64,000 nucleotides of DNA, from NCBI GenBank assembly GCA_044226015.1, contig JBGAHS010000004.1, positions 160,001-224,000 on the forward strand, given 5' to 3'. The notes under the pieces are model-generated. The model did no database searches, had not been told where the DNA came from, and worked only from the letters and a program-made list of their open reading frames with translations. Origin of the DNA: Candidatus Obscuribacteraceae bacterium. GTDB taxonomy: Bacteria > Cyanobacteriota > Vampirovibrionia > Obscuribacterales > Obscuribacteraceae. The position numbers and the translations under genes are program-made. Of the stretch, positions 1 through 64,000 are shown in pieces (position 1 is the stretch's first letter; every line of letters begins with the position of its first letter).

Positions 1-823
1 ACCTGTCAGTTTGAGTCGGCTCAGTGGCTTCACTTGTCGCCGTGCCAGGAGGCTGCGCCGGAATTGATGTTGGACCGCCGCTAATGTTCAGTATTACCTG
101 CGGTGGCGTTGCGCCGCCCTGAGACGAAAGTGATTGCAATATTCTCAGGCTCATGAGGCTCGGGTTATTGTCGATAAGCTTAGCGGCGTTTGCTAATGAA
201 CGAAGAGCTGCATGCTCTCCTCTTGCCCGTTCAAGTGCAGCTTGCCCTTCTTTCTGGGCGCGCAACACATCTCCGAACATCTTCCTGATTTCTGCCGGTA
301 AAATCACATCTTTAACCTGTACTTGAAGCATCTCAACTCCAAATTCTTCAGTTTTGCCTTTTACCTGCTCAAGTAGTTTCTCTCCAAGTGAACTTCTTGC
401 CTGCAAAATCTCTTCTACTTTCAGTGCGGACATCACGTCTCTGAGTGCTATCTGGGTGAGTGCATAAACCTCTTGATACCATCCCTGACTCTTGTTGATG
501 GCTTTGTAAGCGTCAATTACCTGGTAGGAAATGAGCACTGAAAATTTGATGCCCACGTTATCAGCCGTGACGATTTCTTGACCGGCAAGCGTAGTTGTCG
601 TGCGGCGCACATCCACTACGGAAATGTATTCTGCCGGAGTCCAGAGCCAATATGAGCCAGAACCCAGAGTTTTGACATAGGTTCCTTTCTTGTACAATAG
701 TCCTTGCTGATATTCCCATACTGTTAGACGTTTGAATAACTTAGCTAACGAAGAAATTAGCGCCACGCCAGATATGGTGCCAACACTGATTGCGATGATG
801 GGAATAAGCGCGTTATGAGCCAT
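1..823 (-). CDS. SPFH/band-7 (slipin-type) family protein; 3' end runs off the window
   Basis: Not in the ORF track. Manual translation from ATG at 823 is open to position 1: N-terminal hydrophobic segment, then TVWEYQQGLLYKKG...VVDVRRTTTTLAGQEIVTADNVGIK...ALRDVMS...VQVKDVILPAEIRK...AALERARGEHAALRSLANAAKLIDNNPSLMSLRILQ, typical of slipin/stomatin-like proteins. Confidence 0.88.
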   Translation of the reverse strand, partial: MAHNALIPIIAISVGTISGVALISSLAKLFKRLTVWEYQQGLLYKKGTYVKTLGSGSYWLWTPAEYISVVDVRRTTTTLAGQEIVTADNVGIKFSVLISYQVIDAYKAINKSQGWYQEVYALTQIALRDVMSALKVEEILQARSSLGEKLLEQVKGKTEEFGVEMLQVQVKDVILPAEIRKMFGDVLRAQKEGQAALERARGEHAALRSLANAAKLIDNNPSLMSLRILQSLSSQGGATPPQVILNISGGPTSIPAQPPGTATSEATEPTQTDR

Positions 824-847
824 TGTTCTTTACCTTGAAAATTAAGT

Positions 848-1060
848 CCGGTTGCCTCTGATGCTCAATTCCGCAGCGGGAATTTTTCATTCGCATGGCC
901 TTGGATTTGTCGTGCTTTAGCACAGCTTCAGAAACAACCGGGTTTTTGGAGCGAGTTGAATTTCACAATTCAATTCGAAGGGCACCCGACTCGCGGAACA
1001 AAAAGAACTATGTTCAATTCGCCGCAGGCATTGCCTTCGTCTGCAGTAATTTTGTTCCAC
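848..1060 (-). ncRNA. Candidate structured RNA (cis-regulatory leader or sRNA) upstream of the slipin gene
   Basis: Several helices with G-U pairs that form only on the minus strand: 14-bp 941-928/861-848; 11-bp 1060-1050/1003-993; UUGAAUU-GUGA-AAUUCAA GNRA hairpin 973-956. Internal duplicated motif at 1027-1010 and 876-861. Confidence 0.6.
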
Positions 1061-1238
1061 TTATATAGAACTCAAAACCACGTTGTAAACAAAAAAACTC
1101 AGGAAAATCTTCTTTCTAAAATCTTGGTTTGAGATTGAACTCTTGGCATGATTTTTTCGTTTTAGAAATATGTTGAGTATTCAAGCCAGGTGATGTGCGC
1201 CTGGCGTCATTGTGCTGAATCCAGCCTGGAGGTTTATC

Positions 1239-1730
1239 ATGCCCAGCGCCGCTGCCCTTAGAGGTCAATTAAAATACAAGGTTCCTCAGATAAAGCTATG
1301 TCTTGTCCATGAGGGGCCCAAGCTGAAAGAATTGGTGTCAATAAGAACCCCGACCGATGCAGCTGCATTTTTTGACCCTCTTAAATTTGCGTCGGAAGAG
1401 CATTTTGTCAGTTTGCATCTAAATGCCAGGCACGAGGTAATCGGTGTTCACGAGGTATCACACGGGACGGTCTCCACTAGTCTTGTGCATCCAAGGGAAG
1501 TTTTCAAAGCGGCTCTTCTTGCCAATAGTTATGCGATCATTGTTTGTCATAACCACCCTTCAGGCTCGCGCTTGAGTGCAAGCCCTGAAGATATTGCAAC
1601 CACAGAGCAACTAGTGAAAGCATCGAATTTGCTTGGTGTCAGTCTGCTTGACCATTTGATAATAAGTAGAAACGAATCCGCGTTCAGTATTCGAGAAAAC
1701 CATCCCTACCTCTGGGGCGAAAAAAATTGA
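1239..1730 (+). CDS. RadC-like JAB/MPN-domain protein (stand-alone JAB domain)
   Basis: EHFVSLHLN...GTVSTSLVHPREVFKAALLANS...HNHPSG...SPEDIATT...LLDHLII; ATG at 1239 preceded by GGAGG. Confidence 0.9.
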   Translation: MPSAAALRGQLKYKVPQIKLCLVHEGPKLKELVSIRTPTDAAAFFDPLKFASEEHFVSLHLNARHEVIGVHEVSHGTVSTSLVHPREVFKAALLANSYAIIVCHNHPSGSRLSASPEDIATTEQLVKASNLLGVSLLDHLIISRNESAFSIRENHPYLWGEKN

Positions 1731-1850
1731 GCTCGTCAAAAGTAGTAGCGTGCCTACTACCTTCTTGTTTGCGTCTTTTGAATAGGCATAATTTTGTTTG
1801 GAGCAGTTGGTAGGGATATAAATCACTGAATGTCCCGTTTTTCCTTGTCT

Positions 1851-1880
1851 TTCCTTTCCTTTCCTTTCCTTTCCTTTCCT
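1851..1880. repeat. (TTCCT)6 simple repeat
   Basis: Read directly from the intergenic sequence. Confidence 0.85.
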
Positions 1881-1925
1881 TTGCTTCTCAGAAGCCTTTT
1901 ACTGGCAGGAGCTTAACCAGAAAAG

Positions 1926-1956
1926 GAAATCCCCAGCCTGACAAGCTGGGGATTTC
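1926..1956. terminator. Probable bidirectional intrinsic terminator between convergent radC-like and MATE genes
   Basis: GAAATCCCCAGC-ctgacaa-GCTGGGGATTTC, 12-bp inverted repeat. Confidence 0.7.
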
Positions 1957-2026
1957 TGGAATCTGGACTCTCTATGATTTGCGTTTCTGATCTAATGAAC
2001 TTTATTCGTATAACGTATTGTGTTCG

Positions 2027-3427
2027 TTAGACTTCTTGCGTCTTCCAGCTGCCGTGCTTGAACTGCCAGATAAGGGACAGTCCCACTAGAAGAGAACTGC
2101 ATGCAAGACTTATCCACGTACCGAGCGGACCCATGCCTAGTGAAATCGTTAGATACCAGGCTAACGGCAATCTGATTCCAACCAGTGCAATACATGTAGC
2201 GACCATTGGCCATTTCGTGTATCCAGCACCTTGGGTAGCTCCGGCAAGTATGAGCCATGCAGCAACGAAAGGTTGCGATAGACCAACAATGCGCAGATAT
2301 TCTGAAGAGTATTTGATGACTAATGCATCTTTGCTCATCAAAGAAGCAATCTGTTCAGCTAATGCGAAAAGAATGATTCCCACTATCAGATTGTAACCGC
2401 CACCAATTGCGGTGACTTTCCATCCGGCGATTTCTGCACGTTTGGTCTGTTTGGCACCGAGATTTTGTCCAATCAAGGTTGCAGCTGCTGCGCTGAGTGC
2501 ATAGATTGGCATGCCGCCGAAGGTTTCTTCGAGGCGCAATCCAATTGCCCATGCGGCTTCGCATGCCGTCGGATTTACTGTTCTTGCAAGAATGTATAGT
2601 AGAACGAAGTTTCCACCAACCCATGCAAGGTCTTGAACGCAGGCCGGAATACCAATTTTCATGATTCTGATGAACCATTCTTTTGATATGCCGGGACCAT
2701 TAATTGCCATGCAAGCTTTGAGTGGCGACTTCGTTTGCAAGTAGAGCGACAAAGCTACACCCAATACGCTGGCAATAGTCCACGACATGCCCAAGCCGGA
2801 GATTCCCAAATGGAATGGGTTCAAGCACAAAACTATGTTGAGTGCTACTACCATTGCCACCACGAGAACCATGGTCAACATCGGCAGAATTGTGTTTCCT
2901 CTAGCTCTGAATATAGAGTTTGATACCCAGTGCATTGTGATTGGAATTTGTCCAATCATATCGAACTTGAGAAAATCCCATCCGAGCTGTTCTACTTCTG
3001 GACTTGCTCCAAGCATGCGTAATAGTGGGCGACAAATAAGCAGCCCGAGCACGCAGGAGAAAATACCGAAAAATACTGAAAACATTAGAGATTGCCGCGC
3101 AGCCATAACCGCATTTTCCATGTCATTCGCACCCCAAAAACGGGCGACGAGTGCATTGGTTCCTGCGGAAAGTGCCACGACAAGGATGATCATGAAAAAC
3201 CAGATCTGTCCGCCAAGTCCTATCGCTGCTTGAGCGGCAGAACCAAGCTGTCCGCCGACCCAGAGTTCAGACATTGTCGCAACGGCAATGATCATCATGT
3301 TCAGATAGAGAGGCCAGGATAAATTCCAGATGGCACGCCAGAGGTTGCCGCTGACGATTAGCTCATCATCCGGGGTTCTCTCTATGCCGTCCTTTTTTAT
3401 TTCCTGTTCTGTAATTGTAGATCCCAT
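2027..3427 (-). CDS. MATE family efflux transporter
   Basis: About 12 hydrophobic segments; LSWP, VGGQLGSAAQAAIG, LVARFWGA, IFRARGNT, IGQNLGAK, QGAGYT motifs. Likely start at ATG 3427. Confidence 0.92.
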   Translation of the reverse strand: MGSTITEQEIKKDGIERTPDDELIVSGNLWRAIWNLSWPLYLNMMIIAVATMSELWVGGQLGSAAQAAIGLGGQIWFFMIILVVALSAGTNALVARFWGANDMENAVMAARQSLMFSVFFGIFSCVLGLLICRPLLRMLGASPEVEQLGWDFLKFDMIGQIPITMHWVSNSIFRARGNTILPMLTMVLVVAMVVALNIVLCLNPFHLGISGLGMSWTIASVLGVALSLYLQTKSPLKACMAINGPGISKEWFIRIMKIGIPACVQDLAWVGGNFVLLYILARTVNPTACEAAWAIGLRLEETFGGMPIYALSAAAATLIGQNLGAKQTKRAEIAGWKVTAIGGGYNLIVGIILFALAEQIASLMSKDALVIKYSSEYLRIVGLSQPFVAAWLILAGATQGAGYTKWPMVATCIALVGIRLPLAWYLTISLGMGPLGTWISLACSSLLVGLSLIWQFKHGSWKTQEV

Positions 3428-4260
3428 AATCAATCCCTCACCGAATCTATCTGCAATCTGCACAGAAAAATGTGCAAACGAAAACACCCACAGCACTTGC
3501 TGGATCCTGTCGGACCTGGCAATTCTGTCGGCGGTGTACTTATAGATTCATGTGACCATCATAACTGCTTTTATTGTTTTGGTATAGTCCCTTTTGCATA
3601 ATGTATGCAATTAAGTTTACACACGTCGATCTCCAAATCGCAGTACAGGGGCTAGCCCTGGGTGCCAGGCGCGGCGGCTGTGCGTGGGAGTTCTACGAAA
3701 ACAATTTTCAAAACGAGTTAGCAACTGAACGTTTTTGACAGAAGCGATTCATCAAAGGTCAGCGTGCAATCGCCTATCACAGTAAGTTGGCGCGAAACAA
3801 TTGCACCATTAAAGGAGATGTTTCCCCGAAGTGAAACATGCGCATTTGGAGCATATATCACGCCGTAAAAAGTATCGCGAATAACAATTTTCCGATAAGG
3901 AAAATTGCAGTATTAAATACGGTGGCAATTCTGTTTTACGCACTTATTTCAATTCAACTGTTCGCGTTCGATAAGATTTCTGCTTGAAGAGCTAATCGAT
4001 TCCAGGATAATTAACAGGCTAATCCAGTTTTGTATTCTGTTTCTCAATTTCTTCGGGCTTAGCTTCCATTATATTTTGTCGCTCGAATTTATGTGTGAGG
4101 GATATCTTGTCGGAGGGGCTTGCTGTATAAAATCCCGGAACCTTTGCCTGTTGGGAGTCGGACTTGCTAATTCATTTGGGAATTGTGGTAGGATCAAGTC
4201 GAAATTTCCAGGTAGGATTTGGTTTTGACCTCAGCAAGAAACACCAATGGAGCAATCAGC

Positions 4261-5412
4261 ATGAAATCAGCAAACCTCGACCAGATTTGGTCGTGTTTGC
4301 AGCGCTGTTTGCATTTTGAAGAACCTTCGAGCCGCTGGACCAAGCTTGTCGCCCAAGTTTCTCGCCACTCGAACGGTAAGGCTAAAGAGTTGAGCCGGGC
4401 GTCTCTTTCAGAGCAAGAGTCGGCTTTCATGAAGGTCTTTGGTACTCCTGAGGATATCATCGATAACACTGTTCGAATGTTCAATTTAGTTCTTTCAATG
4501 CAAGACCTTTCACATTTTGAAGCAGCTGATTTCGACCTCTGGTTTTTATCGGGAGAACACGGTTCTTCTTATGATGAACTACCTGAGGTGTTTGAGGCTA
4601 TCGCCCAGGATCTGTTGCAGGGCGATTTTGTGTTGGCTCAAACAGCAAGTTTGAAGCACGCCTGGGATGTTGTTCCGTATTGGAGAGTTCTCGAGTCTTT
4701 TGGTCCCTGGTCTGATGACCCGCTTGCAGCGTTTGTTTCAAGAGTTCTTGCGAAGTTTGATCGAATGGACATGAGTCTCAATCTTGCAGCTGTTAAAAAC
4801 GCTCAAAAGGAATTCTTACAGACTCTCGGCAACATGCGCACGAGTCTGCCGAGTAATTTCCAGCCATCTCTTATAGTTCTTGTTGAGGGCAACACTGAAT
4901 CTATTCTTCTTTCGCGCTTTCTTTCTTTATCAAAGAACAAAACCGCAGACCAGGTAGTGCTTTTTAATGCTTGCGGTGGTGCAAATCAGCTTTTGAGAAA
5001 GTACCTTCAACTTCGCGATGTGTGCAGGTTGCCCATAATTTGTGTTATGGATCAGGATGCCATTGAACAAACCGCGACTATTGAAGATGTTTTGCGTGAT
5101 GGTGATCAGGTTCACATCTGGAAGTCCGGCGAAATTGAAGACACGTTCTCTGTAGAGTCTCTTTTTGATAGTCTGAATGCTTATCTAATGAGTCTTGGTG
5201 TCGCGGAACTTTTGCGCGCCGAAGACTTGTATTCTGATTTGCGTAGGACTGAACTTTTGGATAAGCTTTGGCGTGACAGAGGGCTTGGTGATTTTGACAA
5301 GGTTGGTTTTGCTGAATTTCAAGTAAAGAGATTGAGGCACGCAAATGATATTCCTGCCGAAGGGCAGCAATTGATGCGCAGCATCATGCTTTTGTCCAGT
5401 AAAAATGAGTGA
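4261..5412 (+). CDS. OLD-family-like TOPRIM domain protein with a non-ATPase N-terminus
   Basis: C-terminal IVLVEGNTE...CGGANQL...ICVMDQDA...GEIEDTF...FDKVGFA motifs; no Walker A in the N-terminal half. Confidence 0.7.
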   Translation: MKSANLDQIWSCLQRCLHFEEPSSRWTKLVAQVSRHSNGKAKELSRASLSEQESAFMKVFGTPEDIIDNTVRMFNLVLSMQDLSHFEAADFDLWFLSGEHGSSYDELPEVFEAIAQDLLQGDFVLAQTASLKHAWDVVPYWRVLESFGPWSDDPLAAFVSRVLAKFDRMDMSLNLAAVKNAQKEFLQTLGNMRTSLPSNFQPSLIVLVEGNTESILLSRFLSLSKNKTADQVVLFNACGGANQLLRKYLQLRDVCRLPIICVMDQDAIEQTATIEDVLRDGDQVHIWKSGEIEDTFSVESLFDSLNAYLMSLGVAELLRAEDLYSDLRRTELLDKLWRDRGLGDFDKVGFAEFQVKRLRHANDIPAEGQQLMRSIMLLSSKNE

Positions 5413-5863
5413 CGAGAAATCGAGTATCGATGCAGCTGATGGTGGAATTCAATCTGCCAGAAACGCGAAGTCGAAACGCAAGAAGATCGCAAGTATAGTG
5501 GCCTGCGGACTCTGGGTTTTAAGCATTGCTTTGAGCTTTGCCATTCCGCCAAGTTCTAGTTTCATTTGGATTCCAGACGCCGTTTTACTCATGGGTTTCT
5601 TTCCACTTTTGTGGATTTGCCCATTTAGCATTCTCTGGATGCTCTGGGGCGTGTTGACTGCTTTCATTGGATGCTTCTTACTTCTCTTGACGAACATTCC
5701 AGACAATGCTTTGCCTCCCGACACACACACCATTAAGCATCATCTGGCGGAGTACCATCCTTATTGGTCATGGATGATTTTAGGATTGATTGGCACCATA
5801 ATCGGTGTCATTCGTGCGTTGATTAATCTTGGAAAAATGCTTACGAAAAAGAAGCAAGCTTAA
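5405..5863 (+). CDS. Small integral membrane protein (about 4 TM)
   Basis: Four hydrophobic stretches; overlaps the upstream gene by 8 nt. Confidence 0.75.
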   Translation: MSDEKSSIDAADGGIQSARNAKSKRKKIASIVACGLWVLSIALSFAIPPSSSFIWIPDAVLLMGFFPLLWICPFSILWMLWGVLTAFIGCFLLLLTNIPDNALPPDTHTIKHHLAEYHPYWSWMILGLIGTIIGVIRALINLGKMLTKKKQA

Positions 5864-5931
5864 GTCGCGCGTGGTCAATTTAACTGCAGCAAACTTAAGC
5901 AGCAGCAGTGAAATATTCAGAGTTCTGTGCG

Positions 5932-7374
5932 TTAGCCGCCGCAACTAGAACCAGCACCAGCACCAGCACCAGCAGTCTCGCGCTCGACTGGAAGCGACTC
6001 TTCAATCCATGCATTGATTCCGCCTGTGAGGTCAGACAAATTTGTCCATCCATTGGCAGCGAGAATACTTGCTGCAATCATAGAGCGGTAGCCGCCAAGA
6101 CAGTGCACAACTAACGTGGTGTTTTTTGGCACCTCATTTAGCCGCGTGCTGAGCTGATTTAGAGGAATGTTTTGTGTTCCGGCGATGTGCTTGTCTTTGT
6201 ATTCGTTCTCGGTTCTAACGTCAAGAACGTGTGGTGCAGAGTCTGATTTCAACTGCTTAAGCAAATCGTGTGCCGTCAGCCTTGGAAGTTGTTCTACGAT
6301 TTCTGGACGGAATAAAAATGTGGGAGGTCCACCATCGAGGTAGCCAACTACATTGTCATATCCGATTCTTCCTAGACGAAGAACCGCTTCTTCTTCTTTC
6401 CCATCATTGGAGATAATGACGATTGGAATCTTATGGTCGAGAACAGTTCCAGCCCAGGAAGCGTAGTTACCGCTCAATCCTATGTTAATGCTGCCCTTGA
6501 GGTGACCTTTAGAAAATTCGCTTGGTCCTCGTGTGTCGAGAATTTGTGCGCCTTCCTTTTGCATTTTGCAGACTTGTTCAATATCCAGCGGTTTTATCGC
6601 TTCGGGAAGATGGTCGTGCAGCATTTTCCTTTCTTGCTTATTCAAAGTCGCATTCATCGCGAAGTACCTTGGTGTCTCCGGTTGGTCGCTACAAATGGAT
6701 TTTACGAACTCATTCTTGTCGGAAATCTTCAGAGCGTAATTAAATTGCTTTTGTTGTCCTATGGTAGAGAATGATTCTTTACCGAGGTTCTTGCCGCACA
6801 TAGAACCAGCACCGTGCGCAGGGTATACCAATGTTTCATCAGGCAAGGTCATCAGCTTGTTATGCAGTGAGTCATACAGATGTGCTGCTAATTCTTCGGC
6901 GCTTATGCCAACTGACGCCAGAAGGTCAGGTCTTCCTACATCGCCCACAAACAGCGTGTCGCCGGTTAGCACTGCCCATGGTGCGTTTGCATTTGATTCT
7001 TTGTTAAAGACCAAGATTGATATGCCTTCTGGAGTGTGTCCTGGCGTTTCAAGTACCTGGAGGTACACTTGAGGACCCAGTTCAAGCTTCTCGCCTTCTT
7101 TGCAGGCATCAAACTCGTATTCAGCAGCTGCAGTTTTGCCCAAAACAATTTTCGCTCCGAGGCGCTGACGCAATTCCAGATGCCCTGCAAGAAAGTCTGC
7201 ATGAAAGTGGGTCAGCAAAACGTATTTGATCGTTAATCCCTGTGCTTCCGCTTCGCTGATGTAAGCATCGATATCGCGCTGCGGGTCAACAACGGCAGCC
7301 ACTTTGCTGGTTTCATCAGCTATTAGGTACGACGCATGCGCAAGACAACCGAGATAGAACTGTTTGAAATACAT
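5932..7374 (-). CDS. MBL-fold persulfide dioxygenase-like protein fused to two rhodanese domains
   Basis: THFHADFLAGH, TPGHTPE, TGDTLFVGDVGRPDL, YPAHGAGSMCGK; C-terminal rhodanese HCLGGYRS. Confidence 0.92.
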   Translation of the reverse strand: MYFKQFYLGCLAHASYLIADETSKVAAVVDPQRDIDAYISEAEAQGLTIKYVLLTHFHADFLAGHLELRQRLGAKIVLGKTAAAEYEFDACKEGEKLELGPQVYLQVLETPGHTPEGISILVFNKESNANAPWAVLTGDTLFVGDVGRPDLLASVGISAEELAAHLYDSLHNKLMTLPDETLVYPAHGAGSMCGKNLGKESFSTIGQQKQFNYALKISDKNEFVKSICSDQPETPRYFAMNATLNKQERKMLHDHLPEAIKPLDIEQVCKMQKEGAQILDTRGPSEFSKGHLKGSINIGLSGNYASWAGTVLDHKIPIVIISNDGKEEEAVLRLGRIGYDNVVGYLDGGPPTFLFRPEIVEQLPRLTAHDLLKQLKSDSAPHVLDVRTENEYKDKHIAGTQNIPLNQLSTRLNEVPKNTTLVVHCLGGYRSMIAASILAANGWTNLSDLTGGINAWIEESLPVERETAGAGAGAGSSCGG

Positions 7375-7501
7375 TGACTTTCTCCTTGGAAAGCAGCGAG
7401 AGCCTTTTCACATCCTAATACATCTTTTCGAGACTGCCTTCCGTATTAAGACGAACTTTTGATTCCTGATGCTGTCAGTGGCAAGACCAATACTGCAAGC
7501 C

Positions 7502-7531
7502 AAACAAAAACGGCTTCCCAGGGGAAGCCGT
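7502..7531 (-). terminator. Intrinsic terminator after the rpe operon
   Basis: ACGGCTTCC/GGAAGCCGT stem; A-run on plus gives a U-tail on minus. Confidence 0.7.
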
Positions 7532-7553
7532 CTCTAGATCTATAATTTACCAA

Positions 7554-8168
7554 TTAGAAGTTCTTGTCTAATTTCATGGACTCTTCGTCCTTGTCCTTGA
7601 CGGCTACTTTCTTGGCTGATTTGGCACCACCAATTACGACGGGCTTCGAGCCATCTTCCGGCAAAAGCACTCGCGCAAGGTATTTGTGGGGGCGTTCGAA
7701 CATTCTGGGTGGAGAGCCGGTCAGCTGAACCAGGTGTCCACCAGCTTGCATCTTTTGATCTGGAAAGTCTGCTTTCTGGAATATAAATAGCCATTGTTTT
7801 ACAACGAAGTTGTAAAATCTGGGGTCGCGTTGCCTCACTGGCGTGGTCATAAGCTTCTTCTCTAGAGCTTCGGCGTAGAGAAGGCGTTTGTCGGAGTCAA
7901 GTGGTGCAAGTTCAATCGCGCGTTGCAACGCTACAATTGCCCGGTCAATTTGACCCATTCTCATTGAGCTTTCGCCTTCAAGTTGAAGAGCACTCGCAGT
8001 AGGGACGCCCATTTCGAGAATCTGATCATTTCTGATAATACCGTTTCTCGACTTTCCGATTTCTGAAGTGTCCATAATCCAGGCATCTGAGCCGTCCTGC
8101 GCCAACGCAGCTGAACCGGGCATCATAAGCAGCATCGACAAACCTAGAATTGATTTTTTGCTGAACAC
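7554..8168 (-). CDS. Exported TPR-like hypothetical protein
   Basis: Signal-peptide-like N-terminus (ALA-QD); TPR-like MGQIDRAIVALQRAIELAP. Confidence 0.7.
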   Translation of the reverse strand: MFSKKSILGLSMLLMMPGSAALAQDGSDAWIMDTSEIGKSRNGIIRNDQILEMGVPTASALQLEGESSMRMGQIDRAIVALQRAIELAPLDSDKRLLYAEALEKKLMTTPVRQRDPRFYNFVVKQWLFIFQKADFPDQKMQAGGHLVQLTGSPPRMFERPHKYLARVLLPEDGSKPVVIGGAKSAKKVAVKDKDEESMKLDKNF

Positions 8169-8194
8169 GATTGAACTCCTTTGAGATTGGCCGC

Positions 8195-8875
8195 CTAAGC
8201 GGCGCCAGCTTTGTTGTCGGCAGCAGCTCCATGCAGAGCACGAATCGCTGCTGGGACATCATTTGACCCGTAAACACTGTTGCCAGCGACTACCATGCAG
8301 GCGCCAGCTTCTGAAACTTTCCTTGCTGTCTCGACGTTAATGCCGCCGTCAACTGAAATGATTACATCCTTGCGCCCGATTTCATCGAACATGGCGCGAA
8401 TACGTTTGATTTTCGGCAAAACTTCTGGAATGAACTTCTGACCGCCAAAACCTGGGTTTACCGACATCACAAGCACGAGATCGATGTCCTGAAGTACATA
8501 CCTGATGTGGTCTTCAGGCGTGCCTGGGTTGAGAGCGACTCCAGCTTTCATTCCGAGTCGGCGAATCTCAGCAAGGGTTCGTTGCAGGTGGATGCATGCT
8601 TCTTGATGCACTGTGAGATAGTTTGAGCCTGCTCTAGCAAAGTCCTCGAGATAACGGTCTGGATGCTCAATCATCAGATGTACGTCGAGGTCCAGATGCG
8701 TATTCTTCCTCAATGCCTTCACCACGGGCGCTCCGATCGTCAGATTTGGAACGAAGTGACCATCCATAACATCGACATGCAGAACGTCGGCGCCGCCGTC
8801 CTCTGCTTTCTTTATATCTACAGCGAGGTTTGCGAAGTCTGCTGACAGAATTGATGGTGCAACTTTCAAGGGCAT
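8195..8875 (-). CDS. rpe: Ribulose-phosphate 3-epimerase
   Basis: APSILSADF, HVDVMDGHFVPN, DVHLMI, MSVNPGFGGQKF, VDGGIN. Confidence 0.97.
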   Translation of the reverse strand: MPLKVAPSILSADFANLAVDIKKAEDGGADVLHVDVMDGHFVPNLTIGAPVVKALRKNTHLDLDVHLMIEHPDRYLEDFARAGSNYLTVHQEACIHLQRTLAEIRRLGMKAGVALNPGTPEDHIRYVLQDIDLVLVMSVNPGFGGQKFIPEVLPKIKRIRAMFDEIGRKDVIISVDGGINVETARKVSEAGACMVVAGNSVYGSNDVPAAIRALHGAAADNKAGAA

Positions 8876-9230
8876 TTTAATTTCCTTTCCGCACTATGAT
8901 GACGAGACTTTCCTGCCACGTCAAGAAGCGCTCGTTCAAGTGTAACCTGACAAGCCCGAACTTGTTTGTGAGTGAGAATTTAGTTGGCTGTGTGCAATTC
9001 TGACTTGAGCCCTGACTTCGTTTTCTCGCTTGAGTTTCGAGCCGCGCTTAGCCGTATTTTTTTGCTCTGAAATTTATGTAAGGCGAGACAGAGCAAAACA
9101 ATCGCCGTTCTCTTGGCAAGTCTTCGCTAAGCGCTTATTCATCTAGGGCGGCAGTCTGATCTCTTCGTCCTGCTAAAATAGTACCTCTAAACGGTTACCG
9201 CTTGGTTCGCCCATCAAGCTTGAGGAAGAC

Positions 9231-10364
9231 ATGACTGACCTGATTCTCTCGGAAGAAAGCAAACAATATGAAGACCTGGCTCGCGACTTCTTTCAGAATG
9301 AAGTTGCCACCAAATCGGAGAAGTTAGATCATGAGGCGCGCATACCTCTCGATTTGTACAAAGCCGCCTGGGAACTGGGTCTAGCTACAACGCTTATTCC
9401 CGAAGAGTTCGGTGGGCTCGGGCTGTCCCTGTGGGACACTGTAGTGATGGCCGAAGAGGCTGGTGCTGCCTCCGGTGGTGTCGCATCTATTTTTGAAGGC
9501 AATGTTCTCGCCGCTGCCCCAGTGATGGTGGCAGGAAATCCAACGCAAAAGGAAAAGTATCTTTCTGTGCTAACTGCAGAAGCCGTACTGGCAGGTTTTT
9601 GTTTCCCAGCTGATGCGGATTCAGGTCAATATCCGCGAACCAGCGCAAGTTTTACAAAGCAAGGTTCAAGCTACATACTGAACGCTGAGAAGTTGATTGC
9701 TATCAATGGTGCCAATGCTTCCTGGTTTTTTGCTCTTGCCTCTGATGCTTCTGGCAAAATTTCAGCTTTCGTCTTTGACGCAAATTTGCCTGGTGTTACC
9801 CGTGGTGCACAAATACCCAAGCTCGGACGCAAGTGTGCAGACATATGCGTTGTGGCCTTTTCAAATTTGTCATTGAGTGCGGAGAATTTGTTAGGCAACG
9901 AAGGCGACGGCACAGAGGTTTTGCAGCAATCAAATGCGATTAGTGCTGCTGTTGTTGCTGCTCATGCCACTGGCTTGATGCGTTGTGGGCTTGAAAATTC
10001 CATTCGTTATTCTAAAGAGCGTCAAACATTTGGAAAACCCATAGGCACTCATCAGGCAATCGGATTTATGCTTGCTGATATGGCCAAAAATGTTCAATGC
10101 GCAAGATTGATGACATGGAAAGCCGCCAAGCTTTATGACGATGGAGTTCATGATTCAATTCAAGCACTCTGTGCAAAAACTTTTGCTGTTGATGCTGCTA
10201 TGAGCTCTGCTACAGATGCTGTGCAAGTTTATGGTGGCTACGGATACTCGAAGGAATACCCCGTTGAGCGCTTGATGCGTGACGCGAAGATGATGCAGAT
10301 GACAGCGGGAAGCACCTTCGAAATCAAATGTGGTCTCGCAGAAAAACTGCTCGCTGCCAAATAA
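9231..10364 (+). CDS. Acyl-CoA dehydrogenase family protein with a degenerate active site
   Basis: IPEEFGGLG, RQTFGKPIGTHQAI, AVQVYGGYGYSKEYPVERLMRDAK are present; TEPxxGSD and YEGT are absent. Confidence 0.88.
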   Translation: MTDLILSEESKQYEDLARDFFQNEVATKSEKLDHEARIPLDLYKAAWELGLATTLIPEEFGGLGLSLWDTVVMAEEAGAASGGVASIFEGNVLAAAPVMVAGNPTQKEKYLSVLTAEAVLAGFCFPADADSGQYPRTSASFTKQGSSYILNAEKLIAINGANASWFFALASDASGKISAFVFDANLPGVTRGAQIPKLGRKCADICVVAFSNLSLSAENLLGNEGDGTEVLQQSNAISAAVVAAHATGLMRCGLENSIRYSKERQTFGKPIGTHQAIGFMLADMAKNVQCARLMTWKAAKLYDDGVHDSIQALCAKTFAVDAAMSSATDAVQVYGGYGYSKEYPVERLMRDAKMMQMTAGSTFEIKCGLAEKLLAAK

Positions 10365-10376
10365 CCACTACTATTT

Positions 10377-10691
10377 ATGAGAATAATCAAGAAGGATAGA
10401 GTTCCATTCAACCCTGATGATTTCAAAAAGGGTCGTCTCCTGATTGTGAAAGTGCCACCATTTTATGACAAAGAGTATTTGTACGAAGTGAGTGGTGCCG
10501 GTGCTAGTGTTGTGCGAGCCAATCTTTATCATTCACCCAAAGTGAAGAAGCAATGGTCGCACGATGATCTCGGATTGTTGTTCGATAATGGCATGGTTCG
10601 ATTTGCTCAAGAAGCTGATGTTCAGCGCTTAAGTTCCAGCAGCAATGATCAAGCTGCAGATACTGAAGATGTTGCAGAAGATGGTTTCTAA
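10377..10691 (+). CDS. Hypothetical protein
   Basis: 104-aa ORF 12 nt downstream of the ACAD gene; acidic tail. Confidence 0.65.
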   Translation: MRIIKKDRVPFNPDDFKKGRLLIVKVPPFYDKEYLYEVSGAGASVVRANLYHSPKVKKQWSHDDLGLLFDNGMVRFAQEADVQRLSSSSNDQAADTEDVAEDGF

Positions 10692-10801
10692 AGCAGCTTC
10701 ATCTTGAGCACTTTTCTCTAGGCAACGTAACTTTTGAGCATAGTTATACAGCAATTTCTGCAGACCTGTGAGTGCTGACAGAGTACGTTTGCGGTCTTTA
10801 G

Positions 10802-11212
10802 TTACTGCGCACCTTGCTGTTGCGGAACTTGTTGTTGGTATTGCTGTTGTTGCTGTGACGGATCAATCGGCGCTTGCGTGTTAGTGGCATCGCCCGAATT
10901 TTGTTGGACCCCTACAAATTGATTTAGCTGATCTTCAAATGGAATTGGTTGATGAATTACGAATTTCATCATGAAGTAATAGACGAAAGCGATAGTGAGT
11001 AAGCTGGTTAAAGTCAGGAAAAATGTGCGCGCCTGCCTGAGCCCGTCGTACGAAGTGCCTTTGGAAAGCCGGTACTTTGAGCCGCCGTCTGCCTTCTCTT
11101 CTTCACCAGCTAAGCGGATGCGGTCCTCTGTGATGGAACGTCGGCAGCTCACGCAAAACTTTAATGACGAGGTCAGTAAAGTACCGCAATTTGGGCACAA
11201 TTCTGATGACAT
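10802..11212 (-). CDS. Zinc-ribbon single-pass membrane protein
   Basis: CPNCG...FCVSCR, one TM helix, Gln-rich tail. Confidence 0.75.
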   Translation of the reverse strand: MSSELCPNCGTLLTSSLKFCVSCRRSITEDRIRLAGEEEKADGGSKYRLSKGTSYDGLRQARTFFLTLTSLLTIAFVYYFMMKFVIHQPIPFEDQLNQFVGVQQNSGDATNTQAPIDPSQQQQQYQQQVPQQQGAQ

Positions 11213-11244
11213 AATTTGTCCTTGTAGTAATTATTGGACCTGAA

Positions 11245-11469
11245 CTAAAGTTCGACCGGGCTGCCTCCACAATACCTTCTGTACATTTCAGCGATTGACT
11301 CTCTGTCACCGGCAAGAGTTTGTTGTCTGCCGTTTAACTCAACGATTCGATCTTTGAGCTGTTCAATTTGTTGCTGAATGACGTTGATTTCCTCGCCGAT
11401 TTCAGTTTCTGTGAGTGTGAGTGCATCTGCTAAAGTGCCAAATGCCTTTTCAAGCTCATTGTCTGCCAT
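11245..11469 (-). CDS. Small coiled-coil protein
   Basis: Heptad pattern IQQQIEQLKDRIVELNGRQQTL; AGGAAAG RBS-like sequence upstream. Confidence 0.65.
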   Translation of the reverse strand: MADNELEKAFGTLADALTLTETEIGEEINVIQQQIEQLKDRIVELNGRQQTLAGDRESIAEMYRRYCGGSPVEL

Positions 11470-11573
11470 TTGCGTCTCTTTCCTTCTAGCTTATAAGAAG
11501 CCATAAGTCTTTATTGTATCCACTGTGATTCCCAAAACTCATTCAATGCATTCATGATTTTGGTACTCAAATC

Positions 11574-12350
11574 TTAAATACCCGCACCATGCAAAAAAAC
11601 TTCAACGGGATCATCGAAACCTTCTTTTAACTCACTATCAGACGCAGCCTGGCCTATAGCTTGCGATGATTCATCAGGCGTTGTGCTTTCCTGTGAACCA
11701 GGTTGCGAATGTGCTTTTGCAAGAGTTTCGAAACGCTTTTCCAGTTCTTCAATTTTGTGTTTCATGCTTTTTAAGGCCTGTGCTTCGATGTCGGGAACTT
11801 TACCGTCGTCGACTTTCTTTCCTTCACGATAAATGACACGACCTGGCACACCAACAACAATTGAATCTGAAGGCACGTCTCTCAAAACGATGGAGCCAGA
11901 GGCAACTTTTACGTTGTCACCGACGATTACAGCTCCTTGAATTTCTGCTCCACTTCCGACAATTACCGATTTACCTAAAGTGGGATGGCGTTTAGTGCCT
12001 CTAGTCGTGGCCCCGCCGCGAGCCTCGCTGCCAGCCCCCAGTGTCACGCCCTGATAAAGCACACAGTCGTCACCGACCTCTGCCGTTTCTCCGATGACGA
12101 CTCCCATGCCATGGTCAATCAGTACTCTCTCTCCGATTTTTGCGCCGGGGTGAATTTCGATTCCGGTCAGCATTCTTCCAATCTGAGAAATAAAACGGGC
12201 CGCCGTGAAATTCTTGGACCTATAGAAACGATTGGCGATTCTATAAATCTGAATGGCGTGAAGTCCTGGATAGCAAAGAAGCACCTCCAGTTCACTGCGG
12301 GCGGCAGGGTCCTTCTCTAATATATTGCGGATATCTTCTTTTAGCCCCAC
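11574..12350 (-). CDS. cysE: Serine O-acetyltransferase
   Basis: KDPAARS, YPGLHA, TGIEIHPGAKIG, IDHGMGVVIGETA, KRHPTLG, VVGVPGRV. Confidence 0.95.
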   Translation of the reverse strand: MGLKEDIRNILEKDPAARSELEVLLCYPGLHAIQIYRIANRFYRSKNFTAARFISQIGRMLTGIEIHPGAKIGERVLIDHGMGVVIGETAEVGDDCVLYQGVTLGAGSEARGGATTRGTKRHPTLGKSVIVGSGAEIQGAVIVGDNVKVASGSIVLRDVPSDSIVVGVPGRVIYREGKKVDDGKVPDIEAQALKSMKHKIEELEKRFETLAKAHSQPGSQESTTPDESSQAIGQAASDSELKEGFDDPVEVFLHGAGI

Positions 12351-12786
12351 GCGACTTACTCCGGGTTTTCCACGTTAAATTTGCAATTTAAGCAAACTTT
12401 TTGCGGGTTTGACCGTATTCTCCCGCAAAGCTGAAGACTATTGTTAGGTTGGTAAGGAGGTCGAGGAAAGAATGGTAAAACGCCCGAGATCTAGCAAAAT
12501 TGGCACTTTATGTTAATTCTGTTGTGAAATCGGGCATGAGATAAACGGGTTGAAGACCCAAGTGGCGCGGCAGATTAGCGAAAAACAATCTTCTTGGCTA
12601 CGTAGGATTCCCACCTGAACCCTAAAGAAAACCTTAAAACAGGTATATCCTTTTCAATGGTCTCTTTAAAACTGTCCAATATTTCGGAAATCCGGATAGA
12701 TGTCAGTAGGTGAGACGACTAGTAAGAAAACGTAAGAGCGATTCAGTAGAAACGAGTAAGGACAAGCAAAAGAGCGATTAGAGCCA

Positions 12787-15700
12787 ATGTCAGCAGGAGA
12801 TGGAAAACCTGATATCCATCCACCGGTTTCGAAAAAGGACATGGTGGAGGCTTTAGGTACGAACCCAGCACTGGGTGCGTCCGATAAGCTGCTGCATGAT
12901 GCCAATCTGTCCACTCAACTCTCAACTCTTTCAAACGCGAACACCTTTAAACCAGTAGTGGCAAACAGTTTTGGGATGGTCGGACTCAAGCGCGAAGCTA
13001 GCTTGCTGTCTTCCGATGTCGTATCCAAACGAAAGGCTATCGAAACGGGCAACGGCGTAGGCGATTTCGCTGTCAACTTCTTCGACGGTGGTATCCGGAA
13101 CCTCGCCAATATCGGCAAGAGCGGGCTTGATGCAATTCGCAATCCCTTAAAGGTTGGCGAAGACGCGAAGAAAGCCGCAGAAATTATCGTAGAGAATCCG
13201 AATGCTGTGGCAGCAATGGCTACAGACTTCGGTAAAACTCTCGTAGGAACCAAGGGCGCTGGTGAAGCCGGCGCAAGCTGGGGTAACCTCACCACCACCG
13301 TTGGTATGTTCTTTGTAGGTGGAAAAGGTGCTCTGAGCAAGGCAGAAGTAGGCGCTGTTGAAGGAAGCGCCAGCCTAGAGGCTAAAGTCGCTCAGACAGG
13401 TAAGCTAATCAGTTCGGCAGAGGTTGGTGGCGTCAGGACCGCAGACCAACTTGGCACAGTATCTCGCACTCTGCCAACTCGCGTTGATGGCTTGGTTGTA
13501 AGACCTGTAGCTGAACCGATAGTAGCCCCGAAAGTTCAGCCGGGGTTGAAGCCAGCGGAATTCGCTCCTGGTAAGCTTGAGGTCAATGCTCCGAAGCTGG
13601 GAGAGCCGCCTGTGCTCCGTCCGGCAGAGCCGACCGTCAGACTCAGTGAACCTGTGAAAGTTGCAGAACCTTTGAAAGTTCCGGAGCCTGTAAAAGTTCT
13701 GGAGCCTGTGAAAGTTCCAGAGCCTGTGAAAGTTCCAGAGCCTGTGAAAGTTCCAGAGCCTGTGAAGGTTACAGAGCCTGTGAAGGTTCCAGAGCCAACT
13801 TTGAAAGAGCCAGTCAAACCGGCAGAAGTCAAAATAGGTGGCGGAGCTGATGATGCTACTGCTGCGTCACGCACAATTCATGAGCCAGCTGTGGCTAAAG
13901 GCGAGCCTGTTAAGAATCCTCAGGGTGGTCTGCATGAAGAATCTGTCGTAGCTCCAAAAGAAAATGCTTTTGCACCGAAGGACAGACCAGCGCCTGCCGT
14001 GCATGAAGAGCCTGTTGTTGCACCGAAGGACAAGACCGCACCTGTTTTGCATGAAGAGCCTGTTGTTGCACCGAAGGACAAGACCGCACCTGCTTTGCAT
14101 GAAGAGCCTGTTGTTGCACCGAAGGACAAGGCACCTGCGGTGCATGAAGATCCCCTTGTTGCACCGAAGGACAAGGCACCTGCGGTGCATGAAGATCCGC
14201 TTGCAGCACCGAAGGACAAAGCACCTGCGGTGCATGAAGATCCTCTTGCTGCTCCGAAGGACAAGGCACCTGCGGTGCATGAAGATCCTCTTGCCGCGCC
14301 GAAGGACAAGACTGCGCCTGCAATGCATGAAGATCCCCTTGCCGCGCCGAAGGACAAGACTGCACCTGCCGTGCATGAAGATCCTCTTGCAGCACCGAGA
14401 GAGAAACCTTCTCATCTTGATGATACAGTTCCGAAGGCCGATTCGTTAGTTGATGATGCCGCCAGAGTTAAAAAGGATGCTGACGATTTAGCTCCGAAGA
14501 AAACGGATAAGACATCTCCCCGTACGGATGAGCCGGGTACCAAACCGCGTAACGTGGACGAACCGGTAGCTCCGAAGGAGCAAGTCTCACCGCGCAATAA
14601 CGTTGCGGATGATGCACATGCGCCAAAACCAGATCCAGATGCAACCATAAAGCATTCACCAAACCCGGTGGATGACATTCGTGCGCCGAAGGAAGAGCCG
14701 CACGTTAGAAAGCCAGAGCCAGATGCAACCATAAAGCATTCGACTAACCCAGCAGATGATATTCATGCTCCGAAGAACGAGCCTGTGGCTCCGAAACCAG
14801 AGCCAGAAACAACAATTAAGCGAAACAGTCCTGCCGACGAGGTCAAGCCTGCTGATCATCTAGTGGACGATGTGAAGCCTAAGACTGTTCAGCCTAAGCC
14901 AGAGCATACCGTTGAACCAGGCACAAATCCAAGAACAGTAGAACCTGCTAAACCTGTTGAACCCAAAGACTTTTCGCCTACTCAGCCTGGTCCGAGAAAC
15001 GTCGACCCAGCTGCTCCTCGAACAAATGTAGAGCCCGGTCCTCGCGACCTTGCACCAAGAGAACCTGGAGTTCAGCCAGATCGCACTACGGATCTGCGTC
15101 CGAAGGATGCACCACAGACGGTGTCTCCTGCAGAAACTGATGCACGTAATCTTATTCGCAATCTCGATAAGCTTCCTCCGGGAACACCTGGAGTTACTGA
15201 TGCACAAACAAAACTGAATATCTTCAAAGATCATCCAACTCCAGATAACTATCGTGATCTTGCCGACACGCTGAAAACAATCGCCAAAGATAGTCCGGTT
15301 GTGCGTGAACAGGTTCAGGTGGCATTGGAGTCTGCTCGTCAGCAAGTATTGACTCATGCTGTAAACGAAACAGCTCAGAGCTTAGAGCGATTGATATCTC
15401 AAGCCAATACACGTCTAGTAGGTTTGCCACCTGAAGTTCAAGCCAGAGCACAAGCCGTGCTCCAAGATATGCGAGGAGCTTCACAGCAATTCCTTACCGC
15501 AAGCACATCGACAGCTCAAGGTGCTGCACTTCAGCAATTGAAGGGCAATACATATCAGATGATGCAAGTTCTTCAAGCGAGTAAGGGCGCTCAGTCTGAG
15601 CTTGAGAACGCTCTTCTGAAGTTGAGCAACGCCCATAAAGACCTGATCTCAGCCAATTACCTTGTACGTACGGGTGGTACAGCTTCGGGTCAAGCAATTG

Positions 15701-16560
15701 ATTTCGTCAAGAACTACTGGCCAAATTTACTTGGTGCTGCACTCGTAAGTGCAGAGTTGCGTTCGCTTTTGGGTAGTGCAAGACAAAATCTCGAAGCTAC
15801 TGCAAAAGCGATGCAAGCTCAAGAACTAGAGAAAAAGGCGGAGTCTTCTGAGACTAAGAAGGCTGAAGCCGGCGCTGGTGGCGAGAAGCACGCTGAAAAT
15901 AACAATGCAGAGAAACAGCAACGTGCGTCAGTTGATGAAGCAAGAACTCAGCCTGGTTCTTTGTTCCTGAATTCTAAGGATCCGGCTCTACATAAAGTTG
16001 TAGACACGAAAGAAACCATTCGCAAGCACAATCTTTCTACCTATGGAATTGATGTCGATTACACCTACTATCAGCGTGGTCCTGGTCAGGTAGTGGTCGA
16101 TGAACGTCCAGCCGTGCTTCCTGCCGCAGCAAATCGCATCGGTTTCCGCAATGGTGGCGGAGAGCAAGATAAGCCTGCTGTGCCGAAATTCGATTTCACC
16201 AAAACCAGAATGCCAGCCAGTAAGCTTGCTGTAGACAATACATATTTGCCTTCAACCATGAACCTCCGTCCAGGCTCTTCTTCTAGACCGGGTGCTCGCA
16301 ATAATAGTGCTACTGGCGGTGGCAGCAATGACCCACATGCAAGCAATTTGATGTCTAAGAATTATGCCTTCGTTGTAGGTCCGAATGCAAACTCAGGCTC
16401 TGCTACAAGCCGTTATGGTGGACCAACTGCAGGTGCTGAGGCTAGCGAAAAGTCAAACACCGATCGCTCATCATCGGGTGGTGTAGCTACAACACAGTCA
16501 CCAAATACGGTGGTGGCAGCGGCAGTTCTTTCAGCATCAGCTCAAAACGAAGAGTCGTAA
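12787..16560 (+). CDS. Large Pro/charge-rich repeat protein (1257 aa), function unknown
   Basis: Long ORF with amphipathic N-terminal region, two tandem repeat blocks, a helical region and a low-complexity C-terminus. Confidence 0.8.
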   Translation: MSAGDGKPDIHPPVSKKDMVEALGTNPALGASDKLLHDANLSTQLSTLSNANTFKPVVANSFGMVGLKREASLLSSDVVSKRKAIETGNGVGDFAVNFFDGGIRNLANIGKSGLDAIRNPLKVGEDAKKAAEIIVENPNAVAAMATDFGKTLVGTKGAGEAGASWGNLTTTVGMFFVGGKGALSKAEVGAVEGSASLEAKVAQTGKLISSAEVGGVRTADQLGTVSRTLPTRVDGLVVRPVAEPIVAPKVQPGLKPAEFAPGKLEVNAPKLGEPPVLRPAEPTVRLSEPVKVAEPLKVPEPVKVLEPVKVPEPVKVPEPVKVPEPVKVTEPVKVPEPTLKEPVKPAEVKIGGGADDATAASRTIHEPAVAKGEPVKNPQGGLHEESVVAPKENAFAPKDRPAPAVHEEPVVAPKDKTAPVLHEEPVVAPKDKTAPALHEEPVVAPKDKAPAVHEDPLVAPKDKAPAVHEDPLAAPKDKAPAVHEDPLAAPKDKAPAVHEDPLAAPKDKTAPAMHEDPLAAPKDKTAPAVHEDPLAAPREKPSHLDDTVPKADSLVDDAARVKKDADDLAPKKTDKTSPRTDEPGTKPRNVDEPVAPKEQVSPRNNVADDAHAPKPDPDATIKHSPNPVDDIRAPKEEPHVRKPEPDATIKHSTNPADDIHAPKNEPVAPKPEPETTIKRNSPADEVKPADHLVDDVKPKTVQPKPEHTVEPGTNPRTVEPAKPVEPKDFSPTQPGPRNVDPAAPRTNVEPGPRDLAPREPGVQPDRTTDLRPKDAPQTVSPAETDARNLIRNLDKLPPGTPGVTDAQTKLNIFKDHPTPDNYRDLADTLKTIAKDSPVVREQVQVALESARQQVLTHAVNETAQSLERLISQANTRLVGLPPEVQARAQAVLQDMRGASQQFLTASTSTAQGAALQQLKGNTYQMMQVLQASKGAQSELENALLKLSNAHKDLISANYLVRTGGTASGQAIDFVKNYWPNLLGAALVSAELRSLLGSARQNLEATAKAMQAQELEKKAESSETKKAEAGAGGEKHAENNNAEKQQRASVDEARTQPGSLFLNSKDPALHKVVDTKETIRKHNLSTYGIDVDYTYYQRGPGQVVVDERPAVLPAAANRIGFRNGGGEQDKPAVPKFDFTKTRMPASKLAVDNTYLPSTMNLRPGSSSRPGARNNSATGGGSNDPHASNLMSKNYAFVVGPNANSGSATSRYGGPTAGAEASEKSNTDRSSSGGVATTQSPNTVVAAAVLSASAQNEES
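13645..13788 (+). repeat. 8 x 18-bp coding tandem repeat (xEPVKV)
   Basis: GAGCCTGTGAAAGTTCCA-type units. Confidence 0.9.
13990..14406 (+). repeat. 9 x 45-48-bp coding tandem repeat (APAVHE[ED]P[VL][VA]APKDK[T])
   Basis: Read in both the DNA and the translation. Confidence 0.9.
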
Positions 16561-16567
16561 TTTTTGA

Positions 16568-17842
16568 CTAGGCGACGTAATCGCTCATAACGATAACTGT
16601 GTTATGTCCGCCAAAGCCAAGTGCTTCAACGAGGGCGTTTTTGATCTTCGCATCTCTAGCTACGTTAGGAACATAGTCCAGATCGCATTGCGGGTCAGGA
16701 TTGTCGAGGTTAATCGTTGGGTGAATCTTCTGGTTCTTCAAAGCCATTGCCGTTGCTGCAGCACCGATTGCTCCAGCTGCGCCCAAAAGATGTCCTACCA
16801 TCGATTTTGTGCTTGAAACTTGTAGTTTGTACGCATGAGAGCCGAATACCGACTTCAGCGCGAGAGTCTCACGAACGTCATTCAGTGGGGTTGATGTGCC
16901 ATGTGCATTGATGTAATCAATTTGCGATGGGTCAAGTTGTGCATCACGCAGAGCTTCTCTCATGGCGCGTGCAGCACCGGCTCCGTGCTCGTCTGGAGCG
17001 ACAATGTGAGTCGCATCGCAGCTTGCTCCACCGCCCATGATTTCGGCGTAAATTGGAGCATTTCTCCGCAGAGCATGCTCAAGTTCTTCAAGGATGAGAA
17101 TGACTGCGCCTTCTCCTAGAACAAAGCCATCGCGGTCTGCGCTGAAAGGTCTGCTAGCTTTTTGCGGCTCATCGTTGCGCTTTGACAAAGCCATCATGTT
17201 ACCGAAAGACGCTACCGCGAATGGATTGAGTGAGGCTTCGGTTCCGCCAGAAATCATCACATCTGCACGATTGCTCTTGATGTACATGTAAGCATCGAAC
17301 AAAGAATCAAGACCGCTTGCGCATGCTGTTGCGTCGCTCTTAGCTCTGCCTTTCGCGCCGAACTCAATCGCTACCTGTCCAGAAGGCGCGTTCGGCATCA
17401 ATCGGATGATTGATCTCAATCCAATCTTCTTGGGTCCACCAGCCATCAGCTTAATGTGGTCTGCGGTTGTTGTGATGAGTCCACCAACTCCGGTTCCGAT
17501 GAAGGTTCCAACGCGGTCTGGTGTTTCAGTTGAGCGTATGTCAAGGTTTGAATCTTCCAGCGCAAGCTTAGCTGCTGTCATAGCGAACAGTGTTACGCGA
17601 TCCATCTCTTTGAGCATGGATCCTATTTTTCGCTTGTCTGGAAAGTAATCAGCGATATCAAAGTTCTTGACTTCCGCTGCTATTTTGACTTCGAGCCCGA
17701 TCTCGTCTGGGTCAAATTGGGTTATGCGCGATGCTCCGGAAGTTCCAGACAGCAAGGCTCTCCACATGTCGTCTTTTCCAATTCCAACCGGACTGACGAC
17801 TCCGATTCCTGTTACTACCACTCGCCTGCTATCGTACGACAT
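16568..17842 (-). CDS. fabF: Beta-ketoacyl-ACP synthase II
   Basis: RRVVVTGIG, TACASG, NAHGTST, GHLLGAAG, GFGGHN. Confidence 0.95.
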   Translation of the reverse strand: MSYDSRRVVVTGIGVVSPVGIGKDDMWRALLSGTSGASRITQFDPDEIGLEVKIAAEVKNFDIADYFPDKRKIGSMLKEMDRVTLFAMTAAKLALEDSNLDIRSTETPDRVGTFIGTGVGGLITTTADHIKLMAGGPKKIGLRSIIRLMPNAPSGQVAIEFGAKGRAKSDATACASGLDSLFDAYMYIKSNRADVMISGGTEASLNPFAVASFGNMMALSKRNDEPQKASRPFSADRDGFVLGEGAVILILEELEHALRRNAPIYAEIMGGGASCDATHIVAPDEHGAGAARAMREALRDAQLDPSQIDYINAHGTSTPLNDVRETLALKSVFGSHAYKLQVSSTKSMVGHLLGAAGAIGAAATAMALKNQKIHPTINLDNPDPQCDLDYVPNVARDAKIKNALVEALGFGGHNTVIVMSDYVA

Positions 17843-18285
17843 CTGTAAATCTCACAAAGACCTAGACCAATAGTACATTTTACTCTTTTGCTATTCAAAA
17901 CAATGTAGCTCAAGATTGGAACCTAATAATAAAGATGGGCTTTTCGGAATCAGCTCTAGTCTGTAAACGCTCTGTCATCAGGCGTTGTGCCACGAGCTCT
18001 GCATGATGACTGTTGGTCTGAATGAAACTTCACGAATCAACGCAATATGTACTTTTGATTACATGCCGGTCAAAATCTTGTGTAAGGTAAGGCTCGGAGC
18101 ACTTGGTTTGTTCTGGCTTTTTGAATTTGGAATAGGAACTCATTGATAGTATTTCGTCGCCGCTGAAGACTATCTTGTCCAATAACATTGGTCTAAATCG
18201 CTTAGTGCCTCGACATCTCTTTCGTGTTTTGGCAAATGTGAAATGAACCAAGGACAGTTTTTCAGCAAGCGCATTAGCATTTATC

Positions 18286-19014
18286 TTAGTGGTCGAGATA
18301 ATCATCATCGAAATCTGACCCAAGCTCGGAGCCACCATGCACGATGCCAGATTCGAAGCGTTGCCATGAATCAAGTTCCACATCATTGCACTCGAAAAAG
18401 TCGGAACCATCCTTGATACCACTGTCAAGAGGGTAGAGCAAGCCAGGGTCACCTCGCGCGATTAGAGCTTCGCGCTCTCGAAGCTCTTCATATTCGTCTG
18501 GATATATGCTCAGCGAATCACTGTAGGTGTCCCATGTGTCTTTGTCGATTGATGATGGAGGAAAAAGTTTTGGTTGAACGATGAGTCCTTCCGGACCTCT
18601 TCGTCGGTCAGCTCTAACGTTCTGATGAAATGCAATTTCTAGCTCTTTGCCGATTTCTTTATAGCGAGGCTCATGTTCCGCCACGAGCTGCCAGAAATGT
18701 TTGTTGTGACTTGCTTCCTTGACATGAGAAAGTTCGTGAATTACTAGATATCGACGACCTCTTTCAGGAACGTTTTCTATTGCATATCGAGAGAATGTAA
18801 TAATGCGGGTGTTTAGATTTATCTGTGCCAAACGAGAGTACTTTGCCGAGCCGATTCTTACGCCACCAATCGGAACACGAAGAGTAGCATCGTTTATGCG
18901 TTTGACATACCCCACCATGAATGCTTGATATGCCTCATTGTCATAATGAGGTGTAGATGATTTCTCAGAACTACGTCTGGGTTTTTTGGCAGGAAACAAA
19001 CTTTCTGATCGCAA
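18286..19014 (-). CDS. YgjP/DUF45-like zinc metallopeptidase-domain protein
   Basis: YLVIHELSHVKEASHNKHFWQLV motif; acidic C-terminal extension. Confidence 0.8.
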   Translation of the reverse strand: MRSESLFPAKKPRRSSEKSSTPHYDNEAYQAFMVGYVKRINDATLRVPIGGVRIGSAKYSRLAQINLNTRIITFSRYAIENVPERGRRYLVIHELSHVKEASHNKHFWQLVAEHEPRYKEIGKELEIAFHQNVRADRRRGPEGLIVQPKLFPPSSIDKDTWDTYSDSLSIYPDEYEELREREALIARGDPGLLYPLDSGIKDGSDFFECNDVELDSWQRFESGIVHGGSELGSDFDDDYLDH

Positions 19015-19105
19015 AGCTAGAACCGCAGAAACAAAATTCCTTCAGCAATTGTAGGATATTACTTTTGAACGCTGGCGGCAAGAAGAAATTACTAGAGGAG
19101 ACTGC

Positions 19106-19699
19106 ATGGTGAAAAATCTAACCTTTATCACTGGTGCTGCCCGTTCTGGAAAATCCATTCTGGCGGAAGAGCTAGCTTCAAAATCGGGTAAGTCCGTTTT
19201 TTATTTTGCCACCATGCAGGTGCAAAATGATGACCCTGAACAAGTAAGACGTTTGGAGATGCATCGCGCTCGTCGGCCTGAAAACTGGACGACTATCGAT
19301 GCTCCTTTCGACGCCCATTTATTGTTTGTCTCAACTCCTCCTGGTTCTGCGGTTGTTTTTGATTGCCTGTCCTTGTATGTCACTAATCTGCTAATAAAAA
19401 ACACGCAGGATGACGTAAAGCTGAATGACTCCGCAGGCGGTGTCACTCATGCCAATGGAGATCCTTATTCACGGGAAGACGAAATTCTTTCGCACATCGA
19501 TTTGTTGTTGGATTCTATGCGAAAGCGGTCAGATCTAGAATTTATAGTCGTCACAAACGAAGTCGGTTGGGGCATTGTTCCTGAATACAAACTAGCTAGA
19601 GCCTTCAGGGATGTTCTCGGATTATCTAACCAGAAAATCGCTGCTGCTTCCGAGCGAGCTTATCTTTGCTGCTCAGGTCTGCGCGTCTCGCTCAAATAG
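19106..19699 (+). CDS. cobU: Bifunctional adenosylcobinamide kinase / adenosylcobinamide-phosphate guanylyltransferase
   Basis: ITGAARSGKS, HRARRP..W, DCLSLYVTN, VVTNEVGWGIVP, RAFRD. Confidence 0.93.
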   Translation: MVKNLTFITGAARSGKSILAEELASKSGKSVFYFATMQVQNDDPEQVRRLEMHRARRPENWTTIDAPFDAHLLFVSTPPGSAVVFDCLSLYVTNLLIKNTQDDVKLNDSAGGVTHANGDPYSREDEILSHIDLLLDSMRKRSDLEFIVVTNEVGWGIVPEYKLARAFRDVLGLSNQKIAAASERAYLCCSGLRVSLK

Positions 19700-19826
19700 A
19701 TAAGCACTTTAGTCAAAAGAAAATTCCTGAATCTCCAGCTGTGCCCACTCTGAAGACTGTGGCAATGTGTATACAATGCTGAAAACTGCTGACTATACTT
19801 GATCATGTATGCCTCAGGTAGGTTGA

Positions 19827-21647
19827 ATGGCAGACAAACCGCTGGACGATAATTCAAAGGTTGCTACTTCTGGCACTTTGGCCGAGAGGCTGGCTGCCAC
19901 TGTTTGGCAGCGTCCGGGAAGCGCTCAGAAGGATAGCGCCGAGAAGGACAGCGCCCAAAAGGATAGCGCCCAAAAGGTCAGCGCCAAGAAGGATAGCGCC
20001 AATCGCGACGAGAGTTCCCTTCGTATCAACTCGCATTCCGACCGCCTACCTAAGCCGCATGGTGAACTGCTGCAATTAACGGGGCATAAGCCGGGCGTTT
20101 TGCCGCATCTTAAGATTCAACGGCATGATCACTTTGACCATTCAGGCAAGGGGGTTAAAGACACCAGCACCCCGCATTCACTTGAAGAAAAACATTCTCA
20201 ATGGCGTGGAAAAGACATTTCATTGACATTGCGAAATGGGGTTCCGGCCAGGTATAAGGACGGCGATGGAGCTGTGTGGGCGAGTGATGACGGTAAGGGA
20301 TGGATTCGCGAGGGCGAGGGCTCTCTAGGGCGGCAAGCAAAAATCACTTTCGACAACGATCGGGTTCGAGAAGAGTCGCCATACGGGGTGACTAAGTCTT
20401 ATTTGTCAGATGGTTCTCTTCAAGAAAGTATCAAAACAGCAAACGGTGAAACTGTTGTTCTCTCAAGAAAAGCTGATGGATCCCAAACTCTTAACGACGG
20501 CACTCAGTCATGGGTTAGCCTTGACGGCAAGAATTGGACCAATGGGAAGGATTCTCGTCAAGCCGAATATCGCATCGATGAAAATGGTCGCTTGTTCGCT
20601 AAAGGCTCTGATGGCGTTGAATCGACTGAGAAATCATCTATGCAATTCTCTGAAATCGATAAGCGCATCGATGAGCTGAGTGCAAAGTACAACATCAAGT
20701 TTGGAAAGCCCCCTGAACGAATCCAGCATGAAGAAGATGATCCACCTGAAAAGCTCCTAGATTTGCGCTACCCAACGAAAGATGAGCTTGATGTTCTTGA
20801 GCAAGGACTAAGGCGCTTCGCTCATGTAGCCAAAAAGGATGGAACAGATTTTGGGGGGCTGCGATTTAACTGGGTTGCTAGTAATGAAAATGCACTGGAA
20901 GTCACTGAGCACGGTTGGCATGACGGCGGTAAACAACCCACGATTTCTATAGCACCAAAAGATGCTGCAAGAACATTTGGTTGGGCCGGTTTTGAAGGAA
21001 CTCTGGTTCACGAAATTGGGCATCAGTTGCAAGAACTTTTCTGGAAGAACAAGAAAGGCGAAGAGCAGGTACCAGCAGCAATACCAAAATTTTTCGGCTT
21101 TGAACCCGCTGGAAACAAGGGCGATGACAATCTCGATGTTTACAACATGGTCGATCGCGACGGGAAAAAATGGCAGTCTGCCGAACTCGAAATAGACGGA
21201 GAACCTGATGACCGCTGGGTGCCCGTTAGAAACGGAAAGGCTTCCAATGATCCTGCTGAGAGTATTTCGAATTCTGAAATGCGTGCACGAATTCCTGATG
21301 CGAAAAAGCCTGTGTCAGATTACTTTCCTCACCCTGACGAAGCGCATGCGGAAGCCCTTGCTATGCTGCTTTTGGACTCTCGTCGACTTTATCACATTAA
21401 TCCTAATCTTCATGCTGCAACAAAGAAATGGGACCAGTCGGATATAAATTATCGTTATGGGTTTAAGCGAGACGAAAGTGGCTGGGTTGTTCCGAAAATG
21501 TTGCGTGGCGTAGATGGCTATTTAGTTCAAAACACTGCAGAGGCTCGTAAGCAAATAGCGGCTGCCGAAGAACAGTGGAAGCACGAGCCACGAAATCCAC
21601 AAGCGATGATTCCGCATAATGATCGCCGTTGCAATTGCCACCACTGA
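19827..21647 (+). CDS. Hypothetical protein with a C-terminal HExxH zinc-metallopeptidase-like domain
   Basis: TLVHEIGHQL with downstream SDYF...DEAHAEALA; disordered N-terminus with 5 x (S)AxKD repeats; WxSxDGKxW occurs twice. Confidence 0.7.
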   Translation: MADKPLDDNSKVATSGTLAERLAATVWQRPGSAQKDSAEKDSAQKDSAQKVSAKKDSANRDESSLRINSHSDRLPKPHGELLQLTGHKPGVLPHLKIQRHDHFDHSGKGVKDTSTPHSLEEKHSQWRGKDISLTLRNGVPARYKDGDGAVWASDDGKGWIREGEGSLGRQAKITFDNDRVREESPYGVTKSYLSDGSLQESIKTANGETVVLSRKADGSQTLNDGTQSWVSLDGKNWTNGKDSRQAEYRIDENGRLFAKGSDGVESTEKSSMQFSEIDKRIDELSAKYNIKFGKPPERIQHEEDDPPEKLLDLRYPTKDELDVLEQGLRRFAHVAKKDGTDFGGLRFNWVASNENALEVTEHGWHDGGKQPTISIAPKDAARTFGWAGFEGTLVHEIGHQLQELFWKNKKGEEQVPAAIPKFFGFEPAGNKGDDNLDVYNMVDRDGKKWQSAELEIDGEPDDRWVPVRNGKASNDPAESISNSEMRARIPDAKKPVSDYFPHPDEAHAEALAMLLLDSRRLYHINPNLHAATKKWDQSDINYRYGFKRDESGWVVPKMLRGVDGYLVQNTAEARKQIAAAEEQWKHEPRNPQAMIPHNDRRCNCHH

Positions 21648-21712
21648 TGGTGTCGCCCTGGAAAGCTGGGACTGAGGGCTCGCAAATTAGTGGCTCGAAA
21701 GAATCTATGGCT

Positions 21713-22813
21713 TTATTCTTCATCTACTCCATCGCGGCGCTTTATTCGTGTTGCACCTTCAAGCTTCTCAAGTTCAAACGGTTCGACATTGCAGCGCTCA
21801 CCGATAAGTTCTGCCAGTCTAAAAGAATGGGTGATAATCCATAATTGTGATTCCTTTGATGCCGCTTTGATCAAGTCTGCGAGCGGCACTAGCAAGTCGG
21901 GATGAATGCTAGCCTCTGGTTCATTCAGGGCAATCAAACCTGCTGGTCGTGGGCTTAGCAAAGCAGCCAGAAGGCACAAGTAATGTAATGTTCCATCTGA
22001 AAGTTCTCTGGCTTCTAACGGTCGATGTAATCCGGGCATTCTTAAGGCAACTGATAACATGCCATTGAACTCGGCAAAGTCGAGTGATGACCCCGGAAAT
22101 GCTTGATCGATGCAAGCCTGCAATGCTCTCGAATCACCAACCCATAAAATCGTTTTTAAAGCTGCCGCAAGGTCGCTTGCATCATGCTGCATTATCATCG
22201 ACTTCGTTGCGAAAGTTCCTGTTCTGATGGGTGATTCATCGTCTGTTCGAAATTTGTGATAGAAACGCCAACTCAAAAACTCGTTACGAAGTTGAGATAA
22301 CTCAGGAAAAAGATGCGGCTCTTTTAGCTCAGCAATTACGGATTCAGATTCGCTAGCCCCATACGGATAGGTGATTCGCTTGCCCTGATTATCGCGTGCA
22401 TGAACTGCCATCGATTTTCTCTCGAGAAGTTTCACCTTATCTCCTCGGTCAAGAAAAGAGACGTGTTCTTCTTTAATGATGGGATCGAATGGGAACGGAT
22501 TTGTTTCGTCCAGCACAGGGACACCGCATTGAAGCTCATACTTTAGCCCTGATTCGAGTTTTATCGAAAAATTCAGTCTGTATTTTTCGTTCTTCATTCT
22601 CGGACCTGCCCACATGGCAGATTCGATGCCGCCTTCCTCTACAATGCTTCTGGCAAATCTACCTTCTGCTGCGTGAAACAACAATTTCAATGATTTGTAT
22701 AGATTGCTTTTGCCACTTCCGTTAGGTCCTACGATAACGTTGACCCGGCGCAAACGCATGTTTATGTATCGAAGCGAGCGATAGTGCTCAATTTTTAGTT
22801 CGCTAACTGTCAC
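21713..22813 (-). CDS. AAA/ABC-like ATPase (COG4637/AAA_21 type)
   Basis: GPNGSGKSN, ELSDGT, LIALNEPEASIHP, WIITHS. Confidence 0.9.
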   Translation of the reverse strand: MTVSELKIEHYRSLRYINMRLRRVNVIVGPNGSGKSNLYKSLKLLFHAAEGRFARSIVEEGGIESAMWAGPRMKNEKYRLNFSIKLESGLKYELQCGVPVLDETNPFPFDPIIKEEHVSFLDRGDKVKLLERKSMAVHARDNQGKRITYPYGASESESVIAELKEPHLFPELSQLRNEFLSWRFYHKFRTDDESPIRTGTFATKSMIMQHDASDLAAALKTILWVGDSRALQACIDQAFPGSSLDFAEFNGMLSVALRMPGLHRPLEARELSDGTLHYLCLLAALLSPRPAGLIALNEPEASIHPDLLVPLADLIKAASKESQLWIITHSFRLAELIGERCNVEPFELEKLEGATRIKRRDGVDEE

Positions 22814-24042
22814 AAGCTAGTTTTCCAAGGCCAGTTAGAGAGCACCTGATCAAGAAGAGGATCTTTCGCCACCGAAAGTGTGGAACCAGCGCCAGTTTTT
22901 ACCAATTTCTCGAGCAAAATTTTGCGCTTCTCTTCATCTGCGTTGTGCCAGATGATTTTGAATTTTGCCCACGCAAGATCAAAACTACTCATTGCACGTT
23001 TGTCATTGTCTGAGGGCGCCTGATTGAATTTCTCCACGACAACCTTTGCAAACAGTGCGCGATTATCGTTAGCATCAATGGTTCTTCCAGCATGTTGTTG
23101 TTCATATATAAAAATTGCCATGTCAGCGTAAGCGTTCACTGCGTCTTCTGAGAATGAGGGATTGCCCGAAACAGCCGTGCGTTGCAGCCCAAGCAATCGA
23201 GTAATCATGTCCGAATCAGACTCGAATTCAGAGCCCTCAACGTTGGTTTTTTCAGTGGAGTATCTTTCATGGACTCGTAACAAAGCGCGGAAAAGATCTG
23301 AATACTCTAGTTCAAGCTCTTGCTTGTTTCTAATATCATTCATCAATTGCGGCCAGAATTTCAGAATTGAACGAAGCTCTTCTGTTTGTTTTGCACCCTG
23401 TCGGGCTTTCTGTAACATGTACGCTTCCAGCTTCTTCTGGTCGGCATAGTCCATTCGTTCTCTGCTCACAACCTGAAAAAGCTGGAGCCAACACCTGACG
23501 GCTTGCTGGCTCTTATCGGTAAAATTCTCAAGCGGGTTGTCTAGCTTGCTAAAAGCACCTTCCTTCGCGCTAGGTAGAGTTGGTGTTCCACCTGGCATAG
23601 GTCCTTTTGCCACCGTAGCTGGTGCCTTCGGTTTCTTGATGTATTCAGTGGTTCTTGCTACACCGAGGCTGCCCGTGCTGGGTTCGGCTGTTGGTGCAGG
23701 TGCTACAGTTCGGGCGAACCCTCCACCATTGCGTGTTCCGCTCAACGCGGCGGAGTCATCTTCAAGTGCTTCATTTTTTTGAGTAGCTGCCTTTGCTGTA
23801 TTCTTAGCTTTTGTTGCTGCAGCATTTGGCGGAACCTTCTTTGCTGGTGCGGCTACCTTATTTGGAGCCTTTATCGACTTCAACATTCCCGCAGCCGATT
23901 GCTCTTCCACAGGCGGAGCTGTGCCCTCGTATCCCCAGTCATCTGCGTGACAAGAGTTTGCGCATGCGAAAGACAGCAGGCTTACGCTGACTGCGATTCT
24001 CGTGCTTAATCGGGCCAAGGACCAGGTTTGTCGAGATCTCAT
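22810..24042 (-). CDS. Exported hypothetical protein
   Basis: Signal-peptide-like N-terminus, Ala/Pro/Lys linker, helical C-terminal domain; overlaps the ATPase start by 4 nt. Confidence 0.7.
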   Translation of the reverse strand: MRSRQTWSLARLSTRIAVSVSLLSFACANSCHADDWGYEGTAPPVEEQSAAGMLKSIKAPNKVAAPAKKVPPNAAATKAKNTAKAATQKNEALEDDSAALSGTRNGGGFARTVAPAPTAEPSTGSLGVARTTEYIKKPKAPATVAKGPMPGGTPTLPSAKEGAFSKLDNPLENFTDKSQQAVRCWLQLFQVVSRERMDYADQKKLEAYMLQKARQGAKQTEELRSILKFWPQLMNDIRNKQELELEYSDLFRALLRVHERYSTEKTNVEGSEFESDSDMITRLLGLQRTAVSGNPSFSEDAVNAYADMAIFIYEQQHAGRTIDANDNRALFAKVVVEKFNQAPSDNDKRAMSSFDLAWAKFKIIWHNADEEKRKILLEKLVKTGAGSTLSVAKDPLLDQVLSNWPWKTSL

Positions 24043-24235
24043 TTCTGCTTCTGCTCCTGTGCTGCTTCCTTAAGTCCTAATTATTTTAAGCGCAATTCCG
24101 CTCTTGTTTCTGTTCATTCTGTCATAAGCGCCAGCTCATTGTTTTCAAAAGCTTGCAAATCGAGTGCCTACACGGGAAAACTTGCCAAGAATGTGCTAAT
24201 ATCGGGGCAGAGCGGCCCTTCGTTGAATTAAGCAT

Positions 24236-24814
24236 ATGTCTAAACTATCTATCGTTTGTTACCCGTCTGAAGGCTTGCGCGAAAAGTGCAAGAAAATTTC
24301 TCGTTTTGATTCCTCCACACGCAAGTTGGCGCAGGACATGCTAGAGACCATGTATGCCAACAATGGCGTTGGTCTAGCTGCTCCTCAAGTTGGCGTTAAC
24401 AAGCGCATGATGGTTATTGATGTCGCAGGTGAGGATGAACCGGCTAAACCAATGGTTTTCATCAATCCTGAAATCGTCGAGATGGACGGCGAAATGGTTG
24501 GAAACGAAGGTTGTCTTAGTTTCCCCGGAGTCTTTTTCGAAGTGAGGCGTTCTTCACGGGTAGTAGTCAAATTCAAGAATATATCTGGCAAAGACCAGAA
24601 ATTAGTTGCTGCTGACAACTTGCTCTGTCGTGCAATACAGCATGAAATCGACCACCTTGATGGTGAGCTTTTCATCGATAAAGCCGTGTCCAAACTCGCT
24701 GCAGACCTCGAATTGTCCAAGCAAGGCTTCCAGGGAGATGCTGTACAGGCTCCGGCTGCAGCCGCTGGCGTCACTGTTTCGACCAAGCAATCTGAGCGGC
24801 AATTGGTGGGTTAA
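24236..24814 (+). CDS. def: Peptide deformylase
   Basis: GVGLAAPQVG, EGCLSFPG, QHEIDHLDG. Confidence 0.97.
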   Translation: MSKLSIVCYPSEGLREKCKKISRFDSSTRKLAQDMLETMYANNGVGLAAPQVGVNKRMMVIDVAGEDEPAKPMVFINPEIVEMDGEMVGNEGCLSFPGVFFEVRRSSRVVVKFKNISGKDQKLVAADNLLCRAIQHEIDHLDGELFIDKAVSKLAADLELSKQGFQGDAVQAPAAAAGVTVSTKQSERQLVG

Positions 24815-24848
24815 GAGCCCTGCTTTTGTAGCTTTGCGAGGAGCCTGA

Positions 24849-25190
24849 ATGGCTTTTAACATCAGAGACGGTTTCTGGGGACTAGAGCATATGAGAATTG
24901 CTCTGTTTCGCCGCATCTTCAGGACTCCTGTAGATGTACATCTGAAGCGGTATGAAGGAAAAGGCGCAGTAATTGAAAAGGTGCTCGACACTAACGGAAC
25001 ACCCCAAATCTGTGAGCGCTGTGGGTTCTTGCTCGTACGTGGCCGTTACTCCAACCACTGGACTATGGAAATGTGTTCAGCATTTCCACTAGTAAAGCTG
25101 GACAATCTGCAGTTTCAAGACTGGTTTGCAAATTTAACAGACGCCGAAAAATCGACAAAAATCCCTCTAGAGCCTATACTTCACGAATGA
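24849..25190 (+). CDS. Hypothetical protein (CxxC)
   Basis: GAGGAG RBS; its stop overlaps the next ATG (ATGA). Confidence 0.65.
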   Translation: MAFNIRDGFWGLEHMRIALFRRIFRTPVDVHLKRYEGKGAVIEKVLDTNGTPQICERCGFLLVRGRYSNHWTMEMCSAFPLVKLDNLQFQDWFANLTDAEKSTKIPLEPILHE

Positions 25191-25645
25191 GCACCGCAGA
25201 TCAAATCGAGAACAAGCAGAATCCGACAAGCACGAAGTTTACTGTGCGAATAAGTTCCTTCGGATACAAAATGGGAAAGGCGCCAGCCGCCAATGCAATT
25301 TTTGATGTACGTTTTTTGAAAAACCCATATTGGGTTGAACATCTACGACCTCTAACTGGCCGCGATCTGCCCGTGCAAGAGTACGTGATGAACCAGCGAG
25401 CCGCCTCAGACTTCATGCGCTCGCTTGTAGAGATGCTAACTCTTTTAATTCCAGCACTCGAAGAAAATCAGATGAATGAGTTCAACATTGCTTTTGGATG
25501 CACTGGAGGACAGCATCGTTCTGCCACGATGGTCGAACTTCTTGCTCGGGAACTTTCTGCAAAACTTCCGTCATTACACATCGAACGTTCGCATAGAGAG
25601 TTGGACGGTAAGGTTGATAAGCCTCACCAGGAGGATCACCAATGA
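25187..25645 (+). CDS. Stand-alone RapZ/YvcJ C-terminal domain protein
   Basis: SSFGYK, FDVRFLKNPYW, LTGRD, IAFGCTGGQHRSA; no N-terminal P-loop. Confidence 0.85.
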   Translation: MSTADQIENKQNPTSTKFTVRISSFGYKMGKAPAANAIFDVRFLKNPYWVEHLRPLTGRDLPVQEYVMNQRAASDFMRSLVEMLTLLIPALEENQMNEFNIAFGCTGGQHRSATMVELLARELSAKLPSLHIERSHRELDGKVDKPHQEDHQ

Positions 25646-27168
25646 ACAAGAACTCCTGGGAGTATAAGCTTCGCGTTTTCATTTTGCCTGGATTGAAGCG
25701 ATGGATTCTGTTCATTTCTCTGGGCATCATAACAATCGTCATGGGTGTACTGTTGCTTCTGGAAGAGCACCCGGTCGATAAATTACTAAAATCCGCAGAC
25801 CGTATAGAACGCGTAGTAAGACGCGGTGCTCATGCCGTACCTCACGAAATCTCAGGAATTATCGCTCTATCCATCGGTGGTGTCGTCACTGTTTTAGCTG
25901 TAGGCAAACTTGTGCTCTCTATTCTTGGTGCTTACATGCCACAAGAACGAGAATCAATTCCAGATGTTTTGTTCAGGCGCCGCCATCTCGAACGTGGACC
26001 TCGTGTCGTTGTTATTGGCGGTGGCACCGGCTTGTCAAATCTGCTAAAAGGGCTGAAGCACTTCACAAACAACATCACTGCTATAGTCACTGTTGGAGAT
26101 GATGGCGGCAGTTCTGGTCGTTTGAGGCAAGAACTTGGTGTTCTCCCTCCGGGAGATATGCGAAACTGCATTACAGCATTGGCTGATGAGGAAAAGCTTG
26201 TCACCGAACTTTTCCGCTACCGATTTCAGCAGGGAAGTGGTTTGGAAGGACACAGTTTTGGCAACTTGTTTCTCACAGCCGTATGTGCCATCACAAATGG
26301 TGACATGCTTGAAGCTGCGCGAGTTGCAAGCCGTGTATTGAACAGTTGCGGACAGGTCTTGCCTTCAACCTTGCAGAATGTTGCTCTCGTCGCCGAGTTG
26401 GAAAACGGCCAAGCTGTTAAAGGCGAATCGCAGATTTCAGAGTCAACGTCGAAAATTGTTCATCTGCGAAGCGAACCTCATTTGCCAGAGGCTACTCCTG
26501 ATGCCATTCATGCAATCGCCAATGCAGACTTCATCATTATTGGACCGGGAAGTCTCTATACATCTGTAATTCCAAATCTAATTGTGAAAGGAATTCCAGA
26601 GGCAATCAAAAAGTCTACAGCGCGAAAGATATATGTCTGCAACATCATGACGCAAAAAGGTGAGACAACTGGGCTTACAGTTGCTGACCACGTGCGTGCC
26701 CTGCTGCTTCATGCCGGTTACCCAGACGGTTCACAAGGCTCAGCGAAAGTCAGATTCATCGATAGAGTGCTAGTCCATACATTTAAAGACAGCACGATTG
26801 CTCAAAACAACAAGGTTGCAGGAGCTGTCATTTGTGAGCCCAAACAAACACAAATGTTGGGTGTCAGAACGATGTATCGCGAAGTAGCGAATACTGAGTT
26901 GCCTGGTCATCATGACCCCGAGAAGTTAGCGGCAGCGCTCATGCTCTGGTATGCAAAACGCAGTAAGCGACCATTCTTTCGCGGGAGAGCTTTTAGCGGG
27001 CAACCGCGGAGACGACTAAGCGACCAGGCGCCGGAGAAAACTCTGGCAGAACCAAATCGTGTTGCTGACTCGAAGAGCGTTAGTGATGCCATGAAACAAA
27101 ATGGTTTACGCAGCACCGTAAACAAGAAACAGGAAGTTGCAACTTCTGCCCCTGGCAATGAAGGCTAA
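25642..27168 (+). CDS. yvcK: YvcK/GlmR (UPF0052) family protein with N-terminal TM segments
   Basis: VVIGGGTGLS, VGDDGGSSGRLR, PPGDMRNC, GHSFGNL, GPGSLYTSVIPNL, NIMTQKGET. Confidence 0.92.
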   Translation: MNKNSWEYKLRVFILPGLKRWILFISLGIITIVMGVLLLLEEHPVDKLLKSADRIERVVRRGAHAVPHEISGIIALSIGGVVTVLAVGKLVLSILGAYMPQERESIPDVLFRRRHLERGPRVVVIGGGTGLSNLLKGLKHFTNNITAIVTVGDDGGSSGRLRQELGVLPPGDMRNCITALADEEKLVTELFRYRFQQGSGLEGHSFGNLFLTAVCAITNGDMLEAARVASRVLNSCGQVLPSTLQNVALVAELENGQAVKGESQISESTSKIVHLRSEPHLPEATPDAIHAIANADFIIIGPGSLYTSVIPNLIVKGIPEAIKKSTARKIYVCNIMTQKGETTGLTVADHVRALLLHAGYPDGSQGSAKVRFIDRVLVHTFKDSTIAQNNKVAGAVICEPKQTQMLGVRTMYREVANTELPGHHDPEKLAAALMLWYAKRSKRPFFRGRAFSGQPRRRLSDQAPEKTLAEPNRVADSKSVSDAMKQNGLRSTVNKKQEVATSAPGNEG

Positions 27169-27304
27169 GTTCGGCTCTAATTTTCCGCAAGCTGTAGTTT
27201 AAGTTAGCGAGCATCGATCTGTATTAGACAGGGTGCCTGAGTTGTGGCGCTTTGGTTGCCGTTCATGCTTGAATAAGATGAGGTTGTAAATAAGCGTGGG
27301 CTAA

Positions 27305-28897
27305 ATGGGCGACAACGAAATATGCATGCCAGCGCGTGTTGATGGCGCTGAAGAAATTTCTCTTGCAGGGGGCGGCACTCCAGCAGTTTTGAACACTGAA
27401 TTTTTGACTGCCATTCCCTCTTCAGATACTGTAGATGTAAGTCTCGCACGACGAATTATCACGCCTGGGTCAAACAGAGTTTTGTGCCTTGCTGCGCAAA
27501 CAACTGTTCCTATCGCAGGGGACGAGACTTCATCAGTCACAGATTTGCGCTTGAAACTTTCAGACGGAACAAATGTTGTGCTGTCATTGAGTTGTTTCAA
27601 TGATGCCCTTCTTGGTGCTGCTTCGCCGAGTCCGGTGATGGCAACTGCAAGTGCCGGTGGAAGGGGTGGGGGAACGGCTGCGATCATAACCGTGCAGCCT
27701 GCTTATTTTGACCCTGAAAAATACAAGGTTCGAAGTGAGCCGCACCTTAGTAGAACGATAATTGCTATTCTTGCTGGGCTTGCACTCGGAGCTTATGTTT
27801 CGATTCAGGCAGGAGATATGAAAAAGTTGTCGACAAAGTTTGCTGCCGCTCTTGGCTCATCCGTGCTACGCGCTCCGAAGCAGCTTTCGGTCGACAACGC
27901 GATTTCCATTTCTCAAAAATCATTGATTCACAAAACTGCTAATCGGAAGCATGTCCACGAAAATATAGCGAATCAGAGTTTTTCCGGCTCGCAAGTTCAA
28001 AACAGAGTGGAAAAAAATAGGCTTAGAACTGGCCCGAAGTTTGCAACAGGTTTTCACAAGAGTGAAAATCATTTGGTCGCAAAGACTGATGGAAAAAAGA
28101 ACGGTGTGCTTTTGACAAACAAAAAAGTGCTTCAACCTGAGCATAGCAACAAGATTGGAGCTGTTGCGTCAAAACGAAAACATACCGATGACTATTTCGT
28201 TCCTCCACCACCTCCAACATCATTTGAACTCGGTGCTGCGCCTGGCTATCAGTGGCAGCTCGTACCAACAGGAGCCACAGGGAATGCTTTTGGTGCTGGT
28301 GCCGCTTTGCCACCAATGGCGATGCCAAATCAGTCACCATTATTGGCTAGCGAACCAAAAGCTACGGCATCGAAGCGAGTTGAGAAGACCGCAAACTCCG
28401 CAAATAGGGCTTCAGTTCAAAAATCGCAGGAGTCATCGTCAGATGCCTCTTCTTCGAATGGAGTGATCAAGCAAATTACCGGGAAATCAGACAAGCCCCT
28501 GCCTCCCGATCTGATTGGCTCTCCAACTAGTCCTAAACAGATTCAACCCGGATTGCGAACAGTGCCAGATGCAAAAACAAAATTGATTCCTCCTGCGAAA
28601 GTACTACCTGATGCACCGGCAAAGCCAGAGGTGATTCCTCCTGCCAAAATTCAGACCGAACCTCATACAAAGCCCGAAGTGATACCACCGGCTAAAGTGC
28701 CGTCTGATCAACATACGAAGACTGAGAATTCAGCAGGGGCTGCCAGGAGTCTTCAACACGCAAAATTGCAATCCAACCCAAGCGACAACAGCAAGATAGG
28801 TGTCACGGCGAATGTTTTGCCTACAACACAATTAGCCGCAAGCAAGGATGCGGCATCGTTTCATCTTGAACGAATTCGCATTCCGGGGCAGGACTGA
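27305..28897 (+). CDS. Hypothetical single-TM protein with a long Pro-rich disordered region
   Basis: TM segment IIAILAGLALGAYVSI; PPPPP; three IPPAK repeats. Confidence 0.65.
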   Translation: MGDNEICMPARVDGAEEISLAGGGTPAVLNTEFLTAIPSSDTVDVSLARRIITPGSNRVLCLAAQTTVPIAGDETSSVTDLRLKLSDGTNVVLSLSCFNDALLGAASPSPVMATASAGGRGGGTAAIITVQPAYFDPEKYKVRSEPHLSRTIIAILAGLALGAYVSIQAGDMKKLSTKFAAALGSSVLRAPKQLSVDNAISISQKSLIHKTANRKHVHENIANQSFSGSQVQNRVEKNRLRTGPKFATGFHKSENHLVAKTDGKKNGVLLTNKKVLQPEHSNKIGAVASKRKHTDDYFVPPPPPTSFELGAAPGYQWQLVPTGATGNAFGAGAALPPMAMPNQSPLLASEPKATASKRVEKTANSANRASVQKSQESSSDASSSNGVIKQITGKSDKPLPPDLIGSPTSPKQIQPGLRTVPDAKTKLIPPAKVLPDAPAKPEVIPPAKIQTEPHTKPEVIPPAKVPSDQHTKTENSAGAARSLQHAKLQSNPSDNSKIGVTANVLPTTQLAASKDAASFHLERIRIPGQD

Positions 28898-28987
28898 ATT
28901 TGCACATTTGCATTTTGGTTCGTTATGGAACTGGTTCCCAAACATCGATTTCAAATTCGCCGGCCGGATGCTGGCTCTGTTCTTTTA

Positions 28988-29075
28988 GCGGATACTAGGG
29001 AAACGAAGGGGGGCCGCCATCCCCGACACACACCATCATCAGATGACGTATGTCGACCTCCGCTCCTAGATCCGC
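28988..29075 (-). ncRNA. Candidate 88-nt three-way-junction structured RNA
   Basis: Closing helix GCGGAU-CUAGG-GCGGAGG / CCUUCGU-CCUAG-AUCCGC; inner hairpin CGACAUAC...GUGUGUCG; G-U pairs favour the minus strand. Confidence 0.4.
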
Positions 29076-29159
29076 GCAGTTGGCAGACAAGGAATGAATA
29101 TTCCGGCAAGCAATGCTCGGATATTCAATATGCATTGTGCCATACCTATGTATGCATTG

Positions 29160-30842
29160 TCAATGCTTTTCTTTATTCAGTTGGTCTAGTTTTCTCTGGG
29201 CTTCGAGGAATTTCTTCCCATTGATAGAGCCCCAGCCAGTTGCAGCGTCCCAGCCGGGACCAGCGTTATAACCATTATTGTTGCCATCGACGATATCTCT
29301 GTACATGTCTGTGCCTCCATTCTTGTACAAGAATGGATTTAAGTATCCCACCGGACGTCCCAGTGCTCCATTTACTCGTGCCGTCAAGGCTGCATACAGT
29401 GGAGCTACGGCACTGGTTCCGCCCATCACAGTGTCTGAGCCATGAACTCTAATTCGATATCCAGTTAGAGGGCTGGCGTTTCCAGCTACATCAGGAACTC
29501 CGCGTCCAATGCGTTTGTCATTGTTTGCACTTGGAGGAAGCGTAAGGTTCTTTTGAAACTCGGGTACGTCAAAGTATTGGCTGATACCACCACCGGTGGC
29601 GCCTGTGAATTTGCCTGGACCATCGTTCCATGTAACTTCTTTCTTGTCAGGCAAGCTGAAGTTGGTTCCACCAACACCAGTTACGTAAGGGTCTGAGGCT
29701 GGAAAGTCTGCTGTGTAGCGTCCATCCGGTGACTTGTCGACAGCTCCATCATCACCAGCCGCTGCAAATATAGAGATTCCTTTCAATGCTGCTTTCTTAA
29801 ATGCGAGATCGATATTGTGTTTCGCCTGGTCAGTCCAGCTAGATTCGGGTGCGCCCCAACTTATGCTGATTGCCGAATTTTGTATTTCATCTTTTTCAGG
29901 AAATGCACCGCGTGTGATTGCATCGACAAATCCTTGCTCGCTGTTGGGGGCAAAAATTATTTGTTGCTTCGCGTCAGGTGCTACCGTGCCCACGACCTGG
30001 CTATCGAGCGCCACCTCATTGTCGGCGATCTGTCCAGGAGAATTTTTTGCCCCTCCGATTCCGACGATTTGAATGTTCGGAACTTTCAATCCGTAGCCGG
30101 CGTAATACTGTTGATTATCAAATTTGTCGAGACCACCGCCAAATTGCAAGATTGCGACAGATTGACCAGCACCCAGTGAGTCTTTTGGAAATTCATATGC
30201 GTCAGCAATCTCGTTGGGAAGTGAACCCATGGTTACCCGGGGTTGTATTCCCGGAGCAAGTTTGCGGTAGTGTGTATCAGCTTGTTTTCGCTGATCAAGT
30301 CCAAACACACCTTCAACATCGGTGGCTATATTTCGAGGAATGGAAATGTTGCCGGTGCGCTCTCTGTTAATCTCCCCGTTTTCTTTGTAGTCTTCGATTT
30401 TCACCTGGAAGGCTTTGCTAAGGTCGGCAACACTTCCTTTCAGTACAACCTGTCCCGACCGATCATCTGTTTTTTGTACGGTAAGTCCATTGTCCTTGGC
30501 GAACTTGAGCACACGATTCATCGCATCAGAGTCAGCCCCAAACTGCGCTTTGAATTCGTCATCTGTCAGTGGCTTGATGTCGCCTTTTATGATTTTCTGT
30601 AGTGTCTGGTCCATCTCAGCTTCTGATGCTTTGGATTTCACCATCACGGTAACTGAGATTTCCGCGTTAGGATTTGTCGGTCCTACTCTTGTACCAAAAG
30701 CCGGTCGCGACGAATCCGTTAGCTCAACCCGTTCTCCGACCTGTCTGTGCCTCGGCGAAAATGCCTCTTTCTGCAACGCATCGGACTCAACGGCAGGCTG
30801 AGTTTTCTGGTCTGCTACTTTTTCAGTTGCTCGCTCGTCCAT
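29160..30842 (-). CDS. S53 (kumamolisin/sedolisin) serine protease with prodomain, copy 1
   Basis: NEVALD, SISWG, AAGDDG, PASDPYVTGVGGT, RGVPDVAG, GGTSAVAP, GWDAATGWGS. Confidence 0.95.
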   Translation of the reverse strand: MDERATEKVADQKTQPAVESDALQKEAFSPRHRQVGERVELTDSSRPAFGTRVGPTNPNAEISVTVMVKSKASEAEMDQTLQKIIKGDIKPLTDDEFKAQFGADSDAMNRVLKFAKDNGLTVQKTDDRSGQVVLKGSVADLSKAFQVKIEDYKENGEINRERTGNISIPRNIATDVEGVFGLDQRKQADTHYRKLAPGIQPRVTMGSLPNEIADAYEFPKDSLGAGQSVAILQFGGGLDKFDNQQYYAGYGLKVPNIQIVGIGGAKNSPGQIADNEVALDSQVVGTVAPDAKQQIIFAPNSEQGFVDAITRGAFPEKDEIQNSAISISWGAPESSWTDQAKHNIDLAFKKAALKGISIFAAAGDDGAVDKSPDGRYTADFPASDPYVTGVGGTNFSLPDKKEVTWNDGPGKFTGATGGGISQYFDVPEFQKNLTLPPSANNDKRIGRGVPDVAGNASPLTGYRIRVHGSDTVMGGTSAVAPLYAALTARVNGALGRPVGYLNPFLYKNGGTDMYRDIVDGNNNGYNAGPGWDAATGWGSINGKKFLEAQRKLDQLNKEKH

Positions 30843-31083
30843 ACCCAACCTATATTCACCCCATATATGCAATAGTCGCTGAAAATTAGCGTTTTGGCTT
30901 GAGTACTTTTACGAAAAAAAGCACATTTTGCTCTTAAAAAATTATCCAGAAAGTCAGTATTGACAAACGAATGCAGACTTTTTATTTCAGAATGGCTCAA
31001 GAACTGTCATTATTCACACGTGCGTTCTGTTAGGATTCGCACAAGGTTCGATTGAGGAACTCAATATCACATCAGAGCAATAC

Positions 31084-32691
31084 TCATCGCTTCAATTCCT
31101 TTCTGAGCGAGAACAGGAATTTCTCACCGTTTACCGAGCCCAGACCAGAAGTCGCATCCCAGCCTTTGCCTGCTGTGTAACCGTTGTTTTTTCCTTCTGT
31201 TATGTCTCTAAAGATGTTCTGATTTTCCGGTTTGTATAGAAACGGATTCAGATAACCAACGGGCAGTCTGATCGCGCTATTTGTGCGCATCACCAGAGCT
31301 GCATATAATGGTGCTGCAGCACTTGTGCCGCCTCTTACTGTCTCGTGTCCGTCCACTCTTATTAGGTAGCCAGAATTGTTTGCTGCATTTCCTGCGATAT
31401 CCGGAACTCCTCGACCAGTTTTACCAGTGTTATTTGCATTTAGCGGAACCCCTGCGTTTTGTTGAAACTGTGGCAACGGAAACACCTCGCTAACGCCGCC
31501 GCCCGTCGTGCTTTCCGAATACATGCCTCCTTCATTCCAAACAACTTCGTGGTCTTTGTCCGAATAGATTCTTGTGCCGCCAACTGATGTCACCCATGGT
31601 GATGATGCAGGAAAGTCGACGTTGAATCGTCCGTCCTTAGAGCGATCCACAGCACCATTGTCTCCAGCAGCGACGAAGACAGAAATGCCTTTCATTGCCG
31701 CAAATTTCAATGCTCTATCGATGGACTTCATCGTCTCTGGCGCCCATGTCGACTCTGGAGACCCCCAACTTAAGCTGATTGAAGTGTTTTGCAATTCCCC
31801 TTCTTCTGGAAAGGTTGCTCGTCCAATTGCATCGATGAATCCTTGGTCTGTATTCTCAGCAAATATTATTTGTTGTTTTGCCTCGGGTGCTATGACGCCA
31901 ATTATCTGGCTATCTAAGGCCACCTCGTCATCGTCGGCCCCACCCGGTTGATTGATTGCTCCATCAACTCCTAAAAGTTGTATCTCCGGTTTTTTATAAT
32001 TGTGGCTGTCGTAATAGGCGGCATTATCATCTTTATTGAGACCGCCACCGAATTGCAAAATCGCTACTGATTGGCCCGCCCCCATAGCTTCTTTTGGAAA
32101 TTTGTAGAAGTCTGCCACTTCATCTGGATAAAACGCGAATCGAGAACTAAGAGGGGCTATTTTTGAATTCTCTCTACTTATATGTGGAACTGCTTTGCGT
32201 TCTTTTTCAAGTCCAAAAATGCCATAGACCGAGCCTTTTAATTCATCGGGAATTTGTATAACTCCATCTTTGCCTCGAGGCACGATGCCTTGTCTCTCCG
32301 CTAAGTCGACGTGAAAAACAGTCCCCAATTCTTCTGCGCTAGCACTGAGATACATTTTCCCCGAGCGTACATTTTCTTCCTTGACGATTAGTTTGTTTGC
32401 TCTAGCAAAGTCTCGTACTTTCTGCATTGCTGCTGGGTCTGCACCAAATCGCTGTTCAAATTCGGAGTCGCTTAATGGCGCTCTCTCCCTTCTCGCGACC
32501 TTTTCCATTGTTTCGTCTATCTCGGCATCGCTTGCTCGAGAACGTACGATTACCGTCACACCTTTATTGTTCTGTTCATTCAGATTCGATTTGATTTCTC
32601 TTTCTGAACTCTCCGCCTGAAGCTTGTGCAGAGCAGATGCCTGATTCTGATTTGATTCGTCTGTTGCAGGTATCTTATCGTTTGATTCCAT
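31084..32691 (-). CDS. S53 serine protease, copy 2
   Basis: DEVALD, AAGDNG, PASSPWVTSVGGT, RGVPDIAG, GGTSAAAP, GWDATSGLGS; start uncertain (32691-32706). Confidence 0.95.
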   Translation of the reverse strand: MESNDKIPATDESNQNQASALHKLQAESSEREIKSNLNEQNNKGVTVIVRSRASDAEIDETMEKVARRERAPLSDSEFEQRFGADPAAMQKVRDFARANKLIVKEENVRSGKMYLSASAEELGTVFHVDLAERQGIVPRGKDGVIQIPDELKGSVYGIFGLEKERKAVPHISRENSKIAPLSSRFAFYPDEVADFYKFPKEAMGAGQSVAILQFGGGLNKDDNAAYYDSHNYKKPEIQLLGVDGAINQPGGADDDEVALDSQIIGVIAPEAKQQIIFAENTDQGFIDAIGRATFPEEGELQNTSISLSWGSPESTWAPETMKSIDRALKFAAMKGISVFVAAGDNGAVDRSKDGRFNVDFPASSPWVTSVGGTRIYSDKDHEVVWNEGGMYSESTTGGGVSEVFPLPQFQQNAGVPLNANNTGKTGRGVPDIAGNAANNSGYLIRVDGHETVRGGTSAAAPLYAALVMRTNSAIRLPVGYLNPFLYKPENQNIFRDITEGKNNGYTAGKGWDATSGLGSVNGEKFLFSLRKELKR

Positions 32692-32784
32692 TATCATAGC
32701 CAACACCCTGAATTGCCTCTATGACATTAGATTCGGCAACGTGCGAACAGCGTGTAAGCCAGTCGTGATTTGATTTTATTAAAC

Positions 32785-34455
32785 TTATTTGTTCTGTTTC
32801 TTCAGTTCATCAAGAAACTTATCGCCTTTGATTGAACCAAATCCTGTAGGTGCGTCCCAACCTGGACCTGATGTGTAGCCGTTGTTGTTGCCGTCTGTTA
32901 TGTCTTTGAAGATTCCTTTACTAGCATTCTCGTAAAGGAAAGGGTTCAAGTAGCCAACGGAGTGACCAAGAGCACCGTTTACTCGCATCATCAACGCGGC
33001 ATAAAGCGGTGCCACTGCGCTGGTGCCACCAGTGATTGTCTCGGTGCCTCCGACTCTGATTCTATAACCAGTGATTGGGCTCGCGTTCCCGGAAATGTCT
33101 GCTGCCCCACGTCCAGTTTTTCCTGTACCATTGGCTTCTGCAGGCAAAGTAACGTTCTTTTGAAAATCAGGCACATCGAATTTTGCGCTGATGCCACCAC
33201 CAGAAGAGCCGCCGAAGAAGCCGTCATTCCAGGTTACTTCCTTTCCTGATCGCTCAAGGCGAGTACCGCCAGTGCCTGTCACAAATGGATCTGAGGATGG
33301 ATAGTCGGGCGTGTATTTTCCGTTGGACGATTTATCTCGTGCCCCATCATCTCCAGATGCGGCAAACACAGACACTCCTTTTAAAGCCGCTTTCTTGAAT
33401 GCCAGATTCATGTTTCGAATTGCCTGTTCGTTCCAATCTGATTCAGGTGCGCCCCAACTAATGCTGATCGCTGAATTTTGAATCTCGTTTTTCTCTGCGA
33501 ATGTTGCTCTAGTGATTGAATCGAGAAATCCCTGATCGCTGTTGTCCGCGAAAATAAGTTGCTGCTTTGCGTCTGGTGCAACTGCTCCAATTACTTGGGA
33601 ATCCAACGCGACTTCGCCGTCAGCGTCTCCTCCAGTTTTGTTTTTTGCTTTTCCCAGCTCTATGACCTGAATGCTCGGTTCTTTGAGTCCATGGTCCTTG
33701 TAATATTTTGCATTGTCTGCCATGTCCAGCCCACCGCCGAACTCGACTATGCCGACTGACTGCCCTCTTCCCATAGAATCCTTCGGGAAGCTGTACATAT
33801 CAGCAACTTCATTTGGCATAAAGTTCGCTGCAGCTCTCGGCGCCACAACTCCGTCGGGCGCCGTTCTAAAATGAGTCTTTAACAACTTTGGGTTTTCTAA
33901 TCCGAATACCCCCTGTATGTCATCAGACATTGTTCGCGGCACTAAAACATTTCCAGAGCGCTGTCTGCAAATTTCTTTTCCGTCCTGATAATCATCTAGC
34001 TGAATACCGAATGCCTTGGAAAAGTCACCAACTTTTCCATGAAGCTTTATTTGTCCACTTGCATCATCTGTTTTGGTAACACGCAGATGGTTATCTTTTG
34101 CGAACTTCAAAACTCGCTTCATCGCGTCTTTATCTGCACCGAACTCAGACTCGAAGTCTCTATTGTTCAGCGGCTTCCTTTTTCCTGAACTCAGTTCTTC
34201 CAGGGCTTTGTCTATGTCTTGCTCAGTCGCTTTCGATTTCACCATCACAGTGACATCGATTTCTTTTGATGGATCCGTTGGACCAATCTTCGTTCCGCGA
34301 GGTGACGCAACCTGCGTATAGAGCAATTCTGCTTTGTCAGCCGTAAATCTTATTCGAGGGCTAAATTTTCCGGCAGCCTCTTCTTGAAGCGCATTATTAG
34401 CCTCGTTTGCATCTCTGTTCGGCTGTTTTTCGCCCCGATCTTCCAATCCACTCAT
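32785..34455 (-). CDS. S53 serine protease, copy 3
   Basis: GEVALD, ASGDDG, PSSDPFVTGTGGT, GGTSAVAP, GWDAPTGFGS. Confidence 0.95.
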   Translation of the reverse strand: MSGLEDRGEKQPNRDANEANNALQEEAAGKFSPRIRFTADKAELLYTQVASPRGTKIGPTDPSKEIDVTVMVKSKATEQDIDKALEELSSGKRKPLNNRDFESEFGADKDAMKRVLKFAKDNHLRVTKTDDASGQIKLHGKVGDFSKAFGIQLDDYQDGKEICRQRSGNVLVPRTMSDDIQGVFGLENPKLLKTHFRTAPDGVVAPRAAANFMPNEVADMYSFPKDSMGRGQSVGIVEFGGGLDMADNAKYYKDHGLKEPSIQVIELGKAKNKTGGDADGEVALDSQVIGAVAPDAKQQLIFADNSDQGFLDSITRATFAEKNEIQNSAISISWGAPESDWNEQAIRNMNLAFKKAALKGVSVFAASGDDGARDKSSNGKYTPDYPSSDPFVTGTGGTRLERSGKEVTWNDGFFGGSSGGGISAKFDVPDFQKNVTLPAEANGTGKTGRGAADISGNASPITGYRIRVGGTETITGGTSAVAPLYAALMMRVNGALGHSVGYLNPFLYENASKGIFKDITDGNNNGYTSGPGWDAPTGFGSIKGDKFLDELKKQNK

Positions 34456-34858
34456 TTGCTTTACCCGGTTTTGCTTACACCCGCAATTGCAAGCTAGCTT
34501 GACTGTAAGTTAAAAGTTCGGGGCTGCCACCCGTGATCTTACGAATTATGTGAGATATCTAAAGCTAGTGGCGCCGGGCTCTTTCGGCAATAATGCTCCG
34601 AGAAAATTCGGCTCAGAGTTTTAGAAGCGCGAGCCGCGTCTGCTAGCCGGAATCTACCACTGTTATGGCTGATTGAGCCCATCCTGGTGACAAAGCGGCG
34701 AGCCCATGCATCTTTTTCGAAGTCTCCCCGAGCTCAGAGATAAGCTAAAAGTTTTCGACCTCATTAGTAATTTCACGGTGAATTCACATGGCGAGCATTA
34801 GCATTTACTCACAAATGAATCGGACTTGCCGTAACGCGGTTGGATAGAGGGAAAAACG

Positions 34859-35809
34859 ATGAGCAATCACCATCATGAAATTCACGAAGGTCACAAAATC
34901 GCCAAAGATTTGAAAGACCACCATTACAAATCTGCTGGGCATGAGCTTTCAAATGAGATTCATCATAATCCCTCCCATACCAAACATCTCATTCACGCAA
35001 TCAATCATAGCTTGCATCAGCACAACGAAAAGAGCCTTCACGTCCAACACGACAAGCATGGAAAGCCTGTTCACATCACTTTTAACAACCACAGCATTTA
35101 TGACTCGCACTCATCACATGCTGCAGCAAAACATCCTGCAAAAAAGGCAGAAACTCCCCAGCCACCTGTACGACCGCAAGAACTCAAGGCACACAAAGAG
35201 CACGAGCAAAAAGTCCCGGGGAACCACTCAGGAGACCGCACTCCCCAAGGTGGAATGATGGCTGACTCGCAGGCTAAAGCACATGAGCAAAAGAAGTCCA
35301 GGCACGCTGACTCTACACCAGGAGCCCAGTCAGGAGACCACTCTGCTCACGGCGGAATGAGAGATGATGCACAGAAAGCTCATGAACAAAAGAAAAAAGA
35401 TTCAACACCGGCTGGCCGCTCAGGAGATCACTCTGCGCACGGGGGAATGAAAGAAGACGAACAAGCAAAAGCGCACGAACATAAGAAGCATGGCGACTCT
35501 ACAGCCGGTAACCGCACAGGAGATTACTCTGCGCATGGCGGAATGAAAGAAGACGAACAAGCCAAAGCACACGAACAGAAAAAAGCTAGACATGTTGACT
35601 CTATTCCCGGCAGCCACTCAGGCGATCAGACTCCCCACGGTGGTATGCATGAGCAAGGTCATCGTCATGGCTCAGCAGAATCAAGAAATGCAGCATCAGT
35701 TCCCGGAGCAGCTTCAGGTGACCATTCAGCCAAAGGCGGAATGATGGAAGGATCTCAGTCCCGAGCAAAGCAGCACAAACTAATATTGCCCCCCATTGAC
35801 ATACGCTGA
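34859..35809 (+). CDS. His-rich protein with six SGDxxxxGGM repeats
   Basis: GAGGG RBS; His-dense N-terminal domain; ~30-34-aa repeats from about 35216 to 35790. Confidence 0.8.
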   Translation: MSNHHHEIHEGHKIAKDLKDHHYKSAGHELSNEIHHNPSHTKHLIHAINHSLHQHNEKSLHVQHDKHGKPVHITFNNHSIYDSHSSHAAAKHPAKKAETPQPPVRPQELKAHKEHEQKVPGNHSGDRTPQGGMMADSQAKAHEQKKSRHADSTPGAQSGDHSAHGGMRDDAQKAHEQKKKDSTPAGRSGDHSAHGGMKEDEQAKAHEHKKHGDSTAGNRTGDYSAHGGMKEDEQAKAHEQKKARHVDSIPGSHSGDQTPHGGMHEQGHRHGSAESRNAASVPGAASGDHSAKGGMMEGSQSRAKQHKLILPPIDIR

Positions 35810-35878
35810 TAAATGACTATATGGACAGATTCACAACTCCGAAAGGCTGGTAATCTCGGAATCATGTTTGTGAAGGTC

Positions 35879-35919
35879 TAGTTCAAGAAGGGAAGCCTAG
35901 CGCTTCCCTTCTTGAACTA
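35879..35919. terminator. Perfect 18-bp inverted repeat (terminator or stabilising hairpin)
   Basis: TAGTTCAAGAAGGGAAGC-ctagc-GCTTCCCTTCTTGAACTA; no strong U-tail. Confidence 0.6.
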
Positions 35920-36082
35920 CTTGCCAGCTACTTTCGTTGTTCCTCGCCCAGAGGACTCCCTGCTCGCGCTTAGCAGTGTACTTTTAGATGAATCTCTTTG
36001 AAAAGCTGACTTTGAACAGCAGCTGACCTTGATCATGCCAATGTCGTTGGTCTAAGATCCTGTTTCCCCATCCGAGGATCAT

Positions 36083-36580
36083 ATGACCAGCATCAAAACT
36101 GAAATGTGTACGAAAGAATCCATTGCACCAGCCTTAGGAAAGCTCTCGTCCGGTGTATATATCGCCACCCTTGAGTATCAGAAAGAAAAGCATGGCATGC
36201 TTGCAACTTGGATTGCCCAAGCTGCTTTTGAGCCACCGATGTTGACGATATCTGTGCAAACTCAGAGAGATCTGCTGCGCTTTCTCAGCAACGGAACCGC
36301 CTTCAGCGTGAATGCTCTCGGCAAGAAAAATATGGACATCTTTAAAGCCTTCGCCAAACCCCTCAAAGAAGGTGAAGACCGTTTTGCCGACCTTGAATTG
36401 CTCAAGCTGCCCACCTCTGGACCTGTTTTTGCTCAAGCTATCTCCTATCTCGATTGTGTCGTGAAGGGGCAAATTCAAGCTGGTGACCATGTGGTAATCC
36501 TTGCAGAAGTCTTGGCGGGCAAACTTTTGAACGAGGACGAGCCCATGCTTCATACTCGCAAAAACGGATTTCAATACTAA
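36083..36580 (+). CDS. Flavin reductase-like domain protein
   Basis: ALGKLSSGVYI, WIAQAAFEPP, AGDHVVILAEV, HTRKNGFQY. Confidence 0.9.
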   Translation: MTSIKTEMCTKESIAPALGKLSSGVYIATLEYQKEKHGMLATWIAQAAFEPPMLTISVQTQRDLLRFLSNGTAFSVNALGKKNMDIFKAFAKPLKEGEDRFADLELLKLPTSGPVFAQAISYLDCVVKGQIQAGDHVVILAEVLAGKLLNEDEPMLHTRKNGFQY

Positions 36581-36746
36581 AAATCGCCTCGCTAGGCGGT
36601 TGAATTGGCAGTTACACAATGTTTCCACATTTTGTAGCTGCCTTTTTGCTAGTTTATTTGAGTGGATATTCTTATGCGATTCATTCTGAAACGTGTTACC
36701 AATTGACTTAGGTTCTCTTGGTTGCAAGCGGGTGGCGGCGAATAAG

Positions 36747-37421
36747 ATGGCGAAGATACTTTTAGTTGAAGATGAAATTGACCTCGCCGATACAGTAAAA
36801 AACTGGCTCGAAGAGGAAGAACTCAATTGCGTCGAGCATGTTAGCGATGGTGAAGATGCTCTGCGTAAACTTGAGATTAGAAGCTACGATTTGATGATTC
36901 TAGATTTGCTTTTGCCTCGCCTTGATGGAATGCAGGTATGCAAAAACTACAGGAAAAACGGGGGATGCATGCCAATCCTCATGCTCACTGCAAAGGGGTC
37001 TTTAGCTTCTAAGGAAGCAGGGCTTGATGCGGGTGCCGATGACTACCTCACCAAGCCGTTCCAATTAAGAGAACTAGGGGCACGCATCCGCGCTCTCTTG
37101 CGGAGACAGGGAACACCCAGAAGCGAATTTCGAATCGCAGGGCTTGTGCTTGATCGCGGATCGCACAAAGTGATGAAGAACGCAAAGGAATTACATCTGC
37201 TGCCCAAAGAATTTATGCTTCTAGAGTACTTCATGCGAAATGATAATGTAGTAGTAAATGTTGATACCTTGATTGATCAGATTTGGGGCTCTGATAGCTC
37301 AATTACAGCTGAGACTGTGCGTAGCAATATCAAAACACTGCGAAAAAAAATAGATGAACCTGGACAGGCATCTCTTATCAAAAATGTCTACGGTAGCGGC
37401 TATAAATTGGATGCAAGTTGA
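36747..37421 (+). CDS. OmpR/PhoB-family response regulator
   Basis: ILLVEDE, LMILDLLLP, ILMLTAK, GADDYLTKPF, wHTH LPKEFMLL...VYGSGYKL. Confidence 0.95.
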   Translation: MAKILLVEDEIDLADTVKNWLEEEELNCVEHVSDGEDALRKLEIRSYDLMILDLLLPRLDGMQVCKNYRKNGGCMPILMLTAKGSLASKEAGLDAGADDYLTKPFQLRELGARIRALLRRQGTPRSEFRIAGLVLDRGSHKVMKNAKELHLLPKEFMLLEYFMRNDNVVVNVDTLIDQIWGSDSSITAETVRSNIKTLRKKIDEPGQASLIKNVYGSGYKLDAS

Positions 37422-38668
37422 TGTTTGAGAGTCTGAGATGGCGAATAACATTACTGTTTCTGGGTCTGTCAGCAACTTTGTATGTAGCCCTTACTGCGCT
37501 TGGGCTCATCGTTTTTCAACATGAGCTTAGCTCTTCGCTTGATGAACAGTTGAGAGTCGTACTATCTGAGATTGGCCACGCAATCGAACTTGAAAGCAAT
37601 GTTCCTCACTTCCGGAACTGGATAAGGACTGTGCAAACCGAGCCTCCCCGTTCTCTTGCATCCATACAGCTTTTTGATACCTCAGGTCATATGCTTGAAC
37701 ATTATGGTGCCGCGGGTGTGGAAAGATTGTTTCTGCAGCAAACCGAAGTTAAAGACTCAAGCAAATCTGTGAGAATTTTGTGCAGCCCTGTTCTCGAAAA
37801 TGGTATCACCAGAGGCTATGTTCAGGTACAGCTTTCTACTCTAGATCGCGATGAAACGCTGACAAAATTGCAACATAGCGCGTTCGTTATCGGCATCATA
37901 TTCCTATTCTCTTTGAGCGCTCTGAGTTATTGTATTGCTAAATTAGTAACACGCCCGGTTCAGCAGAGTATTGAAATTTTGAAATCGTTTGTTGCGGATG
38001 CCGGGCACGAACTCAATACACCGATTACCATTTTGCAAACTCGAATTGAGTCGCTTGAGAGGAAACTTTCCAAAGCAGGAATTCAAGATCTGGAAGACCT
38101 CGCAGTGGCTGAAAAGTCGGTAGCCAGGCTCAGTCACGTTGTTAATGACCTCCTTTTGCTTTCCGAGGTGGAAGACCCTGTCTCCGAAATCAGAAAAAGC
38201 GCAGTTTGCGTCAGCAATCTGATTCAGCAAATCGAAACCGAAGTAAAAGATCGCTATATGGAAAAAGGCATAGCGCTGACTGTTGCTGAGTTGCCCGAAA
38301 CTTATGTGAAAGGAAATTGGGATGCGTTGCACCGCTTATTCAGCAACTTGATTGAAAACGCTTTGAGGTACACGGAAAAAAATGGGGAGGTAAAAATCTC
38401 TCTCTACAACTCAGACAGAGATGTTTGTGTCTCGGTGAAAGACACTGGAATAGGAATTCCAGAGGATGCGATTCCTCATATATTTGACCGTTTCTTTCGT
38501 GTTGATAAGTCTCGTTCAAGAGCCTCCGGTGGCACGGGGCTTGGACTCTCCATCGCCAAGGCTATTGTTGATGCGCATGATGGCGCCATTGTTGTTGAAA
38601 GCGTCTTAGGAAACGGCAGCAAATTCCTAGTTTCTATTCCTAAATTGAAAGATCAAAATAGCTACTGA
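37421..38668 (+). CDS. Sensor histidine kinase
   Basis: Two TM helices; FVADAGHELNTP H-box; NLIENA, DTGIGI, FDRFFR, GTGLGL. Confidence 0.95.
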   Translation: MFESLRWRITLLFLGLSATLYVALTALGLIVFQHELSSSLDEQLRVVLSEIGHAIELESNVPHFRNWIRTVQTEPPRSLASIQLFDTSGHMLEHYGAAGVERLFLQQTEVKDSSKSVRILCSPVLENGITRGYVQVQLSTLDRDETLTKLQHSAFVIGIIFLFSLSALSYCIAKLVTRPVQQSIEILKSFVADAGHELNTPITILQTRIESLERKLSKAGIQDLEDLAVAEKSVARLSHVVNDLLLLSEVEDPVSEIRKSAVCVSNLIQQIETEVKDRYMEKGIALTVAELPETYVKGNWDALHRLFSNLIENALRYTEKNGEVKISLYNSDRDVCVSVKDTGIGIPEDAIPHIFDRFFRVDKSRSRASGGTGLGLSIAKAIVDAHDGAIVVESVLGNGSKFLVSIPKLKDQNSY

Positions 38669-38675
38669 GGCGCAG

Positions 38676-38930
38676 ATGAAAAAAGAAAATGTACTTTTTC
38701 AAATGGACAAGCTCTTGGCTGAGTTGGAAGCACATTCTGGACTTGCTTTACTCAAACAAATGCAATTGGAAGTGCAGTGGCTTAAATCGCGCTTGCAATC
38801 AGACAGGCTTGTTTTGCCTGATTGGCCGCTTGTAATTCTGAAACCATTGCAGGATGGTACCCAGATGAAGAGTGTTGAGTTAGCTCGAAAAGATCTTGTA
38901 GAGTCCATATATAAGTATATGAATCAGTAG
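38676..38930 (+). CDS. Small hypothetical protein
   Basis: 84-aa ORF 7 nt after the kinase; GAGG upstream. Confidence 0.5.
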   Translation: MKKENVLFQMDKLLAELEAHSGLALLKQMQLEVQWLKSRLQSDRLVLPDWPLVILKPLQDGTQMKSVELARKDLVESIYKYMNQ

Positions 38931-39179
38931 AATCTGCTCGTCAATTCGTGGAATTTTTGTGATCAATAAATTCCATAAGAGACTTTGCTTAGGCTAAATA
39001 GACGATTTAATAGAACCGGAAATGCTTGCCTGTGGAACACTTCAGTGCTCGACTGTGCTTTTCTGCAAAAAACATGTCAAGAAAATAACGTTCCAGTATA
39101 CAAGTAAAACATGGGGCAGTCGCGAATGTTCTCGGGTGGTTGATGGGATGGATGAGCCAAACACCAGGAGATTCTTACA

Positions 39180-40271
39180 ATGGCAAACGAACTCGTAAAC
39201 GAAGGCAAGGATTGTTGCAAGGAAACCAAAGCACAGGAAGATAACGGTTGCTGTTTACTTTCAATTATGGAATCTGCCGGTCGCGGCATGGTTAATGGTA
39301 TCGGCAACGCAGTAAAAGGAGCTGAAACAGTTGGCTCAGCAGCAATTAGCTCTGCTGCAAACGGCGTAGGATTGACGATTTCAAAAGAAACCAGTGATGT
39401 GATTGCAAAAGGCGTAGTTGGTGGAGCTGCGTTACTTGCAGCCGAGCAAGCCGCTAAGCATCCCTGGGCAGCTGTTGGTATCGCAGCTGGTGTCGGCGCG
39501 GTAGGTGCAGCAATCAAAGATGCAAGTAAAGACAATAAGAGCACAATTGCAGATTGCGCCAAAGATATCGCAATCGGAGCCGCAATAGGTGGAGCTGCTA
39601 CAGCAGCAGCCACAGGTGATATGACTCGTGCTGCAGCGGTGGCTGCACTCGGAGGAGTAGCTGGTTGTGCAGCAAGATGCGCAGCCGAGATGATGAAGCC
39701 TTCATGCTGTGTGAAACCAAACGATGCTGTATCTGTCGCTAAGGAACTAGGAAAAGCAGTTCTCGACCATGTACAGAAACGTCCTCTAGAGTCAGCCGCC
39801 GAAGGCATTGTTGCGGGAGCAGGTGGTATTATCACCGGTGCCATGGCTCACAAAATGGCAGAAAAGAGCTGCTGCCCGAACGTGGTGCAGAAAGCGATGC
39901 AAGGAGCTGCCAAAGAAATTCAACGTCAATCTGAAATGCTGAAAGATATGCTGTTTCCACACCCACTTCTAGAAATGGGACCTGGACAAATCAGAGCAGG
40001 TGCTGAGACAGTTGGTGAGGCTGTGGTAGCTGGCGCCGTAGGTGGTGTTGTCGCTGGCGAAGCTGTAAAAGTCGGAGTACAAGCTGCAAAATCGGTTCAA
40101 AGTGATGTAGAAAAACATCGCCAGGCCAATCCGCAGGCTTCCCGCATTGAACGTGCCGCAGGTCAAGCCATCGGTGGAGTAGTTGGAGGCAAAGCCGTCG
40201 GAACAGCTATCGAGTACGGTGATGCTAAAGCTAGACAGGCATACAACTACATCAGAAGCTGGTTCGAATAA
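39180..40271 (+). CDS. Gly/Ala-rich glycine-zipper protein with four Cys-Cys pairs
   Basis: AGGAG RBS; many GxxxG helices; DCCK, GCCL, SCCV, SCCP. Confidence 0.8.
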   Translation: MANELVNEGKDCCKETKAQEDNGCCLLSIMESAGRGMVNGIGNAVKGAETVGSAAISSAANGVGLTISKETSDVIAKGVVGGAALLAAEQAAKHPWAAVGIAAGVGAVGAAIKDASKDNKSTIADCAKDIAIGAAIGGAATAAATGDMTRAAAVAALGGVAGCAARCAAEMMKPSCCVKPNDAVSVAKELGKAVLDHVQKRPLESAAEGIVAGAGGIITGAMAHKMAEKSCCPNVVQKAMQGAAKEIQRQSEMLKDMLFPHPLLEMGPGQIRAGAETVGEAVVAGAVGGVVAGEAVKVGVQAAKSVQSDVEKHRQANPQASRIERAAGQAIGGVVGGKAVGTAIEYGDAKARQAYNYIRSWFE

Positions 40272-40282
40272 ACTAAGCTTCG

Positions 40283-40327
40283 AAAAAAAAACGGGCGGCA
40301 CCATTCTTGGTGCTGCCCGTTTTTTTT
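40283..40327. terminator. Bidirectional intrinsic terminator
   Basis: A-run, CGGGCGGCACCA/TGGTGCTGCCCG stem, T-run. Confidence 0.85.
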
Positions 40328-40356
40328 GATTGTGTTTTGAATCCATCAAATTGAAA

Positions 40357-40395
40357 ATAAAAAATACTCCGGGCATAGCAAGCTACGCCCGGAGT
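40357..40395 (-). terminator. Intrinsic terminator of the Pro-rich gene
   Basis: ACTCCGGGC...GCCCGGAGT stem with an A-rich run on the plus strand. Confidence 0.65.
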
Positions 40396-40416
40396 TGGGA
40401 TTGTCGAATGAAAACT

Positions 40417-42711
40417 TTAGTTTTCGCTGCCGTCCTTCGGATTATTGTCCGATTGATCAGGCTTTTGAGTGGGGTCAGCGTCGGGATAGGTCTTTATTTG
40501 AATACCTGTTCCTTTTTCTGCGCCAGGCGGAAGTACTTCAATTGATTTGTACGTTCCAGCCTCTGCGTCCCATTCGCCAAGAACAAGGTCTGTTCCCGTT
40601 CCTGCTTCGTGGTTTGCAACTACCTGTGAAATGAGATCCATTTGTGCATCCATATCACCTTTTAGTTGCTGCAAGTCTGATACCAATCTGGTGGCTGCAG
40701 CCTTGCTGTCTCCTGCATCAAGTAATGCTGCGATGACAGCTATTTCTTGATGCGCCCATGGATCTTTTGAGTCATTCGATTTTGTAGTGTCGATAACTCC
40801 ATCGGGTTGCTCTGCGTCCGACTTTTCAAAAGTGTCAATCTGCGTTCCATTGCCAGGGTCGGTGAGCGCCGGCAACACCTCGATGTTCTCGTATGTGCCA
40901 GTGTCAGGGTTCCATACACCTAGTTTCAGATCAGTTCCAGCGCCCTTTCGATCATTTTGATCAACCAGGTCGAGCAGAGTGTTTTGCGCATCGAGGTTTC
41001 CTCTTAATGCATAGAGATCAGATTTCAATCTCGTCGCTGCAGCATCGGAATCTCCTGCATCAAGAAGCGATGAAATTACATTGCTTTCGAGTTGCATCCA
41101 CGGGTCTTCATCCGGGTTAGGAACCGGAATAGGATCCTCCGGTTTCGGCTGTGGTTGATCCGGAGCTGGCGGTGGTGGTGCAGGCGGTACCACCTCGATG
41201 GTGTCCCACGTACCACTTTTGGGATTCCACTTATCCAGATTTAGCCATCCACCTCTATCGCGGCGAAGTTGGTCTGCGATTTCTCGAAGTAGTTCATTTT
41301 GCGCATACCTGTCATATCTGAGGTCGTATAGCTCTCTGTTCAGCTCATAGCTTGCCTCAGCAGACCGTCCCGTTTCGATCAAACGCGCGATACGGTTTGC
41401 TTCGATCGTGATTACTGGTCCCCAGTGATCACAATTAGGGCTCTGCTTCCAGAACCATGGGTCCCAGCCTCGGTTCCAGCGATCCCGATCATGCCATCCC
41501 CAGTTTTCATTACCAGGTCTGTACCAGTGTCCATCACGGTACGGGTGATGGTCTGTCGGCCGTGGTGGATGCGGGTGCTCCTGTGGAGGATGCGGACGCG
41601 GTTCGGGGTGTGGATGCGGCTCTGGACGCGGCGGATGAGGACCTGGACCAGGCTCTGGTCTTGGTGGGTGCGGCTCCGGCCGGGGTGGATGAGGACCTGG
41701 ACCAGGTTCCGGCCTTGGCGGATGAGGTTCTGGTCGCGGATGAGGCTTCGGAGGTTCAGGACGCGGTGGGCGCGGCGGCTCCGGATGCGGATGAGGTCCA
41801 GGACCCGGCTCGGGTCTTGGAGGATGTGGACGGGGAGGCTCCGGTCTAGGCGGATGCGGCTCCGGTTTAGGAGGATGCGGCTCCGGTTTAGGAGGATGCG
41901 GCTCCGGTCTAGGAGGACCCGGCTCGGGTCTTGGAGGATGTGGACGTGGAGGCTCCGGTTTGGGAGGATGCGGCTCCGGCTTAGGAGGATGCGGCTCCGG
42001 CTTAGGAGGATGCGGCTCCGGCTTAGGAGGATGCGGCTCCGGCTTAGGAGGATGCGGCTCCGGCTTAGGAGGATGCGGCTCCGGTCTTGGAGGATGCGGC
42101 TCCGGTCTCGGAGGATGTGGCTCCGGTCTCGGAGGATGTGGCTCCGGTCTCGGAGGATGTGGCTCCGGTCGCGGAGGCTGCGGACGAGGAGGCTCTGGTC
42201 GCGGAGGCTGCGGACGAGGAGGCTCTGGTCGCGGAGGCTGCGGACGAGGAGGCTCTGGTCGCGGTGGTTGCGGACGAGGAGGCTCTGGTCGCGGTGGCTG
42301 CGGACGAGGAGGCTCTGGTCGCGGTGGTTGCGGACGAGGAGGTTCTGGTCGTGGTGGCTGCGGGCGAGGAGGCTCTGGTCGCGGTGGTTGCGGACGAGGA
42401 GGTTCTGGTCGTGGTGGCTGCGGGCGAGGAGGCTCTGGTCGCGGATGCGGTGGCTCTGGTCGCGGATGCGGTGGCTCTGGCCGTGGAGCACCGCCACCGC
42501 CGCCGGGGCGTGGTCCGCCACCACCACCCTGTCCACCGCCTCTGCCATGCGGTTCAAGAAGCGTCTGAGGATCAGGTGGATTCTTGTCTTTATCTGTATT
42601 TTTGTCTTTATTATCGGCTTTAAAAAGTTCTGCGTGAAACGGAAGTTGTTCGTTCGCATTGCCGGATGAACGCGCCGAGATTTCCTCGGACTTGGCCGCG
42701 TTTTGCTCCAT
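40417..42711 (-). CDS. Pro/Arg/His-rich repeat protein with three C-terminal ~74-aa repeats
   Basis: GAGGAG RBS; (PPRP[EQ])n and (PEPHPP[RK])n tracts followed by a triplicated domain. Confidence 0.82.
41560..42485 (-). repeat. GC-rich coding tandem repeats: 15-bp ([10 protein letters not shown]) and 21-bp (PEPHPPK/R) units
   Basis: Read directly, e.g. GGAGGATGCGGCTCCGGCTTA tandem units on the plus strand. Confidence 0.9.
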
Positions 42712-43059
42712 GAGTTTTTCTCCTCAGCAACTACAACCACACCTATCAACCTGTTTCCAACTTAATTCGGACCGTATCCGACAACAATTCGTAGAATTAC
42801 GGTTTGCCACTAAAACTGCTTTAATAGCCGAACTCGGCGAGGACAGAGCGATACCGCTAATGGTGGCGAAGCCGGACGCCCTGCAAAGCGAAAGACTCGT
42901 ACTGTCTACTTCTTCGGATTTAGAGTAAAATCTCAGCTAATGCTGTGCAGTCAAGATGGAATTTGTCTCATAGAACTGTTCCATAATTTCGATGAAATTG
43001 CATTTCTTGTATTAGACTGATGATGTGGCGCATTGCCACATTGGAAACCCGGAGCCATT

Positions 43060-43995
43060 ATGGAAACAAGTGGATCTCACGAAGAGCCAGAAAAGCCAAA
43101 GAAACGCGCATTAGTGATGCCTGGTGGTGGTGGAAGAGGCGCTTACCAGGTGGGAGTCGTAAAAGCGCTACTCGAGTCTGGATTGAAATTCGATATGGCT
43201 TTCGGAACTTCTATAGGTGCAATAAACGCTACTTTTTTAGCCCAAGGTGAACTCCGTCGTCTTGAAGAGATGTGGTGCAATCTCAGACCCTGGGATGTTT
43301 TCAAATTGCCTGACGCCCACCAACTTGGTCGCATGGTGCTTGGTCGTAAGTTGGGGATGCTCGACACTCGCCCGCTCGAAGATCTCTTGCGTCGCGAGTC
43401 AGACCTCAAACGAATCAAAGAATCGAGCATGAAGGTACGTCTCGTGACGACAGATTTGTGCAGCCTCGAAACCAGGATGATAAATCTTGAGGAAGTGCGC
43501 ACCACAAGTGAACTTATTGACCTTTTGATGGCAACCTCTGCTGTTCCAATCGCTTTTCCACCGCGGCAACTTCATGGTGAGGGTCTCTGGGTGGACGGAG
43601 GTCTCGTTCGAAATACTCCCTTGAGGGCAGCTATCGACAGTGGAGCAGATGAGATCTTCATGGTGCTTTTGCACCCTGAAGAGGTTAAGGCTTGCCCATC
43701 TAATATGTGGCAGTTAATCGCTCGGTGTTTGGACGTTGTCCTTGATGCTTCGGCAAGAAAAGAACTTGAATTGGCTCAACTATATAATAGATTGATCAAA
43801 GAAGGTGCTGCCGAAGCCGCCGGTATGAGAGCCGTGAACTTGGAAGTCATTCAACCAAATCGAGCTGTCGATATCAATTTGCTCGAAATAGATCCTGAGC
43901 GCTCTCGCTCTCTGATTCGCCAGGGATATGAAGATGCACGCTTGCATCTTCAGAATATAGAACGAAAGAAAATGGCTGCTTCCGTGGAAGGTTGA
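43060..43995 (+). CDS. Patatin-like phospholipase
   Basis: GGGGRGAYQ, GTSIG, VDGG. Confidence 0.92.
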   Translation: METSGSHEEPEKPKKRALVMPGGGGRGAYQVGVVKALLESGLKFDMAFGTSIGAINATFLAQGELRRLEEMWCNLRPWDVFKLPDAHQLGRMVLGRKLGMLDTRPLEDLLRRESDLKRIKESSMKVRLVTTDLCSLETRMINLEEVRTTSELIDLLMATSAVPIAFPPRQLHGEGLWVDGGLVRNTPLRAAIDSGADEIFMVLLHPEEVKACPSNMWQLIARCLDVVLDASARKELELAQLYNRLIKEGAAEAAGMRAVNLEVIQPNRAVDINLLEIDPERSRSLIRQGYEDARLHLQNIERKKMAASVEG

Positions 43996-44061
43996 TTTCG
44001 CAAAAGATAAGGGAGGATGGTTTCCCTTCCTCCCTGTATGGAATCTGCTCTGCTTTCTAGA

Positions 44062-46101
44062 CTACTTTGTTTTTTTCACATTGGCTGAGCTGTCTGTTTT
44101 TTGTGCTGGAGTGCCTGTTTGCGCCTTGCTTTCAACTGCTTTAGTCGAGCCGGAGTTCTTGTCGTCTGTTTCAACAATGTCATCGATATGTGCTTTCAAA
44201 ACGATAAGGCTCAGCGGAGGTAAGCGTAAAGATATCGACTGATCTCTTCCGTGCTTCGACCAGTCATCAGACCAAACGCCACCGTAGTTGCCAACTCCGC
44301 TGCCACCGTATTCAGTGGCGTCGCTGTTGAGCAATTCTTGCCAGAAGCCTTTGTGAGGCACTCCCACTCTGTAATCTTCACGTACGATAGGCGTGAAGTT
44401 TGCAACCACTAGAACTACGTCACTAGCTTTGACACCTTTTCGCATGTAGCAGAGTACGCTTTGTTCGCTGTCCTGGCAGTCGATCCATTCAAATCCTGAG
44501 TCTTTGCAATCGAGTTCATGCAATGCCTTCTCTTTAACGAGCAGGTGGTTGAGATCTCGAACCCAGTTTTTGATGCCCTGGTGTGTACCATACTCAAGCA
44601 GGTGCCAATCAAGGCTCTTGTCGAAATCCCACTCAATCCACTGTCCAAATTCACCACCCATGAACAGAAGTTTTTTGCCAGAAATTGTCCACTGACTGCC
44701 AAGCAAAAGTCTCAAGTTGGCGAATTTTTGCCAGGTGTCTCCAGGCATTTTGTTGAGTAACGAAGCTTTTCCGTGCACTACTTCGTCGTGTGAAAGCGGT
44801 AGCATGAAATTCTCTGAGCTACTGTAGAGTCCACGGAATGTAAGTTTGTTGTGATGGAAACGGCGGTATACTGGGTCGAATGACATGAACTTCAACGTGT
44901 CATTCATCCATCCCATGTCCCACTTGAAGCCAAATCCGAGCCCACCAACATATGTCGGACGTGTTACGCTTGGCCACGCAGTTGATTCTTCTGCGATCAT
45001 CATCGCGTAGGGAAATTCAGAATAAACTCGCTCGTTTAGATTGCGCAGAAAGTTGATCGCATCAATGTTTTCGCGACCACCATATTGGTTGCTAACCCAC
45101 TGCCCATCTTTTCGATCGTAGTCGAGATAGAGCATTGAAGCGACTGCATCAACTCTCAAACCGTCAATGTGATACTTGTCGAACCAGAACATCGCGTTGC
45201 TGATCAAAAAGTTTGCAACTTCATATCTGCCGAAATTGAAAACATAGGTTCCCCATTCCTTATGCTCGCCCTGTCGCGGGTCTTCGTGCGCATAGAGATG
45301 GGTTCCATCAAACAATCCCAAACCGTGACCATCGCGCGGAAAATGTGCTGGTACCCAATCTAGTACCACTCCGATTTCGTTTTGATGCAGTTTGTCAATC
45401 AAATACATCAAATCATCTGGTGTGCCGTAACGGCTGGTAGCAGCGAAATATCCTGTGCTCTGGTAGCCCCATGATGCATCAAGCGGATGCTCGGCAACCG
45501 GCATAAATTCGACGTGGGTGAATCCCATTTCTTTGACATAAGGAACTAGTGTCTCCGCCAACTCTCTGTAAGTTAGCCAGCGATTGCCTTCTGCTCTGCT
45601 CCATGAACCGAGATGCAACTCGTATATTGATATCGGCGCATCGAGTCCATTTTTTTTCTGGCGAGTTTTTTGCCATGTTTCATCGTTCCATTTATGTTTG
45701 CTCAAATCGCAAACAACAGAGGCAGTTTTGGGACGCATTTCTGCTGCGAAACCGCAAGGGTCGCTTTTCTCTGCACGATAATCATTTACTTTTGAGTGAA
45801 TGAAATACTTGTAGATGGTTCCTTCTCCAAGCTCTGGAATGAAAGCTGACCAAATGCCGGAGTTACCCGTTTGCTCCATCTGGTTCTTTGAAGCATCCCA
45901 ATTGTTGAAGTCTCCGATGACACTTACCATAGCTGCATTTGGCGCCCAAACGGCAAAGTGAGTCCCCTTCATGCCGTCGATCGTAACTGGATGCGCTCCG
46001 AACTTATCGTAAATACGGCTGTGAGTGCCCTCTGCAAAAAGGTGCACATCAAAATCCGTTAAAAAAGATGCCTGTTTTTCTTTTGTGTCTTGCGCTGCCA
46101 C
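44062..46101 (-). CDS. glgB: 1,4-alpha-glucan branching enzyme
   Basis: FAVWAPNA, IYELHLGSW, WGYQ, DWVPAHFP, GLRVDAVASM, AEESTAWP, LSHDEVVHGK; start uncertain (GTG 46101 or 46158). Confidence 0.96.
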   Translation of the reverse strand: MAAQDTKEKQASFLTDFDVHLFAEGTHSRIYDKFGAHPVTIDGMKGTHFAVWAPNAAMVSVIGDFNNWDASKNQMEQTGNSGIWSAFIPELGEGTIYKYFIHSKVNDYRAEKSDPCGFAAEMRPKTASVVCDLSKHKWNDETWQKTRQKKNGLDAPISIYELHLGSWSRAEGNRWLTYRELAETLVPYVKEMGFTHVEFMPVAEHPLDASWGYQSTGYFAATSRYGTPDDLMYLIDKLHQNEIGVVLDWVPAHFPRDGHGLGLFDGTHLYAHEDPRQGEHKEWGTYVFNFGRYEVANFLISNAMFWFDKYHIDGLRVDAVASMLYLDYDRKDGQWVSNQYGGRENIDAINFLRNLNERVYSEFPYAMMIAEESTAWPSVTRPTYVGGLGFGFKWDMGWMNDTLKFMSFDPVYRRFHHNKLTFRGLYSSSENFMLPLSHDEVVHGKASLLNKMPGDTWQKFANLRLLLGSQWTISGKKLLFMGGEFGQWIEWDFDKSLDWHLLEYGTHQGIKNWVRDLNHLLVKEKALHELDCKDSGFEWIDCQDSEQSVLCYMRKGVKASDVVLVVANFTPIVREDYRVGVPHKGFWQELLNSDATEYGGSGVGNYGGVWSDDWSKHGRDQSISLRLPPLSLIVLKAHIDDIVETDDKNSGSTKAVESKAQTGTPAQKTDSSANVKKTK

Positions 46102-46239
46102 GGTTTTGTCCTTCTGGTGTTCAAATACTGCGCTTTTCGAGCATCGGTATATTGTCACACAAGAATATGCAATCCAAGCGCTTCTGTGGCTGATTCTTGA
46201 CTTTGTGTAAAACGATTTCTGTTTGTAACTATTCTGTGA

Positions 46240-46989
46240 TCAGTGCTTCGGTATTGGAGCTTTAAGCCAGGGTTGCTTCTCCAGGTCAAAAATAAAGATA
46301 GACACTTCTGCCTTCGGATCGCTTCCCGTCGCGTTTCGACCCAGTGTTGACCAAAATTTCATCGCTCGGTCATTGCCGGACAATACACTTGCATAAACTC
46401 TTCTGACTGGCGTTTGCTCATAAAGCGCACGCAATCCGGATTGAACAAGTTGAGAGCCAATGCCTGTGCCTCTGCTTTCAGGAGCGACTGCCAGATGATT
46501 TATCATTCCTCGAAGACCTGTTTCACCTATGAAGACGCCACCAACTAGTTTGCCATCGTGAAATGCAGCTTGAGATAAGCCAGGGTTGCTCTCTAAGGCT
46601 CGCTTGAGAGCCGCTGTTGTCTCTTCCGGGCGAAATGCAAGTCCTTCAGTCTTTTCCATGAGAGCGCGCATACTGGGAAGGTCAGAAGGAGTCATAGCGC
46701 GAATCTCCAATTCTTTACCAGGCTGCGCCAAGCCGAATCTGTGTGAAGCTTCTAGTCCCAATTTCTCACCAGTCAGCTCAGCTGTGGCAAGCTCGCGCCC
46801 AAGAGTCGTTTCCACAGCGCCTTGCTCAAGCCTTGCTGTGGCAGTACTAGCGGCTTTTCCGAATATTTCCGGTAGAGTTTTAAGAAGATTTGCTCGACCA
46901 AGAAGAATTCCTGCTCCGAGAGCTAGCTCTTCTTTCCAATGCTCTTCCACAAAAGTCCTTAAAGTCATTCCGTCGCTTTCCTTGTGCAC
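46240..46989 (-). CDS. GNAT N-acetyltransferase with a long N-terminal extension
   Basis: IRAMTPSD, HLAVAPESRGTGIGSQLV, NDRAMKFW. Confidence 0.85.
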   Translation of the reverse strand: MHKESDGMTLRTFVEEHWKEELALGAGILLGRANLLKTLPEIFGKAASTATARLEQGAVETTLGRELATAELTGEKLGLEASHRFGLAQPGKELEIRAMTPSDLPSMRALMEKTEGLAFRPEETTAALKRALESNPGLSQAAFHDGKLVGGVFIGETGLRGMINHLAVAPESRGTGIGSQLVQSGLRALYEQTPVRRVYASVLSGNDRAMKFWSTLGRNATGSDPKAEVSIFIFDLEKQPWLKAPIPKH

Positions 46990-47644
46990 AGTGTGTTGTC
47001 AGCTTCACGCTAGAAATGGAGGAGTGAAATTCGCGTGAATGCTTGTGCTAAAACCACCAATGTTGTTGGCTTTTGTTTCCTGCATCGGCGGTTGAATTGG
47101 GGTTTGTCACATCAGCTTTCACGTCTTATTCACCCCTCGGGGGGTAGAATTTGACGATAATTGGAGGTGTCTGATGATAGATTATTCCTGAGTTGATAAG
47201 AATAAGCCTGCTCTGGAGCTTTAATAGAGGTTTGTCGGCTATCAGCTGAGCAAAACCACGATGCATATTTTGTTGCACATTGGCTATTCAAGCCATTTCT
47301 CGCGTGCATTAAACTGTTCATCCTTCCGTAATTTTTCGAACTCCACGGGGCTGAACCACGCTTACCTTCTTGGCTTATAGAGGTTTATAGACTTAATGTA
47401 TTTTGGGTATTAAATAAGCTAGAAGGATGGGTTCTGATCTTGACTCTTTTGATTAAACTGAAATAATATTCATTATTAACAGGATCTCATTTTTTTTTAA
47501 TTTCTTCGCAGAGAGGTAATGCTCAACCAGAAGTCACAAGAATTTCTTTGGAAGCGGCGGGTTCGCTTCTTTTGTACCTCTGGTACTTGAGCTATCTTTG
47601 TTCCTATACTTTGTTCCTACTCAAAAATCGTCAAATAGGGTTTT

Positions 47645-49837
47645 TTGCAGTCCATCTGGAGGCACCTATTCGTGGTCCCACGTAAGAAGAAGGGCGCTAC
47701 TCTCGCCCTCGTTATTTCCCTGATGTTCGTGTTCCTGTTTATAGGAGCAGCCTTTTTCGTTTGGCAGCTGTTAATCGGCGGCGGAAAGGAATTGCAGCAT
47801 GCGACTGACTCAGGCAACTTGAACGTAGCTAAGCAATCTCTCAAAACACCAAGCTATGTGATTCCCGCTGGGCCCGACCCTACAACTGGGACGGACCTCA
47901 GAGCGGAGTTCAAGGATGTTGTCGACCCTGGATTCAAGGTCAATCTCCTTAACTTCAATAGATTGGTGGGGAAAGCAATCCTGGCGCAACTTAATGCCAA
48001 ATCTGAAGGCACGGCTGCCGCTAAGGAAAATGCCCGCCAGCTCACTGATGCTGTGTACAAAATCGGGCAACAATTGCAATCACAACTGGCAAGTTCATCA
48101 TCTCTGAAATCTCAATTCGAAGATGTTTCGAACAAAAACAGTGTTCGAATGTTGCAACATCCTGACACGGCCGGCCAGGCTGGGGTATCACACACTGATG
48201 CAGAATACGCCTTATCGTATGTTGCTCGTGGTAAAGCCAGCAATCTCTACATCGATAGAGCCGAGCTCCCTCCCGGTGCGCAGTTCAGTAACAGCGATAT
48301 CGTGAAAAAAGATGTTGGCGGCGATAAAGAGTTTCTCGTTGGATACTCTGAGCTATCGACTTCGAAGAACCTGAGCGGCATGCCACAGACTTGGACAGTG
48401 CCACTGCGCCCTGGCGAACAGCCGCACTTGATTGGTGTAGATGATTTTGCAAACGGTACAGAACCACCGTTCAATCCCTACACATTACCAAATGCATTCA
48501 AATCAGGTGGAGAAACCAACTTCATTCGCGCCTCAGCTGACGTCAAATTGCGGTCATGCGCGGTAGTCGGTGTTCTGGATAAAACCTTCCCGCTGCTTTC
48601 TTCTGGCGGAACCATCATTGTTGATAATGCTGGAGCATACATAGATTCTGACACCATTAACGATAGTGGTTCATCCATCTACGCTGACAAGGACAAGATG
48701 ATGGAACCTGCTGGGGTGGAGATCTTTAAGGTTCGAGCCAATAATGGAACTTTCTCGGATGGTAAGCAAGAACATGAATTCATGCTGCATTCTTCTGGAA
48801 ATCAATATCCATCATTGAGCATAACTCCTCAGTCTACGCAGACTGCAGGCATTGAAAGCTCCCCAACTTTGGGGAATCCAGAAAATGAGGTAAAGACCTA
48901 TCCTGGTAACGACTCACCTTCAAGTGAAGATTACTGGGCAATGAAGATGCGTGATCAGCCACGCTACGTATCACAATGGCCAGATCGTCGCCGGATAATG
49001 GGTGTTGATGGTCGCACTGACTATGGCGCCACTGTAGGTGGACCCACATCCTCATTTGTTCATGTCGCTTACTGCAACAACTTGAGCTTCTCCGGAGGCG
49101 GTGGTGCAGCTAACCCATCAGAGTGCGGCAATACTCCTGTTTTTGCTGCATATTTCCGGGGCGACATTGGAGTGCCTTCCGGTGGAACGGGTAGCACTAC
49201 CTACACAGATTTGATGCCGCTTGAGCAATACATTTTGAAAATTCAAGGTGGATTCGGAGCCGGTGCAGGATGTGTGTTTGTACCTGCAATGGGACCAATT
49301 GGTGGCTGTGCAAATGGCACTGTTGGTTCGCCTATGAAGCACATAACTGGTTCACCGCCGTTCCCAATCGGCACACTTCAAGACTTGATGAACGACACGG
49401 GTGCTGGCGCAGTCAAGAGCGACATGCTTGCGAGAATCAGGCAGATTGTGCCGAATTCCGATGCGGATTCTATATTCAGCAAGCCCATTCCGTTCAATTC
49501 GATTATGTACATATACAACAAAGAAGGCAGTCTTGTTATGGATACAAACAAGCCGTCGTCTTTGCAATACGATTACAATCGCAACCAGCCGAATCGCCCA
49601 GTTATCACACCGCCTATGAACATTCCAGATGGCACAAGACAAGACTCTAGCCATCCGATTCAAGTAAGCGGAACCTGGGTTAGTGGCAGCATGTGGGAAT
49701 GTGGAAGCGGCCGCGCCGATGGACGTTCCAATTCTGTAGCATCGTGGTATCCCTCATCTGGTAAGGGAGGCTTGCTAGGAATCTTACGATTCCAGAACTG
49801 TACGGAAGCAAGCGGACCCGACTGGTGTTGTCCGTGA
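47645..49837 (+). CDS. Tad/TadG-like pilus-associated protein
   Basis: RKKKG-ATLALV prepilin-like site, TM helix, ELQHATDSGNL Tad-like motif; Cys-containing C-terminus ending WCCP. Start uncertain. Confidence 0.7.
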   Translation: MQSIWRHLFVVPRKKKGATLALVISLMFVFLFIGAAFFVWQLLIGGGKELQHATDSGNLNVAKQSLKTPSYVIPAGPDPTTGTDLRAEFKDVVDPGFKVNLLNFNRLVGKAILAQLNAKSEGTAAAKENARQLTDAVYKIGQQLQSQLASSSSLKSQFEDVSNKNSVRMLQHPDTAGQAGVSHTDAEYALSYVARGKASNLYIDRAELPPGAQFSNSDIVKKDVGGDKEFLVGYSELSTSKNLSGMPQTWTVPLRPGEQPHLIGVDDFANGTEPPFNPYTLPNAFKSGGETNFIRASADVKLRSCAVVGVLDKTFPLLSSGGTIIVDNAGAYIDSDTINDSGSSIYADKDKMMEPAGVEIFKVRANNGTFSDGKQEHEFMLHSSGNQYPSLSITPQSTQTAGIESSPTLGNPENEVKTYPGNDSPSSEDYWAMKMRDQPRYVSQWPDRRRIMGVDGRTDYGATVGGPTSSFVHVAYCNNLSFSGGGGAANPSECGNTPVFAAYFRGDIGVPSGGTGSTTYTDLMPLEQYILKIQGGFGAGAGCVFVPAMGPIGGCANGTVGSPMKHITGSPPFPIGTLQDLMNDTGAGAVKSDMLARIRQIVPNSDADSIFSKPIPFNSIMYIYNKEGSLVMDTNKPSSLQYDYNRNQPNRPVITPPMNIPDGTRQDSSHPIQVSGTWVSGSMWECGSGRADGRSNSVASWYPSSGKGGLLGILRFQNCTEASGPDWCCP

Positions 49838-49879
49838 TAATCTAAAGCAGGAGCGCCGTGAGCGATCCACAAACCTAAG

Positions 49880-49917
49880 AAAACAAAGGGCACTCAAAGC
49901 GAGTGCCCTTTGTTTTT
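49880..49917. terminator. Intrinsic terminator
   Basis: AAAACAAAGGGCACTC-aaagc-GAGTGCCCTTTGTTTT. Confidence 0.85.
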
Positions 49918-49997
49918 GTTGAGGAGGCTTTCACAGATTGGTTTTGCCTCAATAAAAAGTGGAACATATAATCTATGAATTTTCTGGAGTTAGTTTG

Positions 49998-50474
49998 ATG
50001 AAGCTGCGACTGTCGATTTTTTTGACTTTGATTAGCGTCTTTTGCTCATCTAACCTCGCTTTTGCACAACAAAATCCGCCAACGTTGAAGTCCACTACGA
50101 CCGTTGTGCGCAGGCAAAAGGCACCACCGCTGAAAACTAGAAGTGCAGGTAATTCAGAAATCAATAATTTGGAAAAGCCGCCTGAAATGCCAGGAATCAC
50201 CTTCCCTAATGCTAAATTCCTCTATGGTTTTAGCTCAGAGCTAAAAGGTAGTCGCAGTATGGGTGCACGATTTGAGGTACCAGAGCAGGGATCGTCCGTA
50301 ATTTCTTACTACAAACAAAATTTGGCAAATACTGGATGGAAAGTTTATCCCTCGGACAAACCAGATCAAATGTCTGCAGAGAGTACACAATACAAATCTT
50401 CGGTAACCATAACCACTTTTAGGTCATCAAAGCCCGGCTGTGAAGTGCTTTTTGGTTATGCCGTGAAGTACTAG
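49998..50474 (+). CDS. Exported hypothetical protein
   Basis: Signal peptide (AFA-QQ); VISYYKQNLANTGW motif. Confidence 0.7.
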   Translation: MKLRLSIFLTLISVFCSSNLAFAQQNPPTLKSTTTVVRRQKAPPLKTRSAGNSEINNLEKPPEMPGITFPNAKFLYGFSSELKGSRSMGARFEVPEQGSSVISYYKQNLANTGWKVYPSDKPDQMSAESTQYKSSVTITTFRSSKPGCEVLFGYAVKY

Positions 50475-50711
50475 TGCGAAATACTTACCCTCGCGAAGTG
50501 ATTACCGCACAGGTCGCTAATCAGTTGACTCAAAGGATCAAAACGGGATCAAAACAATCGGTTGAAGGATGCTCAATAAAAGATCCTCAAGAAAAGAACT
50601 CAGCTTCCGATATATGGCAGTGAGCCGTGAGTACGATTCCAGAGAGAAGTAGTGATGCTCTAATAGTCTCTAGGGATCCGTTACAGAGAAGATGGAGCCT
50701 TTACAGCGAGA

Positions 50712-51707
50712 TCAGCTGGAAGCTGAGCGTGCCTGCTCCAGGAAAAAGTCGGCTCGCGGGTTGCCTTCTTTTTTGAGTTTTTCGGCCATTTGCTCAAAAA
50801 CCTTTTTTGCTTCAGCGCCGCGCTTTTGATCGGCTAACGCATTTCCTAGTTCATGTGCTATTTCGGGGGCTAGAATTGAACTGTACTTTGCTTGACCTGG
50901 TCCTGATATTTGGAAAGCTTCCTGGAGCAAGGGAATTGCTTTAGCACTCTTTTTTCCTTTTACCAGTGCTCTTGAATAACCGAGCAAGACTTCTGGAAGC
51001 ATTCCCGGTTTGCTTCTGCGACATGCAGCAACACAATCGTCGTAAATCTTGTACGACTCTGTGAATTGCCCTTTGTGATAGAGGCAGTTTGCTAAAATGC
51101 TCTTGTCTCTGATTGTTTCTATATCGTCTTTTGGTGTGAACTTCTCACGGAGGCGTACTAGTCTCCTGAGTTTTTCTGCATCAATTTCGTCGCCACACGA
51201 CTGTGATTTACTTCGCGCGTAACTATCTAAGAGCCACATAACTGGCATGCTTTCAGCTCCGCTCGCTTTCTCTTGCAGTAGTATTGTTTTATCAATACAC
51301 TGCGAAACTATTTGTCTTTCTGGAATAGAAGAAGCAACTTTCTGAAGAAGTATCACCTGCGGAATCACGTGCACATTGTCGGGACCGTAGTGACGTTCTG
51401 CCATGGATACAGAGGTATTTGCATATTCGAGTGCTTCTTTTTTCTTGCCGCTTTTTACTAACTGAGTAATTAGCTGTTCATAAACAGGCAGCAGGTCTGT
51501 GGCGCTCGCATCTGCTGCTTTCATAGTTTTGATTTTTTGCTGATACCAGCTTGCGTCGTGCTCTTCTTCTTGCTGTCTAGCCGGCAGGCTGGCTTGTCTG
51601 GGTTCAACTGAGCTTGTAGTGCTGCTTTTAGGTGTGGTGTTTGTTTGGCATGACGTGACTATCAATAAACCTGATGCCAGCGTGAGACCTTGCAGCTTAT
51701 TAAGCAT
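50712..51707 (-). CDS. TPR-like putative lipoprotein
   Basis: Lipobox-like VTS-C; helical TPR-like repeats. Confidence 0.7.
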   Translation of the reverse strand: MLNKLQGLTLASGLLIVTSCQTNTTPKSSTTSSVEPRQASLPARQQEEEHDASWYQQKIKTMKAADASATDLLPVYEQLITQLVKSGKKKEALEYANTSVSMAERHYGPDNVHVIPQVILLQKVASSIPERQIVSQCIDKTILLQEKASGAESMPVMWLLDSYARSKSQSCGDEIDAEKLRRLVRLREKFTPKDDIETIRDKSILANCLYHKGQFTESYKIYDDCVAACRRSKPGMLPEVLLGYSRALVKGKKSAKAIPLLQEAFQISGPGQAKYSSILAPEIAHELGNALADQKRGAEAKKVFEQMAEKLKKEGNPRADFFLEQARSASS

Positions 51708-51786
51708 ATTTGGAACCTCTAAAGGGTCTTTGGTGAATTATATACTCTTATGTGCTAACTTAACACGTGATTGAGTGAGGTAGAAA

Positions 51787-53115
51787 ATGTATTGCAAAGT
51801 TCTTGATGAGATTGGCATACAAGCTAAGTGGGTGGACCTTGTCACCAAAGGACTTTTTGTTACCTTGCTCTTTTTCTCCTCTCAGAACGTATATGCTGAA
51901 AACCAGCATTCACACGGTGGTAAACCTGACGAAGTTGCAATGATACAAGCTCAGCTTGATAGCGACAGAGACGTCAAAGGCGCTATGGAAAAGTTGCAAG
52001 CATTGCTCGTGAGAGAACCCAATAACATCGAGGCGCACATGATGTTGGGAAAAATTTTCCAACTGCTCGGTTTTGAATCTATGGCAGACGAAGAGTTTAA
52101 GCGAGTTGATCAGCTTGATCCAACAAAACCAACTTCCGTTCTAAATCTGTTTCAAAATAAACTTGCCGCGCAGGGCGGCATGGCTGCATACGAGTATCTT
52201 CGTTATGTTGAAAGAAGATTTCCAAATGATCCGTCAGTTTTGCTCATGCAAGGAATGCTCGCAAGAATGCGCGGAGAATTGGCTAAAGCCGAGTTCTTTT
52301 ATGGACTAGCTCTTGATAGAAATCCTTCATCGCCTGGTATTTATACTGCAATAGCTGCCGTGAGATTGAAGCAGAGCAGATTCAGAGACGCTCTTATTCT
52401 GGCTGAAAAAGATTTGGCTTTGAAAAAAGATCACCCTGCTGCAAACCTGGCGAAGGCTCAAGCACTGATGGCGATGGGTGAGTTTGAAAGAGCGATTCCC
52501 GCTCTGAGAATTGCTTATGCGGGTGTTCAGGACAAACGTGCCGTAGCTGATTTACTTTCTAGGGCTTTAATAAGCAATAACGAATACTCAGAAGCAATCG
52601 AGCCGACTCTAGTTTGTTTGAGTTTGACTCCAATGACTGAAAGAGAAACTGTCGAGCAACTGAAGGTCAGAATTGGCATGATTCTTCGCCACGTCAAAGT
52701 GACGGAGTTGACTAATTCCTTGCAAATGGCTACCCGTTATGTCTTTAACTCAGAGTCCCTGGCGCTCTTGTACTTTGCCTGTGGAGATGTTTTGGCGAAA
52801 GCTGGTGCCGATAAAGCAGCTCAAAAAGTTTTTGGCGACGGCATTACAATGTCTCCTTATCATGGACGACCTTACTTGCGATTAGGTATTTTGCAGGAAA
52901 AAACTGGTGATTATGCCGCTGCTCTAAAAAGTTATACGAGTGCTTATCAATACAATCCTGATGACCGAGAGATTGCAGCACGGCTTGCAAGGCTAATTAA
53001 ACGGGCACCAATGCAAGAAAATGACATCGCCTGGTATCTGAAGGATTTGATTCGAAATGGTGGCAGGAAGTCAGCGATAATGAGTGGTGTGAGTACAGGT
53101 TCTGGTTCTTATTAA
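51787..53115 (+). CDS. Tetratricopeptide-repeat protein
   Basis: Several TPR motifs (EPNNIEAHMMLG, LGILQEKTGDYAAAL...YNPDD). Confidence 0.85.
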   Translation: MYCKVLDEIGIQAKWVDLVTKGLFVTLLFFSSQNVYAENQHSHGGKPDEVAMIQAQLDSDRDVKGAMEKLQALLVREPNNIEAHMMLGKIFQLLGFESMADEEFKRVDQLDPTKPTSVLNLFQNKLAAQGGMAAYEYLRYVERRFPNDPSVLLMQGMLARMRGELAKAEFFYGLALDRNPSSPGIYTAIAAVRLKQSRFRDALILAEKDLALKKDHPAANLAKAQALMAMGEFERAIPALRIAYAGVQDKRAVADLLSRALISNNEYSEAIEPTLVCLSLTPMTERETVEQLKVRIGMILRHVKVTELTNSLQMATRYVFNSESLALLYFACGDVLAKAGADKAAQKVFGDGITMSPYHGRPYLRLGILQEKTGDYAAALKSYTSAYQYNPDDREIAARLARLIKRAPMQENDIAWYLKDLIRNGGRKSAIMSGVSTGSGSY

Positions 53116-53169
53116 GCGCTTGCCCTGTTCCCAGCCCTATCCCTGGCTCCTGTACGGATGGCGCTTGAC

Positions 53170-53823
53170 TCAGCGGCGAGATACTTTGACTGCTTCTATT
53201 TCTAATGTAATTTGCGCTTCGTCCGATACCATTTTGATTCCCTTTGCGACATCTCTATTCCAAGTCATGCCGAAATCGTTTTTGTTGATTTTCGTTTTTG
53301 CTGTGATGCCGATGTATGTTTGTTTATGGCTGTCGTCATAGACAGGACCTTTTGGACCTTCGCAATCCAGGCTCACACTCTTGCTTATTCCTCTTATTTT
53401 GAGGTCTCCCTGCATTTTGAATTTCCCAGAACCCGTCGGGGTTATCTTGGTGGAGCGAAATTCCATTATGGGATATTTCTTTACGTCAAAAAAATGTTCT
53501 GAACGAAGGTGCATATCGCGAAGCTGTGAACCTGAATCAAGGCTGTCGGTGTTTATGTATGCAAGAACTTTGGCTGTGGCTAGATTCTTTCCGTCATACT
53601 CGACTGTTCCGCTGACATTGTCGAACCATCCGGTTACGGGCGACAGAGTGTCATGTGTTGCGGCAAAAATGGCTTTGCAATGAGTTTGATCGAGCGACCA
53701 GAGATTAGCTTCCGGTTTTGCAGTAACAAAGCCGATGTTTGAAAGTAAAAGTGCAGCGAATATCGTGATTGGTATAAATCCTTTCACTGAATATGGTGCT
53801 GTTCCATTTAGTCTTTTTTGCAT
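53170..53823 (-). CDS. YceI family protein
   Basis: WSLDQTH, RDMHLRSEHFFDVKKYP, GDLKIRG, INKNDFG. Confidence 0.92.
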   Translation of the reverse strand: MQKRLNGTAPYSVKGFIPITIFAALLLSNIGFVTAKPEANLWSLDQTHCKAIFAATHDTLSPVTGWFDNVSGTVEYDGKNLATAKVLAYINTDSLDSGSQLRDMHLRSEHFFDVKKYPIMEFRSTKITPTGSGKFKMQGDLKIRGISKSVSLDCEGPKGPVYDDSHKQTYIGITAKTKINKNDFGMTWNRDVAKGIKMVSDEAQITLEIEAVKVSRR

Positions 53824-54127
53824 GTCGGGTCGCCTTCATAGTTCACGTACTGAACAAATAATAGCAGTTTGCCTGCCACTTGAAATATTTGATAATGAAC
53901 CAAATTTCGTGCTTTCCTATTGGGCTGAAAGCGGTTCAAATATTTCTGCGGGAGCTGCGCTGATTTTATTGCAAGAGGGGGGAGAATCCGCTCGGAGGGG
54001 AATCATTGCACTTAGGTAGGTGCAGCAGGCCCTATCGAGTTTGAGAGGTTTTGCCCTCTAATGTACTTCTGGAGTCAATCTTGTACTATTCGCCTGTATT
54101 GTGTCGGCACCAAGCAGGAGTTGTGCT

Positions 54128-57100
54128 ATGAGGAAGATTTGTGGACCGAAGATTCGTACTGGCACAATAAGCGCAGTTTGTACTAGCTCAAACCTGGCCT
54201 TAGCAGCTACTGTATTCCTGTCTACTATATGCACATACACTCCAGCTTTCGGACAAGAATTGCCGAGCAGTCAGGGAACTCGTCCGGGCTCTCATGTCGG
54301 TGCTCCCGTAGTCCCTTCTGCCAGTGCGTTGAATCAAATTCTGCACTCCGGAATCAAAACTTTTGTAATCAATGGTGGCAACTATCAGGGCGATGTTCAG
54401 ATTCCCCGGGGAGTAACTCTGGTAAACATTGCTGACAAGAATTCTCAATCGTTGAATATTCAAGGTTCGCTCGTTGATTCTGGTCGTCTTGTCTTCAGGG
54501 GGGCCGAAGTAAGCCAGGCGAATTTGAATGCTCAGAATGTATTTGTTCGCAGTGGAGCCTCTATTGCATCTCTAGACAATCTGACGCTTAGCATCAGTGC
54601 TCTGAACAACATCGTTAATGCCGGCACCATATCTAGTGCGTCGGGGTTGAATTTGTTCGCCGGCAATTCCATTACTAATATCAGTGGAACTGGTCATACT
54701 GCCCTTATACAAGCAGGAAATGCTATAAATCTATTTGCTGGTGCCGGTGGCATAATTAACACCGGGTTGATACAAAGCCACTCAGGCGACATTAGCTTGA
54801 ATTCTGCAAGCGCGGCGCAATATGCTGTTTTGAGCCAGGCTTTGCTAAGTCAAGTTTCCAGTTATACCGAGTCTTCTCTTTTGCTTAATAACAATCATGG
54901 TGTTATTGAAGCTTTAAGCGGTGGCATTAGTGCCCAGTCAGTGCAGAACCTGAGTCTGATTGCTGGTGACTACTTATCCAATTCACTAAATTTGAAAGGC
55001 GTTGATGTTTTTGCAAACGTCTCAAAAGTTAGTGGCGTTGTGAATGCTGAAGCTTGCAATGCACATTTGTTTGCAGATTCTCCGAACTTAAGCGTTGGAA
55101 CCTGGAATGTATCCGGAGATCCAATAATTGCAAATACAGGAAATGTTCCTTTGTCGGACCAAATGACCAACGGCGCCCCGCTTGTTGTGGTTGCCGGAAA
55201 AGACATTACCTGGACAAATGGTATCACAAACAAAATTGATACCAGAGGGACTAACGGTGGCAATGTCTACCTTGTAGCAGGTGCTAAATTTACGCCATCA
55301 CCCTATCTGTCCTCTACTGTACCAATCACCATTACAGGTGCCAGCAGCACTGGAGGGAAAATTGATTTCACAGGAAGCTCATTTCAGGGTATCGTAACTG
55401 ATCCTTTAACGAGTCCGGGAAGTGCTGGAAATGTCGAAATGTCAGCATTCTCTGGCTCTGCGGCTGGTTCTGGAACGATTAAGTTCCCGCTTGCAAGCAG
55501 CATTTCCACTCTGGGAGCAGGTAGCGGTTCGTCAGGTCATATCTTTGCAGTTGCAGGTGGCTCTTTGAACACATCTGCAAATCCCAGTATTGTGTTGCCC
55601 GATTTGAATTCAGCTGGTGGCACTGGTGTGGGCTCAAGTGGACTCTCTGGCGGACACATGATAATAAGCACCACTCAACCAAATGTGTCTCCAACAAATC
55701 CAATGGTGCTTGACCCAGTTGATGGCAGAGTTTTACAGGGAGGAATTCTTGGCGGTGCTTTAGCAAACTCTGCCATTCAAATCAAATCAATCTCAACAGG
55801 AGGTGGGCAAGTTTACGTGTTATCTGGTCTTAGCACCCAGGTAAGTTCCAACATTAACACCACTGGTAATTCTGGACGGCCGGGTGGTGCAGTGAATTTG
55901 CTTGCAGGCGCAAACGGCAAAGATCCCGCTAACTCCGATCTAAATATTCTAGGTACGATCACAACTGATGGCGCTAGCGGTTTCCCCTCGGGGAAGGTGA
56001 ATCTTGTTAGTTCTGGTAATGTGAATGTCGGCGATATTGACACAAAATCCGCTGACGCAGCCGCTGGCTCTGTATTTATAGGAGCCGGTTCTGCCAACTC
56101 TTCAGGTACGATAAATTTCACTAACATCACAACGAGTGCGTCTGGTTCAGCAACTCAAAAGTCTGGCTCGGTTGTTATTATCAGTACGAGTACTTGTTCG
56201 ACCTGTCCAACGCCCGGCGTGATAACTGGAACAAGCATAGACTCCAGTAATACAAGTCTCTCTGCTGCCGCTGCACCCGTATCCATTTCGGCCACTGGCA
56301 ATATACAGCTGCAATCAGTCACTGCAAAGGGCTCCGCCAGTGGCACTGGTGGCGTAGGCGGGTCTGTTTTTCTTAGCAGCGCTGCTTCCATACTAGCTTC
56401 TTCTGGTATTGATACTAGTGCCTCTGGGGCTGGCAACCAGGCTGGTGGTATTTACTTGATAGCCAGTGGCAGCGTTAGTTCGGGCACCACTCAAACTCAA
56501 TCTGGAGCTAGCTCGCCTAATCTGGTGATAAGCCCCAACTTCGTGAGTTCCTCTCCTTCAATTCAAGGAAATGCGCTAAATGTTCAAATTACCTTCAATG
56601 GAAATACAGCGCCAGCTGCGTTCAACCCTGGTGGCTACGTCGCAATAAATGATCAACTTGGTGCAAAGAAGGGTGGTACTGTAATCACGTTAACAGTGCA
56701 AAATGACAACAACGTTCTTGTGCCAATCGTATCGCGCTCTGCTACGCCATTTACTTTGATAGGGTCTGCAACAGCGCCGAGTGGCATTTCCGCGAAGTTG
56801 TCTAACTCATCAAGTATGGTCTTTTTTGGTGCTGGGGGGCTGAACATTGGAAGCGCTAACGCCTTCCTCACATCACCGGTTACTCCCTTTCCCATAGCAG
56901 TGGTGAGTGCAAATCGGGGCAACGTGCAAATTAATAATGCTAGTCTTTTTGGGCGATCACTCAACATTGCAAATGCAGTGAGTAACTCCGGCACCATTTT
57001 CCTGAGTTCCCCTGGGCTAACTGTTGGACCTGTCGTGAGTGGCGCGACTCCAAGCAAGGGCAGCTCAATTACGCTTGATGCGCTTTCGGCTGGGACTTTG

Positions 57101-60100
57101 CTTCTGACCGATAGTATTAGTTCAGCTGCTGCTGTTACGCTCATGCCAACTGGAATAGGTAACATGCAAGAGCAGACCCCGAGTGTAATTGATGCTTCTG
57201 CATTATTTCTTGGAAATGCTAATTTGAATGGTCAACTGGGCTCTACACCCAATCCTATTTATGCTGACGTAAACCGATTGGTTGTTAACACGGACGTCGC
57301 TGTGCAAGGAAATGGCGCGTCGGTAGAGAGCGTCTCAGATATGACCGTTTCGTTTTCTGTAGGTGGGGTCTTTCAGTTGACTGGAGGAAACTCCATCATT
57401 CTGGACAATACGAAACCTAACTTTGCGGGTGGTACTGCTAGTATTGCAGTAGGAAATATTTCGGCTCTCAAAACAACTCCAGCGATTTTGAGTCCAGCGA
57501 TTTTACTAACTTCGAGCAATCCGCATGGAATTGGCACTAGTGCAATTCCGGTCAATATTGGTAATGTCGCTGGAAATACTAATCCAATTCTTTTGCAAAC
57601 AGATTCGGCGAGTGCACCCCTGTTCATAAGTAGTTCTGCGAATAACGGTGTTGAGATAACGAGTACGCCCATCAATGCCGGGTCGTTTTCATTAGCATCT
57701 GGCGGGAACATTATTTTTGATCCAGGGGCTGCGATCATTTCGTTGAGCAGTATAACTCTGAATTCGAAGGCAGGTATTTCCGTCGCTGCAAATACAGCGT
57801 CATTAAAGGCCGCTACAGCACTTAATCTTGTTGCCGGAACTGCTGGCATCGGGTTCGGTAGCTTTGGCGGTGGAACCGTTGTCGTAGAGTCTACTTCTTT
57901 GAACATTCAATCTGTTGGACCAGTAGTGCTTGCTCAAAGTGGTGCTGTCACCTTCTCTGGCGTTTCTAACGTGGGCAAGAGCACAAGTGATTCCTTCTCA
58001 TTGCTTTCATTAGGCAACAACGTCACATTTGCGACTGGTGCAAGCATCAATACACCATCTTTTCTTGCTATATCAAGTACAGGAGGTGCTATCACTCAAG
58101 CATCTGCTACTGCTATTTCAATAAACTCGAGTCAGCTCAGGCTCGATGGTCTTGTTGTTGGAGGAGCCAATCCGCTGGGCATAAAAGGTGGCAGCTTACG
58201 CTTGAACACAAGCAGTGCTGTCAATCTTCTTAGCTCAACAGGGGTAGTGTTTGCCGATATGGCTGTGACCGGTAGCTTTAACCTAGAGGTCAAATCCGGC
58301 AACATTAATGCTGATGTATCCGTTGTGCCATATGCAATTTTATCTAACGACGTGAGTTTGAAAATTGATTCGACTGGAGATATAGGCTCAGCATCAAGAC
58401 CTCTGGTTCTCGACACGGGCTCAAACAACATAGCCTTGAGTTTGCAAGCCGAAGCCAGCAAAGGCAGTGTATATATTTCTGGGGCGGCAGATCTCACAAA
58501 AGGCGCTGTTGGACTAACAGTGAAGAATTCGTCTGCCGGCTCTATGTTCTCAATCAGCACGCTTGCTCCCGTTACCTTCGATTCAACCAGCAAGTTTGCG
58601 ATAACTGCTGGCAAATCCGTTACTGTTTTTTCGAATAGCAAATTGACGCAATCTGGAACGGCTGCTGCTATTTCTAGCCCTGTGGTATCGCTTTCAAATA
58701 CTGGTACTACCAATACAATTCTTCTGAGCAACCTTGTGGGCAAAACTGCAGCTGTTGACCTCACCTTCGCCACTAAGCTAGCGCCCGCCTCTTACCAGGG
58801 CGCTTCGCTCCGTCTTGTTGGCTCTTCTGTTCTGTCTAACAGCGCCGCTGTAACCGCTAGCACCACATCTGGTGATATCTCCATTGCTGCCGGCGCGACA
58901 GTAAAGCTTACTGATGGAAGTCCAGCTACATTGTCGCTTCTGTCTAGTGGAAATATCTTTCAAGCCGCTAAAGGCACTACCCTATCGGTTCCTAACTTGA
59001 ATCTGTCCGCGTTGGGAAGCAATACCTCGATTGGAACGGCAGCCGTTAACATCGGTACGAGCAGTGGAAGACCAGCTTCTATTCTGCTGAACCCTGATGC
59101 CACTGGAAATGTTTTTATCACCAACAATGGGCAAGTGTCTCTTGTAACAACCACTACTACGGTTAAGACATTCCAGCTTTCTACGACTGGTCCAGATGCA
59201 TTGGGCGCTATTCTTGTTTCTAATAGTTTCACTGCGTCAGACATAAACTTGCATGCTGGCGGTGCTGCTGGAATTGCTATTTCAAGCCCGATTACGGCTA
59301 CAAACAACATGACGCTAAGCACGGCGGGGGTGGGGTCCATTCTAGGATTCGCTACCATATCTGCCTCGAACCTTGGTTTGTCCACTGGCTCTGGCGCTAT
59401 CGGTGGCAGCACTCCCATGCTGACTGCAGTGACTTCGTCGATTACTGCAAATGTCAGCAGTGGAGTCGCCGGGGGAGTAAATATCTCTAATACCGGAGCC
59501 AACGTTATTTTGAAAAACTCGAGCTCAGGTGGAAGTTTTACTTTCACTAATAACGGAACTTTGACAGTTAACAGTGTGACTTCGCGAGCTGCCTTCACAT
59601 CTCTGCAAGGAACCATAATTGTCAGTACTACAGGTGGTGCGTCCAATTTGAACATTGCTCCATCGGCAAAAATCTCTACCAGTTCTGGTTCAATTCTCTT
59701 CCAGAATGCTAACGCGACCGGACTCATAGATGTGGGTAAGGGCGCGAAGATTTCAACAATGTCGCCGATAGCTGGCTCTAGCGGTTCAGTTGGATTTCTT
59801 GTTGGCGCGACCTTTGGATCTCTCGTGTCGGGTCAAGTTTTGCCTGCTGGTCTGAGTCTGGGTAAAGTCACTGGCGGTGGTGTTTACTCATTGGGGCAGA
59901 CATCAGGTTCTTCCGTGAAGGTAAGTTCTCCAGGAAATGTACTTAACCTGATAGGGCAAGCTGTTCTCTTTGACACCGGTGCAGGTTCTCCGCAATTGAT
60001 CACTCTTGGGGGCGGGGTGGTTATCACAGCTGACCCTGTGGATCCATCTGCGGCTCAGGCCGCTTCTCTAACTGGAGCTGCTCTGAAAGCAACTGCTCTA

Positions 60101-60931
60101 GCTCCGCCTGCAAGCAGTTCTGCTCTTATTAATAGTGAATTCCGCCCTGCCTCAGGAGACGCAATAGGGAGTCATCTTGTGTCCAATCTGAACAGCTTTG
60201 TTTTAAATCAATCAGCTGCCTCGTCTTCGTTGAATACCTTAAGTGGTGCCGCTATAAATAGCAAACTTCGTGAATCTAATGGACAAAGTGGAGGTCCTGT
60301 ATTTTTTCAATCAGCGGGGGGACCTCATTCCGCTAAAGCTGACGACTCTAACTTACGTCCAATAGCTTTCACTTCCTGTAACTTGAAATTGAGTGAGGTT
60401 CAACGAGCAGAAGTGGCTGCCAGTGTCATCTTCAGCACTCCTGATCTTTGTGTTGAAGATGCTTCGAATGAATTGCATGTCTCACATGGAACGCTAATAC
60501 TTGTTCCAAAAACTGATACCAAGTTAGTTCTGGGTGGATTAGTTTGTACCGTAAAAAGGGGCGTCGTTCTCTATGCAAGAGTAGGAAAAGAAAGCACTGA
60601 AATCGTGAATCTTGCCGATAAGCAGCGAGGGCAAGTTGAAGTTCTAACTCCAAACGGTGCTGTTCAAGTGGAGATGGGTAAGACACTGGTCTTATCTAAT
60701 TCTGCTGAGCGTCTGCAATCAGAATTTCCAGTTAGAAATGAAGTCAGGCATTCGAGTTTGCTGACTGCGGATATTTCGTTGCCATATCTCCTAACGACAG
60801 AGTTGGCTAAAGGCTTGAAGTCGAGTGATTTAGGTTCTGACCGTTCAGCATATCTGCATGTACTGAAGTCTTGCGCAGCTTACGTTTCGATGAACAAGAA
60901 GCAGGGCTATGCTTTTTCTTCGCGTAAGTAA
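54128..60931 (+). CDS. Giant Gly/Ser/Thr/Asn-rich beta-helix (filamentous-haemagglutinin-like) surface protein
   Basis: About 2270 aa; signal-like N-terminus; recurring GGxVxL / GxIxL repeats; distinct ~200-aa C-terminal domain. Confidence 0.8.
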   Translation: MRKICGPKIRTGTISAVCTSSNLALAATVFLSTICTYTPAFGQELPSSQGTRPGSHVGAPVVPSASALNQILHSGIKTFVINGGNYQGDVQIPRGVTLVNIADKNSQSLNIQGSLVDSGRLVFRGAEVSQANLNAQNVFVRSGASIASLDNLTLSISALNNIVNAGTISSASGLNLFAGNSITNISGTGHTALIQAGNAINLFAGAGGIINTGLIQSHSGDISLNSASAAQYAVLSQALLSQVSSYTESSLLLNNNHGVIEALSGGISAQSVQNLSLIAGDYLSNSLNLKGVDVFANVSKVSGVVNAEACNAHLFADSPNLSVGTWNVSGDPIIANTGNVPLSDQMTNGAPLVVVAGKDITWTNGITNKIDTRGTNGGNVYLVAGAKFTPSPYLSSTVPITITGASSTGGKIDFTGSSFQGIVTDPLTSPGSAGNVEMSAFSGSAAGSGTIKFPLASSISTLGAGSGSSGHIFAVAGGSLNTSANPSIVLPDLNSAGGTGVGSSGLSGGHMIISTTQPNVSPTNPMVLDPVDGRVLQGGILGGALANSAIQIKSISTGGGQVYVLSGLSTQVSSNINTTGNSGRPGGAVNLLAGANGKDPANSDLNILGTITTDGASGFPSGKVNLVSSGNVNVGDIDTKSADAAAGSVFIGAGSANSSGTINFTNITTSASGSATQKSGSVVIISTSTCSTCPTPGVITGTSIDSSNTSLSAAAAPVSISATGNIQLQSVTAKGSASGTGGVGGSVFLSSAASILASSGIDTSASGAGNQAGGIYLIASGSVSSGTTQTQSGASSPNLVISPNFVSSSPSIQGNALNVQITFNGNTAPAAFNPGGYVAINDQLGAKKGGTVITLTVQNDNNVLVPIVSRSATPFTLIGSATAPSGISAKLSNSSSMVFFGAGGLNIGSANAFLTSPVTPFPIAVVSANRGNVQINNASLFGRSLNIANAVSNSGTIFLSSPGLTVGPVVSGATPSKGSSITLDALSAGTLLLTDSISSAAAVTLMPTGIGNMQEQTPSVIDASALFLGNANLNGQLGSTPNPIYADVNRLVVNTDVAVQGNGASVESVSDMTVSFSVGGVFQLTGGNSIILDNTKPNFAGGTASIAVGNISALKTTPAILSPAILLTSSNPHGIGTSAIPVNIGNVAGNTNPILLQTDSASAPLFISSSANNGVEITSTPINAGSFSLASGGNIIFDPGAAIISLSSITLNSKAGISVAANTASLKAATALNLVAGTAGIGFGSFGGGTVVVESTSLNIQSVGPVVLAQSGAVTFSGVSNVGKSTSDSFSLLSLGNNVTFATGASINTPSFLAISSTGGAITQASATAISINSSQLRLDGLVVGGANPLGIKGGSLRLNTSSAVNLLSSTGVVFADMAVTGSFNLEVKSGNINADVSVVPYAILSNDVSLKIDSTGDIGSASRPLVLDTGSNNIALSLQAEASKGSVYISGAADLTKGAVGLTVKNSSAGSMFSISTLAPVTFDSTSKFAITAGKSVTVFSNSKLTQSGTAAAISSPVVSLSNTGTTNTILLSNLVGKTAAVDLTFATKLAPASYQGASLRLVGSSVLSNSAAVTASTTSGDISIAAGATVKLTDGSPATLSLLSSGNIFQAAKGTTLSVPNLNLSALGSNTSIGTAAVNIGTSSGRPASILLNPDATGNVFITNNGQVSLVTTTTTVKTFQLSTTGPDALGAILVSNSFTASDINLHAGGAAGIAISSPITATNNMTLSTAGVGSILGFATISASNLGLSTGSGAIGGSTPMLTAVTSSITANVSSGVAGGVNISNTGANVILKNSSSGGSFTFTNNGTLTVNSVTSRAAFTSLQGTIIVSTTGGASNLNIAPSAKISTSSGSILFQNANATGLIDVGKGAKISTMSPIAGSSGSVGFLVGATFGSLVSGQVLPAGLSLGKVTGGGVYSLGQTSGSSVKVSSPGNVLNLIGQAVLFDTGAGSPQLITLGGGVVITADPVDPSAAQAASLTGAALKATALAPPASSSALINSEFRPASGDAIGSHLVSNLNSFVLNQSAASSSLNTLSGAAINSKLRESNGQSGGPVFFQSAGGPHSAKADDSNLRPIAFTSCNLKLSEVQRAEVAASVIFSTPDLCVEDASNELHVSHGTLILVPKTDTKLVLGGLVCTVKRGVVLYARVGKESTEIVNLADKQRGQVEVLTPNGAVQVEMGKTLVLSNSAERLQSEFPVRNEVRHSSLLTADISLPYLLTTELAKGLKSSDLGSDRSAYLHVLKSCAAYVSMNKKQGYAFSSRK

Positions 60932-60956
60932 AAGTTGATTGCTTATGTGGCTGATT

Positions 60957-61061
60957 CTTGCTGCTGTTGATGGAGCCTTGCTGCTGTTGATCCTTGCTGC
61001 TGCTGGTTGATCCGTGTGGCTGCTGGTTGATCCGTGGCTGATAGATTGTGCTGCTAGATCC
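60957..61061. repeat. Degenerate intergenic tandem repeat (GCTGCTG(G)TTGAT core)
   Basis: Four good units and several decayed units. Confidence 0.7.
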
Positions 61062-61116
61062 TCGTGCTGGCAATCAACCGTGTTCCCCGGCTGCTGCACA
61101 AGAAGACCTTGAACAT

Positions 61117-61150
61117 AAAAGAAAAGCCGAGTCTTTTGACTCGGCTTTCT
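61117..61150. terminator. Intrinsic terminator after sucD
   Basis: AAAGCCGAGTC-tttt-GACTCGGCTTT with a flanking A-run. Confidence 0.85.
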
Positions 61151-61170
61151 TGATAGAACTAAGCTAATGC

Positions 61171-62058
61171 TTATTTGCTTACTGGTTGTTTGACCAATTT
61201 GGCTGCTTTTTCAGCAACTTCGCGAGGAGTCATTGCAACTTCGATGCCGACAGCTTGAAGCGCCTTCATCTTGGATGCTGCTGTTCCCTTGTCACCAGAT
61301 ATGATGGCGCCGGCGTGACCCATGCGCTTCCCGGGAGGTGCGGTTTGACCAGCAATGTACGCAACAACAGGCTTTTTGATGTTGTGCTTAATGAATTCAG
61401 CAGCTTCTTCTTCAGCTGTTCCACCGATTTCTCCGATGAGAACAATTACTTCAGTTTCGGGGTCGTTTTCAAACATGGTCAATACTTCAGGGTATTCCAT
61501 GCCTTTCACTGGGTCGCCACCAACGCCAACGCAGGTTGATTGACCCATGTTGTTGTCTGTTAGTGCAAGTGCGATTTCGTATGTTAACGTTCCGCTCTTG
61601 CTGACCATTCCAACTGGTCCCTTCTTGAAGATTGAGCCAGGAAGAATTCCGAGCAACGCTTCTGATGGTGTGATCACGCCTGGGCAGTTTGGTCCCACCA
61701 TTTTGACGCCTTTAGCTTTTGCTTGAGCAACAAGCTTTGCTGTGTCTTGTGGTGGCATGCCTTCGGTGATAACTACCAACAAGCTGATGCCTGCATCGAT
61801 AGCTTCGCACGACGCATCGAGCACCAAATATGGTGGTACGAATACAACGGTGGCTGTAGCGCCAGTTGCGTCCATAGCTTCTCTAACGGTGTCGAACACT
61901 GGCAATTCTGTGCCAGGAACTTTCGAGCCGCCGCGACCTGGTGTGACGCCACCTACGACTTGAGTACCGTAGGCAAGCATGCGCTTGGTGTGTGCTGCAC
62001 CCATCTTACCTGTGGCGCCTTGCACGATTACTTTGGTGTTCTTATTTACGAGAATCAC
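61171..62058 (-). CDS. sucD: Succinyl-CoA synthetase alpha subunit
   Basis: [40 protein letters not shown]. Confidence 0.97.
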
Positions 62059-62083
62059 TTTCTTATCTCCTAGCCAATTGGTA

Positions 62084-63190
62084 CTACTTAGCGGCAGCTA
62101 CAGCTGCTTTAACGGCGTCCTCGATATCTGGATATAGTTTGGTGCCCGACTCAGCGAGCATCTTTTCTGCAATATCCTGATTGTTGCCACGAAGGCGAAC
62201 AACCATTTTGCGATCTGGGTGGCGCTTCATGAATTCAACGAGTGCTGTTGCAACTTCATCGCATGCAGTGATTCCGCCGAGAATGTTCAGAAGAATTACT
62301 TTTACGGTTGGGTTTTCGCTGATGATTTCCAGACCAGCGAGTGTCTTTTCGGAATCGCTTCCGCCGCCAGCATCAAGGAAGTTACTTGGGTTGCCACCAA
62401 AGTTCTTAACCATGTCCATTGTGGCCATCGTCAAGCCTGCGCCGTTGCACATGATGCCGATGTTGCCTTCGAGTTCGACCAGGTTGAGTCCAGCTTTCTT
62501 CGATTTGCGTTCGCGTTCCGGCAGGTCGCTCATATGCTTATCAGCCCAGCCGTTGAATCTTTCCTGGCGTCCGAGTGAATCGTCATTGACTGTCATCTTT
62601 CCATCAAGCGCAAGTACATCATCACCCTTGGTGACAACAAGCGGGTTGATTTCTGCAAGGTCGAGATCCAATTCTTCGAAGCAGCGATACAGCTTGTTAG
62701 CAACATCGGCAATCTTCGCAGCCAGGGCGCCTTTCAAGCCCATAGCTTGAGCAACTTTTCTACCCTGGAATGCGGAGTATGGGTATGTGATTGGAACTGT
62801 CACGATTTTGTCGTTGCTTTCAATTTCAATTCCACCGTCCGCTGCAGCGATGAAAATTGGGCACGCACGAGCGCGGTCTAAAGTGATTGCTAAATACATC
62901 TCTTTTTTGAGGTCGCACTTTGGCTCGACGAGCAAGCTCTCGGTTTTGGAATTCTTGATGGTCAAGCCGAGCAAAGTTTCAGCGAGTTTTTCGCCTTCTT
63001 CCAGGTCTTTTGCAAACTTGATTCCGCCTGCTTTGCCACGTCCACCTGAGAGTACCTGGCACTTCAAAGTCAGCGGGTAACCGAAATGAACTGTGCGCAG
63101 TTGTTCTGGCTTAGTGATTCTGACGCTGGGCGGAGTTTTGATTCCAAATTCCGCAAAAATTCGTTTGGCTTCGTATTCGTAAAGGTCCAC
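62084..63190 (-). CDS. sucC: Succinyl-CoA synthetase beta subunit
   Basis: [42 protein letters not shown] at 63190 after GAGGAG. Confidence 0.96.
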
Positions 63191-63763
63191 AATCCCTCTC
63201 CTCAAGATGTTGAGATGTAGCAGGCATGTCGCCTAGCCACAGCTTCCGAACGCTAGGTTCTGCTTATGGCTATCGAATTTTACGTTGCTGTACTCGTTTA
63301 CCTATAAATGATCATGAAATGTTCGATATGTTGGCTTAACAGTCCTCAATGCTCCTTACTTACGCTTGAGAAGTCATTTACTGTCTGCGGCTTTCTGTGA
63401 TCCATTTCATAATTCAAGATCTGGCATCTTCCATCGCTGTTGAATTAGATTTTGACCCAATTGAGGTATCTTGGTAGCGATTGAAAATAAATCAGCACCG
63501 TATGTGGTGTTGTCTACTTAGTCTAAGTCGTTGAATTGATGCTGCAGGAATTCTGTTTGCCAGCCTCGGTTTCGCTTGCATTGGGGCTTTTACTAAAACG
63601 CGTGATTTCTGCGTGAGAATGCCCTCCAGTAAAGAATGTTCCAGAGTTCGGTTTAATCTAAAACCTGCGGAAGTCCGTCAAATTTTTGCGGGCATCGGAT
63701 ACATCTGAGCACGCAGAAGATGATGCAATATTCGATAGGGTAGAGTGAAATCGGGGTATCTCA

Positions 63764-64000
63764 ATGAATTCGGCTGTAAACGGTTCATGGTTCGGAACAG
63801 GCAAATGGTCCTCTAACAAACAAACGGTTTCTCAAACTGTAAAAGGAGACCATTTGTCGACATTAAATCAAGTCGCTAATTTGGTTCGCTCTTGTTCAAA
63901 TAATCAAGTGAAGAATTCTTGTGAGAGAATCTTCTTGTATATAACTGATGTAAACCCTGAGCTAGAAGAGCTTTCGCTCCTATTTTCTCAGCCATACTAG
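63764..64000 (+). CDS. Possible small hypothetical protein
   Basis: 78-aa ORF at the window edge; no recognisable motif. Confidence 0.3.
   Translation: MNSAVNGSWFGTGKWSSNKQTVSQTVKGDHLSTLNQVANLVRSCSNNQVKNSCERIFLYITDVNPELEELSLLFSQPY

Follow-up and report, generated by a model that had tools for sequence, protein, structure and literature searches.

What is the folded stretch of DNA in front of a slipin gene in Candidatus Obscuribacteraceae, and what might it do for a membrane protein? SPFH proteins are usually treated as membrane scaffolds, and their presence in RNA-repair operons is unexplained. The gene lies on the minus strand at the left edge of the window (the whole stretch of 64,000 nucleotides analyzed here), at positions 1-823, its stop codon straddling the edge. 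It encodes a single-SPFH, stomatin-like protein of 274 aa (Pfam Band_7, E 5e-31), the protein relatives of which are named slipin. Among solved structures, stomatin oligomers are the nearest to it (E 6e-42). The structure model of the slipin (pLDDT 87.7) shows an N-terminal hydrophobic helix at residues 3-29 (hydropathy 2.3), the SPFH domains and a long helix. From the analogy with stomatin, we infer that the slipin forms a cage-like oligomer.

Upstream of this gene, on the same strand, lies an RNA of about 195 nt, hereafter the slipin-leader RNA (the median length across homologues is 194 nt). The original prediction had described a highly structured, RNA-like leader on the strand of the gene, and all sequences that it quoted were found at their minus-strand coordinates. 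The structure itself was confirmed: the fold of 848-1044 on the minus strand had a z-score of -3.45, with one of 200 shuffles as good, versus -1.68 and 12 of 200 on the plus strand. The spacer between the RNA and the ATG (824-847, minus strand) is U-rich, with a purine-rich ribosome-binding region (AAGG, 836-833). It counts 24 nt (847-824), close to, though not exactly, the 25 nt first given.

In the source genome the RNA is single-copy, no further copies being found by blastn, nhmmer or our models R1 and R2. The scan against Rfam 15 returned no family at gathering score in the 64-kb window, nothing inside 848-1022 at E up to 10, and no match at E 0.05 in eight homologous loci. The view that no riboswitch class or existing Rfam family is present was thus borne out. 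A plain DNA search of 40 relatives gave short pieces only; the family is visible only via the slipin protein or via the models R1 and R2.

Homologues and the link to the slipin gene

Homologues comprised seven loci from relatives and 163 loci from genome, metagenome and viral collections, the latter being a sample that has the best 80 of 406 and the best 80 of 434 confirmed stretches among its sources. They span at least 10 phyla. Carriers include Melainabacteria, Verrucomicrobiota, Acidobacteriota, Chloroflexota, Planctomycetota, Armatimonadota, Gemmatimonadota, Omnitrophota, Nitrospira, Anaeromyxobacter and Proteobacteria. Cultured, non-pathogenic carriers are Anaeromyxobacter oryzisoli (L081) and Ornatilinea apprima (L097), together with Methylobacterium bullatum (L236), which has domain B. 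In three viral or proviral contigs (L216-L218) the slipin gene ends a tRNA array and has the same kind of leader.

A strict parser detected domain B in 111 of 151 loci versus 21 of 472 background chunks, and domains A and B together in 100 of 151 loci versus 7 of 472. Loci with wrong anchors or cut ends, and duplicates, were left out of the counts (12 loci for the U-run count; 19 for the T-arm, promoter, cross-pairing and start-region tests), and L116, L158, L202 and L205, with too little upstream DNA, were left out of the model searches. Model R1, which describes domain B, matched 153 of 159 slipin loci (58/60 and 95/99), compared with none of 30 paralogous SPFH loci and neither of two RtcB loci. 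Outside the training set it matched 94 of 100 slipin loci, many of them kin of training sequences.

Among 41 related genomes, the eight with the RNA were the same eight that had a slipin orthologue (at least 40% identity), seven of these eight being training sequences. The search of 150 genomes of the phylum with R1 gave ten new matches. All nine at E 1e-4 or better were directly 5' of slipin, and the tenth (E 0.021) was inside another gene. In another phylum the single new match was also directly 5' of slipin, while 150 genomes in each of two further groups, with only 26 candidates scored per genome, gave no new match. Every confirmed match was on the same strand as the slipin gene and strictly 5' of it, and in the genomes searched the RNA was not seen away from this side. 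The expected tie between a structured RNA and the slipin gene thus holds, and the matches show a near one-to-one link of the RNA with this slipin subfamily. The slipin-leader RNA is real, widespread, strongly covarying and absent from Rfam.

Domain architecture of the slipin-leader RNA

Domain B (848-941, minus strand) is a three-way junction, defined by covariation, RNAalifold and model R1, the match of which in the window (844-943, 55.6 bits) is the single copy in the genome. The domain is closed by P4 (941-924/865-848). The hairpin P5 (923-912, GUGC-UAAA-GCAC) and a 2-nt purine linker follow, and then P6 (909-898/877-866) and P7 (892-889/883-880). A CAU bulge at 897-895, the pair G894-C878 and a C.C mismatch are also part of the fold. 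When 66 non-redundant short-type copies were aligned by sequence alone, 83.9% of the cells of domain B were paired and 34 of 35 pairs showed double changes. The covariation score was 0.606, versus 0.239 for shuffles and at most 0.205 with slid partners, for sequences chosen by a parser that demanded pairs near the core. This selection did not extend to P4, in which each of the 15 pairs covaries. P4, P6 and P7 were also recovered by RNAalifold without guidance. The 14-bp helix noted originally (941-928/861-848) is the conserved P4, and the GUGC-UAAA-GCAC hairpin is the conserved P5. The third helix noted there, AAUUCC-CGCUGC-GGAAUU, has a pair probability of 0.00; the inner hairpin is GAAU-GAAAA-AUUC (892-880), with a pair probability of 0.94.

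The conserved letters of domain B concentrate at the 3-nt bulge, the invariant G-C pair and the Y.C mismatch. Such a three-way junction, placed 5' of one gene family, might be a small-molecule riboswitch or a self-cleaving ribozyme, and self-cleavage would yield RtcB-type ends. We regard this as very improbable, because the RNA has no Rfam match, conservation of the junction letters is slight, an expression platform was not found, and the gene is not a metabolic one.

Domain A (976-1039, minus strand) is a long bulged hairpin, supported by compensating changes and by model R2, the only match of which in the genome is the one in the window (973-1043, 35 bits). Its outer helix P1 (1039-1034/981-976) varies in register and has a 3- or 4-nt bulge. 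In P2, GCGG (1025-1022) pairs with CCGC (996-993); C1021 pairs with G999, and a terminal hairpin lies at 1015-1005. A conserved core of seven pairs, four of which were demanded by the parser that chose the sequences, was 93.9% paired in 75 sequences, with double changes in six of the seven. The outer stem occurs in two registers, each about 55% paired. When the transcript of this copy was folded from 1039, the conserved helix had a probability of 0.76-0.86. With the downstream bases included, single-sequence folding gave the core 0.02-0.93 in five examples and 0.06 in this copy.

The original prediction had closed its first domain differently, by a helix between 1060-1050 and 1003-993. This helix forms only with a transcript start at 1060, displaces the conserved GCGG/CCGC helix, and aligns with the extended -10 box of homologues. 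A TG-n-TATAAT-like box (score at least 5.5) was present in 37 of 60 stand-alone homologues and ended 16-21 nt before the GCAG anchor in 36 of them; a control window placed 40 nt farther upstream had such a box in 2 of 60. Array-type loci showed the box in none of 33 cases, and there the RNA often directly follows a tRNA gene. In this copy the predicted box (1049-1060, minus strand; predicted start about 1044) is weak and placed only by alignment with loci L003-L006, and a promoter scan of the window gave no call at 1049-1060. Contigs from the metatranscriptome runs described below extend no further 5' than 1035/1036. Since 1060-1049 aligns with the box of the homologues, it is probably a promoter element, and the proposed helix is probably not transcribed.

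By eye, the predicted -10 region (1060-1050, and likewise in L003-L006) is complementary to the 3' strand of domain A over 7-11 bp, and a transcript starting further upstream would unfold domain A. This complementarity could be a coincidence or a genus-specific switch.

Between the two domains lies a module that the original model did not contain, seen through the homologues and decayed here. In this copy (942-975, minus strand) the T-loop letters UUCAACU (960-954) of a tRNA-like module are kept, and the T-stem and the D-loop GG are lost. A full T-arm, with a 7-nt T-loop on at least three pairs, was found in 74 of 92 homologues versus 0.3% of shuffles, and both of its loop-closing G-C pairs are invariant. 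It is absent in this copy and was not found in 18 of the 92, a few of which were cut by the stretch used. In 125 of 158 loci the 520 nt upstream contained the T-loop pattern, versus 0.027 expected per search window. A D-loop-like GG is often near the T-arm (5' of it in 27 of 74 and only 3' in 30 of 74, a count with no control run). D, anticodon and T arms occur together in few loci (L066, L069, L150, L183), with a weak or absent acceptor stem, and anticodon-like 7-nt loops, with at least ten different triplets, occur in 31 loci. ARAGORN found no tRNA in the window.

The GNRA hairpin noted originally at 973-956 does form in this copy (0.67-0.88), but it occupies the site of the D and T arms of the homologues. 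Judged from the sequences, it is a refolded remnant of the decayed T/D module. The copy of this genome has lost the tRNA elbow, so the indispensable core would seem to consist of domains A and B.

The description of the leader as a tandem of two like domains is not supported. The two domains differ in fold, and cross pairing between them (at least four pairs) was seen in one of 92 homologues, so that they fold independently. The motif CUGCGG...GARCAU, said to be shared by both, is indeed repeated in this copy, with a score reached by 40 of 2000 shuffles (p about 0.02), but a comparable repeat was found in only one of 96 homologues, and a tandem duplication was rejected. The motif repeat, like the GNRA hairpin and the first-domain helix, is thus specific to this copy, as chance folding or a mobile repeat would predict. 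Chance folding is nevertheless refuted by the covariation of domain B and the slipin-adjacent matches of R1, and single copies per genome with a fixed gene partner across phyla do not suit a mobile repeat; we give this explanation practically no weight.

Expression, gene neighbourhood and possible function

In two metatranscriptomes of one study (X7 and X14), RNA contigs covered 853-1036. One contig spanned 856-1035 without mismatch, one 900-980, and one 951-1036 without mismatch and with adapter letters at its loose ends; a variant contig on 853-980 had its listed changes in a loop and linkers. Three of these four contigs showed no mismatch over the element. Neither run had a contig on the slipin gene, though absence of cover is no proof that the gene is silent. 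In a control 20-kb stretch with rpsL and fusA, none of 29 and none of 51 records were 99% alike in X7 and X14, which argues against DNA carry-over. The pattern is a weak hint of an abundant, stable and discrete RNA, contigs being blind to ends, strand and level, and existence of the RNA apart from the slipin mRNA is likewise hinted. A short piece of a foreign contig was also seen at 1104-1143.

A transcription terminator and a ribosome-site switch were both considered. In 19 of 132 copies, versus 3-4% of shuffles, at least five of the 12 nt that follow the outer helix were U, a noisy count since helix ends are often over-extended; with a U-run in so few copies there is no conserved terminator, and this reading was rejected. 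An anti-Shine-Dalgarno switch via CCUCC in domain B was rejected as well, since domain A, domain B and the B core paired with the start region of their own locus no better than with that of another (39, 50 and 44 of 90). No expression platform, whether terminator or ribosome-site sequestration, was found across the family; none is evident, and control through protein binding or mRNA stability is possible. Of the two roles originally offered, a co-transcribed ncRNA fits the evidence better than a cis-regulatory switch.

A cis-acting leader may still be envisaged, in which a protein, most simply slipin itself, binds the bulge of domain B, or a tRNA-acting nuclease cuts the elbow. This would set read-through, translation or stability of the slipin mRNA, and the stable fragment would be a by-product. 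The strict 5' position on the same strand in every confirmed match would be expected of such a leader, as would the predicted transcript start at the first base of the RNA; the excess of U-runs, noisy as it is, and the ability of the 3' strand of domain A to pair with bases before the ATG in this copy point the same way. A slipin of Anabaena is derepressed together with rtcB under translation stress, its membership of this subfamily not being established in the accessible part of that paper (PMC10272220). The equal pairing with own and swapped start regions, the lack of a conserved terminator and of an alternative A-B fold, and 11 hand-picked loci with 87-666 nt of unrelated DNA between the RNA and the start codon all speak against it. 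The longest such insert (L111:4323-4988) is repeat-rich and measures 666 nt, and HNH, rtcB and rtcA follow in this locus. On balance we find a cis-acting leader a somewhat doubtful explanation, though one to be taken seriously.

The gene neighbourhood was then compared across the family. It had been suggested that slipin genes sit in RNA-repair neighbourhoods and that rtcB or TROVE genes might be found at this locus. Downstream of slipin, beyond the left edge of the window, lies a gene that we take from its translation to be ispG-like, and no rtcB- or TROVE-like frame was recognized in the 15 kb beyond this edge. The source genome (92% complete) has no TROVE match, and RtcB is encoded elsewhere in it, away from the slipin locus. 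Upstream is a divergent RadC/JAB gene (1212-1730, plus strand; Pfam RadC). radC also adjoins the RNA and slipin in the genus loci L003, L004 and L006, and it is not among the recurring neighbours in other phyla; it is a conserved neighbour in the genus only, outside the RNA-slipin unit. In the DNA stretches of the 163 homologous loci, the neighbours included RtcB (23), RtcA (8), Ro60 (5) and HNH (17), and arrays of at least three tRNAs were present at 30. Any of RtcB, RtcA, Ro60 or a tRNA array was found at 44 loci and none at 119, and 60 of the 91 loci of at least 6 kb had neither repair gene nor tRNA array; these counts are not independent, the tRNA arrays being mostly verrucomicrobial. The suggestion thus holds for the family (44/163), with RtcB, RtcA, Ro60 and tRNA arrays enriched near its members, not for this locus.

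Several further observations were made around these genes. The source genome has an array of 18 tRNAs (G000:C10:356333-358584) that is unlinked to slipin. In 25 of 163 loci a gene for a 198-aa protein with no Pfam match (L103:5933-6526) lies close to slipin, in most cases immediately following it. Repeated GGAAA-type pentamers occur at 1843-1882 (minus strand), between the terminator of a MATE gene and radC. An element of about 30 nt (1134-1165, plus strand) precedes radC and is conserved there in L003, L004 and L006. It recurs on the minus strand at about 783069 in C1, 315498 in C4, 336189 in C12, 1203564 in C11 and 375334 in C7. It is near-identical before genes that we take to be ComM-like and PriA-like and before two others, and weaker before a presumably RecJ-like gene. 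From its sequence, it is a candidate competence or DNA-repair regulon signal.

The position of the RNA within tRNA arrays, beside RtcB and HNH genes, and the anticodon-like loops with at least ten triplets in 31 loci would also suit a free decoy or repair substrate, the RNA then being a tRNA mimic that cannot be charged and either sequesters anticodon nucleases or serves as a substrate of RtcB/RtcA. Domains A and B would then be only protective end caps, and the gene link would reflect shared regulation, not binding. Similar proposals appear in the accessible parts of papers on YrlA (PMC7790460), array tRNAs (PMC8421152) and a Pelobacter mutant tRNA (PMC3543383). This reading is improbable to us: the fixed letters in the bulges of A and B outlast the tRNA part, and plain caps would not need them, and R1 found no copy elsewhere in the arrays or genomes searched.

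Our preferred reading, to which we assign a probability of roughly 0.45, is that the slipin-leader RNA is a stable, tRNA-mimicking RNA that acts in tRNA damage as a Y-RNA-like adaptor or decoy for the predicted membrane cage of slipin. It would arise as the 5' part of the slipin message, made from the extended -10 promoter, or alternatively be cut out of a tRNA array, and trimming would shorten the transcript to the base of P4. Both bulged helices are likely protein-docking sites, for slipin first and RNA-repair enzymes second, since their letters are fixed while the surrounding stems vary freely. The T-loop and the nearby GG would likely form a tRNA elbow that draws tRNA-acting enzymes. Several facts weigh against an adaptor. 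This locus has no rtcB, rtcA or Ro60, 119 of the 163 homologous loci show neither repair gene nor tRNA array in the DNA available, the T-arm is lost in this copy and was not found in 18 of 92, and the invariable position 5' of slipin would equally be given by a cis-acting leader. Moreover, to our knowledge stomatin-type proteins are not known to bind RNA.

Comparison with known systems

The slipin-leader RNA is best filed as a kind of b7a-tRNA. These RNAs, predicted by Burroughs and Aravind in 2016, lie beside Band-7 and RtcB genes, sometimes with Ro60, and are experimentally unvalidated according to the available description (bioRxiv 10.1101/312249). The likeness consists in a tRNA-like RNA adjoining a Band-7/SPFH gene with a link to RtcB and sometimes Ro60. 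This copy does lie next to a Band-7/SPFH gene, but it departs from the b7a-tRNA in two features: it does not strongly resemble an authentic tRNA (no ARAGORN call, broken T-stem), and no RtcB gene is adjacent (23 of 163 homologous loci have one). In the family the tRNA part is reduced to a T-arm and GG or lost, and it is flanked by two covarying domains, which are absent from that available description. The slipin here is of the single-SPFH membrane type, and most loci have a sigma70-type box and lack RtcB. Searches of a largely open-access literature found no description of domains A and B, and the name b7a-tRNA in one paper.

In classical rtcR-tRNA-Band7-rtcB loci, among them L235, L234 and L251, the hairpin is similar, tRNA-like units are present, and some loci also have a B-like core. 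In the operon L235 the double-SPFH gene and rtcB are preceded by a hairpin, a pair of tRNA-like units and a fold like that of domain B, and R1 scored this fold at 16.9 bits (E 0.06), the best classical score and a weak one. Among 11 further classical loci R1 gave nothing at E below 0.9, and R2 gave nothing meaningful on classical double-SPFH loci. A relaxed B-core pattern was present in two of 11 classical leaders and the shared hairpin pattern in seven of 11. The slipin-leader RNA and the classical b7a-type leaders are thus probably distant branches of one superfamily, but the match is weak. Upstream of the double-SPFH gene in L010, L011, L245 and L246 the leaders are longer and comprise two linked hairpins, followed in the description by tRNA-like units and an extensive folded region; by eye their first hairpin resembles domain A.

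A tRNA mimic 5' of a stomatin-like gene is also described in Pelobacter carbinolicus. Pcar_R0061 is a non-chargeable mutant tRNA that precedes such a gene with rtcA and rtcB and was proposed as a substrate or guide (PMC3543383, accessible part). Compared by this description only, it differs in having a full cloverleaf and an RtcR operon, with no flanking domains described. In Anabaena, the slipin alr0740 is co-regulated and derepressed with rtcB and the trn operon under translation stress, in the TrcR regulon (PMC10272220); the part of that source at hand does not show alr0740 to belong to this subfamily or to carry this RNA. Stress-induced long tRNA arrays, or L-arrays, have been reported (PMC8421152), SPFH, stomatin and alr0740 not occurring in the text available, and an SPFH gene is found in a Pseudomonas rtc locus (PMC13086221, in part). 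The likeness to the L-array and TrcR systems lies in the 30 of 163 homologous loci that sit in tRNA arrays with RtcB/HNH neighbours.

As to function, the bacterial Y RNA (YrlA) offers the best analogy, being a stable RNA with a bulged protein-binding helix and a tRNA-like D/T domain, the gene of which lies beside that of a ring-forming partner (PMC4201824, accessible part). YrlA is bound by this partner and carries tRNA modifications; for the slipin-leader RNA the contigs give a hint of a discrete RNA. Membership of the Y-RNA family was nevertheless ruled out. The YrlA motif GNCGAAN0-1G near the 5' end occurred in none of 92 slipin-leader RNAs, and there is no Rfam Y-RNA match. YrlA has a Ro60/TROVE gene within about 4 kb, whereas this genome has no TROVE and Ro60 adjoins 5 of 163 loci; the partner here is an SPFH protein. 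YrlA's tRNA-like domain, with the T before the D arm, is enclosed by a stem joining the 5' and 3' ends, and such cross pairing was seen in one of 92 slipin-leader RNAs.

In the fuller picture, a membrane-anchored, stomatin-type cage and its dedicated RNA would form a widespread bacterial ribonucleoprotein, the RNA being docked through the bulged helices, in which the tRNA elbow captures damaged tRNAs, nucleases or ligases at the membrane. In this complete form the idea is speculative and seems to us rather unlikely. The vault particle is a cage of major vault protein, which has the SPFH fold, associated with small vault RNA. Major vault protein is a weak fold match to slipin (ranks 49-50), slipin being far closer to stomatin, and the source genome has no TROVE partner. 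Such a ribonucleoprotein, if it existed, would parallel the Y-RNA system without Ro60 and resemble the vault particle in a simple form. The family offers a compact RNA that is defined by covariation and has two candidate sites for protein binding, together with a natural variant without the tRNA part and cultured hosts. Whether RNA is bound by an SPFH cage thus becomes directly testable.
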